Assembly (NCBI RefSeq): GCF_046105845.1
Contig: NZ_CP151004.1
DNA: 64,000 nucleotides
Source of the DNA: Escherichia coli
GTDB taxonomy: Bacteria; Pseudomonadota; Gammaproteobacteria; Enterobacterales; Enterobacteriaceae
Reading direction: 5' to 3' (one strand)
Shown: positions 1-64,000 of the stretch, in pieces
Position numbering within the stretch: position 1 is the stretch's first letter
Layout: the number at the start of each line of letters is the position of its first letter
Made by a program: the position numbers and the translations under genes
The notes under the pieces: model-generated
Databases searched by the model: none
Seen by the model: the letters and a program-made list of their open reading frames with translations, nothing else
What the model was told of the DNA's origin: nothing

Positions 1-11905: not shown

Positions 11906-12442
11906 TCAGAACGGAATGTCGTCATCAAAGTCCATCGGCGGCTCGTTAGACGGCGCTGCCGGAGCGGACTGCTGCGGGCGAGACTGCGCGCCGCCGCTGA
12001 ACTGATTGCCACCCTGCGGCTGCTGAGGCTGACCCCAACCACCCTGCGGCTGACCACCACCGATATTGCCACCTGCAGGAGCGCCACCACCCTGACGACC
12101 ACCCAACATCTGCATGGTGCCGCCAACGTTCACCACGACTTCTGTGGTGTAGCGATCCTGACCGGATTGATCGGTCCATTTGCGGGTACGCAGCTGACCT
12201 TCGATATAAACCTGAGAACCTTTACGCAGATATTCGCTGGCTACTTCTGCCAGTTTGCCGAACAGCACAACGCGGTGCCATTCAGTCTGCTCTTTCATCT
12301 CGCCGGTCGCTTTGTCACGCCAGGATTCGGAAGTAGCCAGCGTAATGTTGGCAACTGCGCCACCATTTGGCATGTAGCGTACTTCCGGGTCCTGACCCAG
12401 ATTACCAACGAGAATAACCTTGTTTACGCCTCTGCTGGCCAT
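11906..12442 (-). CDS. ssb: Single-stranded DNA-binding protein, 178 aa
   Basis: [32 protein letters not shown]... with Gly/Gln-rich tail ending DFDDDIPF. Confidence 0.98.
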
Positions 12443-12593
12443 GTTCGTGTCTCCTGAAAAAAAATCGTTCTGAATAAGTGTAAACGCGCGATTGTACCAT
12501 TACCAATAGCGCTTTTACTATGTTGTGACCTCGGTTCCGGGAAACAAACCTGGCCAGACATTGTTACACAACACTCCGGGTAATGCATTCCAA

Positions 12594-12613
12594 TACTGTA
12601 TATTCATTCAGGT
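12594..12613. promoter_or_regulatory. LexA (SOS) box shared by divergent ssb and uvrA promoters
   Basis: tactgtatattcattcaggt fits the CTGT-N8-ACAG SOS box. Confidence 0.85.
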
Positions 12614-12696
12614 CAATTTGTGTCATAATTAACCGTTTGTGATCGCCGGTAGCACCATGCCACCGGGCAAAAAAGCGTTTAATCCGGGAAAGGTGA

Positions 12697-15519
12697 ATGG
12701 ATAAGATCGAAGTTCGGGGCGCCCGCACCCATAATCTCAAAAACATCAACCTCGTTATCCCCCGCGACAAGCTCATTGTCGTGACCGGGCTTTCGGGTTC
12801 TGGCAAATCCTCGCTCGCTTTCGACACCTTATATGCCGAAGGGCAGCGCCGTTACGTTGAATCCCTTTCCGCCTACGCGCGGCAGTTTCTGTCACTGATG
12901 GAAAAGCCGGACGTCGACCATATTGAGGGGCTTTCTCCTGCCATCTCGATTGAGCAGAAATCGACGTCTCATAACCCGCGTTCTACGGTGGGGACAATCA
13001 CCGAAATCCACGACTATTTGCGTTTGTTGTTCGCCCGCGTTGGCGAGCCGCGCTGTCCGGACCACGACGTCCCGCTGGCGGCGCAAACCGTCAGCCAGAT
13101 GGTGGATAACGTGCTGTCGCAGCCGGAAGGCAAGCGCCTGATGCTGCTCGCGCCAATCATTAAAGAGCGCAAAGGCGAACACACCAAAACGCTGGAGAAC
13201 CTGGCAAGTCAGGGTTACATCCGTGCTCGTATTGATGGCGAAGTCTGCGATCTTTCCGATCCGCCGAAACTGGAACTGCAAAAGAAACATACCATTGAAG
13301 TGGTGGTTGATCGCTTCAAGGTGCGTGATGATCTTACCCAACGTCTTGCCGAGTCGTTTGAAACCGCGCTGGAGCTTTCCGGTGGTACCGCGGTAGTTGC
13401 GGATATGGACGACCCGAAAGCGGAAGAGCTGCTGTTCTCCGCCAACTTCGCCTGCCCAATTTGCGGCTACAGTATGCGCGAGCTGGAACCGCGCCTGTTT
13501 TCGTTTAACAACCCGGCGGGGGCCTGCCCAACCTGTGACGGCCTTGGCGTGCAGCAATATTTCGATCCTGACCGCGTGATCCAGAATCCGGAACTGTCGC
13601 TGGCTGGCGGTGCGATCCGAGGCTGGGATCGCCGCAACTTCTATTACTTCCAGATGCTGAAATCGCTGGCAGATCACTATAAGTTCGACGTCGAAGCGCC
13701 ATGGGGCAGCCTGAGCGCGAACGTGCATAAAGTGGTGTTGTACGGTTCTGGCAAAGAAAACATTGAATTCAAATACATGAACGATCGTGGCGATACCTCC
13801 ATTCGTCGTCATCCGTTCGAAGGCGTGCTGCACAATATGGAGCGCCGTTATAAAGAGACGGAATCCAGTGCGGTACGTGAAGAATTAGCCAAGTTTATCA
13901 GCAATCGCCCGTGCGCCAGCTGCGAAGGAACCCGTCTGCGTCGGGAAGCGCGCCATGTGTATGTCGAGAATACGCCGCTGCCTGCTATCTCCGACATGAG
14001 CATCGGTCATGCGATGGAATTCTTCAACAATCTCAAACTCGCAGGTCAGCGAGCGAAGATTGCGGAAAAAATTCTTAAAGAGATTGGCGATCGCCTGAAA
14101 TTCCTCGTTAACGTCGGCCTGAATTACCTGACACTTTCCCGCTCGGCAGAGACACTTTCTGGCGGTGAAGCCCAGCGTATCCGTCTGGCGAGCCAGATTG
14201 GTGCGGGCCTGGTTGGCGTTATGTACGTGCTGGACGAGCCGTCTATCGGCCTGCACCAGCGCGATAACGAGCGCCTGTTGGGTACGCTTATCCATCTGCG
14301 CGATCTCGGTAATACCGTGATTGTGGTGGAGCACGACGAAGACGCGATTCGCGCCGCTGACCATGTGATCGACATTGGTCCTGGTGCGGGTGTTCACGGC
14401 GGTGAAGTGGTTGCGGAAGGTCCACTGGAAGCGATTATGGCGGTGCCGGAGTCGTTGACCGGGCAGTACATGAGCGGTAAACGCAAGATTGAAGTGCCGA
14501 AGAAACGCGTTCCGGCGAATCCGGAAAAAGTGCTGAAGCTGACAGGCGCACGCGGTAATAACCTGAAAGACGTGACGCTGACGCTGCCAGTCGGTCTGTT
14601 TACCTGCATCACAGGGGTTTCAGGTTCCGGTAAATCGACACTGATTAACGACACACTGTTCCCGATTGCCCAACGCCAGTTGAATGGGGCGACCATCGCC
14701 GAACCGGCACCGTATCGCGATATTCAGGGGCTGGAGCATTTCGATAAAGTGATCGATATCGACCAAAGCCCAATTGGTCGTACTCCGCGTTCTAACCCAG
14801 CGACCTATACCGGCGTGTTTACGCCTGTGCGCGAACTGTTTGCGGGCGTACCGGAATCCCGTGCGCGCGGCTATACGCCGGGACGTTTCAGCTTTAACGT
14901 CCGTGGCGGGCGCTGCGAAGCCTGTCAGGGCGACGGCGTGATCAAAGTGGAGATGCACTTCCTGCCGGATATCTACGTGCCGTGCGACCAGTGCAAAGGT
15001 AAACGCTATAACCGCGAAACGCTGGAAATTAAGTACAAAGGCAAAACCATCCACGAAGTGCTGGATATGACCATCGAAGAGGCGCGTGAGTTCTTTGATG
15101 CGGTGCCAGCTCTGGCGCGTAAGCTGCAAACGTTGATGGACGTTGGCCTGACGTACATTCGCCTCGGGCAGTCCGCAACCACGCTTTCTGGTGGTGAAGC
15201 CCAGCGCGTGAAGCTGGCACGTGAGCTGTCAAAACGCGGCACCGGGCAGACACTGTATATTCTCGACGAGCCGACCACCGGTCTGCACTTCGCCGATATT
15301 CAGCAACTGCTCGACGTACTGCATAAACTGCGCGATCAGGGCAACACCATTGTGGTGATTGAACACAATCTCGACGTGATCAAAACCGCTGACTGGATTG
15401 TCGACCTGGGACCGGAAGGCGGCAGTGGCGGCGGCGAGATCCTCGTCTCCGGTACGCCAGAAACTGTCGCGGAGTGCGAAGCTTCGCATACGGCACGCTT
15501 CCTCAAGCCGATGCTGTAA
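12697..15519 (+). CDS. uvrA: Excinuclease ABC subunit A, 940 aa
   Basis: [19 protein letters not shown]...; two ABC ATPase modules ([18 protein letters not shown]) and zinc-finger cysteines. Confidence 0.98.
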
Positions 15520-15524
15520 TCGTT

Positions 15525-15547
15525 AAGGCCGCTTTCCGAGCGGCCTT
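15525..15547. terminator. Bidirectional terminator between uvrA and yjbR
   Basis: aaggccgct-ttccg-agcggcctt then cttctttc. Confidence 0.7.
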
Positions 15548-15553
15548 CTTCTT

Positions 15554-15910
15554 TCAGAGTTGCACCAGCAATTTTCGTTTTTCTTCCGGCAGCAAATTCA
15601 CCGCCTGCTGATAAGACGCATCCACCAGATAATAGATTTGCGAATCTGGCAGCGAACCGTCGAGATACACGGTGCTCCAGTGCGCTTTATTCAGATGGCG
15701 GCTTGGACGCACATCGCTGTGCTGCTGACGTAGCAGCTCCGCCAGCTCCGGGCTGGTTTTCAGCGAAACCGCCGGGCGATTTTCTACTTCTTTCACCATC
15801 GCAAACAGTACATCTTCCACTTTGATCTGCGTCGCTTTCCAGTCGTTATGCACGCTCTGTTCTGCACCTGGTTTTGCCATGCAATATTGTAGCAACTCCG
15901 AAATGGTCAT
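15554..15910 (-). CDS. yjbR: Conserved protein YjbR (MmcQ/DUF419-like), 118 aa
   Basis: MTISELLQYCMAKPGAEQSVHNDWKATQIK...; position downstream of yjbQ. Confidence 0.85.
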   Translation of the reverse strand: MTISELLQYCMAKPGAEQSVHNDWKATQIKVEDVLFAMVKEVENRPAVSLKTSPELAELLRQQHSDVRPSRHLNKAHWSTVYLDGSLPDSQIYYLVDASYQQAVNLLPEEKRKLLVQL

Positions 15911-15913
15911 TTT

Positions 15914-16330
15914 TTACTCCCCTTGTAGTGTCGCGATGATGCGACGCGATCCGCCGTGGATGCGATGTTCCCCCAGCCAGATGCCTTGCCAGGTGCCGGT
16001 CTGAATACGCCCTTTATGCACCGGCAATACAAGCGATGTTCCCAGTATTGAGGATTTGATATGAGAAGGCATATCGTCTGCTCCCTCATAGTCATGCTCA
16101 TAATTTCCGTTATCGGGAACGGTGCGGAGGAAAAAACGCTCCATGTCGTGGCGTACGGTGGGATCGCAGTTCTCATTAAGTGTCAGAGAGGCGGAGGTAT
16201 GTTGCAGCAACAGATGCAGTAAACCGATGTTAACGCGCGGCATATCAGCCAGCTGATTCAAAATTTCATCCGTTACCAGATGAAATCCACGAGATTTGGC
16301 GCTAAGCGTGAGCGTCTTTTGATACCACAT
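15914..16330 (-). CDS. yjbQ: YjbQ (UPF0047 family), 138 aa
   Basis: [27 protein letters not shown]...; 3 bp from yjbR. Confidence 0.85.
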
Positions 16331-16440
16331 GTGCTGCTCCTTGATAAAACTCTCTTAATCAGTTTGCAGCAAGACAGCGAAAGGATAAAGGTGTGATTAA
16401 AAAAACAGCATTCGGGAGAGTGTCACGCTCTCCCGCTCTG

Positions 16441-17433
<993 letters not shown>

Positions 17434-17555
17434 TTAATAAACTTAATGATACAGCATTACAAAAACAATCGAAGTTTATAAAGATGATTTCTGATTGACC
17501 AGCCCCCTACCCTACAATGGTGACTAATTTTATTACTCCCGAAGGAGATGATGAT

Positions 17556-18041
17556 ATGAATATATCAAATGTGAATAGCAACAACACGACATCTTTACCT
17601 GTAGAGCTAGATACACTAAATAACAAAGGTATCTCTTATGCCAAAGATCTCTTTTTATATATAGAAACACAGTTAAAAATTGCAAAAGATTTTTGTAGAC
17701 CTGGAGAAGAAGTATCAAGTTCTATTGCAAGTACAGTTTTTCACGCATTTATTGATTTAGTTAACAAAATCATGGGTAAGAAAGATTGTATGTATATTTG
17801 CACGCTTTGCTGTTTTGCCGAGGAGGTTAAAGGTGATTATTCTCATTACAGGACCTTTTTATTTGATATTGGTAATCAATATAAGGTTAAACTTACACAA
17901 AGCGGAAAAAAAGAGTTCTCTTTAACTTTAGAATTTAACGATACTATAATTGAATCTCAGATAGTCACAGGCAATAAGGCAAAGCATATTCTTGAGGATA
18001 TAGAAAAATTCTATCGTAACAAACCCGATACTTATTATTAA
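17556..18041 (+). CDS. Hypothetical protein, AT-rich orphan ORF (161 aa from the ATG at 17556; 174 aa if the in-frame ATG at 17517 is used)
   Basis: Long ORF in a strongly AT-rich segment; GGAGATG Shine-Dalgarno-like sequence before the 17556 ATG; no family recognised from the translation. Confidence 0.55.
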   Translation: MNISNVNSNNTTSLPVELDTLNNKGISYAKDLFLYIETQLKIAKDFCRPGEEVSSSIASTVFHAFIDLVNKIMGKKDCMYICTLCCFAEEVKGDYSHYRTFLFDIGNQYKVKLTQSGKKEFSLTLEFNDTIIESQIVTGNKAKHILEDIEKFYRNKPDTYY

Positions 18042-18229
18042 ATTTAATAATGGTTAGATGTGCAAAAATTATTATTCCACACGGTAAAACAGGGAAAAGT
18101 ACTCCAGAACATTGGGATAAACTTAACAAGTTAGAACTAACAACGTTTTATTACCTCTCACGTAGAACGATGGCATCAAAAAAATCATCTATAAAGCAAG
18201 AGTGAAAGCGACGACAGTTTAATTTCACT

Positions 18230-18253
18230 GCAGGCTGGATAACTCCAGCCTGC
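18230..18253. terminator. Hairpin immediately downstream of tyrB
   Basis: gcaggctgga-taac-tccagcctgc perfect 10-bp stem; no strong U-tract on either strand. Confidence 0.4.
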
Positions 18254-18262
18254 TTTCCTGCA

Positions 18263-19456
18263 TTACATCACCGCAGCAAACGCCTTTGCCACACGTTGTA
18301 CATTTGCCGTATTTAACCCGGCGACACACATGCGACCGCTGGCGATGAGATAGACACCAAATTCTTCACGTAGTCGGTCAACCTGAGCGGCACTTAAACC
18401 GGTATAACTGAACATACCGCGCTGATTAAGCAGATAATCGAAATTGCGTTCTGGTATCTCTGTGCTCAATACCTTCACCAGTTCCTGACGCATCGCCAGA
18501 ATGCGAGTACGCATCTCTTCTACTTCCGCCAGCCAGCTGGCTTTCAATGCCTCGTCATTCAGCACCGCAGCCACCACCTGCGCACCAAAATTCGGCGGGC
18601 TGGAGTAGTTGCGGCGAACTGTTGCTTTCAATTGCCCCAGTACGCGGCCTGCGGCTTCGGCATCTTCACACAGAACAGAAAGTCCGCCGACGCGCTCGCC
18701 GTAAAGGGAGAAAATTTTCGAGAACGAATTGCTCACCAGAGCGGGTAATCCAGCGCTGGCAATGGCGCGAATGGCGTAGGCATCCTCTTCCATACCGGCA
18801 CCAAATCCTTGATAGGCAATATCAAGGAATGGGATAAGCTCGCGGGCTTTGAGAATTTCAATCACCGCATCCCACTGGTTATTAGTGAGATCGGCACCCG
18901 TTGGGTTGTGGCAACATGGATGCAGCAACACAATACTGCGGGCAGGTAATGTTTTCAGCGTCGCCAACAGGTCATTAAAGCGCACGCCGTTAGTCGCTTC
19001 GTCATACCAGGGGTAAGTACTTACTTCGAATCCAGCCCCGGCGAATATTGCTACGTGGTTTTCCCAGGTAGGATCGCTGACCCAGACGCCTGATTCCGGG
19101 AAGTAGCGTTTCAGGAAATCCGCGCCCACTTTCAATGCCCCTGAGCCGCCAAGGGTTTGAATGGTTGCTACGCGCTGTTGTTGCAGTACCGGATGGTCCG
19201 CACCAAACAGCAGCGGCGCAATGGCATGGCGATAGCTATTAAGCCCTTCCATCGGTAAATAAAGCGAAGCGCCATGAGGCTGCGCATTCAGGCGCGCTTC
19301 CGCCTCCGCCACGGCTTTCAGTTGTGGAATAATTCCGTCTTCGTTGTAGTACAGACCGATACTTAAATTCACTTTGTCGCTGCGAGGGTCTTCTTTGAAA
19401 CGCTCCATAAGCGTAAGAATCGGGTCGCCAGCGTAGGCGTCAACTTTTTGAAACAC
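18263..19456 (-). CDS. tyrB: Aromatic-amino-acid aminotransferase TyrB, 397 aa (GTG start)
   Basis: GTG at 19456 gives (M)[36 protein letters not shown]... Confidence 0.95.
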
Positions 19457-19652
19457 GCGATGGTTCTCCAGGTTTACGGGCAGGTGGTTAAACCACAATA
19501 AACCGGAAGAAGGCGAAGATCGAGTGGATGTTCAGGGGCGAACGGCAATTAGCAACAGAGTGAGACTCATGACAAACGTACATCCGCCAGAGGCACGGCC
19601 TTCACAAGAGCATGAAAGAATATCAACTTATTGAATTGGTAGGATTTTATTG

Positions 19653-19685
19653 GCCGGATAAGGCATTCACGCCGCATCCGGCACA
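19653..19685. repeat. REP element between alr and tyrB
   Basis: gccggataaggcattcacgccgcatccggc. Confidence 0.8.
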
Positions 19686-19708
19686 AACAATCAAATATTA
19701 CAGAACGA

Positions 19709-20788
19709 TTAATCCACGTATTTCATCGCGACCCTTGAAGTCAGGCGCGTAATAAGTTCGTAAGCGCTCACTTTTGTCATTTCAGCGATACGTTCTACGG
19801 GCAAACCTTCGCCCCATAAAATGACCGGGTCCCCGGCTTTGTCCTGCGCCTGTGGACCTAAATCTACGCAGATCATATCCATCGCCACGCGCCCGACAAT
19901 CGGCACTTCACGACCGTTCACCAGCACTGGCGTACCGGACGGCGCGGCGCGCGGATAACCATCGCCATAGCCCATCGCGACTACGCCAAGGCGAGTATCA
20001 CGTTCGCTTACCCAGGTTCCACCATAACCGACAGGCTCTCCGGCTTTATGCTCACGCACGGCAATCAGGCTGGAGGTTAGTGACATCACTGGCTGACAGC
20101 CAAAATCGGCACCGGTGGAGCGATCTTCCAGCGGCGAGACGCCATAAAGAATGATGCCCGGGCGCACCCAGTCAAAATGCGACTGTGGCCACAGCAGAAT
20201 GCCACCCGACGCGGCAATGGAACGTTGACCTGGTTTGCCTTCACAAAAGGTATTAAAGATAGCGAGTTGTTTCTCGGTTGCGCCACATTTTGGTTCATCC
20301 GCGCGCGCAAAATGGCTGACGATATTCACCGGCTGACGAACGTTTTTGCACTGGGTCAGGCGATGATAAAACGTCTCAGCCTGTTCCGGCCTTACGCCCA
20401 GACGGTGCATACCGGTATCGAGTTTCATCCAGACGGTAACCGGCTCGTCCAGGCTGGCCTCTTCCAGCGCAGCAAGCTGTTCTTCGTTATGCACGGCGGT
20501 ATGAAAATGTTGCGCAGAAATCGTCGGTAGATCTCTGGCATCAAAAAAGCCTTCGAGTAACAGTACAGGTTTGGTGATTCCCCCCGCACGCAGTCGCAGA
20601 GCTTCTTCGAGACGGGCTACGCCAAAGGCGTCAGCATCGGGGAGCGTTCGCGCGGTCTCAAGAAGACCGTGACCATAAGCGTTCGCTTTCACCACCGCAA
20701 CCATTTTACTGGCAGGTGCCAGTTCACGAAGACGTTGCAGGTTGTGTCGCAGAGCGCGGCGGTTAATCACAACAGTTGCCGCTTGCAT
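19709..20788 (-). CDS. alr: Alanine racemase (biosynthetic), 359 aa
   Basis: [25 protein letters not shown]...[11 protein letters not shown] (PLP-lysine motif). Confidence 0.96.
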
Positions 20789-20840
20789 TTGTGTTCCTTG
20801 ATAAGTGTTTGCTTTAATTACCTAATTCATAAAATAATTA

Positions 20841-22256
20841 TTATTCGTCGTCGTACTGCGGCCCCGCATAGTTGTCGAAGCGCGACCATTGACCGTTAAA
20901 GGTCAGGCGTACCGTCCCGATTGGGCCGTTACGTTGTTTACCGATAATAATTTCCGCGATGCCTTTTAAATCACTGTTTTCGTGATACACCTCATCACGA
21001 TAGATAAACATGATCAAGTCCGCATCCTGCTCGATAGAGCCAGATTCACGCAGGTCGGAGTTGACCGGGCGTTTGTCGGCACGTTGTTCCAGAGAACGGT
21101 TCAACTGGGACAGCGCCACCACCGGCACGTTCAGTTCTTTCGCCAGTGCTTTCAGCGAGCGGGAGATTTCTGCAATTTCCAGCGTACGGTTATCGGAAAG
21201 CGCCGGTACGCGCATCAGTTGCAGGTAGTCGATCATGATAAGCCCGATGCCGCCGTGTTCACGGGCAATACGGCGCGCGCGGGAACGCACTTCCGTTGGC
21301 GTCAGGCCGGAGGAATCATCGATATAGATATTACGTTTTTCGAGCAAAATACCCATGGTGCCGGAAATACGCGCCCAGTCTTCATCATCGAGCTGCCCGG
21401 TACGGATTTTAGTCTGGTCAACACGTGACAGCGACGCCAGAGAACGCATCATAATCTGTTCTGATGGCATCTCCAGCGAGAAGATAAGTACCGGTTTATC
21501 CTGCAACATCGCCGCGTTTTCGACGAGGTTCATCGCAAATGTTGTTTTACCCATCGACGGACGCGCGGCGACGATAATCAAATCCGACGGCTGCAAGCCA
21601 GCGGTTTTTTTGTTGAGATCGTCATAACCGGTGTTTACCCCGGTAACGCCATCGTGTGGCTGCTGAAACAACTGCTCAATACGCGCCACCGTGGCGTCGA
21701 GCACATCAGCGATGTTCTTCGGCCCTTCGTCTTTGTTTGCACGACTTTCGGCAATTTTAAAGACGCGGGATTCAGCCAGGTCCAGCAGATCTTCGCTGGT
21801 GCGCCCCTGCGGATCAAAACCGGCTTCGGCAATCTCATTCGCAACCGAAATCATCTCGCGAACAACGGCACGTTCACGCACGATGTCAGCATAGGCACTG
21901 ATGTTCGCCGCACTTGGCGTATTTTTTGACAGTTCTGCCAGATAAGCGAAACCACCGACGCTATCGAGTTGCCCCTGGCGTTCCAGCGATTCCGCAAGGG
22001 TAATCAGATCGATAGGACTACCGCTTTCCTGCAAACGCGCCATTTCAGTAAAGATATGACGGTGTGGGCGGGTGTAAAAATCGTCTGCCACCACACGCTC
22101 GGCTACATCATCCCAGCGTTCGTTATCCAGCATTAAACCGCCCAACACCGACTGCTCCGCTTCGATCGAGTGCGGAGGCACTTTCAGCCCGGCAACTTGT
22201 GGATCGCGTTCGCGGGGTTCAGCCTGCTGTTTGTTGAAGGGTTTATTTCCTGCCAT
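20841..22256 (-). CDS. dnaB: Replicative DNA helicase DnaB, 471 aa
   Basis: MAGNKPFNKQQAEPRERDPQVAGLKVPPHSIEAEQSVLGG...; Walker A ARPSMGKTTF. Confidence 0.98.
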   Translation of the reverse strand: MAGNKPFNKQQAEPRERDPQVAGLKVPPHSIEAEQSVLGGLMLDNERWDDVAERVVADDFYTRPHRHIFTEMARLQESGSPIDLITLAESLERQGQLDSVGGFAYLAELSKNTPSAANISAYADIVRERAVVREMISVANEIAEAGFDPQGRTSEDLLDLAESRVFKIAESRANKDEGPKNIADVLDATVARIEQLFQQPHDGVTGVNTGYDDLNKKTAGLQPSDLIIVAARPSMGKTTFAMNLVENAAMLQDKPVLIFSLEMPSEQIMMRSLASLSRVDQTKIRTGQLDDEDWARISGTMGILLEKRNIYIDDSSGLTPTEVRSRARRIAREHGGIGLIMIDYLQLMRVPALSDNRTLEIAEISRSLKALAKELNVPVVALSQLNRSLEQRADKRPVNSDLRESGSIEQDADLIMFIYRDEVYHENSDLKGIAEIIIGKQRNGPIGTVRLTFNGQWSRFDNYAGPQYDDE

Positions 22257-22338
22257 AGTGAATGGAGTTACCGAGATAAAGAATGGGTCGAAACTTTACC
22301 ATATGAAGCAGACCCTGACGATACGTTCTGGAGGACAC

Positions 22339-23322
22339 ATGGCAACACGAATTGAATTTCACAAGCACGGTGGCCCGGAAGTACTTCAAGCCGTAGAGTT
22401 CACTCCTGCCGATCCGGCGGAGAATGAAATCCAGGTCGAAAATAAAGCCATCGGCATCAATTTTATCGACACGTATATCCGCAGCGGCCTTTACCCACCG
22501 CCATCGCTACCCAGCGGATTAGGTACCGAAGCGGCAGGCATCGTGAGTAAAGTCGGCAGTGGTGTAAAGCATATTAAGGCAGGCGATCGCGTAGTCTATG
22601 CGCAGTCGGCGTTAGGCGCTTACAGCTCTGTGCATAACGTTAATGCGGATAAAGCGGCGATTCTGCCTGCGGCAATTTCTTTTGAGCAAGCTGCAGCATC
22701 CTTCCTGAAAGGCTTAACGGTTTATTATCTGCTGCGTAAAACCTATGAAATTAAACCTGATGAGCAGTTCCTGTTCCACGCAGCGGCTGGCGGCGTTGGC
22801 TTAATTGCCTGCCAGTGGGCAAAAGCCCTTGGGGCGAAACTTATCGGCACCGTGGGAACCGCGCAAAAAGCGCAGAGTGCGCTAAAAGCGGGCGCATGGC
22901 AGGTTATTAACTATCGCGAAGAGAATCTGGTCGAGCGGTTAAAAGAGATCACCGGTGGCAAGAAAGTGAGCGTGGTGTACGATTCCGTGGGCAGAGACAC
23001 CTGGGAGCGGTCGCTGGATTGCCTGCAACGCCGCGGCTTAATGGTCAGTTTTGGCAACTCATCAGGTGCGGTTACCGGTGTGAACTTAGGCATTCTCAAT
23101 CAGAAAGGCTCGTTGTATGTGACACGCCCTTCCCTGCAAGGCTATATCACCACGCGGGAGGAATTAACCGAGGCCAGTAATGAACTGTTCTCTTTGATTG
23201 CCAGCGGTGTGATTAAGGTCGATGTCGCCGAGCAGCAGAAATATCCGCTTAAGGATGCACAGCGTGCACATGAGATTCTGGAAAGCCGGGCGACGCAAGG
23301 TTCCAGCCTGTTGATTCCATAA
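22339..23322 (+). CDS. qorA: NADPH:quinone oxidoreductase Qor, 327 aa
   Basis: ATG at 22339 gives MATRIEFHKHGGPEVLQAVEF...; MDR/zeta-crystallin fold; divergent from dnaB. Confidence 0.93.
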   Translation: MATRIEFHKHGGPEVLQAVEFTPADPAENEIQVENKAIGINFIDTYIRSGLYPPPSLPSGLGTEAAGIVSKVGSGVKHIKAGDRVVYAQSALGAYSSVHNVNADKAAILPAAISFEQAAASFLKGLTVYYLLRKTYEIKPDEQFLFHAAAGGVGLIACQWAKALGAKLIGTVGTAQKAQSALKAGAWQVINYREENLVERLKEITGGKKVSVVYDSVGRDTWERSLDCLQRRGLMVSFGNSSGAVTGVNLGILNQKGSLYVTRPSLQGYITTREELTEASNELFSLIASGVIKVDVAEQQKYPLKDAQRAHEILESRATQGSSLLIP

Positions 23323-23329
23323 AAGAAAT

Positions 23330-23362
23330 AGGGCTTCCACCTGGGAAGCCCTTTCTTTTTAT
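23330..23362 (+). terminator. Intrinsic terminator after qor
   Basis: agggcttcc-acct-gggaagccct followed by ttctttttat. Confidence 0.85.
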
Positions 23363-23487
23363 AGTTCGGCTGTATGTAGGGTACAGCACGATGAATCTGT
23401 TAGAGGCGCAATAGTGACAGATTTGATTATCAATTCCTATTTTGTTCTAAGGATAAAACCTTAGGTTGTGATCATCCGCACAATACA

Positions 23488-23730
23488 TTAGTAACGCCAG
23501 CGGTCATAACGCTGATATTTCGGCACTTTTGGTGCTTTAATCGCCTTAATAACCCACACCACCGCAACTGCCAGTAGTAACCACGGCAGCAACTTAATCA
23601 TCAATGCCAGCATACCGCCGAGGAACATAATGGCCGTCGCCACAACCAGCGCGGCGATAATGCCCAGCAACGAAACGCCGGTGACCATCAGCATGACAAA
23701 AAAGCCAATCACAAAAAGTAGTTCCAGCAT
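23488..23730 (-). CDS. pspG: Phage-shock protein G, 80 aa
   Basis: ATG at 23730 gives MLELLFVIGFFVMLMVTGVSLLG...; GGGAGAG Shine-Dalgarno sequence upstream. Confidence 0.88.
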   Translation of the reverse strand: MLELLFVIGFFVMLMVTGVSLLGIIAALVVATAIMFLGGMLALMIKLLPWLLLAVAVVWVIKAIKAPKVPKYQRYDRWRY

Positions 23731-23764
23731 GATGCTCTCCCAAATATGAAATCTCTTGCTGGCA

Positions 23765-23782
23765 TTACAAGAATCATGCCAA
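23765..23782 (-). promoter_or_regulatory. Candidate sigma-54 (-24/-12) promoter for pspG
   Basis: Minus-strand TTGGCATGATTCTTGTAA resembles the TGGCAC-N5-TTGC consensus about 35-50 bp upstream of the pspG ATG. Confidence 0.45.
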
Positions 23783-23863
23783 AAATAATCTATTGATTTA
23801 ACAGCAAAACGCCCCGCGACGGTGCGCAGGGCGTGGTGAATTTGACTACTTTTTGGTGAAAAG

Positions 23864-24901
23864 TTAACGCTTATCTGCCACCAGTTTGAGCGCGTGTTCC
23901 AGCACGTTAATGTCAGCACCCGCTTTATGGGCATTTTCACTTAAATAACGCCGCCACTGCCGCGCGCCAGGAATACCCTGGAACAAGCCCAACATATGCC
24001 GGGTAATATGGCCGAGATACGTCCCCTGGCTGAGTTCACGCTCAATGTACGGATACATGGCGCGCACTACCGCCACCGGATCGGCATCGGTATCCGAGGA
24101 ACCAAAGATCTCTCGGTCTACCGCCGCCAGAATACCCGGATTCTGATACGCTTCGCGCCCGACCATCACGCCATCCATATGTTGCAAATGCGCTTTAGCC
24201 TCTTCCAGCGACTTGATACCACCGTTAATCGACATTGTCAGATGCGGAAAGTCACGCTTCAGTTGATACACACGCGGATAATCGAGCGGCGGGATTTCAC
24301 GGTTTTCTTTCGGGCTTAACCCCGAAAGCCAGGCTTTACGTGCGTGGATGATGAACATCTCACACTCGCCTTTGCCGGAAACGGTGTTGATGAAATCGCA
24401 GAGAAATTCATAGCTGTCCTGGTCGTCGATGCCAATACGCGTTTTCACCGTCACCGGAATCGACACCACATCGCGCATCGCTTTCACGCAGTCGGCAACC
24501 AGCTGCGCATTACCCATCAGACACGCCCCAAACATGCCGTTCTGCACCCGGTCAGACGGGCAGCCGACATTCAGGTTGATCTCATCATATCCGCGCGCTT
24601 CTGCCAGCTTCGCACACTGCGCCAGCGCCGCCGGATCGCTACCGCCGAGTTGCAACGCTACCGGATGTTCTTCTTCACTGTACGCCAGATAATCACCTTT
24701 ACCGTGAATAATCGCCCCTGTGGTCACCATTTCGGTATACAGCAACGTATTGCGGGAAAGCAGACGCAAGAAATAGCGGCAATGTCTGTCCGTCCAGTCG
24801 AGCATTGGTGCAACGCTAAACCGACCACTCCAGTGAACGTCAGTTTTTTCAGGCATTGCGCTGGTTTGGTTGATTTTTTGCATTTCAGAATTACCGTGCA
24901 T
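23864..24901 (-). CDS. dusA: tRNA-dihydrouridine synthase A, about 345 aa
   Basis: ATG at 24901 gives [44 protein letters not shown]...; TIM-barrel Dus motifs. Confidence 0.93.
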
Positions 24902-36063: not shown

Positions 36064-36984
36064 TTACCCCTTGCCTTTTACACTGCTGATAAAGGTGGAA
36101 CGGGCAGATGTTGACCCCAGGCGTTCAGCTTCATCAAGCAGTTTTAATGCCTTATCAACATCACCTTTCGCGACAGCGTTTTTGATCGCGGTATTAAAAT
36201 AACTTTCCGTGTCGTTGAGCATCGGCTCGCTTTTCTTCACCGGTGCCGGAGCGGGTGCAGCCACAGCTGGTGCCGCCGTGTTGCCTACCGTAACCGGAGC
36301 TGGAGCGGAAGAACCAAATAGAGGCCCGACCAACACGCTAGAACTGGAGTTCGTTTTGACTTTCAGTTTCAGTAAGCCATCGGTGGTATGACGAGCAACC
36401 GGGTCAGGAATATCCGGGATCGAGTTACCGACGCCTTTGGCATAGGCTTTAGCCGGGTCGAGCAGTTGGGTCGTCTGCTGGAGATCTTTTTCCGTGGTAA
36501 AGACCAAAACATAAAGTTTTTGCTGCCCCAACGCCGGTGTCAGGCGCATAACGCCTTCCAGCCGATCTGCACTCATCACGCCTGGTTCCTGGTAGGTGAA
36601 ATAACTGCTGGGGAAGAAGGCTGATGGGGTCATGTTCTGATCAAGAATCAGCACGTTCGGCGCAAAAACGCTGGTTTGTTTGTTCACTTCGCTGGTCAGC
36701 GTCAGGGTCAGTTCGCCAATGTTTGCCGGGACGCTGTACGCAGCAACCGGACCACTGATGCCGGGAACGTTCAGTTGTTGGCCGCCGGTCGCCAGTTGGG
36801 TGGTCTGGGTTTTAGATTGATCGACCGGTGTCCAGGTGAGTTGTTGCAGCGCGGCAGATGGAATGGCTGGCGCGTCGCTGGTGTTTTGCGGTACGTAGTT
36901 AACATCGGCAAGGCTGATTCCAGGCGCGCTTGCCAGTAACCCTGCTGATAAACAGAGGGCGATGAGACTTTTATTCATTTTCAT
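36064..36984 (-). CDS. malM: Maltose operon periplasmic protein MalM, 306 aa
   Basis: MKMNKSLIALCLSAGLLASAPGISLA signal peptide; last gene of the malK-lamB-malM operon. Confidence 0.93.
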   Translation of the reverse strand: MKMNKSLIALCLSAGLLASAPGISLADVNYVPQNTSDAPAIPSAALQQLTWTPVDQSKTQTTQLATGGQQLNVPGISGPVAAYSVPANIGELTLTLTSEVNKQTSVFAPNVLILDQNMTPSAFFPSSYFTYQEPGVMSADRLEGVMRLTPALGQQKLYVLVFTTEKDLQQTTQLLDPAKAYAKGVGNSIPDIPDPVARHTTDGLLKLKVKTNSSSSVLVGPLFGSSAPAPVTVGNTAAPAVAAPAPAPVKKSEPMLNDTESYFNTAIKNAVAKGDVDKALKLLDEAERLGSTSARSTFISSVKGKG

Positions 36985-37090
36985 TGTTTTCACCTCAAAA
37001 TCTGGAGCTCAGCGGTAGCCAGGCAATAGCGCGCTAAACCCGATAATCAGAGGGGCTTTCGCCCCTTTCAGATAATGACAACCTGTTTTT

Positions 37091-37123
37091 ATGCCGGATG
37101 CGGCGCAAGCACCTTATCCGGCC
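37091..37123. repeat. REP element between lamB and malM
   Basis: gccggatgcggcgcaagcaccttatccggcc. Confidence 0.8.
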
Positions 37124-37135
37124 CAGTTTTTGCTA

Positions 37136-38506
<1,371 letters not shown>

Positions 38507-38547
38507 TCACATCACCTGTGACAGGCTTTGTGTGTTTTGTGGGGTGC

Positions 38548-39663
38548 TTAAACGCCCGGCTCCTTATGCAGTCGACGACATGCAGTGCCATCCTCACGGA
38601 ACAGATGGCAACGCTCTGGCGGCAGGCCGATAGCGAATGTGGCACCTTCTTCTACCAACACCACGTCGTTCTGGCGGTACACCAGGTTTTGACGAATGGA
38701 AGGGATCTGGATATGGATTTGGGTTTCGTTGCCGAGTTGCTCGACGACCTGAACTTCACCCTCAAGGATGACGTCAGCGATATCACTCGGCAGTAGATGT
38801 TCCGGGCGAATACCCAGCGACATATTGGCTCCAACCTGGACATCACGGCTTTCAACAGGCAGCCAGACTTGCTGACGATTTGGCATCGGCAGCTCCACCT
38901 GCACTTGATCGATTGCGGTGGCGGTCACTTTTACCGGCAGGAAGTTCATCTTTGGCGAACCGATAAATCCGGCGACAAAACGGTCTGCCGGATAGTGGTA
39001 CAGCTCCAGCGGTTTCCCAACCTGCGCCACGCGACCAGCGTCCAGCACCACGATTTTGTCGGCCAGCGTCATCGCTTCGACCTGATCGTGGGTGACGTAA
39101 ATCATTGTGCGGCCCAGGCGTTTATGCAGACGGGAGATTTCGATACGCATTTGCACACGCAGTGCAGCATCGAGGTTGGAGAGCGGTTCATCGAGCAAAA
39201 ATACGCTTGGCTCGGCCACCAGCGTACGGCCAATCGCCACACGCTGACGCTGACCACCGGAGAGCGCTTTCGGTTTGCGATCCAGCAAATGCGCCAGTTG
39301 TAGCACTTCCGCCACCTGGTTGACGCGTTGGTTAATCACCTCTTTTTTTGCGCCTGCCAGTTTCAGGCCAAATGACATGTTTTCTGCTACTGACAGGTGG
39401 GGATAGAGCGCGTAAGACTGAAACACCATACCAACGCCGCGTTCTGCTGGCGGAGTGTCATTCATCCGTTTCTCACCGATGAACAGGTCGCCGCTGGTGA
39501 TCGTCTCAAGCCCGGCAATCATGCGCAGTAAAGTCGATTTACCGCAGCCAGACGGTCCGACAAACACCACGAATTCACCTTCATGGATATCGAGATTGAT
39601 ATCTTTCGATACCACGACCTCGCCCCAGGCTTTCGTTACATTTTGCAGCTGTACGCTCGCCAT
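38548..39663 (-). CDS. malK: Maltose ABC transporter ATP-binding protein MalK, 371 aa
   Basis: ATG at 39663 gives [44 protein letters not shown]... Confidence 0.97.
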
Positions 39664-41218
<1,555 letters not shown>

Positions 41219-41228
41219 TGCTGTGAAA

Positions 41229-41352
41229 TGCCGGATGCGGCGTGAACGCCTTGTCCGGCCTACAAAACCGAAACGTATGTAGGCCTGGTAAGGCGCGTCA
41301 GCGTCGCATCAGGCAGTTGTTGTCGGATAAGGCGTGAAAGCCTTATCCGTCC
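41229..41352. repeat. REP/BIME cluster in the malE-malF intergenic region
   Basis: Three REP-like palindromes (gccggatgcggcgtgaacgccttgtccggcc; ggcgcgtcagcgtcgcatcaggc; cggataaggcgtgaaagccttatccg). Confidence 0.85.
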
Positions 41353-41371
41353 TGGAATGAGGAAGAACCCC

Positions 41372-42916
41372 ATGGATGTCATTAAAAAGAAACATTGGTG
41401 GCAAAGCGACGCGCTGAAATGGTCAGTGCTAGGTCTGCTCGGCCTGCTGGTGGGTTACCTTGTTGTTTTAATGTACGCACAAGGGGAATACCTGTTCGCC
41501 ATTACCACGCTGATATTGAGTTCAGCGGGGCTGTATATTTTCGCCAATCGTAAAGCCTACGCCTGGCGCTATGTTTACCCGGGAATGGCTGGAATGGGAT
41601 TATTCGTCCTCTTCCCTCTGGTCTGCACCATCGCCATTGCCTTCACCAACTACAGCAGCACTAACCAGCTGACTTTTGAACGTGCGCAGGAAGTGTTGCT
41701 AGATCGCTCCTGGCAAGCAGGCAAAACCTATAATTTTGGTCTTTACCCGGCGGGCGATGAGTGGCAACTGGCGCTCAGCGACGGCGAAACCGGCAAAAAT
41801 TATCTCTCCGACGCATTTAAATTTGGCGGCGAGCAAAAACTGCAGCTGAAAGAAACGGCCGCCCAGCCTGAAGGCGAACGCGCGAATCTGCGCGTGATTA
41901 CCCAGAATCGTCAGGCGCTGAGTGACATTACCGCCATTCTGCCGGATGGCAACAAAGTGATGATGAGCTCCCTGCGCCAGTTTTCTGGCACGCAGCCGCT
42001 CTACACACTCGACGGTGACGGTACGTTGACGAATAATCAGAGCGGCGTGAAATATCGTCCGAATAACCAAATTGGCTTTTACCAGTCCATTACCGCCGAC
42101 GGCAACTGGGGCGATGAAAAGCTAAGCCCCGGTTACACCGTGACCACCGGCTGGAAAAACTTTACCCGCGTCTTTACCGACGAAGGCATTCAGAAACCGT
42201 TCCTCGCCATTTTCGTTTGGACCGTGGTGTTCTCGCTGATCACCGTCTTTTTAACGGTGGCGGTCGGCATGGTTCTGGCGTGTCTGGTGCAGTGGGAAGC
42301 GTTGCGCGGCAAAGCGGTCTATCGCGTCCTGCTGATTCTGCCCTACGCGGTGCCATCGTTCATTTCAATCTTGATTTTCAAAGGGTTGTTTAACCAGAGC
42401 TTCGGTGAGATCAACATGATGTTGAGCGCGCTGTTTGGCGTGAAGCCCGCCTGGTTCAGCGATCCGACCACCGCCCGAACGATGCTGATTATCGTCAATA
42501 CCTGGCTGGGTTATCCGTACATGATGATCCTCTGCATGGGCTTGCTGAAAGCGATTCCGGACGATTTGTATGAAGCCTCAGCAATGGATGGCGCAGGTCC
42601 ATTCCAGAACTTCTTTAAGATTACGCTGCCGCTGCTGATTAAACCGCTGACGCCGCTGATGATCGCCAGCTTTGCCTTTAACTTTAACAACTTCGTGCTG
42701 ATTCAACTGTTAACCAACGGCGGCCCGGATCGTCTTGGCACGACCACGCCAGCCGGTTATACCGACCTGCTTGTTAACTACACCTACCGCATCGCTTTTG
42801 AAGGCGGCGGGGGTCAGGACTTCGGTCTGGCAGCAGCAATTGCCACGCTGATCTTCCTGCTGGTGGGCGCGCTGGCGATAGTGAACCTGAAAGCCACGCG
42901 AATGAAGTTTGATTAA
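41372..42916 (+). CDS. malF: Maltose ABC transporter permease MalF, 514 aa
   Basis: ATG at 41372 gives [24 protein letters not shown]...; large periplasmic P2 loop; EAA motif (EASAMDGAG). Confidence 0.96.
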
Positions 42917-42930
42917 GGGAGATAACAAAA

Positions 42931-43821
42931 ATGGCAATGGTCCAACCGAAATCGCAAAAAGCACGTTTGTTTATTACTCACCTGCTACTGCTACTTTTTA
43001 TCGCGGCGATTATGTTCCCGCTGCTGATGGTCGTCGCTATCTCACTGCGTCAGGGAAACTTCGCGACTGGCAGCCTGATCCCGGAGCAAATCTCCTGGGA
43101 TCACTGGAAACTGGCATTAGGTTTTAGCGTGGAACAGGCTGATGGTCGCGTTACACCGCCGCCGTTTCCGGTACTGCTATGGCTGTGGAACTCGGTAAAG
43201 GTCGCCGGGATTTCCGCGATTGGCATTGTGGCGCTCTCCACCACCTGCGCCTACGCTTTCGCCCGTATGCGCTTTCCAGGCAAAGCGACGCTGCTGAAAG
43301 GAATGCTGATTTTCCAGATGTTCCCGGCAGTACTTTCACTGGTCGCGTTGTATGCGTTGTTTGATCGTCTGGGTGAGTACATTCCATTCATTGGCCTGAA
43401 TACACACGGCGGCGTAATTTTCGCGTATCTGGGTGGGATTGCGCTGCATGTCTGGACCATCAAAGGCTATTTCGAAACCATCGACAGTTCGCTGGAAGAA
43501 GCGGCGGCGCTGGATGGTGCGACACCGTGGCAGGCCTTCCGCCTTGTCCTGTTGCCGCTGTCAGTACCGATTCTGGCGGTGGTGTTCATTCTGTCGTTTA
43601 TCGCTGCCATTACTGAAGTTCCGGTCGCATCGCTGTTACTGCGTGACGTAAATAGCTACACCCTGGCCGTGGGGATGCAGCAATACCTCAACCCGCAAAA
43701 CTACCTGTGGGGTGACTTTGCCGCCGCTGCCGTGATGTCTGCATTACCGATCACCATCGTCTTCTTGCTGGCTCAACGCTGGCTGGTCAACGGCCTGACG
43801 GCAGGTGGTGTGAAAGGTTAA
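42931..43821 (+). CDS. malG: Maltose ABC transporter permease MalG, 296 aa
   Basis: [39 protein letters not shown]... Confidence 0.97.
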
Positions 43822-43891
43822 AGATGTTGTTCTGCCAATGTTATGCCGCTGCACCCTCAACTTACGTTATCCCAACTTGTGACTGTTATTC

Positions 43892-43917
43892 GGCGCTCCA
43901 CGGAGCGCCTTTTTTTC
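43892..43917 (+). terminator. Intrinsic terminator after malG
   Basis: ggcgctcc-acgg-agcgcc followed by tttttttc. Confidence 0.85.
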
Positions 43918-44192
43918 TTTCGTCTGCAATCTGAATCGTTCGCCAGTTAATATTTCCATCATAGAGCTTATTATTTTTACGTTATTTGTTTTCCCACTTA
44001 CGATAATTCTCTTTCGTGCTCTGAGTCACGGCAATAGTATTGTTTTCATCAATTTTAGATAATTATCACAATTAAGATCACAGAAAAGACATTACGTAAA
44101 CGCATTGTAAAAAATGATAATTGCCTTAACTGCCTGACAATTCCAACATCAATGCACTGATAAAAGATCAGAATGGTCTAAGGCAGGTCTGA

Positions 44193-45668
44193 ATGAATAC
44201 CCAGTATAATTCCAGTTATATATTTTCGATTACCTTAGTCGCTACATTAGGTGGTTTATTATTTGGCTACGACACTGCCGTTATTTCCGGTACTGTTGAG
44301 TCACTCAATACCGTCTTTGTTGCTCCACAAAACTTAAGTGAATCCGCTGCCAACTCCCTGTTAGGATTTTGCGTAGCCAGCGCTCTGATTGGTTGCATCA
44401 TCGGCGGTGCCCTCGGTGGTTATTGCAGTAACCGCTTCGGTCGTCGTGATTCACTTAAGATTGCTGCTGTCCTGTTTTTTATTTCTGGTGTAGGTTCTGC
44501 CTGGCCAGAACTTGGTTTTACCTCTATAAACCCGGACAACACAGTGCCTGTTTATCTGGCAGGTTATGTCCCGGAATTTGTTATTTATCGCATTATTGGC
44601 GGTATTGGCGTTGGTTTAGCCTCAATGCTCTCGCCAATGTATATTGCGGAACTGGCTCCAGCTCATATTCGCGGGAAACTGGTCTCTTTTAACCAGTTTG
44701 CGATTATTTTCGGGCAACTTTTAGTTTACTGCGTAAACTATTTTATTGCCCGTTCCGGTGATGCCAGCTGGCTGAATACTGACGGCTGGCGTTATATGTT
44801 TGCCTCGGAATGTATCCCTGCACTGCTGTTCTTAATGCTGCTGTATACCGTGCCAGAAAGTCCTCGCTGGCTGATGTCACGCGGCAAGCAAGAACAGGCG
44901 GAAGGTATCCTGCGCAAAATTATGGGCAACACGCTTGCAACTCAGGCAGTACAGGAAATTAAACACTCTCTGGATCATGGCCGCAAAACCGGTGGTCGTC
45001 TGCTGATGTTTGGCGTGGGCGTGATTGTAATCGGCGTTATGCTCTCCATCTTCCAGCAATTTGTCGGCATCAATGTGGTGCTGTACTACGCGCCGGAAGT
45101 GTTCAAAACGCTGGGGGCCAGCACGGATATCGCGCTGTTGCAGACCATTATTGTCGGAGTTATCAACCTCACCTTCACCGTTCTGGCAATTATGACGGTG
45201 GATAAATTTGGTCGTAAGCCACTGCAAATTATCGGCGCACTCGGAATGGCAATCGGTATGTTTAGCCTCGGTACCGCGTTTTACACTCAGGCACCGGGTA
45301 TTGTGGCGCTTCTGTCGATGCTGTTCTATGTTGCCGCCTTTGCCATGTCCTGGGGTCCGGTATGCTGGGTACTGCTGTCGGAAATCTTCCCGAATGCTAT
45401 TCGTGGTAAAGCGCTGGCAATCGCGGTGGCGGCCCAGTGGCTGGCGAACTACTTCGTCTCCTGGACCTTCCCGATGATGGACAAAAACTCCTGGCTGGTA
45501 GCCCATTTCCACAACGGTTTCTCCTACTGGATTTACGGTTGTATGGGCGTTCTGGCAGCACTGTTTATGTGGAAATTTGTCCCGGAAACCAAAGGTAAAA
45601 CCCTTGAGGAGCTGGAAGCCCTCTGGGAACCGGAAACGAAGAAAACACAACAAACTGCTACGCTGTAA
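44193..45668 (+). CDS. xylE: D-xylose:H+ symporter (MFS sugar porter), 491 aa
   Basis: MNTQYNSSYIFSITLVATLGGLLFGYDTAVISG...; sugar-porter signature motifs. Confidence 0.97.
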   Translation: MNTQYNSSYIFSITLVATLGGLLFGYDTAVISGTVESLNTVFVAPQNLSESAANSLLGFCVASALIGCIIGGALGGYCSNRFGRRDSLKIAAVLFFISGVGSAWPELGFTSINPDNTVPVYLAGYVPEFVIYRIIGGIGVGLASMLSPMYIAELAPAHIRGKLVSFNQFAIIFGQLLVYCVNYFIARSGDASWLNTDGWRYMFASECIPALLFLMLLYTVPESPRWLMSRGKQEQAEGILRKIMGNTLATQAVQEIKHSLDHGRKTGGRLLMFGVGVIVIGVMLSIFQQFVGINVVLYYAPEVFKTLGASTDIALLQTIIVGVINLTFTVLAIMTVDKFGRKPLQIIGALGMAIGMFSLGTAFYTQAPGIVALLSMLFYVAAFAMSWGPVCWVLLSEIFPNAIRGKALAIAVAAQWLANYFVSWTFPMMDKNSWLVAHFHNGFSYWIYGCMGVLAALFMWKFVPETKGKTLEELEALWEPETKKTQQTATL

Positions 45669-45678
45669 TCTTCCTGTC

Positions 45679-45713
45679 CAGCACGCCGCGCCAGTTCGGC
45701 GTGCTGTCTTTTT
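45679..45713. terminator. Bidirectional terminator between xylE and psiE
   Basis: cagcacgccg-cgccagtt-cggcgtgctg followed by tcttttt. Confidence 0.75.
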
Positions 45714-46122
45714 ACTCCCGCTTCAGCCGTTTCGAATTACACAGCCACAGGGTGATCACCAGTAACAGGATCGCTGCCGAGTAGATCAACACATCCAGTG
45801 GCGATTTATGATCGACGATGATCAAGCGCACAATGGCGGTGATCCCAATATAGACAAAGTAACGTAGCGGGAAGTGAAAACCGGACTGAAAGTACTTCAC
45901 AATCAGCGCGATAAATTCGAAATAGAGAAAGTAAACCACCAGCCCTTCTACCAGCTCATATTTGCTGGTTTGTTCTGGCGCGAACAGCACATCAGCCAGA
46001 TGCACCGTTTCTTTGCCGAGGAAGACAACCAAAATCAGGCCGAGGCACAGCAGGCCAAGATTGAGTACGGTCTGCAAAATGGTGGAGATAAACTCCACGC
46101 GCGGACGAGAGAGTGACGTCAT
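45712..46122 (-). CDS. psiE: Phosphate-starvation-inducible inner-membrane protein PsiE, 136 aa
   Basis: [39 protein letters not shown]... Confidence 0.93.
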
Positions 46123-46336
46123 AGCAGTACCTCCTTCACAGTGGCGAGCTTCCTGTATAACGCAAAAATGTGACGGAGATCTATATTTTTTGTGTATGTT
46201 TTGTTCAGCTCAATTAAGTGGGCATCTCCCATCAACGTCGCATCTGACAAAACATACAGCCAAAAAAAATCACCCATTCAGGTGATTCCCAGCCACCAGC
46301 AATGCGCGAAAAATCGACAATGTTCCTCTGGAACAA

Positions 46337-46615
46337 ATGAAACGTAACCTGATAAAGGTGGTAAAAATGAAGCCTTATTTTGCTGCTTTGATGTTATCAG
46401 TCTCTGTTCTTCCTGCTTATGCTGGTCCGCTCGGTACTGCTGATAAAGCCGACCTACCGCAAAGCAATGTCTCCAGCCCAATGATGGCCCAGTCGCTCAG
46501 GCAACCAGACCTGCAACCGATATCGACGGACAGGAAGACAGAATGTTTTCGCCTTTACACACCAGATCGCAAACCGGGGGTGAACTGCGTTCCTGATGGC
46601 TCAACAGGCCATTAA
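46337..46615 (+). CDS. Small putative secreted protein (92 aa, or 82 aa from the ATG at 46367)
   Basis: MKPYFAALMLSVSVLPAYA looks like a cleavable signal peptide; AAGGTGG before the 46367 ATG. Confidence 0.5.
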   Translation: MKRNLIKVVKMKPYFAALMLSVSVLPAYAGPLGTADKADLPQSNVSSPMMAQSLRQPDLQPISTDRKTECFRLYTPDRKPGVNCVPDGSTGH

Positions 46616-46661
46616 GAATGAGGGTGCCAGTGAGTGCGAAAACTGGCACCTTTTCCAAGAC

Positions 46662-48758
46662 TTAGCGGAAATTGACGCTACGGTCGCTGGTCATGTCATA
46701 CAACTGGAACTTACGCCCAAGTTGCTGACCACCGTCACGCGTCAGCGGCGTCCAGCCAATTGCCGCACGGCTGCGTGTCGGGCCAGACGAGAAGAGATCC
46801 AGCGGTACAGAGACATACACGCCTTTGGTAAAGTCCCCTTCGCCGTACTCCTCTTTCGAAACATTCGTGATCGTGGCATAGCCACCCACCACCACGCCGC
46901 TATCAAAGCGTTTGGCGATCTCCAGCGTGCCGCCTTTATCCCCTGCCAGATACTGCCCGACGCTCGCTTTCACTAACACATCCTGAGCGAAAGATGGCGT
47001 CCAGTATGCGGTCAGATGTCCGGTTTTCACGCTGTAGTCGGTGAATTTCATCATATCTTTTGCGCTACGCCAGTCGCGCTGTTTAACGTAGTTGGCATCC
47101 AGACCAAACGCCCAGTTGCTGTCCAGCGGGCGATACAACACTTCTGCCCCCGCACCGCCAAACATGGTTTCGAGATAACCACCGTAGACCTGACCGTAGA
47201 AGCCGTTGCCCAGATGCTGGAAGTAGTTGGCTTGCAGGTTATTCACATAGACATCGTTCTGCACATACTCGCGCACATGGGTACGAACGCGCGGTAAGTG
47301 CGAGTCCTGCGGCGGGTTGGTGTAGTTAAACTTGTCGTAGTTGTTGGCAAGATTTGCAAACAGGCTGCCGGTGGTGAGCAGATGGTCCGTCAGCCATACA
47401 TCCGCCGTTCCCATCACGCCCAGCTGATACATGTAAAAGTTTTCCGGGCCACCGACCGACTGGTTCAGCACCGGATCGATATGGAAATCAAAGCGTGATT
47501 TGTCGATATACCAGCCCTGCTCGGTGGACTGCGGAACCACTGGCTCGACGCGTTTTTGCGCCAGCGTCGTTTCGTGGCCCAACGGCTCTCCGCCGAGATG
47601 ATTTTTCAGGCTGGCGACATCGGTTTCCGTCGTCACCTGCGGCATGTTAAGGCGATTTTCCGTAATGCGGATCGTTTTGATCCCATCCGGCAGATCGTTC
47701 ATCACGATCCGATTAGCACGGATGATCCCTTCGCGCGAATCACGATATTTCACCTGCTCGCCGGTAACATACAGCGTATCGCCTTTCGCCTGGATCTGCG
47801 GATCGGCCAGTCCGGCGTTGTATTTCAACAGCGTTAACTGATTCGCCACCACCGAGTGCTGCAAAATGGCATCCTGCGGCTGCGGTTGATATTGCGGGCG
47901 GGCGTTATCGTTGTAAGACGGGCGCAGATCGTTAAAGTTGGTGCGCAACGTAACGCCAAACATAAAGGTGTTGCCACGTTCATAGCTAAGGTTAACGTCG
48001 GCCCAATCGGTAACGCGATAAATCGCACCGACGTTAAACTTACTTTTTTGCTCCAGCTTCCCGGCAAAATCCTGCTGATAATTATTGCCTTCATACTCCA
48101 GTTTCAGGCGCAGCGGTTGCCAGGGCGTCTGGTATTCCACGCCGCCAAACAGTGAGGTCGGGCCGTGGAACATCTGGCTACCGTCGATAGATCCCGCCTG
48201 TTTGTAGCTGTTATCGCGATAGCAAAATTTATCACTGGCTGAACAGAGCGGATTTTTCACATTACCGCTGGTGCCCAGATATCCCCAGCCCAGGCCGAGC
48301 GTAAAATCGAACGGCCCCCAGGCTTTGCTGGCAACAAGATATTCCGCATCAAACAGCCCCGTACCGCCGATATCCCGCGCACCAACCGCCACTTGCGGCA
48401 GCCAGTAACTCTCTTCCCACAAACGCAGTTTGAGATCGAAGGCTTTATCTTTATACGTTTGATCACCAGAGAACGCTTCGACGCTGCTGTACTGCCGGGT
48501 GCGCACATCGGTATAGCGCAGCGTTGTTTCCAGCCACGGGAAGAGTTGCACTGAAGCTGAGTAATAACGGTACTGATCGTTATCGCGATAGTTCAAACTC
48601 AACTCCCCTTCCCGCGCCATGCGGGCGGTAGGCGTTTGTAATAATCCTACGCCACCGAAATCCGACTGCGACGGACCAATGGGCGCAGGATATGTTTCGC
48701 CGTAGCAAGCTGTGCTAATGCCCAGCGCCAGTAAGCTAAGCAGATGTCTTTTTTTCAT
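46662..48758 (-). CDS. yjbH: YjbH, outer-membrane component of the yjbEFGH polysaccharide system, 698 aa
   Basis: [20 protein letters not shown] signal peptide; beta-rich 698-aa protein; last gene of yjbEFGH. Confidence 0.9.
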
Positions 48759-49495
48759 TATTGAGGTATCCGCTGCGTCAGAGTCTGAAGAATGTCGGCG
48801 TTAAGGGCATCAGGCGTCTCACTCCAGACGGAGTCCGCGAGGCCAACATAAATAATGCTGCCGGGCATCGGCTCTACGTGACGCTTGTTCCAGTAAGCCA
48901 CCGGCGCTTTTTGCGTGCGTCCGTCCGGGTAAACCACCCACGCGTAGCTGCGATCCGCACCGCTGAGCAGGTTCTGGCCGGAGAGATAGCTCGCCACGTC
49001 GCGACCTGGAGTGAATGGCTGCTTGCCAGGACGGCTGATAAGCCCGAACAACGTGACCGTGGACGGCGGTGGTCCGACCCACAGCGTGTAGTTACCCTGC
49101 AACGGCGGGTTACCGCGTTCGGCAACGCGGACGATATCGGGATCAAGATTGATTTTTTGCCTGCCCGTCACTTTCAACGCCTGAATTTGCTGGCGTAAGG
49201 CGTTAATCGCAGCGGCATCGTCGGCGCTGGAGTCTGCGGCCAGTTCTGCCAGCCGTGTCAGCAACGCCTGCTGCTGACGCAATGCTGCCGCCGTTGCCAG
49301 CTCTTCGCTAATCACCGCACCAGGCCACCAGCTGTTTGCCAGCCGCGGTTGGCCTACCAGATCGATTAAATGCTCTGCGCCCGTTAGCGTCTTGGCCTCA
49401 CTGCTGCCATTGCTGAACACCTTGACGGTTCCTGCTGCGAAGACCGATGACGCTCCCACACTCAAAAGCAACGCGACAATAGTTTGTTTAATCAT
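48758..49495 (-). CDS. yjbG: YjbG periplasmic protein, 245 aa
   Basis: ATG at 49495 gives [20 protein letters not shown] signal peptide; stop overlaps the yjbH start. Confidence 0.85.
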
Positions 49496-50130
49496 TGTTT
49501 TGCCGCCTTGATGAGGGTGGTTTTCACCGGGAAATAATCCGCGCCGAGATACTGTTCCGACTGGCGAATTTGCCCTTCGCTGTCGATCCAATAGCGGTTA
49601 TGCCAGCGCGCCTGGTCGGTGGAGACGTTTTCGTCCAGCACGCGAACCGGAGTTTCATCGCTGCCGACTTTGACGGTATCGGTGCCATCCCATTTGAAGA
49701 CTGAGCGTGCGGTGGCGTAGCGTACCTGCTGGTACTCGGTCCAGCCCATCGTGCGCGTCCAGGTTGCACCATCAACAATTTGTGCGGGTTTAATCAGCGG
49801 GTCGGCGGCAAGGTTATTCACTTCAATCAGGTTGTCGCCGCCAAGCAAAGTCTTCACCAGACGACCATGTTGTGTGACGAGAGTGGCCTGATCCTGAGTG
49901 ACCCATTTTTGTTGTCCGTCTTCAGCGAAGGCCAGCACCACAAACAATTGCGGCCCGCCATTAAGCTGCATGTACTGGCTGGCGTAGGGCATATTTTGAA
50001 TATCATCGTCCGTCAGCTGTACGCCTGGCGTGCCGAACAGACTGTCCCACAGTGAATTGCCCAGCTCTTTAGTCGTGGCTGAACAGGCCTGTAATAGCAG
50101 GCAGATAAGAATGAGTGCAGGTCGCTTCAC
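49492..50130 (-). CDS. yjbF: YjbF lipoprotein, 212 aa (GTG start)
   Basis: GTG at 50130 preceded by GGAGAAG; (M)KRPALILICLLLQACSA lipobox; stop overlaps the yjbG start. Confidence 0.8.
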   Translation of the reverse strand: MKRPALILICLLLQACSATTKELGNSLWDSLFGTPGVQLTDDDIQNMPYASQYMQLNGGPQLFVVLAFAEDGQQKWVTQDQATLVTQHGRLVKTLLGGDNLIEVNNLAADPLIKPAQIVDGATWTRTMGWTEYQQVRYATARSVFKWDGTDTVKVGSDETPVRVLDENVSTDQARWHNRYWIDSEGQIRQSEQYLGADYFPVKTTLIKAAKQ

Positions 50131-50242
50131 GACTCTTCTCCAGAGGGGCAGAATAACCACACCGGAGTGTGGTTATGGTAAATCCCTTCATATTTCAAGC
50201 CACAGATGCAATGACCCGAATTATTTTGGGATACATACTTTA

Positions 50243-50485
50243 TTACTGGGTACTGGTGGTCGTGGTTGTTGTGGTCCCGGTATTAGAACCATCACCGCCA
50301 CCGGTTGCCGCGAGCGCGACACCCACCGCCGAGCTTACGGTGCTGACGCTGGTCGCGGAGGAACTCCCCGCCGAAACCGACGTTGCTGCCGACCCTGCCG
50401 CTTCGCCCACCTGTACAGGTGCAGCCCACGCAGAAGTCGCCGCAAGCGCAGATATGGCAAAAATGCCATACAGAACTTTTTTCAT
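50243..50485 (-). CDS. yjbE: YjbE, small secreted low-complexity Ser/Thr/Gly/Ala-rich protein, 80 aa
   Basis: [21 protein letters not shown] signal peptide, then a low-complexity body ending [10 protein letters not shown]. Confidence 0.85.
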
Positions 50486-50794
50486 AACAATTTCCCTTCA
50501 TTGAATGAATGGAGATTTACCCAAAAACATTTCGGGCGGGATCGAGTATACACAACTAAAGCATGCGAATTACGGTGTGGGGAATTAGCGATGGGGTTTT
50601 AGGATAATTGGAATGAATATCAAATATAAGTTTCAACTTATATATAAATAAGATTAAAAATCAAAAAGTTAAAATAGAATCAAAAATAATCAACCTACGT
50701 ATTTTCCGAAATCAATCACGATTAAAAATTTATTTTAGGATTAAACTCACAGCATGATTTCCGTTAAATCACAGACAAGGGGATTTATCTGATA

Positions 50795-50827
50795 AAAAAT
50801 GCCGACATAACGTCGGCATTTTTATTA
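50795..50827. terminator. Bidirectional intrinsic terminator downstream of pgi
   Basis: aaaaaatgccgac-ataa-cgtcggcatttttatt. Confidence 0.85.
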
Positions 50828-50838
50828 AGGTTATTTAA

Positions 50839-52488
50839 TTAACCGCGCCACGCTTTATAGCGGTTAATCAGACCATTGGTCGAGCTATCGTGGCTGCTGA
50901 TTTCTTTATCATCTTTCAGCTCTGGCAGAATACGGTTCGCCAGTTGTTTACCCAGCTCCACGCCCCACTGGTCGAAGGTGAAGATGTTCAGAATCACGCC
51001 CTGAGTAAAGATTTTGTGCTCATACAGCGCAATCAACGCACCCAGGCTGAACGGAGTGATTTCGCGCAGCAGGATGGAGTTGGTCGGACGGTTACCTTCG
51101 AACACTTTGAACGGCACCACGTAGTCAAGCGTTGCCGGATCTTTACCCTGATCACGATATTCCTGCTCAACCACTTCGCGGGATTTACCAAACGCCAGCG
51201 CTTCGGTCTGAGCAAAGAAGTTAGACAGCAGTTTCTGGTGATGATCAGAGAGTGGGTTATGGGTGATAGCCGGGGCGATGAAATCGCACGGTACCATTTT
51301 GGTTCCCTGGTGGATCAGCTGGTAGAACGCGTGCTGACCGTTTGTGCCTGGTTCACCCCAGATAATCGGGCCAGTCTGGTAATCCACAACGTTACCGTTA
51401 CGGTCAACATACTTACCGTTGGACTCCATATTGCCCTGCTGGAAGTACGCCGCGAAACGGTGCATATACTGGTCATACGGCAGAATCGCTTCAGTTTCCG
51501 CACCAAAGAAATTGTTGTACCAGATGCCAATCAGCGCCAGCAGGACAGGCAGGTTTTTCTCGGCAGGCGTGGTGGAGAAATGCTTGTCCATCGCGTGTGC
51601 GCCAGAAAGCAGTTCAACAAAATTATCAAAGCCGATGGAGAGAACAATCGACAAGCCAATCGCTGACCACAAAGAGTAACGGCCGCCAACCCAGTCCCAG
51701 AACTCGAACATGTTGGCAGTATCAATACCAAACTCGCCAACGGCTTTGGCATTGGTTGAGAGCGCCGCAAAGTGTTTTGCAACGTGTTTTTCATCACCTG
51801 CCGCTTTCAGGAACCAGTCACGCGCGCTATGGGCGTTGGTCATAGTTTCCTGAGTGGTGAAGGTTTTAGAGGCTACCAGGAACAGCGTGGTTTCCGGGTT
51901 TACTTTTTTCAGCACTTCCGCGATGTGAGTCCCATCGACGTTAGAAACAAAGTGCATGTTCAGGTGATTTTTGTACGGACGCAGTGCTTCGGTCACCATG
52001 TACGGGCCGAGGTCAGAACCACCGATCCCGATGTTCACTACGTCAGTGATTGCTTTGCCGGTATAACCCTTCCACTCACCGGAAATAATCGCTTCCGAGA
52101 AGGTTTTCATCTTCTCCAGCACCGCGTTGACTTCTGGCATTACGTCTTTGCCATCAACCAGAATCGGGGTATTGCTACGGTTACGCAGCGCTACGTGCAG
52201 CACGGCGCGGTTTTCAGTGCGGTTGATCTTCTCGCCAGAGAACATCGACTTAATCGCGCCCGCCAGATCGCACTCTTTCGCCAGATCCTGTAATTTCGCC
52301 AGCGTCTCTTCAGTGATGCGGTTTTTGGAGTAATCCACCAGCATCTGATCGTCGAAGGTTGCAGAGAACTTAGAAAAACGATCGCCGTCTTTAGCAAAAA
52401 GATCGGCGATCGTAACGTCTTTCATTTCATCGAAGTGTTTCTGTAGTGCCTGCCAGGCAGCGGTCTGCGTTGGATTGATGTTTTTCAT
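50839..52488 (-). CDS. pgi: Glucose-6-phosphate isomerase, 549 aa
   Basis: ATG at 52488 gives [45 protein letters not shown]... Confidence 0.98.
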
Positions 52489-52699
52489 TAGCAATACTCT
52501 TCTGATTTTGAGAATTGTGACTTTGGAAGATTGTAGCGCCAGTCACAGAAAAATGTGATGGTTTTAGTGCCGTTAGCGTAATGTTGAGTGTAAACCCTTA
52601 GCGCAGTGAAGCATTTATTAGCTGAACTACTGACCGCCAGGAGTGGATGAAAAATCCGCATGACCCCATCGTTGACAACCGCCCCGCTCACCCTTTATT

Positions 52700-53012
52700 T
52701 ATAAATGTACTACCTGCGCTAGCGCAGGCCAGAAGAGGCGCGTTGCCCAAGTAACGGTGTTGGAGGAGCCAGTCCTGTGATAACACCTGAGGGGGTGCAT
52801 CGCCGAGGTGATTGAACGGCTGGCCACGTTCATCATCGGCTACAGGGGCTGAATCCCCTGGGTTGTCACCAGAAGCGTTCGCAGTCGGGCGTTTCGCAAG
52901 TGGTGGAGCACTTCTGGGTGAAAATAGTAGCGAAGTATCGCTCTGCGCCCACCCGTCTTCCGCTCTTCCCTTGTGCCAAGGCTGAAAATGGATCCCCTGA
53001 CACGAGGTAGTT
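52700..53012 (+). promoter_or_regulatory. lysC leader containing the lysine riboswitch (L-box)
   Basis: Long structured 5' leader before lysC with L-box-like segments (agaggcgc, ggaggagcc, gggggtgcatcgccgaggtga); antisense ORFs here are artefacts. Confidence 0.85.
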
Positions 53013-54362
53013 ATGTCTGAAATTGTTGTCTCCAAATTTGGCGGTACCAGCGTAGCTGATTTTGACGCCATGAACCGCAGCGCTGATATTGTGCTTTCTG
53101 ATGCCAACGTACGTTTAGTTGTCCTCTCGGCTTCTGCTGGTATCACTAATCTGCTGGTCGCTTTAGCTGAAGGACTGGAACCTGGCGAGCGATTCGAAAA
53201 ACTCGACGCTATTCGCAACATCCAGTTTGCCATTCTGGAACGTCTGCGTTACCCGAACGTTATCCGTGAAGAGATTGAACGTCTGCTGGAGAACATTACT
53301 GTTCTGGCAGAAGCGGCGGCGCTGGCAACGTCTCCGGCGCTGACAGATGAACTGGTCAGCCACGGCGAGCTGATGTCGACCCTGCTGTTTGTCGAAATCC
53401 TGCGCGAACGCGATGTTCAGGCACAGTGGTTTGATGTACGTAAAGTGATGCGTACCAACGACCGATTTGGTCGTGCAGAGCCAGATGTAGCCGCGCTGGC
53501 GGAACTGGCCGCGCTGCAGCTGCTCCCACGCCTCAATGAAGGCTTAGTGATCACCCAGGGATTTATCGGTAGCGAAAATAAAGGTCGGACAACGACGCTT
53601 GGTCGTGGAGGCAGCGATTATACGGCAGCCTTGCTGGCGGAGGCTTTACACGCATCTCGTGTTGATATCTGGACCGACGTCCCGGGCATCTACACCACCG
53701 ATCCACGCGTGGTTTCCGCAGCAAAACGCATTGATGAAATCGCGTTTGCCGAAGCGGCAGAGATGGCAACTTTTGGTGCAAAAGTACTGCATCCGGCAAC
53801 GTTGCTACCCGCAGTACGCAGCGATATCCCGGTCTTTGTCGGCTCCAGTAAAGACCCACGCGCAGGTGGTACGCTGGTGTGCAATAAAACTGAAAATCCG
53901 CCGCTATTCCGCGCGCTGGCGCTTCGTCGCAATCAGACTCTGCTCACTTTGCACAGCCTGAATATGCTGCATTCTCGCGGTTTCCTCGCGGAAGTTTTCG
54001 GCATCCTCGCGCGGCATAATATTTCGGTAGACTTAATCACCACGTCAGAAGTGAGCGTGGCATTAACCCTTGATACCACCGGTTCAACCTCCACTGGCGA
54101 TACCTTGCTGACGCAATCTCTGCTGATGGAGCTGTCTGCACTATGCCGGGTAGAAGTGGAGGAAGGTCTGGCGCTGGTCGCGTTGATTGGCAATGACCTG
54201 TCAAAAGCCTGCGGCGTTGGCAAAGAGGTATTCGGCGTACTGGAACCGTTCAACATTCGCATGATTTGTTACGGCGCATCCAGCCATAACCTGTGCTTCC
54301 TGGTGCCCGGCGAAGATGCCGAGCAGGTGGTGCAAAAACTGCATTTTAATTTGTTTGAGTAA
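53013..54362 (+). CDS. lysC: Lysine-sensitive aspartokinase III, 449 aa
   Basis: MSEIVVSKFGGTSVADFDAMNRSADIVLSDANVRLVVLSASAGITN... Confidence 0.98.
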   Translation: MSEIVVSKFGGTSVADFDAMNRSADIVLSDANVRLVVLSASAGITNLLVALAEGLEPGERFEKLDAIRNIQFAILERLRYPNVIREEIERLLENITVLAEAAALATSPALTDELVSHGELMSTLLFVEILRERDVQAQWFDVRKVMRTNDRFGRAEPDVAALAELAALQLLPRLNEGLVITQGFIGSENKGRTTTLGRGGSDYTAALLAEALHASRVDIWTDVPGIYTTDPRVVSAAKRIDEIAFAEAAEMATFGAKVLHPATLLPAVRSDIPVFVGSSKDPRAGGTLVCNKTENPPLFRALALRRNQTLLTLHSLNMLHSRGFLAEVFGILARHNISVDLITTSEVSVALTLDTTGSTSTGDTLLTQSLLMELSALCRVEVEEGLALVALIGNDLSKACGVGKEVFGVLEPFNIRMICYGASSHNLCFLVPGEDAEQVVQKLHFNLFE

Positions 54363-54371
54363 ACACAGTAT

Positions 54372-54409
54372 GGCCCGGAAGACATTATTTCGGGCCGTAT
54401 TGTTTTTCT
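54372..54409 (+). terminator. Intrinsic terminator after lysC
   Basis: ggcccgga-agacattatt-tcgggcc followed by gtattgttttt. Confidence 0.75.
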
Positions 54410-54614
54410 TGTCATTATGCCCATAAATAAACGAGCCTGTACTCTGTTAACCAGCGTATTTATCGGAGAATAATTGCCTTTAATTTTTTTTCTGCATCTC
54501 TAATTAATTATCGAAAGAGATAAATAGTTAAGAGAAGGCAAAATGAATATTATCAGTTCTGCTCGCAAACGAATTCCCGTACACTGAACTCTCTGGCTCA
54601 CTGAGGGCACCATC

Positions 54615-54887
54615 ATGGCACTCCCCCGTATTACCCAAAAAGAGATGACTGAACGCGAGCAGCGTGAACTTAAAACACTGCTGGATCGGGCGCGGATTGC
54701 GCATGGTCGCGTACTGACCAACTCCGAAACCAACAGCATTAAGAAAGAGTACATCGATAAATTAATGGTCGAGCGTGAGGCTAAAGCGAAAAAAGCCCGC
54801 CAGTTAAAGAAAAAGCAGGCTTATAAACCGGATCCTGAAGCGTCATTTAGCTGGTCAGCAAATACGTCGACGCGCGGCAGGCGCTAA
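54615..54887 (+). CDS. yjbD: YjbD (DUF3811), 90 aa, basic and lysine-rich
   Basis: MALPRITQKEMTEREQRELKTLLDRARIAHGRVLTNSETNSIKKEYIDKLMVEREAKAKKARQ... Confidence 0.85.
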   Translation: MALPRITQKEMTEREQRELKTLLDRARIAHGRVLTNSETNSIKKEYIDKLMVEREAKAKKARQLKKKQAYKPDPEASFSWSANTSTRGRR

Positions 54888-54943
54888 TGAACAATCAACG
54901 CCTGAGATTTTCACTCGTCTGTGTGGACACAATCTTCCCCTCA

Positions 54944-54982
54944 CCCTAACCCTCTCCCCGAAGGGGCGAGGGGACTGTCCGA
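54944..54982. repeat. GC-rich intergenic palindromic repeat (box C-like)
   Basis: cccctcaccctaaccctctccccgaaggggcgagggg; a motif I recognise as recurring in enterobacterial intergenic DNA. Confidence 0.4.
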
Positions 54983-55019
54983 GCACTTTTTGGACGTTTT
55001 CATCAGTCTGAGGCGTTAA

Positions 55020-55892
55020 TCAGCGTCCCTTCTTTTTACGCCCCGGCGAGGTAAAACGCTTACCGTTGGACGCCGGGCGACCGCCTTTTTCCGCCGTTTT
55101 TTCCATCTTAACGACTGGACGTTTGATGCCCGCCGTTTTCGGTTTGGTCTTCGTTTTAGGTTTTGCCTCGGAAGAGGAATTTTCGATGAGCTTAAAGAGG
55201 TCGATTAACTCATCGTCGGTTAAATCGCGCCACTCACCCAGCGGAATGCCGCTTAAACTGACGTTCATAATGCGCGTACGCTCCAGCTTTTTCACTTCGT
55301 AACCAAAGTGCTCGCACATGCGACGGATCTGACGGTTCAGTCCCTGCACCAGGGTAATGCGGAAGACAAACGGCGCTTCTTTTTTGACTTTGCACTTTTT
55401 CGTCACCGTCCCGAGGATCGGCACCCCCGCCCCCATACCACGAATAAATTCATCGGTAATCGGTTTATCGACCGTCACCAGATACTCTTTCTCATGATCG
55501 TTACCCGCACGGAGGATCTTATTCACCAGATCGCCGTGATTGGTGAGGAAAATCAGCCCCTGGGAGTCTTTATCCAGGCGGCCAATCGGGAACACGCGTT
55601 TGCTGTGGTTAACGAAATCGACAATGTTATCGCGCTCGCCATCTTCGGTGGTGCTGACAATACCGACGGGCTTGTTCAGGGCGATAAGTACCAAATCTTC
55701 GGCTTCCCGAGGCTCAATCAACTGACCGTTTACTTTCACAACGTCGCCGGGTTTCACCTGATCGCCAATGGTGGCTCGCTTGCCATTAAGGAACACATTG
55801 CCTTGCTCGATATAGCGATCCGCTTCGCGGCGTGAGCAAATTCCGCTTTCGCTGATGTATTTATTTAAACGGACTGATGAGTCGGGCAGCAT
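55020..55892 (-). CDS. rluF: 23S rRNA pseudouridine synthase RluF, 290 aa
   Basis: [40 protein letters not shown]... (S4 domain plus RsuA-type catalytic domain); basic C-terminal tail. Confidence 0.95.
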
Positions 55893-56239
55893 AAATTCTC
55901 CTGTAAAACGCGGAATATACCGTACCTCTTAGCGGGGAAAAACAGGGTTATGCGGCAACGTCGAAATTAAATGTGATCTGCCACGCCTTTTATCACAAAA
56001 GTGTCTCCGGAAGTACGATGCAAATTTGCCTGGCAAAATAAGGATAATCAACATATTACGAATCGCTGCACACCTGTGCTGATGACTACTACGCAGAGAA
56101 ACAAATGTGCAAGAGAAAGCGCTATTTCTCCCCATGCAAAGAGTGAAAAATCGCTTTGAAAGGCCATCATGATGGGGTTATATCAGATCAAGCGGTGAGA
56201 AAGCGTATTTGCACAAATGTGCAGAACCAGGAGGCGGCA

Positions 56240-57187
56240 ATGGAAAACAGTGACGATATCCGTTTGATTGTGAAGATTGCCCAACTCTATTACGAACAGG
56301 ATATGACGCAGGCGCAAATCGCGCGCGAACTGGGTATTTACCGCACCACCATCAGCCGCTTGCTTAAACGAGGCCGCGATCAGGGAATTGTCACCATCGC
56401 CATCAACTATGACTACAACGAAAATCTCTGGCTGGAGCAGCAACTGAAGCAAAAGTTTGGCCTGAAAGACGTTGTGGTGGTGTCGGGAAATGATGAGGAT
56501 GAAGAGACTCAACTGGCGATGATGGGGTTACACGGCGCGCAACTGCTGGATCGCTTGCTGGAGCCTGGCGATATTGTCGGTTTTTCCTGGGGTCGCGCGG
56601 TGAGCGCACTGGTTGAAAACTTGCCGCAGGCGGGGCAATCGCGGCAGTTAATCTGCGTACCAATTATTGGCGGACCGTCCGGTAAACTCGAAAGCCGCTA
56701 TCATGTAAACACATTAACCTACAGCGCGGCAGCGAAGTTGAAAGGAGAATCGCATCTCGCGGATTTTCCGGCTCTACTGGATAACCCCTTAATTCGTAAT
56801 GGGATCATGCAGTCTCAGCACTTTAAAACCATCTCTGCCTACTGGGATAATCTGGATGTCGCCCTGGTGGGAATTGGCTCACCGGCCATTCGTGACGGCG
56901 CTAACTGGCATGCGTTTTATGGTGGTGAAGAGAGTGACGACCTGAATGCCCGCCAGGTTGCTGGCGATATTTGCTCGCGCTTTTTTGATATTCACGGCGC
57001 AATGATTGAAACGAATATGAGTGAAAAAACACTCTCTATCGAAATGAATAAATTAAAGCAGGCACGATATTCCATTGGCATTGCCATGAGTGAAGAAAAA
57101 TACAGCGGAATTATTGGTGCACTGCGTGGAAAATATATTAATTGTCTGGTAACGAATAGCAGCACAGCTGAACTATTACTGAAATAA
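56240..57187 (+). CDS. sorC: SorC-family transcriptional regulator of the sorbose operon, 315 aa
   Basis: ATG at 56240 after AGGAGG; N-terminal HTH (MTQAQIARELGIYRTTISRLLKRGRDQGIV) plus sugar-binding domain. Confidence 0.85.
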   Translation: MENSDDIRLIVKIAQLYYEQDMTQAQIARELGIYRTTISRLLKRGRDQGIVTIAINYDYNENLWLEQQLKQKFGLKDVVVVSGNDEDEETQLAMMGLHGAQLLDRLLEPGDIVGFSWGRAVSALVENLPQAGQSRQLICVPIIGGPSGKLESRYHVNTLTYSAAAKLKGESHLADFPALLDNPLIRNGIMQSQHFKTISAYWDNLDVALVGIGSPAIRDGANWHAFYGGEESDDLNARQVAGDICSRFFDIHGAMIETNMSEKTLSIEMNKLKQARYSIGIAMSEEKYSGIIGALRGKYINCLVTNSSTAELLLK

Positions 57188-57256
57188 AAATCTTCCCGAT
57201 GTTTACCGTAATAAAAATTACGGCGGGTCCCTATTATCTAAAATCAGGAGTCTGTT

Positions 57257-58063
57257 ATGCAAACGTGGTTAAATTTGCAGGATAAAATCATTATCGTCAC
57301 CGGCGGCGCATCCGGTATTGGTCTGGCGATTGTAGAGGAATTATTAGCACAAGGCGCAAACGTACAGATGGTCGATATTCACGGTGGCGATGGTCAATAT
57401 GAAGGTCATAAAGGCTATCAGTTTTGGCCGACCGATATTTCCAGCGCCAAAGAGGTAAATCATACGGTAGCGGAAATTATCCAGCGTTTTGGTCGCATCG
57501 ACGGTCTGGTCAATAACGCCGGGGTCAATTTCCCGCGTCTGCTGATCGATGAGAAAGCGCCTGCCGGGCAGTATGAACTCAACGAAGCTGCATTCGAAAA
57601 AATGGTCAATATCAACCAGAAAGGCGTTTTTCTGATGTCGCAGGCGGTGGCGCGACAAATGGTCAAACAACATGATGGCGTGATTGTGAATGTTTCCTCA
57701 GAAAGTGGGCTGGAAGGCTCAGAAGGCCAAAGCTGTTACGCCGCGACCAAAGCCGCGCTCAATAGCTTCACGCGCTCCTGGTCGAAAGAGCTGGGTAAGC
57801 ACGGTATCCGTGTGGTCGGTATCGCGCCAGGGATTCTGGAAAAAACAGGACTGCGCACGCCGGAATATGAAGAAGCGCTGGCGTGGACGCGCAATATCAC
57901 CGTCGAGCAGCTGCGTGAAGGCTATACCAAAAATTCCATTCCTATTGGGCGCGCCGGAAGATTAGCAGAAGTGGCTGATTTTGTTTGTTATCTGCTGTCT
58001 GAACGCGCCAGCTATATCACCGGAGTAACCACTAACATTGCAGGCGGCAAAACGCGCGGCTAA
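57257..58063 (+). CDS. sorD: Short-chain dehydrogenase (sorbitol/glucitol-6-phosphate dehydrogenase-type), 268 aa
   Basis: TGGASGIG Rossmann motif; YxxxK active site (YAATKAAL). Confidence 0.8.
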   Translation: MQTWLNLQDKIIIVTGGASGIGLAIVEELLAQGANVQMVDIHGGDGQYEGHKGYQFWPTDISSAKEVNHTVAEIIQRFGRIDGLVNNAGVNFPRLLIDEKAPAGQYELNEAAFEKMVNINQKGVFLMSQAVARQMVKQHDGVIVNVSSESGLEGSEGQSCYAATKAALNSFTRSWSKELGKHGIRVVGIAPGILEKTGLRTPEYEEALAWTRNITVEQLREGYTKNSIPIGRAGRLAEVADFVCYLLSERASYITGVTTNIAGGKTRG

Positions 58064-58072
58064 GGAGGCTTT

Positions 58073-58480
58073 ATGGTCAATGCCATTTTTTGTGCCCACG
58101 GCAAATTAGCTTGCGCCATGCTGGAATCGGTTCAGATGGTTTACGGCAACGCCAATGTTGAAGCCGTTGAATTTGTACCCGGTGAGAACGCCAATGACAT
58201 TGTGGCAAAGCTGGAAAAGTTAGTGAGCATTCACAATCAAGACGAATGGCTGATTGCCGTGGATTTACAGTGCGGCAGCCCGTGGAATGCGGCAGCGATG
58301 CTTGCGATGCGCAATCCTCGTCTGCGGGTAATCAGCGGCCTTTCTCTGCCGCTGGCGCTCGAACTGGTTGATAACCAGGACAGCATGAATGTTGATGAAC
58401 TGTGTGAACACCTGACGCAAATCGCAAAGCAATCCTGCGTCGTCTGGAGACAGGTGGCAACGGCAGAGGAGGATTTCTGA
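58073..58480 (+). CDS. sorF: PTS mannose/sorbose-family EIIA, 135 aa
   Basis: MVNAIFCAHGKLACAMLESVQMVYGN... (catalytic His near the N-terminus); AGGAGG before the ATG. Confidence 0.85.
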   Translation: MVNAIFCAHGKLACAMLESVQMVYGNANVEAVEFVPGENANDIVAKLEKLVSIHNQDEWLIAVDLQCGSPWNAAAMLAMRNPRLRVISGLSLPLALELVDNQDSMNVDELCEHLTQIAKQSCVVWRQVATAEEDF

Positions 58481-58974
58481 TGAACATTACGCTCGCCCGC
58501 ATTGATGACCGCCTGATCCACGGTCAGGTCACTACCGTCTGGTCGAAAGTGGCTAACGCCCAGCGCATTATTATCTGCAATGACGAAGTTTATAACGATG
58601 AAGTTCGCCGGACATTATTGCGTCAGGCTGCGCCACCGGGAATGAAGGTTAACGTGGTCAATATTGAAAAAGCCGTCGCGGTTTATCACAACCCGCAATA
58701 TCAGGACGAAACCGTTTTTTATCTTTTCACTCGCCCACAGGATGCCTTAGCGATGGTTCGCCAGGGGGTAAAAATAGGCACCCTGAATATTGGCGGCATG
58801 GCCTGGCGGCCCGGTAAAAAACAGTTAACCAAAGCGGTTTCATTAGATGATGATGATATTAACGCATTTCATGAGTTAAATAATCTTGGCGTCATACTGG
58901 ATTTACGCGTCGTAGCGTCAGATCCCTCAATCAATATTATCGACAAAATAAACGAACAGTTAATCGCAAATTAA
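58480..58974 (+). CDS. sorB: PTS sorbose-specific EIIB, 164 aa
   Basis: MNITLARIDDRLIHGQVTTVWSK... (IIB-Man His motif); ATGA overlap with sorF. Confidence 0.88.
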   Translation: MNITLARIDDRLIHGQVTTVWSKVANAQRIIICNDEVYNDEVRRTLLRQAAPPGMKVNVVNIEKAVAVYHNPQYQDETVFYLFTRPQDALAMVRQGVKIGTLNIGGMAWRPGKKQLTKAVSLDDDDINAFHELNNLGVILDLRVVASDPSINIIDKINEQLIAN

Positions 58975-59039
58975 ATAATAGCGCCTGTGTACATATGCTT
59001 TAACAGGCAGGGATGACGACACTTAAAAGGTGACAAATC

Positions 59040-59837
59040 ATGGAAATAAGTACCCTACAAATTATTGCTATATTTCTTTTTTCCTGTATTGCCGGAATGG
59101 GCAGCGTGCTGGATGAATTTCAGACTCATCGCCCGTTAATTGCCTGTACGGTGATTGGTTTAATTCTCGGTGATTTAAAAACCGGAATTATGCTCGGTGG
59201 TACGCTGGAATTGATAGCTCTCGGCTGGATGAACGTCGGCGCGGCGCAATCTCCGGATTCCGCGCTCGCCAGCATTATCTCCGCCATTCTGGTTATCGTT
59301 GGTCAGCAAAGCATCGCCACCGGTATCGCCATCGCGTTGCCTGTGGCTGCTGCAGGCCAGGTACTGACGGTGTTTGCCCGCACCATCACCGTAGTGTTCC
59401 AGCACGCGGCGGATAAAGCAGCGGAAGAGGCGCGGTTTCGCACTCTCGATATTCTGCATGTCTCCGCGCTTGGCGTGCAGGCGCTGCGCGTTGCTATTCC
59501 GGCACTGATTGTCTCGCTGTTCGTCAGCGCCGATATGGTCAGCAATATGTTAAACGCCATTCCCGAATTTGTGACCCGAGGACTACAGATTGCTGGCGGT
59601 TTTATCGTGGTGGTCGGTTACGCCATGGTGCTACGTATGATGGGTGTGAAATATTTGATGCCTTTCTTTTTCCTCGGTTTCCTCGCAGGTGGCTACCTCG
59701 ATCTCAGTCTGCTGGCGTTCGGTGGCGTCGGCGTGATCATGGCCCTGGTCTACATCCAGCTAAATCCACAGTGGCGTAAAGCTGAACCTCAACTCCAGGC
59801 CACCGCCTCCACCGCCCTTGACCAACTTGACGATTAA
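59040..59837 (+). CDS. sorA: PTS sorbose-specific EIIC, 265 aa
   Basis: Multi-TM IIC-Man-type translation (MEISTLQIIAIFLFSCIAGMGSVLDEFQ...). Confidence 0.88.
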   Translation: MEISTLQIIAIFLFSCIAGMGSVLDEFQTHRPLIACTVIGLILGDLKTGIMLGGTLELIALGWMNVGAAQSPDSALASIISAILVIVGQQSIATGIAIALPVAAAGQVLTVFARTITVVFQHAADKAAEEARFRTLDILHVSALGVQALRVAIPALIVSLFVSADMVSNMLNAIPEFVTRGLQIAGGFIVVVGYAMVLRMMGVKYLMPFFFLGFLAGGYLDLSLLAFGGVGVIMALVYIQLNPQWRKAEPQLQATASTALDQLDD

Positions 59838-59847
59838 CGGAGCCATC

Positions 59848-60672
59848 ATGGAACAGAGAAAAATTACACGCAGCGATCTGGTGAGCATGTTTCTGCGCTC
59901 CAACCTGCAACAGGCGTCCTTTAACTTTGAACGTATTCACGGGCTGGGTTTTTGCTACGACATGATCCCCGCCATCAAGCGACTTTACCCAGTAAAAGAG
60001 GATCAGGTTGCGGCACTCAGGCGACACCTGGTGTTCTTCAATACCACGCCAGCCGTATGTGGCCCGGTCATCGGCGTCACTGCCGCCATGGAAGAGGCGC
60101 GGGCCAACGGCGCGGAAATTGATGACGGTACCATTAACGGCATCAAAGTCGGTCTGATGGGACCATTGGCAGGAGTTGGCGATCCACTGGTCTGGGGAAC
60201 GCTGCGCCCGATTACCGCCGCGCTCGGCGCATCTCTGGCACTTTCGGGCAACATTCTCGGCCCGCTGCTGTTTTTCTTTATTTTCAACGCGGTGCGTCTG
60301 GCGATGAAGTGGTATGGCCTACAACTCGGCTTTCGCAAAGGGGTGAATATCGTCAGCGATATGGGCGGGAATGTGCTGCAAAAACTCACCGAAGGCGCGT
60401 CGATTCTCGGACTGTTTGTGATGGGCGTGCTGGTCACCAAATGGACGTCAATCAACGTACCGTTGGTGGTTTCACAAACGCATGCCGCCGATGGCTCCAC
60501 CGTCACCATGACCGTGCAGAACATTCTCGACCAACTTTGCCCTGGTTTGCTGGCGCTCGGTCTGACGCTACTGATGGTTCGTCTGCTCAACAAAAAAATT
60601 AACCCGGTATGGCTGATTTTCGCCCTGTTTGGCTTAGGGATTATCGGCAATGCGCTGGGCTTCCTGTCCTGA
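59848..60672 (+). CDS. sorM: PTS sorbose-specific EIID, 274 aa
   Basis: ATG at 59848 gives MEQRKITRSDLVSMFLRSNLQQASFNFERIHGLGFCY... (IID-Man family). Confidence 0.88.
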   Translation: MEQRKITRSDLVSMFLRSNLQQASFNFERIHGLGFCYDMIPAIKRLYPVKEDQVAALRRHLVFFNTTPAVCGPVIGVTAAMEEARANGAEIDDGTINGIKVGLMGPLAGVGDPLVWGTLRPITAALGASLALSGNILGPLLFFFIFNAVRLAMKWYGLQLGFRKGVNIVSDMGGNVLQKLTEGASILGLFVMGVLVTKWTSINVPLVVSQTHAADGSTVTMTVQNILDQLCPGLLALGLTLLMVRLLNKKINPVWLIFALFGLGIIGNALGFLS

Positions 60673-60723
60673 TTCTTCGCCCCGGCACGACTGCCGGGGC
60701 CATCGCTCAACATGAGGTGGTTT

Positions 60724-64000: not shown

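Follow-up and report, generated by a model that had tools for sequence, protein, structure and literature searches.

The spacer between ssb and uvrA raises the question of whether one LexA operator lies between these two divergent SOS genes and, if it does, whether it is shared by both in effect as well as in position. The uvrA/ssb box has figured in publications from the early 1980s onwards and, to our knowledge, stands in every list of the Escherichia coli SOS regulon. The DNA analysed here is a stretch of 64,000 nucleotides of E. coli chromosome, referred to below at its full length as the window, in which ssb (11906..12442, minus strand; single-stranded DNA-binding protein, 178 aa) and uvrA (12697..15519, plus strand; excinuclease ABC subunit A, 940 aa) are transcribed away from each other across a 254-bp spacer (12443..12696). 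A first-pass annotation, made from the sequence alone, had named these two as the flanking SOS genes, and open reading frames, RefSeq annotation, and Pfam matches (SSB, E = 4.6e-41, for ssb; UvrA_DNA-bind and UvrA_inter for uvrA) all agree with it. A 501-nt query spanning the site is found in 5425 of 5426 complete E. coli genomes, with annotated ssb and uvrA and in many cases at 100% identity.

The same annotation had placed a LexA box within 12590-12615, and the exact 20-mer TACTGTATATTCATTCAGGT (= tactgtatattcattcaggt, plus-strand reading) indeed occurs once in the window, at 12594..12613 inside the spacer, with a score above chance. Within TACTGTATATTCATTCAGGT the CTG arm lies at 12596..12598 and the CAG arm at 12609..12611, giving a CTG-N10-CAG core in a 20-bp imperfect palindrome related to TACTG(TA)5CAGTA, the SOS box consensus and invariant core being those given in PMC11228462 and PMC6590174. 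Measured from its nearer edge in each direction, the box is 84 nt away from the ATG of uvrA and 152 nt away from that of ssb; its far edge is 171 nt from the latter. The window also contains lexA (28816..29424, minus strand), which encodes the cognate repressor and has two boxes of its own. All the sequence-testable defining features of a gammaproteobacterial LexA operator are found at 12594..12613, with binding and expression resting on the literature, and we consider it very probable that this is the known LexA operator in the divergent control region of E. coli uvrA and ssb. The site is already well described, and nothing about it is new.

The E. coli K-12 uvrA/ssb SOS box (heterology index 6.98) is the same object, with matching organism, 20-mer, flanking genes, and distances; there too the far edge is about 170 nt from ssb and the box lies over the uvrA -35 region, with no difference from the arrangement seen here. 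For the K-12 box, PMC9505508 cites Brandsma et al. 1983 and 1985 and Fernandez de Henestrosa et al. 2000. Table 7 of PMC3009722 gives this sequence as its uvrA motif, ACTGTATATTCATTCAGG, and the 20-mer is also carried by a uvrA-promoter plasmid (bioRxiv 10.1101/620195). LexA binding at the uvrA/ssb site is implied by papers cited in PMC9505508, and a literature search for LexA ChIP evidence at the site returned no citable paper.

LexA matrix scoring, the test that the first-pass annotation had itself named, was run with an independent matrix, a symmetrised log-odds model built from 18 published E. coli LexA boxes upstream of UV-induced genes (Table 4 of PMC3009722), a set from which the uvrA/ssb box is absent. 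The box scored high, at 16.5 bits, ranking third among all window positions behind the two lexA operators only and falling within the range that the training sites themselves span when left out one at a time (9.4 to 29.3, mean 19.9 bits). Such a score has a chance of 9.2e-7 per position, corresponding to 0.059 expected sites per 64-kb window and about 2e-4 per 254-bp spacer, and 7 of 200 whole-window dinucleotide shuffles reached 16.5 bits anywhere along their length. As the runner-up 20-mer in the spacer reaches 1.2 bits, the spacer holds a single box, and the claim of a single operator stands. The heterology index that we derive from the 18-site set is 8.5 to 9.2, compared with published values of 6.98 (PMC9505508) and 6.2 (PMC11228462). 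A CTGT-N8-ACAG scan of the window allowing one mismatch gave 18 matches against 17.7 expected and was uninformative; because it lacked discriminating power it was replaced by the matrix. At the other extreme, the perfect consensus TACTGTATATATATACAGTA, even when 3 mismatches were tolerated, had zero matches in the whole window, being too strict even for the lexA operators.

Those operators served as the internal positive control for the matrix. The lexA-dinF boxes AACTGTATATACACCCAGGG and TGCTGTATATACTCACAGCA (29431..29471, minus strand), just upstream of the lexA open reading frame, hold the top two matrix scores; the box at 29452..29471 (21.1 bits) is one of the 18 training sites, and that at 29431..29450 (18.5 bits) lies outside the training set. 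The double operator shares with the uvrA/ssb box its CTG-N10-CAG core, its repressor, and the window, and is comparable to it in score (18.5 and 21.1 versus 16.5 bits); it differs in layout, with a pair of neighbouring boxes close before the start codon of a single operon as opposed to one box serving two divergent promoters. The gene dinF of that operon is assigned by synteny to a 459-aa open reading frame (27418..28797), and the window carries both the repressor gene lexA and one LexA target. The position of lexA is offset by 58 nt between the window and strain AR_0013, which implies at least one indel between 15519 and 28816.

The fourth matrix match, GTCTGAATGAATACCCAGTA at 44187..44206 (plus strand), was considered as a possible new LexA site and rejected. 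At 9.9 bits it scores less than the average best match of shuffled windows (11.1 bits), and it runs across the ATG (44193) of an open reading frame for a xylE-like sugar transporter of 491 aa, for which reasons it is read as most likely a chance match. In the window this transporter frame (approximately 44193..45668) lies downstream of malG, while AR_0013 runs from malG straight to psiE, so that the two strains differ in gene content here. Three further features of the window, all known from E. coli, exceed their Rfam gathering scores: the small RNA sraL (8502..8642, plus strand; 153 bits), which overlaps the 3' end of soxR (8635..9099, minus strand), the small RNA STnc430 (50682..50830, plus strand; 89 bits), and a lysine riboswitch (52725..52921, plus strand; 99.5 bits).

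To follow the site across species, orthologous loci were sampled without reference to the box, using a degenerate DNA pattern for the first 13 uvrA codons in species-representative genomes, which yielded at least 120 loci. Among the matches listed, ssb is directly divergent from uvrA in 72 loci, which by record title belong to Enterobacterales apart from a few metagenome bins. From the matches listed we assembled 70 distinct ssb-uvrA spacers, 200 to 340 nt long and counting that of the window itself, and each of these 70 listed spacers contains one box of at least 10.4 bits (median 16.4), with a second box above 5.4 bits in none of the 70; among shuffled spacers, a score of 10 bits is reached by only 0.8%. 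When the 70 listed spacers are aligned with MAFFT, conservation over 20 nt is highest at 12592..12611 and 12594..12613, and mean identity is 0.895 over the box versus 0.566 over the whole spacer. Box positions 3-5 (CTG), 8-10 (TAT), and 16-18 (CAG) are invariant in 70 of 70 spacers among the matches listed, and positions 1, 6, 11 to 15, 19, and 20 vary across the same set. This pattern of invariant and variable columns is the one expected for selection on LexA contacts, and it shows strong constraint on the contact bases. The second-ranked conserved block of the listed spacers, 12618..12638, contains TGTCATAAT.

The right half-site of the box is imperfect, with T in place of the consensus A before CAG (box position 15) in 57 of the 70 spacers among the matches listed. 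The other 13, which include Klebsiella and Enterobacter species, carry A at this position, and most of these listed A-type spacers read AACAG and score about 22 bits. The imperfection (box positions 14 and 15, window 12607..12608) is itself conserved. It is conceivable, though we regard it as rather unlikely, that the imperfect right half-site is not drift and represents a selected compromise between LexA affinity, the uvrA -35 element, and the -10 element of the distal ssb promoter, giving intermediate repression tuned by lineage.

Within E. coli, the exact 30-mer around the box is absent from about 13% of complete genomes, a figure from which polymorphism inside the box was suspected. The change found in sampled variants lies outside it, at 12614, the first base after the box on the way to the uvrA -10 element, where two sampled variants, NU14 and CNR20180903 (both urine isolates), have C to T; the window does not carry this change. 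The box itself is unaltered in each of the four E. coli variants sampled, one of them a record with a diverged upstream flank.

How the operator meets the uvrA promoter can be read from the conserved block beside it. Under strict criteria, a scan for sigma-70 promoters and terminators detected nothing in the spacer, and the sole uvrA promoter was seen only by a relaxed scan allowing an extended -10 element. The putative element spans 12621..12629 (plus strand), with TG at 12621..12622, one intervening base, and CATAAT at 12624..12629; T12621, G12622, A12625, T12626, A12627, and T12629 are 100% conserved in the 70 spacers among the matches listed, and in 46 of the 70 listed spacers the box and the -10 element are 10 nt apart. 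With a conserved TGnCATAAT situated 10 nt downstream of the box, the uvrA -35 region falls inside the box, where the candidate hexamers are TATTCA (12601..12606) and TTCATT (12603..12608), both on the plus strand. PMC9505508 likewise reports that the SOS box overlaps the uvrA -35 region.

On the opposite strand, ssb has three promoters, of which only the most distal is under LexA control according to PMC9505508, which cites Brandsma 1985. A candidate for this distal promoter lies at 12597..12626 (minus strand), with ATGACA at 12626..12621, an 18-nt spacer, and TATACA at 12602..12597. The match is weak, at 9 of 12 consensus positions and with a -10 hexamer that lacks the conserved final T. On these sequence matches, a distal ssb promoter at 12597..12626 may have its -10 element inside the box and its -35 element back to back with the uvrA -10. 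Candidate proximal ssb promoters, from the relaxed scan, fall at 12477..12520 (minus strand) and comprise TGGTACAAT, with a -10 at 12496..12491, and TACACT at 12482..12477; they are clear of the box, and their conservation is moderate (0.69 to 0.71 over 12473..12502 in the 70 spacers among the matches listed). These elements would fit the two constitutive ssb promoters of PMC9505508, a putative assignment made from their position and motifs. The layout is that of one box between divergent genes that overlaps the uvrA promoter, with the overlap of an ssb promoter represented by a weak sequence candidate. An ArcA binding site in the ssb-uvrA spacer (here 12443..12696) is also mentioned in the Figure 1 legend of PMC9505508.

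The published expression data bear on whether position translates into control. PMC9505508 describes a single SOS box between ssb and uvrA that controls both genes, and associates its heterology index of 6.98 with moderate affinity and high basal expression. In one E. coli RNA-seq study, uvrA, which the box represses directly, shows 3.9-fold induction by AZT and 4.4-fold lexA dependence, as against 1.5-fold induction and a lexA dependence of 1.0 for ssb (PMC11228462). Three microarray studies and several protein assays saw no ssb induction, as summarised in PMC9505508, and the gene fusions of Brandsma et al., as cited in the same paper, placed the distal ssb promoter under LexA control. By qPCR, ssb induction by UV and gamma rays is LexA-dependent and lost in lexA3 (PMC9505508). 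The ssb effect in E. coli is small and disputed, and the weakness of the response is accounted for by LexA control of only the most distal of the three ssb promoters. The first-pass view of an operator common to both genes is supported, with one qualification: the sharing is correct by position and in the literature, and it is unequal in effect, with uvrA responding far more than ssb.

Salmonella enterica has the same divergent ssb/uvrA pair and a single common box of equal strength (heterology index 6.99), and both genes are listed there as damage-inducible (PMC8072944). On nalidixic acid, uvrA is induced 11.2-fold and ssb 9.6-fold in Salmonella (PMC8072944), the latter against 1.5-fold to about 2-fold for ssb in E. 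coli, a comparison across studies that differ in assays and inducers.

The arrangement changes further afield. Outside Enterobacterales, among the matches listed, ssb is still divergent from uvrA and lies 1.5 to 2.1 kb away. In these listed loci the gap is occupied by an MFS transporter gene on the ssb strand, to which Vibrio adds a GalU-like nucleotidyl transferase; loci of the MFS type among the matches listed include L011, L013, L020, L030, L037, L043, L059, L068, L076, L116, and L120. In the sample, among the matches listed, the directly common spacer of 250 bp appears to be specific to Enterobacterales. In Vibrio, Zobellella, and Catenovulum, among the matches listed, a LexA box that keeps the arms seen in E. 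coli precedes the uvrA ATG by 40 to 76 nt; the boxes of Vibrio, at 21 to 25.6 bits, exceed the E. coli one in score and have other inner sequences, and those of Zobellella and Catenovulum score 15.2 and 20.1 bits. In contrast to the enterobacterial layout, the uvrA box of these three genera is not in a spacer directly common with ssb, other genes lying in between. In Alteromonadales, Shewanella, and Idiomarina, the 400 nt upstream of uvrA contain no E. coli-type box of at least 5 bits among the matches listed, and uvrA at these loci may, judging from sequence, be outside the LexA regulon; box-less uvrA loci among the matches listed include L011, L020, L029, L030, L037, L058, and L069.

Three individual records depart from these patterns, the first two of them within Enterobacterales. 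An Enterobacteriaceae metagenome bin (L099) has a 562-nt ssb-uvrA spacer whose best box scores 6.2 bits, and a Candidatus Symbiopectobacterium locus (L115) has neither ssb upstream of uvrA nor a box; both may be losses, perhaps in a reduced or symbiont genome. A contig of 2882 nt from a metagenome bin labelled Hyphomicrobiales (L057) has a uvrA start of enterobacterial type and a box, TACTGGATATTCGTTCAGCT, identical to the Acerihabitans and Sodalis boxes, and this contig is probably mis-binned.

Three other readings of the site can be set against these results. That the 20-mer is a chance LexA-like palindrome in an AT-rich spacer might be entertained from the window alone, where 7 of 200 shuffles reach its score and the loose consensus scan stands at chance level. 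The expectation for the spacer itself is about 2e-4 such sites, and the box coincides with the maximum of the conservation footprint; above all, it recurs at the equivalent position in 70 of 70 spacers from many genera among the matches listed, against 0.8% of shuffled ones. The cross-species result effectively refutes a chance origin, to which we assign a negligible probability. A real but different constraint is the second reading, in which the block is kept solely because core promoter elements of both genes overlap there and its likeness to a LexA site is incidental. Since the box overlaps the putative uvrA -35 and possibly an ssb -10, part of its conservation could be promoter-derived, and the conserved imperfection of the right half-site, where 57 of the 70 listed spacers have T at box position 15, would suit such an origin. 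What is invariant, however, is a pair of arms 10 nt apart together with TAT, whereas positions 11, 12, 14, and 15, which belong to the candidate -35 hexamers, vary. The score in an independent LexA matrix is far above chance, the uvrA boxes of Vibrio, Zobellella, and Catenovulum among the matches listed keep the same arms around other inner sequences, and LexA-dependent expression is published (PMC9505508, PMC11228462); we hold a purely promoter-based explanation to be highly improbable.

The remaining reading accepts a genuine LexA operator and lets it serve uvrA only in practice, with ssb driven by its proximal, LexA-independent promoters and not meaningfully SOS-regulated. The disparity between the two genes in RNA-seq (PMC11228462) and the lack of ssb induction in the microarray and protein work summarised in PMC9505508 speak for it, as do the 152 to 171 nt that separate the box from the ssb ATG, the moderately conserved promoter-like elements closer to ssb, and the observation that where an MFS transporter gene splits ssb from uvrA any box adjoins uvrA (among the matches listed). 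Against it stand the qPCR results from lexA3 and SOS-constitutive strains (PMC9505508), the 9.6-fold rise of Salmonella ssb on nalidixic acid with the same box (PMC8072944), and the fusions of Brandsma et al. that put the distal ssb promoter under LexA control (cited in PMC9505508). We judge an operator for uvrA alone to be unlikely, and favour the known LexA operator that is common to both genes.

For this common operator, the data are consistent with a model built on the established course of SOS control, in which an operator-bound LexA dimer blocks RNA polymerase until RecA-ssDNA filaments formed after damage bring about LexA self-cleavage and derepression (PMC6590174). In the undamaged cell, a LexA dimer would occupy the imperfect palindrome through its CTG and CAG arms, with steric occlusion as the presumed mode of repression, and the bound repressor would also hinder the most upstream ssb promoter, which would fire the opposite way from the same stretch of DNA. 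On DNA damage, RecA filaments on single-stranded DNA would trigger LexA self-cleavage, the operator would be vacated, and transcription would rise, by about 4-fold for uvrA and slightly for ssb in E. coli. The slight rise of ssb would follow from the high basal expression given by its two proximal promoters outside the box. The moderate fit of the operator to consensus, with a heterology index of about 7 and an imperfect right half-site, would yield intermediate repression, which may suit two genes that are needed in the absence of damage too.

The site has calibration value, having been recognised from raw sequence and then confirmed by an independent matrix, whose top three matches are the three known LexA operators of the window, with nothing further above chance. 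Beyond this, the cross-species footprint illustrates one operator serving two divergent genes unequally, and lineage tuning through the right half-site, if true, could explain why ssb induction looks much stronger in Salmonella than in the E. coli reports.

Follow-up and report, generated by a model that had tools for sequence, protein, structure and literature searches.

How pspG is transcribed, and where in the short spacer separating it from its upstream neighbor the corresponding signals lie, is the question raised by this locus, which belongs to a 64,000-nucleotide stretch of Escherichia coli DNA that was analyzed as a whole (hereafter, the window). The open reading frames of the window, together with the RefSeq annotation of matching E. 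coli genomes and of E. coli K-12, identify dusA, the gene for tRNA dihydrouridine synthase A (23864-24901, minus strand; the start at 24901 assumes the gene length annotated in K-12), which ends with a TAA stop codon at 23866-23864, and, on the same strand, the membrane-stress gene pspG (23488-23730), which begins with an ATG at 23730 and encodes an 80 aa protein assigned to the Pfam family PF09583. The spacer between the two genes is 133 bp long (23863-23731). Expression of pspG reportedly depends on sigma-54, PspF and IHF, with PspA acting as the repressor. The dusA/pspG stretch is matched in 5,425 of 5,426 complete E. coli genomes, in which the genes are annotated as dusA and pspG, and the spacer is identical to that of E. 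coli K-12 MG1655 at 133 of 133 positions, so that experiments performed on K-12 are directly applicable.

Several features of the surroundings were recorded in the same analysis. For the 8 kb at 20000-28000, the top match among complete E. coli genomes shows only 98.7% identity, and the PspG protein shares 98-99% of its residues with the forms common in E. coli and E. albertii, yet the pspG spacer does not differ from K-12 at all; the window may stem from an Escherichia or Shigella lineage that has diverged to some degree. The gene for the small RNA PspH (b4758), located in the pspG 3' UTR (23321-23431, minus strand), is present and identical to the K-12 annotation; PspH is a sponge for the small RNA Spf and a promoter of its own has been suggested as possible (Melamed et al. 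2016). Between the convergent pspG/PspH and qorA genes, a symmetric hairpin (AGGGCTTCC...GGAAGCCCT, 23330-23352, both strands) is flanked by T-runs on both sides and looks like a bidirectional terminator. An Rfam scan of 23200-24000 yielded only sub-threshold matches to ctRNA_p42d, an unrelated family, at 23319-23362, which we treated as chance.

The candidate core promoter is the 18-mer TTGGCATGATTCTTGTAA (23782-23765, minus strand), located 35-52 nt ahead of the ATG of pspG. The preliminary description of this DNA had put the element about 25-50 bp upstream of the gene. The GG doublet at 23780/23779 and the GT doublet at 23768/23767 are in the canonical -24/-12 spacing, and an alignment of TGGCAT-GATTC-TTGTA with the consensus TGGCAC-N5-TTGCW shows the GG doublet and the exact 10-bp spacing expected of sigma-54 promoters, with a T replacing the consensus C in the -12 element (TTGT, not TTGC). 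The rule of Bonocora et al. (2015), which places the start 19 bp past the centre of the motif and gives a distance of 25 for pspG, predicts that transcription starts at a G in position 23755 (minus strand), 25 nt upstream of the ATG.

A sequence of this kind could have arisen by chance, in which case the transcripts of pspG would originate either at a sigma-70 promoter or from polymerases reading through dusA. A plain consensus search agrees with such an explanation: allowing two or fewer mismatches, TGGCACN5TTGCW has 30 matches in the window compared to 41.5 expected, which is not above the chance frequency. Because the bare consensus could not tell the pspG site from chance, we used instead a leave-one-out weight matrix; its training set comprised the intergenic sigma-54 ChIP-seq sites listed in Table 1 of Bonocora et al. 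(2015) with the pspG site removed, which left 41. By this measure, the pspG site scores 17.2 bits and ranks first among the 127,968 positions of the window, well inside the range of the training sites (8.9 to 21.8 bits, median 15.9), 68% of which it outscores. A random sequence of 64 kb would be expected to contain ~0.22 sites as good as this one, which still leaves room for coincidence somewhere in the window, but the top-ranking site lies in the right spacer and in the right orientation, for which the calculated chance is ~2e-4. The scan for terminators and promoters yielded no sigma-70-like candidate on the minus strand, and accordingly, a sigma-70 promoter for pspG was rejected. The next-best matrix matches in the window, at 62697-62713 (plus strand, CTGGCGCTAACCTTGCT, 14.6 bits) and 15112-15128 (plus strand, CTGGCGCGTAAGCTGCA, 14.5 bits), do not reach the average top score of random sequences of 64 kb (15.9) and are therefore probably due to chance.

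The published data bear directly on this issue, given that both occupancy by sigma-54 and up-regulation of pspG upon sigma-54 overexpression have been demonstrated in other work with the same sequence, in contradiction to a chance match. Bonocora et al. (2015) report, upstream of pspG, a sigma-54 ChIP-seq peak with a fold above threshold (FAT) value of 15 at the site OS40 (TTGGCATGATTCTTGTA), which carries the flag 'C' (experimentally confirmed in EcoCyc) and has a start predicted 25 nt before the gene; this 17-mer is identical to the pspG element analyzed here. In the same work, only five genes preceded by intergenic sites, pspG among them, are expressed more strongly when sigma-54 is overexpressed, and PspF is cited as the regulator of pspG. 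The orthologous site TGGCATGATTTTTGTAAG of Salmonella Typhimurium (STM4244), which differs by one base between the -24 and -12 elements, is bound by the sigma-54 holoenzyme in ChIP-chip (Samuels et al. 2013). PspF binds the enhancers of both pspA and pspG, and IHF is described as assisting PspF at the psp enhancers; pspG, with one enhancer, is induced ~20-fold, and pspA, with two enhancers, ~100-fold (Mehta et al. 2013). The literature further indicates that expression of pspG requires PspF and is repressed by PspA, with Lloyd et al. (2004) as the primary source to which these studies all refer. Thus, the promoter in the window is the known K-12 promoter pspGp of pspG (yjbO), already published for the identical sequence: with the entire 133-bp spacer and the 17-mer being the same, it is the same element rather than a relative, without differences in the regulatory region, and only the flanking genes differ slightly. 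Our search of the literature, the reach of which did not extend to Lloyd et al. (2004), found nothing usable on the coordinates of the pspG enhancer or on a mapped start.

To place these signals in an evolutionary context, we compared 80 loci, one per species, that were picked via PspG protein alignment and represent ~25 enterobacterial genera; with the window added, the alignment of the spacer and the last 60 nt of dusA comprises 81 sequences. The dusA gene is located directly upstream of pspG in all 80 loci, with a spacer of 131-168 bp. The alignment contains five conserved blocks separated by variable sequence, namely, an enhancer-like block, a hairpin with a T-run, an IHF site, the -24/-12 element, and a Shine-Dalgarno block before the ATG (GGGAGAG in the window, 23735-23741, minus strand). 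All 80 loci have a sigma-54 motif in the corresponding position upstream of pspG, whereas the adjacent leader is not conserved, which argues against a chance match. The -12 sequence TTGTA is retained in 76 of the 80 species (the exceptions are L039, L040, L078 and L081). The claim of a minus-strand -24/-12 promoter of pspG, dependent on sigma-54 and PspF, which the preliminary description had read from the raw sequence, is therefore borne out by the first rank in the matrix search, by the conservation in all loci and by published ChIP-seq, with the PspF dependence likewise published for the identical sequence.

The comparison also brought up several local peculiarities. In Citrobacter werkmanii NBRC 105721 (L034), ~52 nt upstream of pspG, the GG of the -24 element is replaced by GT (TTGTCATG) and the matrix score drops to 9.4 bits, which reflects either a weakened promoter in that strain or an assembly error. 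In Salmonella enterica subsp. arizonae and diarizonae (L020 and L039), a GC-rich palindromic insertion of ~35 bp (CCCGGTAAGCGC...GCCGGG) is located between the promoter and the Shine-Dalgarno sequence and extends the pspG leader to ~58 nt. The sequence titled Chryseobacterium sp. 18061 (L077) has a typical enterobacterial dusA-pspG locus and probably comes from a contaminated or mislabelled assembly.

A sigma-54 promoter requires an activator site, and here the choice is between the 3' end of dusA and the spacer itself. The preliminary description had placed the promoter directly downstream of the dusA stop and, as a corollary, the activator sites within the dusA coding sequence. In the alignment, however, it is the enhancer-like block that adjoins the stop codon, beginning 0-3 nt past it in 81 of 81 sequences and extending to the hairpin, and the -24 element lies ~82 nt further downstream. 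In the window, this putative PspF enhancer (upstream activating sequence) is TTTTCACCAAAAAGTAGTCAAATTCACCACGC (23862-23831, minus strand), with the alignment consensus TTTCACYAAAAnnTRGTCAAATTCACCACGC and a mean identity of 0.84 among the 80 distinct sequences of the window and the orthologous loci from ~25 genera. It includes the imperfect palindrome TTCACCA-N5-TAGTCAA (23860-23842), followed by a second TTCACCA (23840-23834), such that the two TTCACCA elements (23860-23854 and 23840-23834) are 20 bp apart. The distance between the block and TGGCA is 79-82 bp in every sequence, compared to a predicted leader that varies from 22 to 59 nt; this constancy fits an enhancer that has to stay in phase with its promoter.

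The alternative is that the promoter is genuine but the PspF enhancer resides inside the 3' end of dusA, with the block past the stop being part of the terminator or a site for another protein. Two observations are compatible with such an arrangement: sigma-54 enhancers are usually found 80-150 bp upstream, and position -126 would correspond to 23881, within dusA; and the 226-bp 'pspG regulatory region' deleted by Mehta et al. (2013), for which the supplement gives no coordinates, is longer than the 133-bp spacer. The block past the stop, however, spans about -107 to -76 relative to the predicted start and is therefore distant enough to serve as an enhancer, with the spacing to the promoter fixed. 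A matrix built from only the 70 non-Escherichia copies of the block gives a single strong match in the 64-kb window, at 23831-23862 (47.5 bits), all other matches being at or below -2.5, and no match anywhere in dusA. Third codon positions in the last 20 codons of dusA are no more conserved than elsewhere, with identities of 0.59 and 0.63 in the two 10-codon bins as against 0.57-0.74 in the other 100 codons examined, which indicates that no signal is superimposed on the coding sequence there. On these two grounds, the lack of a matrix match and of additional third-position constraint, we rejected an enhancer inside dusA, and consider this alternative to be very unlikely; at most, a protein footprint might reach a few bp over the dusA stop codon.

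Assignment of the block to PspF comes from the comparison with the pspA promoter. When the same matrix was run over the 1.5-kb pspF-pspA locus of K-12 (L001), the top two matches, one on each strand, scored 13.7 and 8.9 bits and fell at 510-550, and the next match scored -15; only 1 in 1,000 random sequences equalled these matches. This region we take to be that of the pspA enhancers mapped at -80 to -126, presumably those described by Dworkin and colleagues in 1997 and by Jovanovic and colleagues in 1999. When compared directly, the pspG and pspA enhancers are identical in only 17 of 31 positions; both contain TTCRCYA elements, which in pspA are TTCGCCA and TTCGCTA (L001 521-527 and 541-547) and are 20 bp apart as in pspG. 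The block accordingly combines the two hallmarks of a PspF-type enhancer, a location ~80-130 bp upstream and a resemblance to the pspA enhancer, and from these comparisons, we conclude that 23862-23831 is the pspG enhancer and the likely binding site of PspF.

The similarity to the pspA promoter, which depends on PspF, IHF and sigma-54, extends beyond the enhancer. The 17-mers TTGGCACGCAAATTGTA (pspA) and TTGGCATGATTCTTGTA (pspG) share the unusual -12 TTGT, that is, the C-to-T change is also present in the confirmed pspA promoter, and in both promoters an A/T-rich, IHF-type AAATCAA element lies just upstream of -24. The non-consensus TTGT is thus common to both PspF-dependent promoters (23766-23768 for pspG and L001 624-628 for pspA) and may be a shared feature of promoters activated by PspF. 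The two regions differ in their layout: by our count from both sequences, the pspG enhancer is ~13 bp nearer to the promoter, and whereas the enhancer of pspA shares sequence with the promoter region of the divergent pspF, that of pspG directly follows a gene transcribed in the same direction and precedes the terminator of that gene.

This terminator, the second conserved block, is a predicted intrinsic terminator of dusA (23834-23799, minus strand), in which the stem ACGCCCTGCG/CGCGGGGCGT (23834-23809) is followed by a T-rich tail (23808-23799, TTTTGCTGTT). The terminator scan describes the stem as 10 bp, with 8 GC pairs, followed by the T-run, and RNA folding yields -21.5 kcal/mol (z = -3.2). 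In the covariation test, which involved 30 diverse sequences and 500 shuffles, 95.3% of the cells pair and both sides change in 8 of 10 pairs; none of the 500 shuffles equalled the observed covariation, and partners slid by 1-3 columns pair at only 32-56%. Several of the variants are G-U pairs, which are functional only in RNA of the dusA/pspG sense. The hairpin thus has the stem-loop, the U-run and the compensatory changes of a rho-independent terminator, and we assign it to the dusA transcript, as part of its 3' end, because the predicted pspG start lies downstream of it; it is most simply interpreted as the dusA intrinsic terminator. If dusA transcripts end at this hairpin, expression of pspG would rely on its own promoter. 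The covarying hairpin that separates dusA from pspG is difficult to reconcile with read-through, and when this is combined with the evidence on the promoter itself, a chance sigma-54-like sequence becomes extremely improbable. The hairpin is located between the enhancer and the promoter, that is, in the loop, where its 5' arm reaches the final TTCACCA element.

Immediately downstream of the T-rich tail, the sequence AATCAATAGATTA (23798-23786, minus strand), at about -43 to -31, is an exact match to the IHF consensus WATCAANNNNTTR, one of only 8 such matches on both strands of the 64 kb. The site is preserved with 0-1 mismatch in 65 of 81 sequences, and in 77 of 81 it precedes TGGCA by 17-18 nt, so that its position between the enhancer and the promoter, where an IHF site would be expected, is conserved. 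The order of the signals on the minus strand is accordingly the dusA stop, the putative PspF enhancer, the predicted dusA terminator hairpin, the IHF site, the -24/-12 element, the predicted start at 23755, and pspG.

Taken together, these observations leave us highly confident that the element is the known enhancer-dependent pspG promoter, with sigma-54 at -24/-12, the PspF enhancer at 23862-23831, an IHF-induced bend, and insulation by the dusA terminator; where exactly the enhancer and the IHF site lie, and that the hairpin functions as a terminator, is what we infer here from the sequence and its conservation. The sigma-54 RNA polymerase would form a closed complex at the -24/-12 element (23782-23766), and PspF would occupy the enhancer just past the dusA stop. 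Bending of the DNA by IHF at 23798-23786 would allow PspF to meet the polymerase, and ATP hydrolysis by PspF would then open the promoter, with transcription starting from near 23755. Without membrane stress, PspF would be kept inactive by PspA. Transcripts of dusA would end at the hairpin that separates the enhancer from the IHF site.

The nesting of the enhancer, the dusA terminator and the promoter might itself have a regulatory role. Polymerases finishing dusA would cross the PspF site before terminating and hence could displace PspF, such that dusA transcription would dampen or pulse the induction of pspG; conversely, PspF could act as a roadblock that alters the ends of the dusA transcript. 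We regard such a role as a speculative and unlikely possibility.

As for the promoter itself, its discovery value is small, given that pspG is a textbook gene of the PspF regulon, which has two promoters, and that its exact site is recorded both in EcoCyc and in genome-wide maps of sigma-54; the case shows that a true sigma-54 promoter could be recognized from the raw sequence. The correction concerns the corollary on the activator sites, given that the enhancer, the terminator, the IHF site and the promoter all fit into the 133-bp gap without entering dusA. The only mildly new point is that this very compact nesting of an enhancer, the terminator of the upstream gene, an IHF site and a promoter, as predicted here, appears to be conserved in ~25 genera.

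Follow-up and report, generated by a model that had tools for sequence, protein, structure and literature searches.

yjbT of Escherichia coli, a taxonomically restricted gene probably encoding a small exported protein

Introduction

Between psiE and yjbH of E. coli lies a short open reading frame whose predicted product starts with a signal sequence, and the question is whether this frame encodes an exported protein and, if so, whether that protein belongs to the exopolysaccharide system encoded by yjbEFGH or stands on its own. The window analysed is a stretch of 64,000 nucleotides of contig NZ_CP151004.1 (assembly GCF_046105845.1). Our main reading, to which we assign a probability of roughly 70%, is that the gene, yjbT, is a genuine, monocistronic and taxonomically restricted gene for a small exported protein. 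yjbT is among the few core genes of E. coli left without a functional clue, and a defined module within its product is a useful start. Nothing in the findings should surprise specialists and their importance in itself is small; by-products are a probable correction of the start codon, a constrained C-terminal Cys-loop and an argument against membership in yjbEFGH.

Results and discussion

Identity of the open reading frame

The frame and its neighbours are as follows.

45712-46122, minus strand: psiE, an ORF of 136 aa with a Pfam PsiE match
46337-46615, plus strand: intact ORF, 92 aa from the first ATG and 82 aa from the second in-frame ATG at 46367
46662-48758, minus strand: yjbH, an ORF of 698 aa with a Pfam YjbH match

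The ORFs of yjbG, yjbF and yjbE come after yjbH on the same strand, and xylE lies on the other side. The frame under study is convergent with yjbH, from which it is separated by 46 bp. Its product is 100% identical (92 of 92 residues) to YjbT of E. coli K-12 MG1655 (b4620), and b4620 has the same psiE and yjbH neighbours in the same orientation. The sole Pfam match of the product is PF17089, 'Uncharacterised protein family YjbT', with 217.7 bits (gathering cut-off 27 bits), E = 1.4e-65 and positions 1-92 of 92 covered; no NCBIfam model matches YjbT. The full-length model match, together with identity and synteny to b4620, identifies the ORF as the yjbT orthologue. Of 5426 complete E. coli genomes, 5416 contain a 601-bp yjbT region, and in 5413 at least 80% of the region is present. 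The ORF is yjbT (b4620), an already-known, annotated core gene of E. coli. RefSeq lists the same protein as WP_001295279.1 under the product label 'periplasmic protein', and searches of the literature for 'yjbT' and 'b4620' returned incidental mentions only.

The first-pass annotation had placed an ORF of 82-92 aa at 46337-46615, between psiE and yjbH; the coordinates are exact and both flanks were confirmed by Pfam. Its description of a small signal-peptide protein agrees with the RefSeq label, but it had missed that the gene was already annotated as yjbT/b4620/PF17089.

Transcription of yjbT

Directional RNA-seq of K-12 placed b4620 among the hypothetical genes transcribed in all seven samples (PMC3734233). 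In the supplements of that study, b4620 was assembled as a transcript of its own under each of the 7 conditions, with 5' ends at U00096.2 4238085-4238100 (PMC3734233). In the window these are positions 46315-46330, upstream of the first ATG by 8-22 nt and of the second by 38-52 nt; in one sample (LB), the 5' end is downstream of the first ATG. The following elements flank the gene.

46269-46286, plus strand: inverted repeat IR1, ATCACC-CATTCA-GGTGAT, about -35 to -52 from the inferred transcription start
46286-46314, plus strand: candidate weak sigma-70 promoter, TTCCCA-17 nt-AAAAAT, read from the sequence, with 8 of 12 consensus matches
46321-46335, plus strand: inverted repeat IR2, TGTTCC-TCT-GGAACA, at the mapped transcript 5' end
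46623-46654, plus strand: terminator-like hairpin, GGTGCCAG-N12-CTGGCACC followed by TTTT, in the 46-bp gap between yjbT and yjbH

The position of the candidate promoter agrees with the RNA-seq 5' ends, and GATAAT or GAAAAT is found at the same place in the homologous loci L015 and L014. A scan for consensus promoters and terminators made no call: the candidate promoter, with 8/12 matches, is below its threshold, and the hairpin is uncalled because its loop is 12 nt long and its T-run comprises only 4 nucleotides. The hairpin has a folding energy of -19.7 kcal/mol (z = -3.7), none of 200 shuffled sequences folded as well, and a G+C-rich hairpin follows the stop codon at every homologous yjbT locus.

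IR1 has no second exact match within the window. IR2 is likewise unique there, with 0.02 occurrences expected by chance, and is conserved in 8 loci with a loop of 3-5 nt. RNAalifold on the yjbT 5' region gave no covariation support for IR1 or IR2. After inspection by eye, readings of the GGAAC motif as a sigma-E or sigma-54 element were rejected: as a sigma-E element its spacing to the TCTGAT-like element is 11-13 nt and not about 16, and as a sigma-54 element it has no GC at -12. yjbT is probably expressed from a weak promoter whose -35 adjoins the conserved palindrome IR1, and the location of IR1 beside the -35 suggests that yjbT may be controlled by a regulator.

The start codon

Databases annotate yjbT with 92 aa, starting at the first ATG. 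Three features bear on this assignment.

46337-46366, plus strand: N-terminal extension of 10 codons, MKRNLIKVVK, part of the database 92-aa annotation, found in Escherichia only and probably 5' UTR
46355-46361, plus strand: Shine-Dalgarno sequence AAGGTGG, 5 nt before ATG 46367
46367-46615, plus strand: yjbT coding sequence in its cross-genus form, 82 aa plus stop (PF17089, identity to b4620, starts of homologs)

Homologs outside Escherichia have 75-85 aa, and their start codon always corresponds to the second ATG. Kluyvera, B. izardii and the loci L004 and L014 have no upstream ATG, and in Pseudocitrobacter, Buttiauxella sp. and Shimwellia in-frame stops close the upstream frame. In addition, E. 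coli and Kluyvera share AAGGTGGTAAAAATG (in the context CTGAT-AAGGTGGTAAAAATG) without any change, and the other genera deviate from it only slightly. Since the homologs start there, AAGGTGGTAAAAATG is invariant and the upstream frame is closed or has no ATG outside Escherichia, the conserved product is the 82-aa form. By this comparison, the start conserved across genera is ATG 46367, with a predicted precursor of 82 aa, and the start codon given in databases probably lies 10 codons upstream of the actual one.

It could be argued that in Escherichia ATG 46337 is the true start nevertheless; the precursor would then have 92 aa and a long, highly basic n-region. All five Escherichia species examined retain this ATG and its frame, a CGT-to-CGC change within the extension in E. 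albertii is synonymous, most RNA-seq 5' ends are 8-22 nt upstream of this ATG and the Pfam model spans all 92 positions. However, the length of PF17089 is not independent evidence on the start, because the model was evidently built from Escherichia sequences, and a comparable ATG is missing outside Escherichia, with in-frame stops in three genera. Moreover, ATG 46337 directly abuts the IR2 hairpin and is preceded by only a weak GGAA, whereas the Shine-Dalgarno sequence of the second ATG is strong and invariant, and the one 5' end seen in LB lies downstream of ATG 46337. Although a start at ATG 46337 deserves to be kept in mind, we consider it unlikely and use the numbering of the 82-aa form in the following.

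Signal peptide and export

A signal peptide, MKPYFAALMLSVSVLPAYA, had been proposed from the sequence alone, and it is present, as judged from rule-based features and from conservation in homologs.

46367-46423, plus strand: signal peptide of 19 codons with a predicted signal peptidase I cleavage site AYA↓G (rule-based n/h/c analysis)

In MKPYFAALMLSVSVLPAYA, the n-region contains a single Lys, a hydrophobic core follows, and Ala occupies both -3 and -1 ahead of a Gly; the layout is MK / PYFAALMLSVSVL / PAYA↓G, and the top mean Kyte-Doolittle value over 9 residues is 2.43. YjbT thus combines the features of a Sec/signal peptidase I substrate, that is, a charged n-region, an h-region of ~10-15 residues and small residues at -3 and -1. 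The n/h/c pattern is kept in all 12 homologs despite divergence of the residues, with Ala or Ser at -1 and the cleavage contexts ASVFA↓I, AHA↓Q, SYA↓S, AFS↓Q, CYS↓Q and CYA↓Q.

A lipoprotein was also considered and rejected. Neither the E. coli signal peptide nor the residues directly behind it include a Cys, in Buttiauxella and Shimwellia the Cys of the signal peptide follows a Pro (AAPC, IAPC), and no homolog has a signal peptidase II lipobox, [LVI][ASTVI][GAS]C. Residues 1-19 are best described as a putative Sec signal peptide that would be cleaved by signal peptidase I after AYA. Cleavage would release a soluble periplasmic protein of 63 aa (6.8 kDa).

Selection on the reading frame

The nucleotide sequences of 13 homologous loci were threaded onto the protein alignment, and pS and pN were determined per region. 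In the last 25 codons, E. coli and the Kluyvera-like metagenomic locus L004 differ by 18 synonymous and 0 non-synonymous changes, E. coli and Kluyvera georgiana by 14 synonymous changes and 1 non-synonymous change. Synonymous sites in the C-terminal codons are saturated, with pS of 0.76-0.96 against pN of 0-0.02. The middle part has a pN of about 0.5 between genera and the signal peptide is intermediate. dN/dS of yjbT is well under 1, and the frame is open with equivalent start and stop in 6 genera. The yjbT reading frame is under strong purifying selection. The first-pass annotation had made its ORF depend on conservation of the frame; across genera the frame is indeed conserved, and by purifying selection.

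Architecture of the mature protein

The mature part of 63 aa contains 8 Pro, 6 Asp, 6 Ser and exactly two Cys, as expected from the earlier description of a Pro/Asp-rich protein with two Cys. It is divided as follows.

46424-46537, plus strand: linker, residues 20-57, rich in Pro/Ser/Thr/Gln/Asp, fast-evolving and predicted to be disordered
46538-46612, plus strand: C-terminal module TECFRLYTPDRKPGVNCVPDGSTGH, residues 58-82, near-invariant
46544-46546 and 46586-46588, plus strand: codons of Cys60 and Cys74, within the C-terminal module

TECFRLYTPDRKPGVNCVPDGSTGH is identical or near-identical from Escherichia to Kluyvera, and the most distant members retain T-x-C-x10-PG[VIL]NC[VI]PD. Twelve sequences from 6 genera share T58, C60, P70, G71, N73, C74, P76 and D77 without exception, and the spacing of the two Cys is constant at 13 residues (C-x13-C with PG[VIL]NC[VI]PD). 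AlphaFold2 runs with alignments of 6 and 12 sequences had mean pLDDT values of 50 and 56, with about 50 in the linker, and in both runs no secondary structure beyond the signal-peptide helix and no confident fold was obtained. A profile search of the PDB with YjbT gave one chance match (E = 0.85) and PHROGs gave nothing matching YjbT; altogether, a structural or sequence analogue was sought in PDB, Pfam, NCBIfam and PHROGs and none was found.

The two invariant cysteines of the predicted exported protein would be oxidised by DsbA, which would close a 15-residue loop from Cys60 to Cys74. It is tempting to speculate how the protein might work. The constrained C-terminal loop with its invariant PG-x-NC-x-PD would be the functional part and would bind a conserved component of the envelope, acting on it as ligand, inhibitor or modulator rather than as an enzyme; the disordered linker would be a spacer only. 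This picture of a periplasmic binding element on a spacer is speculative, and we would give it somewhat less than an even chance. The 25-residue Cys-loop that carries the selective constraint is in any case a concrete target for mutagenesis or pull-downs.

The same architecture could be that of a pre-pro-peptide, in which the linker is a pro-region to be removed and the disulfide-cyclised C-terminus of 25 residues a diffusible signal, toxin or inhibitor. The succession of a signal peptide, a fast-evolving middle (pN about 0.5) that is predicted to be disordered and a short, Cys-containing C-terminus (pN 0-0.02) is what such a precursor would look like. However, the residues before the module vary (DRK-TEC, DHV-TEC, SHV-TPC, LN-TQC, YN-TSC), so that no conserved processing site is seen, Pfam and the PDB gave no similarity to any toxin or peptide family, and in none of the contexts examined is there a gene for a dedicated protease or exporter near yjbT. 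Moreover, yjbT belongs to the chromosomal core genome of E. coli, in commensals as well as pathogens. We regard processing to a diffusible peptide as quite improbable.

The heat-stable enterotoxins STa and STb of E. coli are made as precursors of ~70-80 aa in which a Sec signal peptide is followed by an intervening region and then by a short, conserved, disulfide-bonded C-terminus; they have two or three disulfides and are plasmid- or transposon-borne. The resemblance is one of three-part precursor layout. In contrast to the enterotoxins, YjbT has one possible disulfide, no conserved processing site and no similarity to them detected by Pfam, and its gene is chromosomal and near-universal in E. 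coli.

A more far-reaching version would be that YjbT is the precursor of a genus-restricted, disulfide-cyclised periplasmic peptide ligand whose invariant loop of 25 residues modulates a conserved envelope protein, for example a sensor, a protease or an outer-membrane machine, and that its gene is on a self-contained 0.4-kb cassette with a palindromic operator of its own, which would have moved repeatedly between variable slots of the chromosome in Enterobacteriaceae. This is a long shot; if true, YjbT would represent a new class of small envelope regulator and not a structural protein. We return to the reading of YjbT simply as a small exported protein.

Distribution and genomic contexts

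The YjbT family comprises 14 clusters among 5.8 billion proteins, and an exhaustive profile HMM search of 1.84 billion representatives yielded 12 representatives, all of them members of the family. A scan of one genome per species (100,044 species) returned at least 5 yjbT loci, with E. coli itself not among the matches. The named hosts are Escherichia species, Kluyvera georgiana, Pseudocitrobacter sp., Buttiauxella izardii, Buttiauxella sp. and Shimwellia pseudoproteus. YjbT is a tiny family that is confined to Enterobacteriaceae. For the neighbouring PsiE, more than 2000 clusters exist.

yjbT was seen in at least five genomic contexts. These, and three comparable loci without the gene, are listed below.

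Escherichia, K. georgiana, Pseudocitrobacter and one further lineage: psiE-yjbT-yjbH arrangement (four lineages)
B. izardii: yjbT adjoins csbD, downstream neighbours variable
Buttiauxella sp.: yjbT before a DUF2767 gene
S. pseudoproteus: yjbT between a gene for an AbgT-type transporter (abgT) and a NUDIX gene, on a contig other than that of pgi-psiE
L004: yjbT adjoins GH1/PTS genes
Klebsiella variicola: slot with pgi-hexapep-GNAT-psiE, no yjbEFGH and no yjbT
Kosakonia: slot with yjbFGH-GH19-ORF-GNAT-psiE, no yjbT
S. pseudoproteus, pgi-psiE locus: pgi directly beside psiE, no yjbEFGH

In K. georgiana, a hexapeptide-transferase gene is inserted between yjbT and yjbH. A tblastn search for remnants of yjbT at the psiE loci of K. 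variicola, Kosakonia and S. pseudoproteus found none. The gene neighbourhoods differ in every context and no binding partner emerges from them.

The idea that yjbT is cargo of a mobile element was also followed and given up, as there was no match in phages and none in small or mobilizable plasmids. The only 'plasmid' matches were E. coli records of 0.66-4.9 Mb, all typed as non-mobilizable and some of them chromosome-sized.

Relation to the yjbEFGH system

Of the two roles suggested by the first-pass annotation, the first was that of an accessory periplasmic factor of yjbEFGH. In this case YjbT would be a component of exopolysaccharide secretion by the YjbEFGH (GfcABCD-like) system, for example as a partner of YjbH. 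yjbT is indeed next to yjbH in Escherichia, K. georgiana, Pseudocitrobacter and one further lineage, and both products would be envelope proteins. There is also a superficial likeness to the YjbE/GfcA-type proteins of yjbEFGH and of gfcABCDE group 4 capsule-like loci, which like YjbT are small (~80 aa), carry a signal peptide, have a low-complexity mature part and are encoded at the edge of the locus. However, YjbE is rich in Ser/Thr/Ala/Gly, has no Cys and is encoded in the same orientation as the operon, whereas YjbT has the invariant Cys-loop module and is encoded convergently to the operon and also where the operon is absent. No alignment and no similarity between YjbT and YjbE was obtained, so that paralogy to YjbE was rejected, and with PF17089 as its sole Pfam match YjbT has no homology to the Yjb/Gfc families.

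The arrangement of the genes does not speak for a common function either. yjbT and yjbH are convergent with a hairpin between them and yjbT is transcribed alone, which is incompatible with co-transcription, and in K. georgiana the two are separated by the hexapeptide-transferase gene. Across the loci examined, yjbT and yjbH do not consistently occur together: homologs of yjbT are found in four unrelated contexts, the Shimwellia, Buttiauxella and L004 genes lying elsewhere, Kosakonia has yjbFGH but neither yjbT nor a remnant of it, and Shimwellia, with yjbT on another contig, lacks yjbEFGH at the syntenic locus. Finally, the 12 YjbT representatives among 1.84 billion proteins compare with more than 2000 clusters of PsiE. 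Because of the convergent genes, the other contexts, the findings in Kosakonia and Shimwellia and the missing similarity to YjbE, an accessory factor is unsupported, and we hold it to be very improbable. The synteny with yjbEFGH that the first-pass annotation had proposed to check does not hold throughout, as yjbT occurs in other contexts and yjbFGH of Kosakonia occurs without yjbT.

The most likely reason for the location of yjbT beside yjbH is a variable cargo slot between psiE and yjbH/pgi. The psiE-yjbT-yjbH order in four lineages may still leave a little room for a loose functional link between yjbT and yjbH. The second suggestion, an independent small secreted protein, agrees with all the evidence: yjbT has its own ribosome-binding site, its own terminator hairpin, conserved upstream elements and a single-gene transcript.

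yjbT as a self-contained unit

A spurious ORF within a conserved non-coding RNA or regulatory region is hardly tenable as an explanation: conserved inverted repeats flank the ORF and yjbT is absent from the searchable, incomplete supplements of two proteome papers and one ribosome-profiling paper, which thus gave no direct evidence for the protein, but substitutions are codon-periodic, amino acids are identical despite saturated synonymous differences, the frame is open in 6 genera, Rfam gave only chance-level matches over the yjbT region even at a permissive threshold, and synonymous saturation with pN of 0-0.02 excludes both a spurious ORF and a feature that exists only at the RNA level.

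What is conserved together with the coding sequence is its immediate surroundings. In BLAST comparisons between loci of different contexts, the alignments cover the ORF with about 100 nt upstream and 35 nt downstream of it and no more, and IR1 and IR2 travel with yjbT even where the neighbour genes differ. yjbT is a self-contained unit of ~0.4 kb that reaches from the upstream inverted repeat to the terminator hairpin and is conserved between genera. A difference between strains of E. coli respects the same boundary. In the psiE-yjbT spacer, upstream of the gene, K-12 has a REP-like block of ~55 bp that the strain analysed here does not have, and this polymorphic block ends precisely at the start of the IR1 block.

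Inverted repeats upstream of yjbT

Two inverted repeats precede yjbT, the gene of a small, probably exported protein that lies between psiE and yjbH, and both are conserved in six genera:

46269-46286, IR1, ATCACC-N6-GGTGAT, upstream of yjbT
46321-46335, IR2, TGTTCC-N3-GGAACA, upstream of yjbT

Both repeats travel with yjbT into unrelated genomic contexts. Neither was recognised as a match to a known regulator motif or Rfam family, and covariation, examined with RNAalifold, was absent and hence did not discriminate between an RNA and a DNA function.

The psiE-yjbT spacer

The middle part of the spacer (46211-46263) varies among E. coli strains, as seen in comparison with K-12 and the loci L002 and L003. 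K-12 and many other strains have a spacer block about 55 bp longer that contains REP-like palindromes (GCCGGATAAGCCGCG...GGCGCATCCGGC), in place of which the window has a shorter, differing sequence. A REP-like insert is likewise present in the psiE-yjbT spacer of E. albertii. In some RefSeq records a 144-nt "hypothetical protein" is annotated within the insert. In the psiE upstream region, a CRP-like half-palindrome, TGTGACGGAGATCTAT (46169-46184), is kept in E. coli, K. georgiana and Pseudocitrobacter, probably as part of the regulation of psiE rather than of yjbT.

Variable neighbourhood and a breakpoint behind yjbT

In the csbD-yjbT pair, two Buttiauxella izardii-like contigs (L016 and L018) are 96% identical, and their homology stops about 70 nt past the yjbT stop codon. 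Beyond this point, one contig carries an epimerase/AraC pair and the other a fimbrial chaperone-usher cluster; therefore, a rearrangement breakpoint lies immediately past the yjbT terminator.

On the other side of psiE, the presence of xylE is variable. The gene (44193-45668) lies between psiE and malG in the window and in K-12, whereas psiE adjoins malG directly, without xylE, in the E. coli genome NZ_CP018957.1, which matches the window at 100% identity over the psiE-yjbT-yjbH segment. Kluyvera, Pseudocitrobacter, Klebsiella, Kosakonia and Shimwellia likewise have no xylE beside psiE. The slot from psiE to yjbH (or pgi) holds small cargo that differs between genera.

Cargo of the slot behind psiE (coordinates of each comparison locus)
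K. georgiana (L012), 6377-6832, hexapeptide acyltransferase
Klebsiella variicola (L023), 3883-4856, hexapeptide transferase and GNAT; locus without yjbEFGH
Kosakonia (L024), 3370-4848, GH19 glycosidase, 111-aa ORF and GNAT

Distribution and degraded copies of yjbT

A scan of one genome per species recovered yjbT from four Escherichia species and K. georgiana. Absent from its results were E. fergusonii, Pseudocitrobacter, Buttiauxella, Shimwellia and even E. coli, although yjbT is known from other look-ups to be present in some of these. The peptide patterns of the scan were too strict for distant family members; that E. coli was not listed was unexpected. Several database entries of the family are frameshifted or degraded (P0014, P0012, P0013, P0006, P0020 and P0047); among them are a 60-aa product in Shigella flexneri and a variant of 76 aa, Kluyvera-like, in which the first Cys is lost. 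This suggests that yjbT becomes a pseudogene now and then, or that these entries contain sequencing errors.

Follow-up and report, generated by a model that had tools for sequence, protein, structure and literature searches.

How is yjbE, the small first gene of an envelope-stress operon, switched on, and is its low-complexity product more than secreted filler? Both questions are raised by a 64,000-nucleotide stretch of Escherichia coli chromosome (the window hereafter), in which yjbE follows pgi across an AT-rich gap. An 801-bp query taken around yjbE matched 5425 of 5426 complete E. coli genomes with 90-99.5% identity, the matches being annotated as pgi, yjbE and yjbF, and the yjbE locus of the window itself has 94-99.5% DNA identity to E. 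coli genomes. The segment singled out in the initial annotation, 50243-50838, consists precisely of yjbE and the gap; these and the neighbouring genes are arranged as follows.

50839-52494, minus strand: pgi (Pfam)
50486-50838: the gap between pgi and yjbE, 353 bp
50243-50485, minus strand: yjbE coding sequence, 80 codons plus stop, ATG start (ORF list; Pfam PF11106)
49492-50130, minus strand: yjbF (Pfam YjbF)
48758-49495, minus strand: yjbG (Pfam GfcC N and C domains)
46662-48758, minus strand: yjbH (Pfam YjbH)

The ORF at 50243-50485 is yjbE, with which the yjbEFGH envelope-stress operon of E. coli begins, and the same placement in the initial annotation is borne out by the PF11106 match together with the YjbF, GfcC and YjbH matches downstream. 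The Pfam YjbE profile aligned with the 80-aa ORF over its full length (residues 1-79 on profile positions 1-79 of 79) at 113.6 bits for a cut-off of 27.9 (E=5e-33), yjbFGH spans 46662..50130 on the minus strand, and the order yjbE-F-G-H is kept in 72 loci. Searches of YjbE against NCBIfam and PDB sequences gave no matches, and a homolog search with the protein returned mainly partial or frameshifted singletons, which were uninformative. The gene, the operon and the Rcs control of yjbEFGH are already known in E. coli, and the K-12 operon is reportedly the subject of Ferrieres et al. 2007 and Ionescu & Belkin 2009.

In published work, RcsB and RcsA jointly turn the operon on in response to envelope or osmotic stress. 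Activation of yjbEFGH by RcsA-RcsB has been reported with reference to Ferrieres 2007 (PMC5461412, PMC5651002), colicin M induces yjbE strongly, by 5.74 log2 units (PMC3599342), and in 1035 transcriptomes the expression of yjbE varies together with that of rcsA, wza and wca genes (PMC13401006). The Rcs-type control proposed in the initial annotation agrees with these reports and with conserved half-site boxes in the gap, set out below; a literature search found no mention of a yjbE promoter or of a mapped Rcs site. The RcsAB consensus, reportedly that of Wehland and Bernhard in 2000, is TaAGaatatTCctA. Looking for an RcsAB box in 50486-50838 had been suggested as a check, and with this strict consensus the outcome was negative, no site being found within 3 mismatches. 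A consensus match at 26502, upstream of zur, was dismissed; consensus matches elsewhere in the window are at chance level. Three boxes with the RcsB half-site TCCTAAAA emerged only from phylogenetic footprinting; they are retained throughout an alignment of 66 distinct orthologous Enterobacteriaceae pgi-yjbE gaps (334-510 bp, in conserved synteny) across which conservation is patchy. From pgi towards yjbE, the gap can be read as follows.

50795..50823: bidirectional intrinsic terminator AAAAATGCCGAC-N5-GTCGGCATTTTT, ending pgi on the minus strand
50736..50749, minus strand: box A, distal candidate of RcsAB type, TGAGTTTAATCCTA, then AAAT
50696..50709, plus strand: box B, inverted and weaker candidate of RcsB type, TACGTATTTTCCGA, then AAT
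50614..50695: AT-rich spacer between boxes B and C, ~18% GC, with 3 of the 5 ATCAA copies
50600..50613, minus strand: box C, proximal candidate of RcsB type, TTCCAATTATCCTA (ending in ATTATCCTA), then AAA
50545..50550, minus strand: putative -10 hexamer TATACT, in the invariant block GTTGTGTATACTCGA (50556-50542)
50486..50538, minus strand: predicted 5'UTR of ~52 nt, 92-97% column conservation in 66 orthologs
50537-50519, minus strand: predicted 5'-terminal hairpin of the UTR (RNAalifold)
50513-50493, minus strand: predicted second UTR hairpin, pairing the Shine-Dalgarno sequence GAAGGGA (50499-50493)

Box A is the sole match in the 64 kb to T-N-R-G-N5-T-C-Y-N-A-A-A, and each of the 66 orthologs has one 14-mer of this type. 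Its conserved columns (T1, A3, G4, T10, C11 and A14) are the capital letters of TaAGaatatTCctA, positions 12-13 vary, and the box differs from the full consensus at 4 of 14 positions. It contains TCCTAAAAT, given in a preprint as the canonical RcsB half-site, with yjbE among the motif candidates. The relaxed pattern T-N-R-G-N5-T-C-N-N-A also finds, in MG1655, TAAGGATTATCCGAAAA upstream of rcsA and the TAAGAATATCGCA-like TAAGAAATATCGCA upstream of wza. The RcsB half-site TCCTAAAA occurs only twice in the 64 kb, both times in the gap and on the yjbE strand, one copy (50597-50604) belonging to box C. When the RcsB homodimer box TN(G/A)GAN4TC(T/C)NA (PMC7913699) was tested, no exact match was present, box A having T for A at position 5 and boxes B and C missing the left half; because of these misses, a heterodimer site fits better than a homodimer site.

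Regarding the spacing of the boxes, box B, which resembles the rcsA box TAAGGATTATCCGAAAA and reads CGTAT(A/T)(A/T)TCC(T/G)AAAAT in orthologs (alignment columns 15-35), keeps a constant 48-bp distance to box A in 44 of the 66 sequences. The box C core, TC[CT][TG]AAA, is retained in essentially all orthologs; its distance to TATACT is 54 bp in 50 of 66 sequences and 41-43 bp in nine, mainly loci of the C. freundii complex with a 12-bp deletion. Box A and the -10 element are separated by 185-187, 196-199 or 209-211 bp, and the indels behind these three classes measure ~11, 11, 12, 23-24 and 24 bp, plus one of 14 bp. It is suggestive that the spacer indels appear to keep the helical face, in what are few independent events. 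With box C centred at ~-68 from the predicted start, and A and B as an inverted pair at ~-205 and ~-165, we read all three as candidate RcsB-type sites. The distance of the boxes at ~-165 and ~-205 from the promoter was counted against the box model.

The putative promoter lies within the most invariant part of the alignment: the core TGTATACT is identical in 66 of 66 distinct orthologous sequences, and just upstream of it TTATG replaces TTGTG in three Atlantibacter-type loci. At the -35 position, GTAATT is a poor match. A simple sigma-70 scan called no yjbE promoter, which may be put down to this weak -35, as expected of an activator-dependent promoter, and we read the TATACT block as the likely site of such a promoter. 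A simple promoter and terminator scan of 50100-51000 called nothing, not even the clear terminator of pgi, and was not relied on. The 5' end of the yjbE transcript was placed from the -10 element. RNAalifold predicted both hairpins of the resulting UTR in 38 orthologs, with UA/CG/UG alternations in the first; the second takes up a 4-nt insertion in its loop in loci of two genera (L045 and L047). The fold of the window's 5'UTR (-13.8 kcal/mol, z = -1.7) is weak by itself.

The GC content of the gap is 30.6%, while that of the window is 50.4%. Within the gap, GC drops to 18-19% in sliding windows of 100 bp, and no other 100 bp of the 64 kb is as AT-rich as 50598-50697 (17% GC); only 0.07% of such windows are at or below 19%. 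The initial annotation had described a 350-bp, extremely AT-rich leader with repeated ATCAA and AAAAT motifs. The length and the AT-richness stood, as did the ATCAA repeats (5 copies on the plus strand vs 0.9 expected, p ~0.0015), whereas AAAAT is not significantly enriched (5 copies, p ~0.09) and the term leader does not apply to a predicted 5'UTR of only ~52 nt with ~42% GC. Most of the 353 bp would be regulatory DNA and the pgi terminator, not transcribed leader.

The AT-rich spacer holds a 9+2+9 palindrome (50624-50643) that is E. coli-specific, and AA/TT periodicity of 10-11 bp, a sign of intrinsic curvature, was not seen in its core. The sequence of the spacer is unconserved (column identity 0.33-0.6), yet its GC content stays low, at 17-33%, in 65 orthologs. 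This persistence, in a gap that includes the most AT-rich DNA of the window (17-19% GC), would be understandable if the gap were mainly silenced by H-NS and Rcs worked only by counter-silencing. The high-affinity nucleation motif of H-NS, TCGATAAATT, has no match in the gap within 2 mismatches, however, a literature search gave no report of H-NS binding or of hns-dependent yjbE expression, and the phased conserved boxes favour specific activation. The argument for the H-NS control of yjbE, which the initial annotation had also proposed, is one of AT-richness, and we regard silencing as the main mode of control as somewhat unlikely. Activation by Rcs through the candidate boxes is the reading retained below.

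The second question concerns the protein. YjbE had been described as an ~80-aa signal-peptide protein, nearly all Ala, Ser, Thr, Gly and Val and of a mucin-type or disordered nature. The description holds for size and composition, and the N-terminus reads as a signal peptide: A+S+T+G+V make up 78.8% of the 80 residues, and MKK and a hydrophobic core are followed by A-W-A at -3..-1, an arrangement of Sec type, read from the sequence and kept in orthologs.

50423-50485, minus strand: predicted YjbE signal peptide, ~codons 1-21, of Sec-type layout
from ~Ala22-Pro23, minus strand: predicted mature YjbE peptide

YjbE is thus predicted to be a Sec-exported peptide with a signal peptidase I-type site. 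A scripted cut behind residue 22 (the A-W-A rule puts cleavage one residue earlier) leaves a 58-aa part in which A+S+T+G+V reach 87.9%, K, R, H and aromatic residues are absent, and there is one D and one E. The mature peptide (~58-59 aa) can be divided into a low-complexity spacer, a short V/A/L stretch, a GGGDGSNTG turn and a Thr7 tail. From its low complexity, and from two AlphaFold fusions in which no confident structure was obtained for it, YjbE is predicted to be disordered, in line with the initial annotation. The YjbH-linker-YjbE fusion has an overall pLDDT of 82.8, with YjbH well folded, and the YjbF-YjbG-YjbE fusion a pLDDT of 72.7, with YjbF and YjbG well folded; in both, YjbE is at pLDDT 21-33 and undocked, with no helix in its apolar run. 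As these are monomer models with artificial linkers and near-invariant YjbE rows, the negative docking result is a weak one, and to this weak degree the modelling gives no support to a physical partnership of YjbE with YjbF, YjbG or YjbH.

Disorder does not mean lack of constraint. In a YjbF scan of one genome per species, which provided 80 Enterobacteriaceae loci, the yjbE ORF is kept in 78, and invariant YjbE residues are encoded by 3-5 differing synonymous codons. Compared with the proteins of the window, orthologs of mature YjbE are on average 91% identical, those of YjbF 80%, of YjbG 67% and of YjbH 87.5%; the Pgi C-terminus reaches 94.7%. The dN/dS ratio (Nei-Gojobori) is 0.068 for mature YjbE and 0.022 for its last 28 aa, vs 0.11 for YjbF, 0.14 for YjbG and 0.06 for YjbH. 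The yjbE ORF is, to judge from these comparisons, under strong purifying selection as a protein. The low dN/dS and the synonymous variation argue against a freely drifting mucin-like filler, so that of the earlier description the low complexity and the absence of a predicted fold remain and drifting filler becomes unlikely. They also indicate, as far as the sequence can tell, that the ORF is translated, a point on which the initial annotation had let its proposal depend. A protein that looks like disordered filler is hence among the most constrained products of yjbEFGH.

Similar first genes are found elsewhere. GfcA (YmcD) is encoded by the first gene of the paralogous group 4 capsule operon, gfcABCDE-etp-etk, where it precedes the B, C and D genes just as yjbE precedes their paralogs, and it has a like layout: a signal peptide, an S/T/A/G-rich stretch, a hydrophobic V/A stretch, a GDG(G)S..NT turn and a Thr-rich end (...STTR). 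Homology between GfcA and YjbE was not detectable (BLAST E=65; no Pfam match), and in a search of GfcA and the analogues against NCBIfam only, the sole matches were far under cut-off. An exhaustive YjbH search returned 2659 relatives. In three distant operons, with YjbH 45-50% identical, the first gene encodes a small protein of YjbE layout (signal peptide, low-complexity part, hydrophobic A/V/G stretch, G/D/N/S turn, Thr-rich tail); in two others there is no YjbE-like gene, and a wza-like gene stands directly before the yjbF homolog.

Could YjbE be anchored in the inner membrane, as GfcA is annotated, and not be a soluble secreted peptide? The RefSeq name of GfcA is 'threonine-rich inner membrane protein', and the A/V/G stretches of GfcA and of the analogues of loci L087 and L088 are 18-38 residues long, averaging 1.85-2.2 on the Kyte-Doolittle scale over 19 aa. 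The apolar stretch of GfcA is long enough for a membrane span but that of YjbE is not: its apolar run has 12 residues, its top 19-aa window reaches 1.24, under the usual threshold of ~1.6, and, as mentioned above, AlphaFold gives no helix there. An anchored YjbE is accordingly an unlikely reading, and we continue with a soluble exported peptide.

A further alternative concerns the distal half of the gap, in which boxes A and B are located within an Rfam match.

50682..50830, plus strand: Rfam RF02053 STnc430 match, 89.2 bits for a gathering score of 47

STnc430, a predicted sRNA antisense to the DNA upstream of yjbE, has the same pgi/yjbE location in Salmonella LT2, and the conserved blocks of the distal half could be read as this sRNA, divergent from yjbE and ending at the shared terminator, instead of as Rcs sites. 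The score is well over the gathering score, a TAAAAT hexamer stands 7 nt before 50682, and the terminator, a perfect 12-bp inverted repeat, has T-runs on both strands, the plus strand included. It folds at -16.8 and -18.6 kcal/mol on the two strands (z = -6.4 and -6.8) and shows compensatory GC<->AU changes among orthologs. In the source study, however, STnc430 was put forward as a candidate on computational grounds, and its entry gives 0 cDNA reads for each of the two libraries and 'np' in place of a Northern blot; across 48 orthologs, covariation in RNAalifold backs only the terminator stem, and the putative sRNA promoter region is unconserved. The long stem of STnc430 was rejected as an RNA element: it is two inverted TCC(T/G)AAAA boxes paired with each other, and changes in its arms are uncompensated. 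We consider the sRNA very unlikely, and the RF02053 match probably arises from conserved regulatory DNA together with a bidirectional terminator, which calls for caution with Rfam STnc430 matches in the pgi-yjbE gap. Of note, the position of boxes A and B inside the match was also counted against the box model, their conservation being possibly in part RNA-level.

Beyond the yjbE stop codon, a further element is conserved before yjbF.

50153..50176, minus strand: stem-loop AUAACCACAC-UCCG-GUGUGGUUAU followed by UCUG, between yjbE and yjbF

In most genera this stem-loop has a UUCG loop and a UUUUG tail, in the form TAACCACAC-TTCG-GTGTGGTTA then TTTT(G). It is present in 68 of 68 distinct yjbE-yjbF spacers, regardless of REP-like or other insertions around it, and that of the window folds at -19.4 kcal/mol (z = -3.9). 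We infer that it terminates part of the transcription or stabilises the 3' end, which would leave more message of yjbE than of yjbFGH. An expression component of the rcsA and wca genes includes yjbE alone from the operon, not yjbFGH (PMC13401006), which fits attenuation at the stem-loop; in a colicin M array, yjbE and yjbF were similarly induced, in itself no demonstration of attenuation (PMC3599342). That yjbE might be a regulatory leader ORF in the style of the thr operon, tuning yjbFGH to Thr-tRNA charging by means of an unimportant peptide, is extremely improbable despite its run of 7 Thr codons no more than 10 codons from the stop and a U-tailed hairpin, also conserved, which lies ~20 nt downstream in most genera and ~65 nt downstream in E. 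coli, since the whole mature peptide including its non-Thr residues is near-invariant (dN/dS 0.02-0.07), the predicted signal peptide is retained, GfcA and the distant analogues share the protein layout and not the codon pattern, and folds of the spacer show no alternative antiterminator pairing.

The best overall explanation, which we hold to be quite probable, is an Rcs-activated yjbE with the promoter, boxes, UTR, export and stem-loop anatomy deduced here. Transcription would start ~52 nt upstream of the yjbE ATG, at an activator-dependent promoter with TATACT as -10 and a poor -35, and would be driven by three TCCTAAAA half-site boxes, one at ~-68 and an inverted pair at ~-165/~-205. The AT-rich spacer between the proximal box and the distal pair is most likely bendable or nucleoid-protein-bound DNA that keeps the promoter silent until Rcs becomes active. 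In the message, the short 5'UTR fold would leave the ribosome-binding site partly paired. The pre-protein would be exported by Sec and cut after A-W-A, and the uncharged, hydroxyl-rich mature YjbE would act in the envelope with YjbF (a lipoprotein), YjbG (periplasmic) and YjbH (a double outer-membrane barrel). Because of the gene order, the selection and the layout common to GfcA and the analogues, YjbE may be a small abundant partner or cargo of YjbF, YjbG and YjbH, and the stem-loop past the yjbE stop would let its message exceed that of yjbFGH. The analysis thereby adds a mutational map to the known operon, comprising the three boxes, the -10 element, the ribosome-binding-site hairpin and the stem-loop after yjbE.

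A more far-reaching interpretation, decidedly unlikely in our estimate, would place YjbE, GfcA and the distant small first genes in one class of exported peptides, whose module of hydrophobic stretch, turn and Thr tail would define it and which would serve as cargo, primer or surface anchor of the machine formed by lipoprotein, periplasmic protein and double barrel; such a peptide may, for example, carry the uncharacterised 'Yjb polysaccharide' in protein-linked form. Both the very low tail dN/dS and a stem-loop raising the dose of yjbE would fit this class. GfcA and YjbE are regarded as uncharacterised, and the Ser/Thr-rich GfcA has been speculated to be modified and exported through GfcD, O-glycosylation being proposed, as speculation, for GfcA only (PMC8592465). 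If the class were real, the substrate of the machine would be a peptide or glycopeptide and not a free glycan. The unexpectedly strong constraint on YjbE, and on its C-terminal module in particular, makes YjbE and GfcA a sensible entry to the function of the YjbFGH and GfcBCD outer-membrane apparatus.

Finally, the locus can be set beside known systems. Strains of K-12 type carry a REP block of ~147 bp directly after pgi that the strain of the window is without; beyond this missing block, the locus equals the K-12 yjbEFGH locus, in the order pgi-yjbE-yjbF-yjbG-yjbH. With the RcsAB boxes of rcsA and wza (cps), box A shares all six strongly conserved positions, and AAA(A) follows it as it follows the rcsA box; unlike them, the yjbE gap has three candidate boxes, of which two lie ~165-205 bp upstream of the predicted start. 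For the operon as a whole, the papA/pap pilus operon offers an analogy: there too, a small exported first product is followed by a conserved hairpin and then by assembly and export genes. PapA is a structural subunit, and it is by gene layout only that YjbE is likened to it.

The 353-bp gap between yjbE and pgi (50486-50838) and the yjbE-yjbF spacer contain the following elements, and the window carries two RNAs identified by Rfam matches outside them:

50682-50830, + strand: match to Rfam RF02053 (STnc430), with a score exceeding the gathering score
50624-50643: perfect 9+2+9 palindrome, ATATAAGTT-TC-AACTTATAT, within the AT-rich core of the gap
~50779-50789: palindrome TTATC-N-GATAA, adjoining the pgi terminator
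50153-50176, - strand: stem-loop of the general form AACCACAC-UUCG-GUGUGGUU with a U-rich tail, in the yjbE-yjbF spacer
52725-52921, + strand: lysine riboswitch (Rfam, 99.5 bits), upstream of lysC (53013-54362)
8502-8642, + strand: Hfq-binding sRNA sraL (RyjA; Rfam, 153 bits), the match spanning its full length

Regarding STnc430, the family originated as a computational sRNA candidate that was left unvalidated, with 0 reads and no Northern in its source study, and among 48 orthologs covariation across the region is limited to the terminator. RF02053 may describe conserved promoter DNA and not an RNA. Within the same gap, the TTATC-N-GATAA palindrome is retained in most orthologous gaps, as ATTATC[CT][GT]ATAAAAAA. 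The 9+2+9 palindrome is present in E. coli and absent from E. whittamii and other genera; it may serve as a binding site for a protein, specific to the species.

Downstream of yjbE, the stem-loop is universally conserved in the window and in the orthologous yjb loci (L002-L081), and the spacer surrounding it is a frequent target of small insertions. These add ~50 nt in Escherichia and 125 nt in one locus (L030); in Citrobacter and Enterobacter they are REP-like (GCCGGGTAAGCG...CACCCGGCA). An IS1 insertion that arose at this same spot during laboratory evolution has also been reported (PMC8117528).

The yjbE gene itself is GC-rich and of low complexity, and many singleton "YjbE" entries in public databases (P0001-P0052) are frameshifted chimeras of its three reading frames, probably reflecting assembly or sequencing errors. 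Among distant YjbH homologs, many (P0175-P0322) are 940-1400 aa long because the YjbH domain is preceded by ~260-350 additional N-terminal residues; this extension may have come from fusion to the YjbG/GfcC-like protein encoded upstream. Some of the distant operons have a Wza-like (Poly_export/SLBB) gene immediately 5' of the yjbF homolog (L084 2-331, L086 74-1174) and no gene for a YjbE-like peptide, so the small peptide is not found universally.

Finally, in K-12-type strains a REP/BIME block of ~147 bp sits directly 3' of the pgi stop codon (L001 363-510), and the strain studied here has none at 50839; this difference is why many E. coli genomes matched in two pieces.

Follow-up and report, generated by a model that had tools for sequence, protein, structure and literature searches.

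The leader of lysC, at positions 52707-53012 (+ strand) of the window, by which is meant the whole stretch of 64,000 nucleotides of Escherichia coli DNA that was analysed, is the known and already annotated E. coli lysC lysine riboswitch, of the type that controls translation, RNase E cleavage and Rho termination (probability about 0.97). An initial annotation, made from the letters of the sequence, had placed a lysine riboswitch in this leader and had proposed a covariance-model search as a check. That search gives a strong match to the lysine model RF00168 at 52725-52921 (+), which scores 99.5 bits against a gathering score of 30 and spans the full model (positions 1-182 of 182). Its E value is 2.9e-26 when all Rfam families are searched against the 6 kb at 50000-56000, where RF00168 is the single strong cis-regulatory match, and 3.1e-25 in an Rfam scan of the whole window at gathering thresholds. 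The RefSeq 'riboswitch' feature covers the same 197 nt 5' of lysC, and the element has been characterised experimentally (PMC10946432). The riboswitch is thus confirmed at a level far beyond chance, and the earlier call stands.

The match lies downstream of the inferred promoter and 91 nt upstream of lysC, on the same strand. The product of the regulated gene (CDS 53013-54362, +; RefSeq lysC) matches NF006570, lysine-sensitive aspartokinase 3, with 767 bits against a cut-off of 455, identifying it as lysine-sensitive aspartokinase III. The upstream neighbour is pgi, on the opposite strand. (The pgi start on the minus strand is given in the open reading frame list as a TTG at 52494, for 551 aa; the RefSeq protein, of 549 aa, begins with the ATG at 52488.) Of 5426 complete E. 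coli genomes, 5425 contain the 606 nt surrounding the element, and in every one of these 5425 the identity of the 309-nt leader is 99 % or more; this presence, together with the RefSeq riboswitch annotation, identifies the element as the E. coli chromosomal lysC leader. For the window itself, then, a correct call has been confirmed and a spurious open reading frame removed; this is a textbook riboswitch about which nothing is changed, and the only mildly new material is a comparative side observation, the loss of the aptamer in several related genera.

Rfam families elsewhere in the window include the Hfq-binding sRNA sraL at 8502-8642 (+; full length, 153 bits) and the enterobacterial sRNA STnc430 at 50682-50830 (+; 89 bits), just downstream of pgi. 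The STnc430 region also has a weaker overlapping match on the minus strand at 50788-50901 (35 bits, below the gathering score).

When the RF00168 consensus structure is mapped onto the sequence, 47 of its 53 pairs are canonical, and the helices of the aptamer can be placed on the + strand: P1 at 52730-52735/52911-52916, P2 at 52740-52748/52795-52803, P2b at 52756-52762/52781-52787, P3 at 52807-52818/52827-52837, P4 at 52838-52848/52855-52864, and P5 at 52866-52871/52901-52906. The aptamer as a unit (52725-52921, +) is thus defined by the model match, the helix map, covariation and the RefSeq feature. The internal loop of P2 aligns to RF00168 with two gaps. The L-box-like conserved segments that had been noticed in the leader are borne out, as the core segments AGAGG-GC, GCCGA, UGUCAC and GUGGAG-CU are present in the covariance-model alignment and are invariant across the 18 leaders described below. 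The leader folds more stably than its dinucleotide shuffles (z = -2.74). Minimum free energy (MFE) folding, of either the leader or the aptamer alone, fails to give the Rfam junction; this is expected, because the fold is held by tertiary contacts, and MFE was therefore not used to define the aptamer.

Related leaders were drawn from the contigs of LysC homologues (88-94 % identity) and from a metagenome scan, in which a 19-mer from the P5/P1 3' strand served as the query and gave 55 loci, 22 of them with a lysC start downstream. Together the two sources supplied 19 distinct aptamer-bearing platforms, and 18 full enterobacterial leaders were aligned. (A contig scan with the pattern TTGTCACN{18,48}GTGGAGC was left out as under-specified, since its 14 fixed bases and 31 gap lengths lead one to expect about 7e4 chance matches in 298 Gb, and unrelated taxa appeared among the matches listed.)

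Across these 18 leaders, the OFF structure, which was taken as the 5' hairpin, the Rfam aptamer and the helix that sequesters the Shine-Dalgarno (SD) sequence, is 88.8 % paired; sliding the 3' partners by 1-3 columns lowers the figure to 36-48 %. Both sides change in 16 of its pairs, and its covariation score of 0.191, compared with 0.118 in shuffles, is reached by none of 500 shuffles. The two-sided changes are confined to P2, P2b, P3 and P4; P1 and P5 are invariant and 100 % paired. RNAalifold, run with no structure supplied, finds P1-P5, the sequester hairpin and a covarying enterobacterial extension of P5, and 17 pairs in its result are compensatory.

Two further elements, the kissing loop and the hairpin at the 5' end, were judged sequence by sequence, because differences in loop length blur the alignment columns (the hairpin is 45 % paired when read by column). 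The L2 loop contains GCCAG (52768-52772, +), which is complementary to CUGGC in the L3 loop (52820-52824, +). This kissing pair covaries among the leaders in at least four types, GCCAG/CUGGC, AACC/GGUU, ACCGU/ACGGU and CCGGAA/UUCCGG; the longest Watson-Crick run between L2 and L3 averages 4.5 for loops of the same leader versus 2.84 for loops taken from different leaders, and a run of at least 4 bp is found in 94 % of own loop pairs versus 27 % of cross pairs. The 5'-terminal hairpin, CCUGCGC-UA-GCGCAGG (52713-52728, +), lies directly 5' of P1 and outside the Rfam model. It forms in 13 of the 18 related leaders, with the compensatory variant CUUGCGC/GCGCAAG, and leaders of the Cronobacter group do not have it. 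A possible role is stabilisation of the 5' end.

The numbering of the leader rests on published work. G309 coincides with the AUG (PMC10946432), which lies at 53013-53015 in the window, so the transcription start (+1) falls at 52707 (+) and the 5' UTR is 306 nt long. As a cross-check of this numbering, the published RNase E Site1, at 250-253, reads UCUU at 52956-52959. The '~310-nt' structured leader that was first described agrees with this length, and the start that it was given, 52700, takes in 7 nt of the promoter. The promoter hexamers were deduced from the published start-site numbering together with conservation. The -35 hexamer, TTGACA (52672-52677, +), would occupy -35 to -30 relative to the literature-derived start and is invariant in 7 of 9 aligned species; the -10 region, TTTATTTA (52694-52701, +), lies 16-18 bp past the -35, and within it, where the exact hexamer is uncertain, TTTATTTAT(A/G)AAT is conserved in 7 species. 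With a -10 region that fits the consensus poorly, the lysC promoter was missed by a sigma-70 consensus scan. Just 5' of the -35 lies a conserved block, ATGAAAAATCCGCATGACCCCATCG (52647-52671, +), that is kept in E. coli, in Kluyvera and in all five of the aptamer-less genera considered below, and that is a candidate site for regulation at the level of the promoter. The block is a plausible protein-binding site for lysine control of the promoter; ArgP is known to act at lysC. Promoter-associated DNA elements are mentioned in PMC10946432.

Downstream of the aptamer, the expression platform contains two helices that compete for the same strand. The SD-sequestering helix pairs CCUUGUG (leader 263-269; 52969-52975, +) with CACGAGG (leader 295-301; 53001-53007, +), which includes the Shine-Dalgarno sequence GAGG (53004-53007, +). 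The anti-sequester (anti-P1) helix has 17 pairs, formed between leader 190-203 and 256-268 and between 210-214 and 244-248; its 5' strand (leader 190-214; 52896-52920, +) overlaps the 3' strands of P5 and P1, and CCUUGUG contributes to its other strand. Since leader 263-268 is common to both, the two helices are mutually exclusive. By nearest-neighbour estimate, the anti-sequester helix has a free energy of about -21.4 kcal/mol and the sequester helix one of about -7.0, which implies that the ON fold is the default and that the OFF fold needs a ligand-stabilised aptamer; the anti-sequester helix also appears when the MFE fold is computed without constraints. Folded under constraints, the platform gives several near-isoenergetic alternatives, among which the choice was made by conservation. 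Among the 18 leaders the sequester helix is 94-99 % paired and essentially invariant, and it belongs to the hairpin that RNAalifold recovered without being given it; the anti-sequester helix is 97-100 % pairable, with solely one-sided changes (G-U/G-C or A-U/G-U). No two-sided compensatory changes occur in either helix in these leaders, so the data show that pairing is possible rather than prove that it takes place. In addition, the sequester hairpin is equally conserved where the aptamer is lacking, and its conservation therefore cannot be credited to the switch alone.

Between these strands, a small linker hairpin (leader 219-239; 52925-52945, +) is predicted in every fold, although its sequence is poorly conserved among relatives. 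The stretch at leader 226-270 (52932-52976, +) is rich in C and poor in G (43-50 % C and 17-20 % G in 30-nt windows), and it holds the 3' strand of the anti-sequester helix, the rut site, placed at about position 240, and RNase E Site1 at 250-253 (PMC10946432), the UCUU at 52956-52959 (+). In the ON fold the rut region and the RNase E sites are hidden, and in the OFF fold they are exposed, with cleavage and termination themselves being taken from the literature.

A clinical isolate, E. coli EECO1006 (NZ_CP090319.1), carries an IS1 (738-1435 of the retrieved contig piece, L185) immediately after leader position 213, just past 52919 of the window. The insertion lies between the aptamer and lysC and splits the sensor from the expression platform. 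In Scandinavium-like leaders (~1330-1470 of L125, and L149), an insertion of ~120-140 nt sits in the loop of the SD-sequestering hairpin, so that both strands of the sequester helix are intact but far apart.

On the best reading, these features work together as follows. When lysine is absent, the anti-sequester helix forms between leader 190-214, which holds the 3' strands of P5 and P1, and the C-rich leader 244-268; it leaves the Shine-Dalgarno free, hides the RNase E and Rho sites, and allows lysC to be translated. Binding of lysine in the five-helix junction locks P1 and P5 and releases the C-rich segment, whereupon the freed CCUUGUG pairs with CACGAGG and sequesters the Shine-Dalgarno; the exposed UCUU sites and rut region then permit attack by RNase E, loading of Rho, and termination at the start codon. 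The present analysis itself shows the match to the aptamer model and its covariation, the L2-L3 contact, two conserved helices that exclude each other, a C-rich composition and no intrinsic terminator. That lysine binds, where RNase E cuts, that Rho terminates and where transcription starts is known from published work. Binding of lysine by this RNA has been published (PMC10946432 and Caron 2012, cited there); once bound, it blocks translation, and RNase E cleaves and Rho terminates at G309 (PMC10946432), a model that the structural results match; the mechanism of Caron et al. 2012 is given here as PMC10946432 describes it. Experiments published for this same sequence support the mechanism (PMC10946432, PMC5584792, PMC13271884), and the assays in print for it comprise probing with lysine, reporter fusions, mapping of RNase E cleavage and tests of termination by Rho. 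The published work reports that in-line or SHAPE probing of the 52725-52921 RNA changes with lysine, that lysine represses a lysC leader fusion under a heterologous promoter, and that mutations breaking P1 or the CCUUGUG/CACGAGG pairing alter the regulation. The full mechanism, lysine-gated sequestration of the Shine-Dalgarno together with exposure to RNase E and Rho, can be assigned to 52707-53012 with very little doubt.

Two other ways of controlling lysC from such a leader were weighed. The aptamer class is shared with the L-box of Bacillus subtilis lysC, which raises the question of whether the lysine-bound aptamer simply lets an intrinsic terminator form ahead of the gene. No intrinsic terminator is found on the + strand at 52707-53012, however, there being no G+C-rich stem followed by a U-run; the platform pairs instead with the Shine-Dalgarno, and control in E. 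coli is known to be translational and to involve RNase E and Rho (PMC10946432). Attenuation of the Bacillus type is consequently very improbable. It might also be supposed that a long leader 5' of an amino-acid biosynthesis gene encodes a peptide whose translation stalls in response to charged lysyl-tRNA, as in the thr and leu operons, and a 57-codon open reading frame does lie within the leader on the + strand (52812-52985). That frame, however, starts with TTG and its translation contains zero lysines, there is no terminator, and the aptamer model accounts fully for the region, so that a stalling leader peptide deserves almost no credence beside the lysine-gated switch.

The minus strand opposite the riboswitch carries an ATG-initiated open reading frame of 181 codons (52688-53233, -), which the initial annotation had dismissed as an artefact. 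On the rival reading the 181-aa protein is real and the match to the RNA model is incidental, but an E value of 3e-26 is not incidental. The frame has no NCBIfam match and no RefSeq CDS, and no Shine-Dalgarno sequence precedes its ATG. Only in E. coli does it stay open for 182 codons; in Kluyvera it runs for 81, and across seven other genera for 53-118. Its G+C content by codon position, 0.53, 0.58 and 0.48, follows the atypical order GC2 > GC1 > GC3 and is unlike that of lysC (0.64, 0.42 and 0.55) or pgi. Finally, ~229 nt of the open reading frame are missing in five genera. The frame, the codon composition, the lack of a Shine-Dalgarno, NCBIfam, RefSeq and the deletion in five genera all agree with the earlier dismissal, and a genuine protein here is extremely improbable; the open reading frame is an artefact of G+C-rich structured RNA and of the antisense of the first 74 lysC codons.

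The comparison with other Enterobacteriaceae gave the side observation mentioned above. RF00168 is matched, with 86-94 bits, at three of eight other lysC loci (Kluyvera georgiana, Cronobacter dublinensis and Scandinavium). It was not found at the other five, those of Salmonella enterica, Citrobacter braakii, [Enterobacter] lignolyticus, Trabulsiella odontotermitis and Enterobacter asburiae, whose leaders lie at ~1340-1500 of the respective retrieved pieces (L122, L123, L126, L128 and L129). In the alignment these five leaders keep the promoter block and the distal platform, with an invariant CCUUGUG...CACGAGG-AUG; they lack the equivalent of E. coli leader ~8-236 and are 78-86 nt long. In their predicted folds, the Shine-Dalgarno again lies inside a hairpin. 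In the ON fold, GCUCU pairs with GGAGC of the aptamer. All 18 leaders with an aptamer have this GCUCU unchanged, and at its position the five aptamer-less leaders read GUUCU or GUUUU, a change that fits a constraint lost along with the aptamer.

In E. coli the aptamer is flanked by a direct repeat, CTGCGC, at 52714-52719 and 52943-52948 (leader 8-13 and 237-242). Recombining the two copies would take out 229 nt and leave a leader of 77 nt, and the alignment of this product with the 78-79-nt leaders has no gap across the junction; in Trabulsiella the junction, ACCTGCGCC, is identical to the predicted deletion product. Such a deletion would therefore produce the aptamer-less architecture, but the repeat is not statistically compelling, as a 6-mer may be there by chance.

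The published record on the distribution of the element bears on this observation. A transcriptome study of Klebsiella pneumoniae assigned an Rfam lysine riboswitch to pgi, KPHS_02470 (PMC10949472); by synteny, this is almost certainly the leader of the divergent lysC. Klebsiella thus appears to retain the aptamer, which makes its distribution in the family patchy. In a survey, the lysC riboswitch is called 'well conserved within Enterobacteriales', and Salmonella goes unmentioned (PMC5584792). No report of aptamer loss in Salmonella was found among the papers searched.

One reading of the short leaders is that the SD-sequestering hairpin is a regulatory module in its own right and not just the output of the riboswitch, the aptamer and the anti-sequester strand having been excised in at least five genera. 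This idea is tentative, with the odds somewhat against it. If it were true and unreported, it would imply a second, aptamer-independent use of the hairpin, for example by a trans-acting factor or in translation-coupled control by Rho and RNase E. It would also offer a natural comparison, among close relatives, of leaders with and without the riboswitch, and would show how the platform behaves when it has no sensor. The loss of the aptamer bears as well on proposals of lysine riboswitches as antibacterial targets, since a Salmonella lysC leader that lacks the aptamer presents no such target 5' of lysC.

Compared with known systems, the element in the window is the same as the lysC riboswitch of E. 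coli K-12 (RF00168; Caron et al. 2012, via PMC10946432; Ghosh et al. 2024), from which it has no detectable difference. The L-box of B. subtilis lysC has an aptamer of the same class, with the five-way junction of P1-P5 and the L2-L3 kissing loop, and regulates the same enzyme, aspartokinase. However, its platform is an intrinsic terminator/antiterminator (PMC10946432), whereas that of E. coli lysC contains no terminator and acts on the Shine-Dalgarno, the RNase E sites and the rut site; unlike the B. subtilis L-box, the enterobacterial aptamer also has an extra, covarying stem extension on P5. The thiM and btuB riboswitches of E. coli resemble lysC in that they sequester the Shine-Dalgarno of an enterobacterial 5' UTR in a ligand-dependent manner. 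In those two cases, decay of the mRNA is non-nucleolytic in its control and follows solely from the block to translation (PMC10946432); in lysC, by contrast, the switch itself exposes the RNase E sites and the rut site.

Follow-up and report, generated by a model that had tools for sequence, protein, structure and literature searches.

The spacer between yjbD and rluF

The window, the whole 64,000-nt stretch of Escherichia coli DNA that was analyzed, contains the convergent genes yjbD (54615-54887, plus strand), a 90-aa ORF annotated DUF3811 in matching E. coli genomes, and rluF (55020-55892, minus strand), which encodes a 23S rRNA pseudouridine synthase of 290 aa. Within the 132-bp spacer that separates them (54888-55019), the 37-mer cccctcaccctaaccctctccccgaaggggcgagggg is found at 54937-54973; read on the minus strand, it is CCCTCGCCCCTTCGGGGAGAGGGTTAGGGTGAGGGG. 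The initial annotation had placed this sequence at 54940-54985: it is indeed present there, but starts 3 nt away from the position given, and the end had been set too far along. The description of it as GC-rich and partially palindromic holds, with two pairing registers in 54936-54974. In one, 54936-54946 pairs with 54964-54974 (11 nt, 91% complementary); in the other, CCCTCTCCCC (54950-54959) is set against GGGGCGAGGG (54963-54972), with one mismatch (by eye).

The element is not a chance feature. Both the literal sequence (allowing up to three mismatches) and the published degenerate consensus of the family to which it is assigned below have a single match in the window, and neither has any in 100 dinucleotide-preserving shuffles. 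A 43-aa ORF with a GTG start spans it on the minus strand, and was taken as mechanical. An Rfam scan of the region at permissive E-values yielded no family reaching its gathering threshold; the best match, Antizyme_FSE (20.2 bits against a gathering threshold of 40, E = 0.2), was put down to a chance likeness of the CCCUCACCC...GGGCGAGGG stem.

Membership in a known repeat family

On the minus strand, 54938-54972, with G as the next base, is an exact match to the TM_ECO consensus, 5'-CCCTCNCCC-N3-6-GGGNGAGGG-N3-GGGNGAGGG-[G/T/C/-] (Holder et al., 2015; PMC4666352). The resulting 36-nt core (54937-54972, minus strand) consists of block 1 (CCCTCGCCC), the loop CTTCG, block 2 (GGGAGAGGG), the loop TTA, block 3 (GGGTGAGGG), and the final G. 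TM_ECO copies are divided into type A, with TTA as the second loop, and type B, with CCG or similar (PMC4666352). The window copy is “type A mm,” having TTA as its second loop and one G/A mismatch between blocks 1 and 2; this is the most frequent class among the 23 MG1655 copies listed there (Table 1 of PMC4666352). Compared with the MG1655 copies in that paper, loop 1 is the sole difference in the 36-nt motif, and the copies at iscR-trmJ and ppc-argE have the same 36 nt as the window.

TM_ECO is stated to be the same as a motif first described as BoxC in the 1990s and rediscovered by the Maher laboratory as PIT, the “potential intrastrand triplex” element (PMC4666352). A fourth name, HPG1, was given by Kaplan et al. 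(2016; PMC5100583) to a putative G-quadruplex/hairpin switch, dGGGAGAGGGTTAGGGTGAGGG; this 21-mer, GGGAGAGGGTTAGGGTGAGGG in the core, is matched exactly on the minus strand, with the conserved C-rich 5' flank (the criterion being at most one mismatch). A survey of stem-loop repeat families gives BoxC as 56 bp long, with 32 copies in E. coli (PMC2267715), and megablast matches between the window element and its paralogs are close to this size, at 56-57 bp. The equivalence to the original 56-bp BoxC is based on the statement in PMC4666352 together with the size and copy number in PMC2267715. With its exact fit to the consensus on the minus strand, the window element, which the initial annotation had called box C-like, is almost certainly a copy of BoxC/PIT/TM_ECO. 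The family is thus not a new one, having been described since the 1990s and re-described three times. BoxC was originally described by Bergler and, reportedly, by Bachellier.

Alignment of the window copy with those at seven other E. coli loci (ygfF-gcvP, downstream of fimH, tkt-ypfG, yihS-yihR, iscR-trmJ, alx-sstT, and ppc-argE) extends the repeat unit to ~79 bp (54933-55011), in the arrangement TnTT, core, GACTGTCCGnGCACTTTTTnGACTTTGTCATCAGyCTGA, which exceeds both the published 36-nt motif and the 56-bp BoxC figure; in megablast, the longest match to a paralog extends over spacer positions 48-124. The core is strongly conserved among the paralogs, a mismatch included. Also inside the unit, in a region conserved in the paralogs, a consensus scan finds a weak second hairpin on the plus strand (54976-54996), TGTCCGAGCACTTTTTGGACG followed by TTTTCATCAG, with only three G-C pairs. 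At some loci a type B and a type A core stand as an inverted pair, an arrangement already known; when these double elements were checked for full palindromy, the cores alone proved to be inverted repeats, the outer arms not matching.

Copies in E. coli genomes and elsewhere

When a 62-nt query (54931-54992) was run by blastn on 5,426 complete E. coli genomes, all but one of them (5,425) had matches, at 95,459 places in total; single genomes have between 1 and 35 (median 19), and plasmids account for just 68 of the places. Among the matches listed, there is no annotated feature at the query's other loci; constant intergenic placement is a family trait, and the window copy, between the stops of yjbD and rluF, agrees with it. 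The motif is therefore far from unique, at ~19 copies per E. coli genome, and its initial interpretation as a recurring intergenic repeat stands. By the same token the element itself is of little import, as an ordinary copy of a known repeat family with ~20 members per E. coli genome. Lineages differ more than tenfold in copy number: ST131 genomes have two or three places, part of which low count may reflect copies diverged from the type A query, and others have up to 35. Strain 2013C-4991, whose spacer is 100% identical to that of the window, has 15.

A collection of phage sequences was essentially without the element (three records matched, none annotated). A plasmid collection had 454 matching records, by genus mostly Klebsiella, Rhizobium, and Sinorhizobium and mainly at 80-90% identity; its best matches, by closeness and by length, are to Escherichia records, several of them chromosome-sized. 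Neither collection points to a mobile-element carrier, and a plasmid or phage carrier was set aside as a candidate.

Presence and absence at the locus

The spacer is not found in every strain. A 551-bp query reaching across both gene ends was compared with the E. coli genomes, full-length coverage being counted as filled; by this measure, 1,773 of 5,425 have the spacer. In the remaining ~3,650 the query is split into two pieces over a 419-bp span, with 77-79% of the 551 nt covered, and ~10 nt of the query are shared by the two megablast pieces. In the three empty genomes viewed (O157:H7 TX 376-2, Rb-23, and CNREC_004-43), the stop codons of yjbD and rluF abut, as ...AGGCGCTGA|TTAGCG....

The direction of change was read from the yjbD locus of 80 other species of Enterobacteriaceae, including E. 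albertii, E. whittamii, more Escherichia species clusters, Citrobacter, Klebsiella, Salmonella enterica subsp. arizonae, Enterobacter, and Kluyvera. The two stops overlap by 4 nt (for example, GACGTTAACGTC) in 44 species and abut, with a spacer of 0 nt, in 30. One species has a spacer of 3 nt and one of 12 nt; one, a Pluralibacter genome, has 125 nt made up of two REP-like units; one was an alignment artefact, its sequence being that of overlapping stops; and two have a different neighboring gene. Overlapping or abutting stops in 74 of the 80 species mean that the spacer was gained in E. coli, from an empty ancestral state, and we consider it very probable that the spacer as a whole (54888-55019) is a derived insertion. 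Since the ancestral site has no spacer, all of the DNA between the two stops counts as inserted.

The empty site is a palindrome, GGCGCT-GATT-AGCGCC, to which both genes contribute their last codons, with CCTTCTTTTT after it; in a simple scan it scores as terminator-like for yjbD. The O157:H7 empty site has GGCGCTGATTAGCGCC, again followed by CCTTCTTTTT. The junctions place the insertion in the middle of this palindrome, where the 3' ends of yjbD and rluF meet. It is bordered by direct repeats on the plus strand: a left copy, AGGCGCTAAT (54879-54888), covering the last codons and stop of yjbD, and a right copy, AGGCGTTAAT (55011-55020), identical to it at nine of ten positions. The corresponding empty-site sequence for the left copy is AGGCGCTGAT. 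In other Escherichia, naturally empty sites have AGGCGTTAATCA or AGACGTTAATCAGCG, so the target may originally have matched the right-hand copy. Just to the right, a consensus scan finds a terminator-like hairpin, GGCGTT-AATC-AGCGTC and then CCTTCTTTTT (55012-55037, plus strand), whose 3' half is the last codons of rluF; it is a copy kept from the ancestral yjbD/rluF palindrome.

The left part of the insertion (54889-54936) is specific to this locus and outside the repeat family. In a blastn search of E. coli genomes (E ≤ 10) these 48 nt were found at one place per genome in 1,795 genomes, with 1,772 full-length matches, all at this locus; the remaining matches are partial or weak, for example one within nth at E = 10. 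A truncated second arm, of type B, was considered for this part and rejected, since local alignment with the sequence between the cores of double BoxC elements scored no better than shuffles did. By local alignment it weakly resembles the insertion's own right end alone. A 14-nt inverted match, ATCAACGCCTGAGA (54894-54907) with TCTGAGGCGTTAAT (55007-55020), is 86% complementary, with a score reached by 1% of shuffles; a direct match between the left part and the right end, TTTTCACTCGTCTG with TTTTCATCAGTCTG, is reached by 3.6%. The ATCAACGCCTGAGA arm is in effect an inverted copy of the target.

On this evidence, an insertion of ~122 bp accompanied by an imperfect duplication of ~10 bp brought BoxC to the yjbD-rluF junction. 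The ~80-bp unit did not simply insert by itself, since the left 48 nt are not part of any repeat family. The element may have arrived by template switching or by an insertion resembling transposition, with homologous recombination then carrying it from strain to strain. We know of no transposase, terminal inverted repeats, or clean target-site duplication defined for BoxC.

Two filled alleles are found in the E. coli population. The window type, in ~190 genomes, has an intact core. The K-12 type, in ~1,580, has a left part 93.5% identical to that of the window type and two core substitutions, with CCCTTTTCCC in block 2 in place of the window's CCCTCTCCCC, and so does not fit the published pattern. 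The decayed block 2 would explain why this locus is missing from the MG1655 table of 23 copies, which has no entry between 4.07 and 4.31 Mb (PMC4666352). Identity across the spacer (93.8%) is similar to that of the flanks (95.8%), which we count as no constraint at the locus.

The filled or empty state is not tracked by the flanking haplotypes. Over 760 nt of flanking sequence (260 nt of yjbD and 500 nt of rluF), the window differs at 16 positions from the empty O157:H7 TX 376-2, at 27 from the filled 2013C-4991, and at 39 from a filled K-12-like genome. That 2013C-4991 nevertheless has the window's spacer suggests that the spacer has moved between lineages, by short-tract homologous recombination. 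With ~1,800 filled and ~3,600 empty E. coli genomes the locus is an unusually clean natural experiment, if of modest value, and is suited to an isogenic-style comparison of the effect of BoxC on 3' end formation in convergent genes. Neither the strain-variable nor the derived nature of the spacer was part of the initial annotation.

Possible functions

The best explanation, and a probable one, is that the element is a copy of the known BoxC family, inserted in the yjbD/rluF palindrome and spreading as a selfish or neutral repeat without local function. As to function taken by itself, a selfish or neutral, structure-prone intergenic repeat with no function specific to the locus is still the reading to which we incline, with less assurance. 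Four observations favor it: the element is absent at this locus in most E. coli and nearly all relatives; the core of the commonest filled allele, the K-12 type, has decayed; the ancestral terminator-like hairpin has been kept beside the insertion; and copy number differs more than tenfold between lineages. In such a scheme BoxC would spread as a non-autonomous sequence, selfish or neutral and prone to structure, with a preference for gene-end or terminator regions, a niche also used by REP; wherever the core occurs as a single strand, in RNA or in DNA undergoing replication or transcription, a strong hairpin would form. That paralogs share so conserved a core, down to a mismatch, could on the other hand reflect selection for a function, with a protein or a structure as its target, rather than recent spread.

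At the RNA level, a hairpin in the 3' untranslated region might protect the yjbD and rluF mRNAs from 3' exonucleases, as REP does, or might insulate the convergent units from each other by pausing or terminating RNA polymerase; a cis-acting role of either kind is unlikely. The predicted structures are suitable. In G-quadruplex-aware folding with RNA parameters, the core hairpin has a free energy of -23 kcal/mol, against -12.6 for the G-quadruplex, and as RNA the whole 132-nt spacer forms one long imperfect hairpin on either strand, with the core at its apex (plus strand, z = -3.8; minus strand, z = -2.5). The weak hairpin at 54976-54996 is followed by a T-run within the unit; at four or five of the seven other loci there is a terminator-type hairpin just past the right end of the unit (by eye); and convergent genes flank six of the 16 HPG1 members (PMC5100583). 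No U-run follows the core hairpin on either strand, however, the stem is weakened in the majority filled allele, and two thirds of E. coli genomes and almost all of the outgroups do without the element here. BoxC elements also have no bias in orientation, gene distance, or gene class, and, as far as the work of Hoyne and Maher is cited in the same paper, act neither as promoters nor as terminators and leave RNA polymerase and conjugation unaffected (PMC4666352).

At the DNA level, the G-rich strand could fold as a triplex or G-quadruplex that stalls polymerases and raises local mutation or recombination, and be kept as a source of variation (Holder et al., 2015). We rate this as a shade less likely again. 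The sequence is compatible with both structures: blocks 1 and 2 form Watson-Crick pairs with one G/A mismatch, every triad of block 3 with block 2 is G*G, A*A, or T*A, all compatible with reverse-Hoogsteen pairing, as the rules for a purine-motif (class II) triplex require, and the four G-tracts fit the G-quadruplex rule. In vitro, the only setting in which either structure has been reported, the isolated G-rich strand forms a stable triplex (by CD and NMR, on near-identical oligonucleotides) and the triplex motif causes a polymerase stop in primer extension (PMC4666352); a switch between G-quadruplex and hairpin has been reported by CD (PMC5100583). At yjbD-rluF a regulatory role for HPG1 finds no support. 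With its complement, however, the same strand forms a duplex; the triplex was not detected in duplex DNA, and in vivo DMS footprinting showed no protection at the motif (PMC4666352).

The variability of BoxC loci can likewise be read in more than one way. At these loci, of which Holder et al. list ~63, variation from strain to strain far exceeds that of control intergenic regions, and missing motifs have been interpreted as structure-induced deletions (Holder et al., 2015; PMC4666352); five of the five loci viewed here are also polymorphic. At yjbD-rluF, though, the variation is the element's arrival, rather than deletions that it caused: the empty alleles hold the ancestral junction, AGGCGCTGATTAGCG, and not a deletion product of the filled allele, and the flanking coding sequences are not rearranged. 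Presence or absence of BoxC can thus be polarized here as gain, which challenges the published reading of these loci as unstable. Selection for evolvability is, on general population-genetic grounds, a weak force in a recombining species. The reverse polarity, in which E. coli started out with the spacer and most lineages lost it by an exact deletion, such as slippage across the 10-bp direct repeats might cause, is very improbable: such repeats around a structured palindrome are a classic substrate for replication slippage, and deletion is how Holder et al. read absent motifs (PMC4666352), but the stops overlap or abut in nearly all outgroups, E. albertii, E. whittamii, and other Escherichia clusters included, and a repeat-to-repeat deletion would leave AGGCG(C/T)TAATCAGCG in place of the AGGCGCTGATTAGCG or ...TTAACG found at E. 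coli empty sites.

Comparison with REP and MITEs

What the locus adds to the known BoxC family is minor: a derived insertion in a common terminator palindrome, a flanking duplication, a decayed K-12 allele, and alternation between REP and BoxC. The initial annotation had called the element distinct from the REP elements at six other intergenic sites in the window. It has no sequence similarity to REP, and REP is not found in 54888-55019 with the consensus used here, GCC[G/T]GATGCG[G/A]CG...CTTATC[C/A]GGCCTAC, a narrow pattern. The same pattern gives roughly the stated number of REP sites, in that there are six positions, but these fall at five sites (1139, 19670, 32509, 37093, and 41230/41302).

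In general character the two families are alike: BoxC, like REP and BIME, is short, GC-rich, imperfectly palindromic, intergenic, and present in many copies. It differs in lacking the GTAG/CTAC motif, in having ~20 copies rather than several hundred, and in its three-block architecture (C-block, G-block, G-block), which is specific to BoxC. To our knowledge no RAYT-type transposase is linked to it.

The two families nevertheless meet at individual loci. At ppc-argE, iscR-trmJ, and tkt-ypfG, a REP/BIME allele replaces BoxC between the same boundaries in other strains; at yihS-yihR there is a 71-bp difference, with diverged sequence between alleles. Clean empty and filled junctions were sought at these four loci, and none was usable, the differences being allele replacements or otherwise messy, so that yjbD-rluF is the only one of the five polarized with outgroups. 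There, too, a REP-like pair fills the junction in the Pluralibacter genome. Alternation at three loci and at this junction suggests that REP and BoxC occupy the same gene-end niche, and turnover between them may account for part of the reported variability of BoxC loci, as far as five loci, one of them polarized, can indicate.

Enterobacterial MITEs such as ERIC/IRU offer a second comparison. Like these, BoxC is small, non-coding, structured, intergenic, and polymorphic for presence or absence, and the yjbD-rluF copy is flanked by a direct duplication. Unlike those of MITEs, the duplication is imperfect and seen at one site, and part of the insert lies outside the family; nor do we know of a matching transposase or defined terminal inverted repeats for BoxC.

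Together, these likenesses allow a more speculative proposal, that BoxC has recently been mobile as a non-autonomous element, inserting in gene-end or terminator palindromes with a duplication of ~10 bp, and that it has its niche, and possibly its mobilizing machinery, in common with REP/BIME. We regard this as a tentative idea. If it were true, the “instability” near triplex motifs would largely consist of element gains and turnover between REP and BoxC alleles, and not of triplex damage. The MITE-like features seen so far come from the single site at yjbD-rluF, with its 10-bp imperfect duplication and a 14-nt inverted repeat that includes the target sequence.

The yjbD/rluF junction and its alleles

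Among 80 other Enterobacteriaceae species, surveyed at about position 3271-3277 of each locus (L013-L092), 44 have a 4-nt overlap between the stop codons of yjbD and rluF within a perfect palindrome, for example GACGTTAACGTC, and in 30 the two stop codons abut. The C-terminal Arg codons of YjbD and RluF are reverse complements of one another, and paired they make a hairpin; the T-run next to it falls after the hairpin, within the rluF coding sequence.

The window has a 132-bp spacer at this junction (54888-55019), with a BoxC copy at 54937-54973. In the equivalent K-12-type allele (L001:1501-1629, from the K-12-like strain BHUCD01), the BoxC core is decayed, with CCCTTTTCCC where the window has CCCTCTCCCC, and the allele therefore fails the published TM_ECO pattern. 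This decay would explain why the yjbD-rluF locus is missing among the 23 published MG1655 copies (PMC4666352).

The window's spacer is 100% identical to that of strain 2013C-4991, but their flanks show 27 differences in 760 sites; the nearest flanks to the window's belong instead to an O157:H7 allele without the spacer, with 16 differences in 760 (window 54615-55520 compared with loci L002 and L003). The window sequence here is a mosaic, which implies short-tract recombination around the insertion. Downstream of rluF is a 343-aa ORF (window 56156-57187), at the position of which the matching genome's annotation has a sugar-binding transcriptional regulator; in K-12-like genomes, unlike the window, pepE adjoins rluF. 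This ORF region is a strain-variable insertion adjoining the yjbD-rluF locus.

Alternation of BoxC and REP

At three other loci, a BoxC segment and a REP/BIME segment occur as alternative alleles in different E. coli strains, with the same flanking boundaries: ppc-argE (fetched loci L012 vs. L093-L095), iscR-trmJ (L010 vs. L098), and tkt-ypfG (L008 vs. L099/L100). This alternation suggests that the BoxC and REP families have a common insertion niche. In Pluralibacter sp. UBA7423, the yjbD/rluF junction independently holds a 125-nt spacer (L092:3274-3398) in which two units resemble REP, GCCTGATGGCGCTGCGCTTATCAGGCCTAC and GTAGGCCGGGTAAGGCGTGCAGCCGCCACCCGGC, and make up the spacer; here, too, both junctions have AGGCGG-like sequence.

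Elsewhere in the window, a scan for REP heads with the narrow pattern GCC[G/T]GATGCG[G/A]CG found six positions (1139, 19670, 32509, 37093, 41230, and 41302) in five intergenic sites, roughly consistent with the initial annotation, which had placed REP elements at six other intergenic sites.

BoxC abundance in other genomes and records

A 62-nt type A BoxC query (window 54931-54992) matched 1 to 35 places per genome by BLAST in complete E. coli genomes: only 2-3 each in ST131 genomes, among the matches listed, and 28-33 each in several STEC and avian strains. This between-strain spread may partly reflect divergence from the query.

Three BoxC-like matches (61 nt at 88.5% identity) are present in each of two Campylobacter phage records that have no annotation, MG065686.1 and MG065691.1. 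Such matches are unexpected for a Campylobacter host; contamination or chimeric assembly is a possible source. In PLSDB, several “plasmid” records rich in BoxC copies have lengths of 1-4.9 Mb and resemble whole or fragmentary chromosomes that were deposited under the wrong category. Plasmids of Rhizobium, Sinorhizobium, Azospirillum, and Aeromonas also have partial matches similar to the core.

Follow-up and report, generated by a model that had tools for sequence, protein, structure and literature searches.

The sorbose operon of Escherichia coli raises the question of what a strong GC-rich hairpin, here called H1, does in the short spacer between two of its genes, sorM and sorE. The operon (sorCDFBAME) is located on the E. 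coli chromosome, where it is flanked by rluF and pepE, and it contributes to the fitness of ExPEC lineages such as ST131 and ST648 (PMC12817954). The window analyzed here is the whole stretch of 64,000 nucleotides that contains the operon. In the RefSeq annotation of the best-matching genome the gene order runs from lysC-yjbD-rluF through the sor genes to pepE-yjbB-metH, and the sor genes follow one another as regulator, SDR dehydrogenase, EIIA, EIIB, EIIC, EIID, and sorE. The gene names are backed by the RefSeq annotation of a strain with 99.8% identity and by NCBIfam scans of the ORFs in the window. H1 stands at the sorM/sorE boundary within the sorbose operon, where a sequence-only reading of the same DNA had placed it. 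Among 5426 complete E. coli genomes, 2866 contained a match to an 801-nt query around the sor junction, one match each, at 93-99.8% identity. The sorB gene (EIIB) is an intact ORF of 164 aa in the window (58480-58974) and an annotated frameshifted pseudogene in the closest sequenced relative, strain WP4-S18-ESBL-07 (L001:4182-4567).

The two genes that border the spacer are encoded on the plus strand. The first, sorM, encodes the PTS sorbose EIID subunit and spans positions 59848-60672 (NCBIfam TIGR00828 EIID, E = 6e-142), which are the same limits as those of the RefSeq sorM CDS in the 99.8% identical strain (locus positions 5549-6373). It ends with the stop codon TGA at 60670-60672. The second, sorE, is annotated in RefSeq as L-sorbose 1-phosphate reductase (60724-61953), a name which its homologues also carry. 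Its RefSeq-annotated ATG start is found at 60724 and its Shine-Dalgarno (SD) sequence, GAGGTGG, at 60714-60720, both on the plus strand. This SD is near-invariant among the Enterobacterales loci examined, with AAGGTGG in locus L006. The spacer between stop and start codon therefore occupies 60673-60723 and measures 51 nt, as had been stated previously.

Further observations concern the region 3' of sorE. On the plus strand, a canonical terminator is absent (window 62055-62215). The hairpin AGCGCCttaaggGGCGCT (62067-62084), together with the A-run in front of it, forms a terminator-like site for the minus strand, and two REP-like sequences, recognized by eye, are found at about 62116-62150 and 62182-62215, that is, 160-260 nt downstream of sorE. 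The gene downstream of sorE is pepE in E. coli and a shikimate-dehydrogenase-like gene in the Klebsiella variicola/pneumoniae-type locus. The latter gene (L086:2726-3535) and the 3' end of sorE share 8 nt, so that another gene follows sorE in that locus.

H1 is a perfect 9-bp stem (60679-60700) which begins 6 nt past the sorM stop codon. Reading along the plus strand, a pyrimidine-only linker, TTCTTC (60673-60678), is followed by the 5' arm GCCCCGGCA (60679-60687), a 4-nt CGAC loop (60688-60691), and the 3' arm TGCCGGGGC (60692-60700). An A/C-rich and mostly unstructured linker, CATCGCTCAACAT (60701-60713), then leads to the sorE SD. The sequence-only reading had described a hairpin with an 8-bp GC stem; the hairpin was recovered, and the length was revised to 9 bp by an extra outer pair, G60679-C60700. 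A folding-energy check bore out its stability. RNAfold gave -20.2 kcal/mol for a 28-nt segment, far stronger than 200 dinucleotide shuffles (-9.1 ± 2.5 kcal/mol; z = -4.48), none of which was equally stable. H1 also dominates the fold of the 76-nt junction. The window as a whole has 8 perfect GC-rich hairpins with stems of 8 bp or more compared to 1.2 ± 1.0 in 100 shuffles, and such hairpins are therefore rare and non-random. Most of the other seven strong hairpins lie at gene ends, and several of them have T-rich tails. A GC hairpin poor in U-tract, TTCCCCGGTC-GCCT-GACCGGGGAA (window 3326-3349), has arms like those of H1 and is found 9 nt past the stop codon of actP (ORF 1667-3316).

The comparison set comprised 80 loci obtained through SorE homologues, to which four divergent E. 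coli alleles and the K. variicola/pneumoniae-type locus were added, and the structure alignment drawn from it contains 33 distinct variants, which represent at least 10 genera. H1 was found in Escherichia (coli, albertii, and whittamii), Pseudocitrobacter, Citrobacter, Klebsiella, Raoultella, and Enterobacter, and also in Cedecea, Mangrovibacter, Entomohabitans, a 'Serratia sp.' isolate, Erwinia, and Pantoea. It is present in all of the E. coli variants examined. Among the loci compared it is absent from those of Yersinia and of Firmicutes, and the Firmicute sor-like loci have short AT-rich spacers without a hairpin. H1 always begins 6-7 nt past the sorM stop codon in spacers of 49-181 nt, and the linker that separates the two is U/C-rich and contains no purines in all 33 variants. 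The distance from H1 to the sorE SD is not constant and ranges from 13 to about 150 nt. Because the distance to the stop codon is fixed while that to the SD varies, H1 is anchored to the upstream cistron, sorM.

The stem itself is 8-9 bp in every variant and folds with -10.7 to -19.1 kcal/mol among the 33, while the loop (3-7 nt) differs in sequence between taxa. Standard pairs fill 93.3% of the cells in the 33 variants; sliding the 3' partners by 1-3 columns lowers this share to 35-52%. In four of the nine H1 pairs both partners have changed, none of 500 shuffles reached the observed covariation score or percentage paired, and RNAalifold returns the same 8-bp consensus stem. Compensatory changes were found from G-C to A-U (E. 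albertii and Citrobacter FP75), from G-C to C-G (Erwinia and Pantoea), from C-G to U-A (Raoultella and Citrobacter MGH106), and from A-U to G-C (within E. coli); these events apparently arose independently in several lineages. Synonymous sites flanking H1 are near saturation, with 46-66% identity between E. coli and other genera at the four-fold degenerate positions of the 120 codons of sorM and sorE next to it. Since the outer stem (GCCCCG/CGGGGC) is near-invariant in the 33 variants while these flanking sites have diverged to this extent, it is under purifying selection. Moreover, G·U cells number 17 and A·C cells 3 in the same alignment, as one would expect of a structure selected in sense-strand RNA and not of an antisense or duplex DNA site. 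H1 is a selected structure of the sense RNA, tied in position to the sorM stop codon, and neither an intrinsic terminator nor a dispersed repeat.

The first of these exclusions rests on the tail of the hairpin. A GC-rich stem-loop is present, but in the tail, CCAUCGCUC, the U-tract (about 5 or more U within 8 nt) is missing. That no U-tract follows the hairpin had been claimed from the letters of the spacer, and the tail CCATCGCTCAAC agrees with this; terminator scans of both strands made no call at H1. In the 33 variants the 6 nt after the stem contain 1-4 T and never a run of more than three. As for the second exclusion, REP and other dispersed repeats were ruled out given that H1 is single-copy and without similarity to the REP consensus. 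A 60-nt query located it at exactly one place per genome in the 2866 sor-positive E. coli, and the H1 pattern has a single match in the window even with three mismatches allowed. A covariance model built from the orthologues recognized each enterobacterial sor locus once, at the sorM-sorE junction, with 28-48 bits, and the next-best match anywhere in 446 kb scored 21.7 bits. When positions 55000-64000 were compared with Rfam by cmscan up to E = 10, three chance-level matches were obtained, none of them at H1.

Outside H1 the spacers of other genera are diverse. Lengths of 68-76 nt are found in the Citrobacter freundii group, Klebsiella, Raoultella, and Cedecea, among others (loci L007-L009, L012, L015, L016, L018, L019, L026, L035, L040, and L086). 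These spacers contain a second small hairpin, CCTCgaaaGAGG or CCCCg...aaaGGGG, directly 5' of the sorE SD (e.g., L086:1470-1490). The E. coli spacer resembles the longer sequence minus this second-hairpin insert (TCAACA/TGAGGTGG), and the E. coli linker CATCGCTCAACAT is homologous to the CTACTTCAACAA stretch in the long-spacer genera. In the Klebsiella oxytoca complex, K. indica, and Mangrovibacter (L020:3345-3480; L013, L014, L021, L022, and L029) the spacer reaches 100-181 nt, with a long imperfect palindrome inserted inside the second hairpin and the adjoining H1 intact. This insert, which we take to resemble an ERIC/IRU repeat, has 1-3 counterparts in unannotated intergenic DNA of each E. 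coli genome, with about 76% identity. In Yersinia (L030-L033 and L062), within about 45 nt on either side of the sorM stop codon, a long imperfect hairpin holds this codon in its loop and is followed by 5-7 U and an AT-rich spacer. The simple terminator scan makes no call at this hairpin and its U-run, which from their sequence resemble a leaky terminator between the same two genes. The Yersinia structure suggests that the sorM-sorE boundary is a recurrent 'punctuation' site.

Published data describe the expression of the operon on sorbose. In E. coli ST131 and ST648, RNA log2 fold-changes were flat along the operon (7.36 and 5.58 for sorM, 7.10 and 5.62 for sorE; PMC12817954, Suppl. Table 10), but these values are not decisive because they are induction ratios and not coverage, so that a constant attenuation would cancel. 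SorE protein was induced by sorbose with log2 fold-changes of 2.62 and 0.58 (PMC12817954, Suppl. Table 10), SorM with 9.36 and 5.29, and SorD with 11.23 and 8.51 (PMC12817954). The protein values for SorM, SorD, and SorA span 5.3-13, and those for all Sor proteins other than SorE 2.9-13 (PMC12817954). The weak induction of SorE protein despite equal RNA induction receives no comment from the authors (PMC12817954), and the low ratio could be a detection or imputation artifact of the proteomics. It agrees with differential expression across the junction and does not imply H1 as the cause. In Northern blots with sorC and sorE probes the sorE signal peaks later, and the text gives no transcript sizes (PMC12817954). 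Loss of sorE was reported in a published sorbose study to be harmful when sorbose is present and to impair growth on it. Two recent sorbose papers mention neither a hairpin nor a terminator.

What, then, might H1 do? The sequence-only reading had taken H1 for a possible mRNA-stabilizing or processing structure that sets the transporter and dehydrogenase halves of the operon apart in expression, and this is the most reasonable proposal. The comparison bears it out in part, through selection on the sense RNA, the lack of an intrinsic terminator, and the position between the transporter genes and sorE. Our tentative preference is that it acts as a barrier to 3'→5' exonucleases in the sorCDFBAME mRNA, in the manner of malE-malF. 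An endonuclease, presumably RNase E, would first cut in the A/C-rich linker or inside sorE, after which PNPase and RNase II would degrade the RNA back toward H1 and stall there. A translatable sorCDFBAM segment would remain and outlive the sorE segment, and the amounts of transporter and SorD relative to SorE would thus be fixed after transcription. We infer both the exonuclease-barrier mechanism and its direction, that is, which segment is stabilized. GC stems of about 7-9 bp stall PNPase and RNase II in vitro. H1 is a stable structure at the 3' boundary of a cistron, inside an operon and free of terminator features, and is conserved in evolution, as 3'-protective structures often are. By our analysis it appears to fit this class in being strong, free of a U-tract, located on the sense strand just past the stretch that a terminating ribosome would cover, and part of a co-induced operon. 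Protective RNA structures which reshape operon stoichiometry by differential decay have been documented in E. coli and are often conserved across enteric genera (PMC5927463). There are also points against the barrier. The UGA↓UUY directly 5' of H1 would also fit the opposite, papBA-type model, and since loss of sorE is harmful on sorbose, the benefit of lowering sorE mRNA is not obvious. The malE-malF type is preferred over the papBA type because H1 is tied to sorM and because SorE is the least induced Sor protein in the two strains.

The papBA-type model is itself rather unlikely. Here RNase E would cut at UGA↓UUC before H1, the upstream segment would decay, and H1 would shield the sorE mRNA from 5'-end-dependent RNase E. 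RN↓WUU is an RNase E motif, and a papBA-type model of cleavage plus hairpin has been described (PMC5927463). In keeping with it, an RN↓WUU-like GA↓UUY with a conserved +2 U is found in the single-stranded linker 5' of H1 in all 33 variants, and the linker between stop codon and H1 is constant in length and purine-free. The later peak of sorE than of sorC in the Northern blots (PMC12817954) also speaks for it. However, the resemblance to RN↓WUU falls on the stop codon and on a short linker rich in U, and may be a coincidence. Moreover, the cut would leave 6-7 unpaired nt, which work on the ompA 5' stem-loop shows to be long for protection by a 5' stem-loop. Finally, the model predicts that sorE is favored, whereas induction of SorE protein is the weakest in the operon.

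A role in transcription is likewise improbable. H1 could make the polymerase pause, act with the help of a factor as a weak partial terminator that lowers read-through into sorE, or mark the endpoint to which transcripts ended by Rho inside sorE are trimmed. It looks like a terminator stem, and the position of most of the other strong hairpins in the window at gene ends, several with T-rich tails, would accord with such a role. The stop-spanning hairpin of Yersinia, with its U7 at the same junction, suggests that attenuation is useful there; yet this structure escapes the simple scan. E. coli RNA polymerase generally requires a U-tract for termination, but none of the 33 variants has one and the scans find no terminator at H1. 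The RNA induction of sorE, in addition, equals that of sorM.

It is also doubtful that H1 serves translation, either by insulating the sorE initiation region or by blocking the movement or re-initiation of ribosomes that terminate at sorM, with the result that sorE would be uncoupled. The constant spacing of 6-7 nt between stop codon and H1 would suit this role, as it is about the distance from the ribosomal A site to the mRNA entrance, and so would the strong and near-invariant SD of sorE. The induction of SorE protein, which falls far under that of its RNA when compared with the other Sor proteins, points the same way. On the other hand, the distance between H1 and the SD is not conserved, and the one specific model tried, pairing of the SD, fails. 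In the 76-nt minimum free energy structure the sorE SD is paired with the terminal codons of sorM or with the segment 3' of H1. Among 39 loci the SD was predicted to be paired with a probability of 0.5-0.96, which a shuffled linker does not lower, and it pairs with different partners in different taxa. Sequestration of the SD, and translational coupling through it, were rejected on these grounds.

Less probable still is a related proposal, that H1 is a stop-codon-proximal element which specifically restrains SorE synthesis, via a blocked hand-over of ribosomes or a sequence-specific RNA-binding factor. If true, it would explain why induction of SorE protein trails that of its mRNA in two E. 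coli lineages, and it would amount to dedicated control of the step that removes sorbose-1-phosphate.

That H1 is a chance or relic hairpin without present function, such as the remnant of an old operon-end terminator, is very unlikely: the short, AT-rich, hairpin-free spacers of Firmicute sor-like loci would be compatible with it, but compensatory changes maintain the stem in at least 10 genera while neighboring synonymous sites are near saturation, and all E. coli variants examined keep H1.

Several other candidates were rejected. An RNase III site would need about 20 bp or more of double-stranded RNA, whereas the stem is 8-9 bp in every variant. A protein-bound DNA palindrome is unlikely given arms that covary, are spaced by 3-7 nt, and tolerate G·T far more than A·C (17 versus 3); the variable spacing speaks in particular against an operator for a dimeric protein. 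Coding constraint from a 236-aa ORF on the minus strand (60003-60713) was dismissed, as this ORF runs opposite to sorM, itself well supported, and indels in the loop do not come in multiples of 3. No sigma-70-like site was found in 60500-60800 that could serve as an internal sorE promoter. The E. coli spacer is open and keeps sorM and sorE in one frame, with no stop codon between the sorM stop and the sorE start (60670-60726), and one stop-codon mutation would fuse EIID to SorE. Such an in-frame open spacer was also observed among several other spacers of 51 and 54 nt, though not generally. UGA readthrough to a SorM-SorE fusion was rejected because the spacers of other genera (49, 52, 53, 68, 73, 74, and 76 nt) break the frame; the sole predicted IID-SorE fusion protein, P0033, is a frameshifted reading.

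Returning to the exonuclease barrier, H1 looks like an ordinary punctuation mark of intra-operon mRNA, probably a barrier to decay. If it works as proposed, a single promoter would yield different amounts of the transporter and of sorbose-1-phosphate reductase. The concept of protective structures is already established, so the gain from H1 is incremental and what is new is the locus-specific case. If true, this case would be a clean, single-copy, and phylogenetically well-supported intra-operon protective structure in an accessory operon. The sor operon is missing from genome-wide decay maps because K-12 is without it.

Compared with known systems, H1 shares with REP/BIME elements the nature of an extragenic imperfect palindrome that may stabilize upstream mRNA, but each genome contains a single copy and the sequence is unlike the REP consensus. 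Like an intrinsic terminator it has a GC-rich 8-9-bp stem and a short loop directly past a stop codon; unlike one, it is without a U-tract in 33 of 33 variants, and the downstream gene of the operon is co-induced. With the papBA type it has in common an intercistronic position and a single-stranded RN↓WUU-like sequence before the hairpin, whereas its unpaired leader would be 6-7 nt and the downstream product, SorE, appears to be the least induced. Within the class of protective structures, most structures of the Dar and Sorek 2018 survey (PMC5927463) lie inside the downstream coding sequence and H1 is intergenic; the malE-malF element is a REP dispersed repeat and H1 is single-copy and locus-specific. 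Nevertheless, H1 resembles malE-malF and the structures of that survey (Dar and Sorek 2018; PMC5927463) in being a stable stem-loop without a U-tract, at a cistron boundary inside an operon and just 3' of the cistron that it would protect, with a structure that is conserved between enteric genera.
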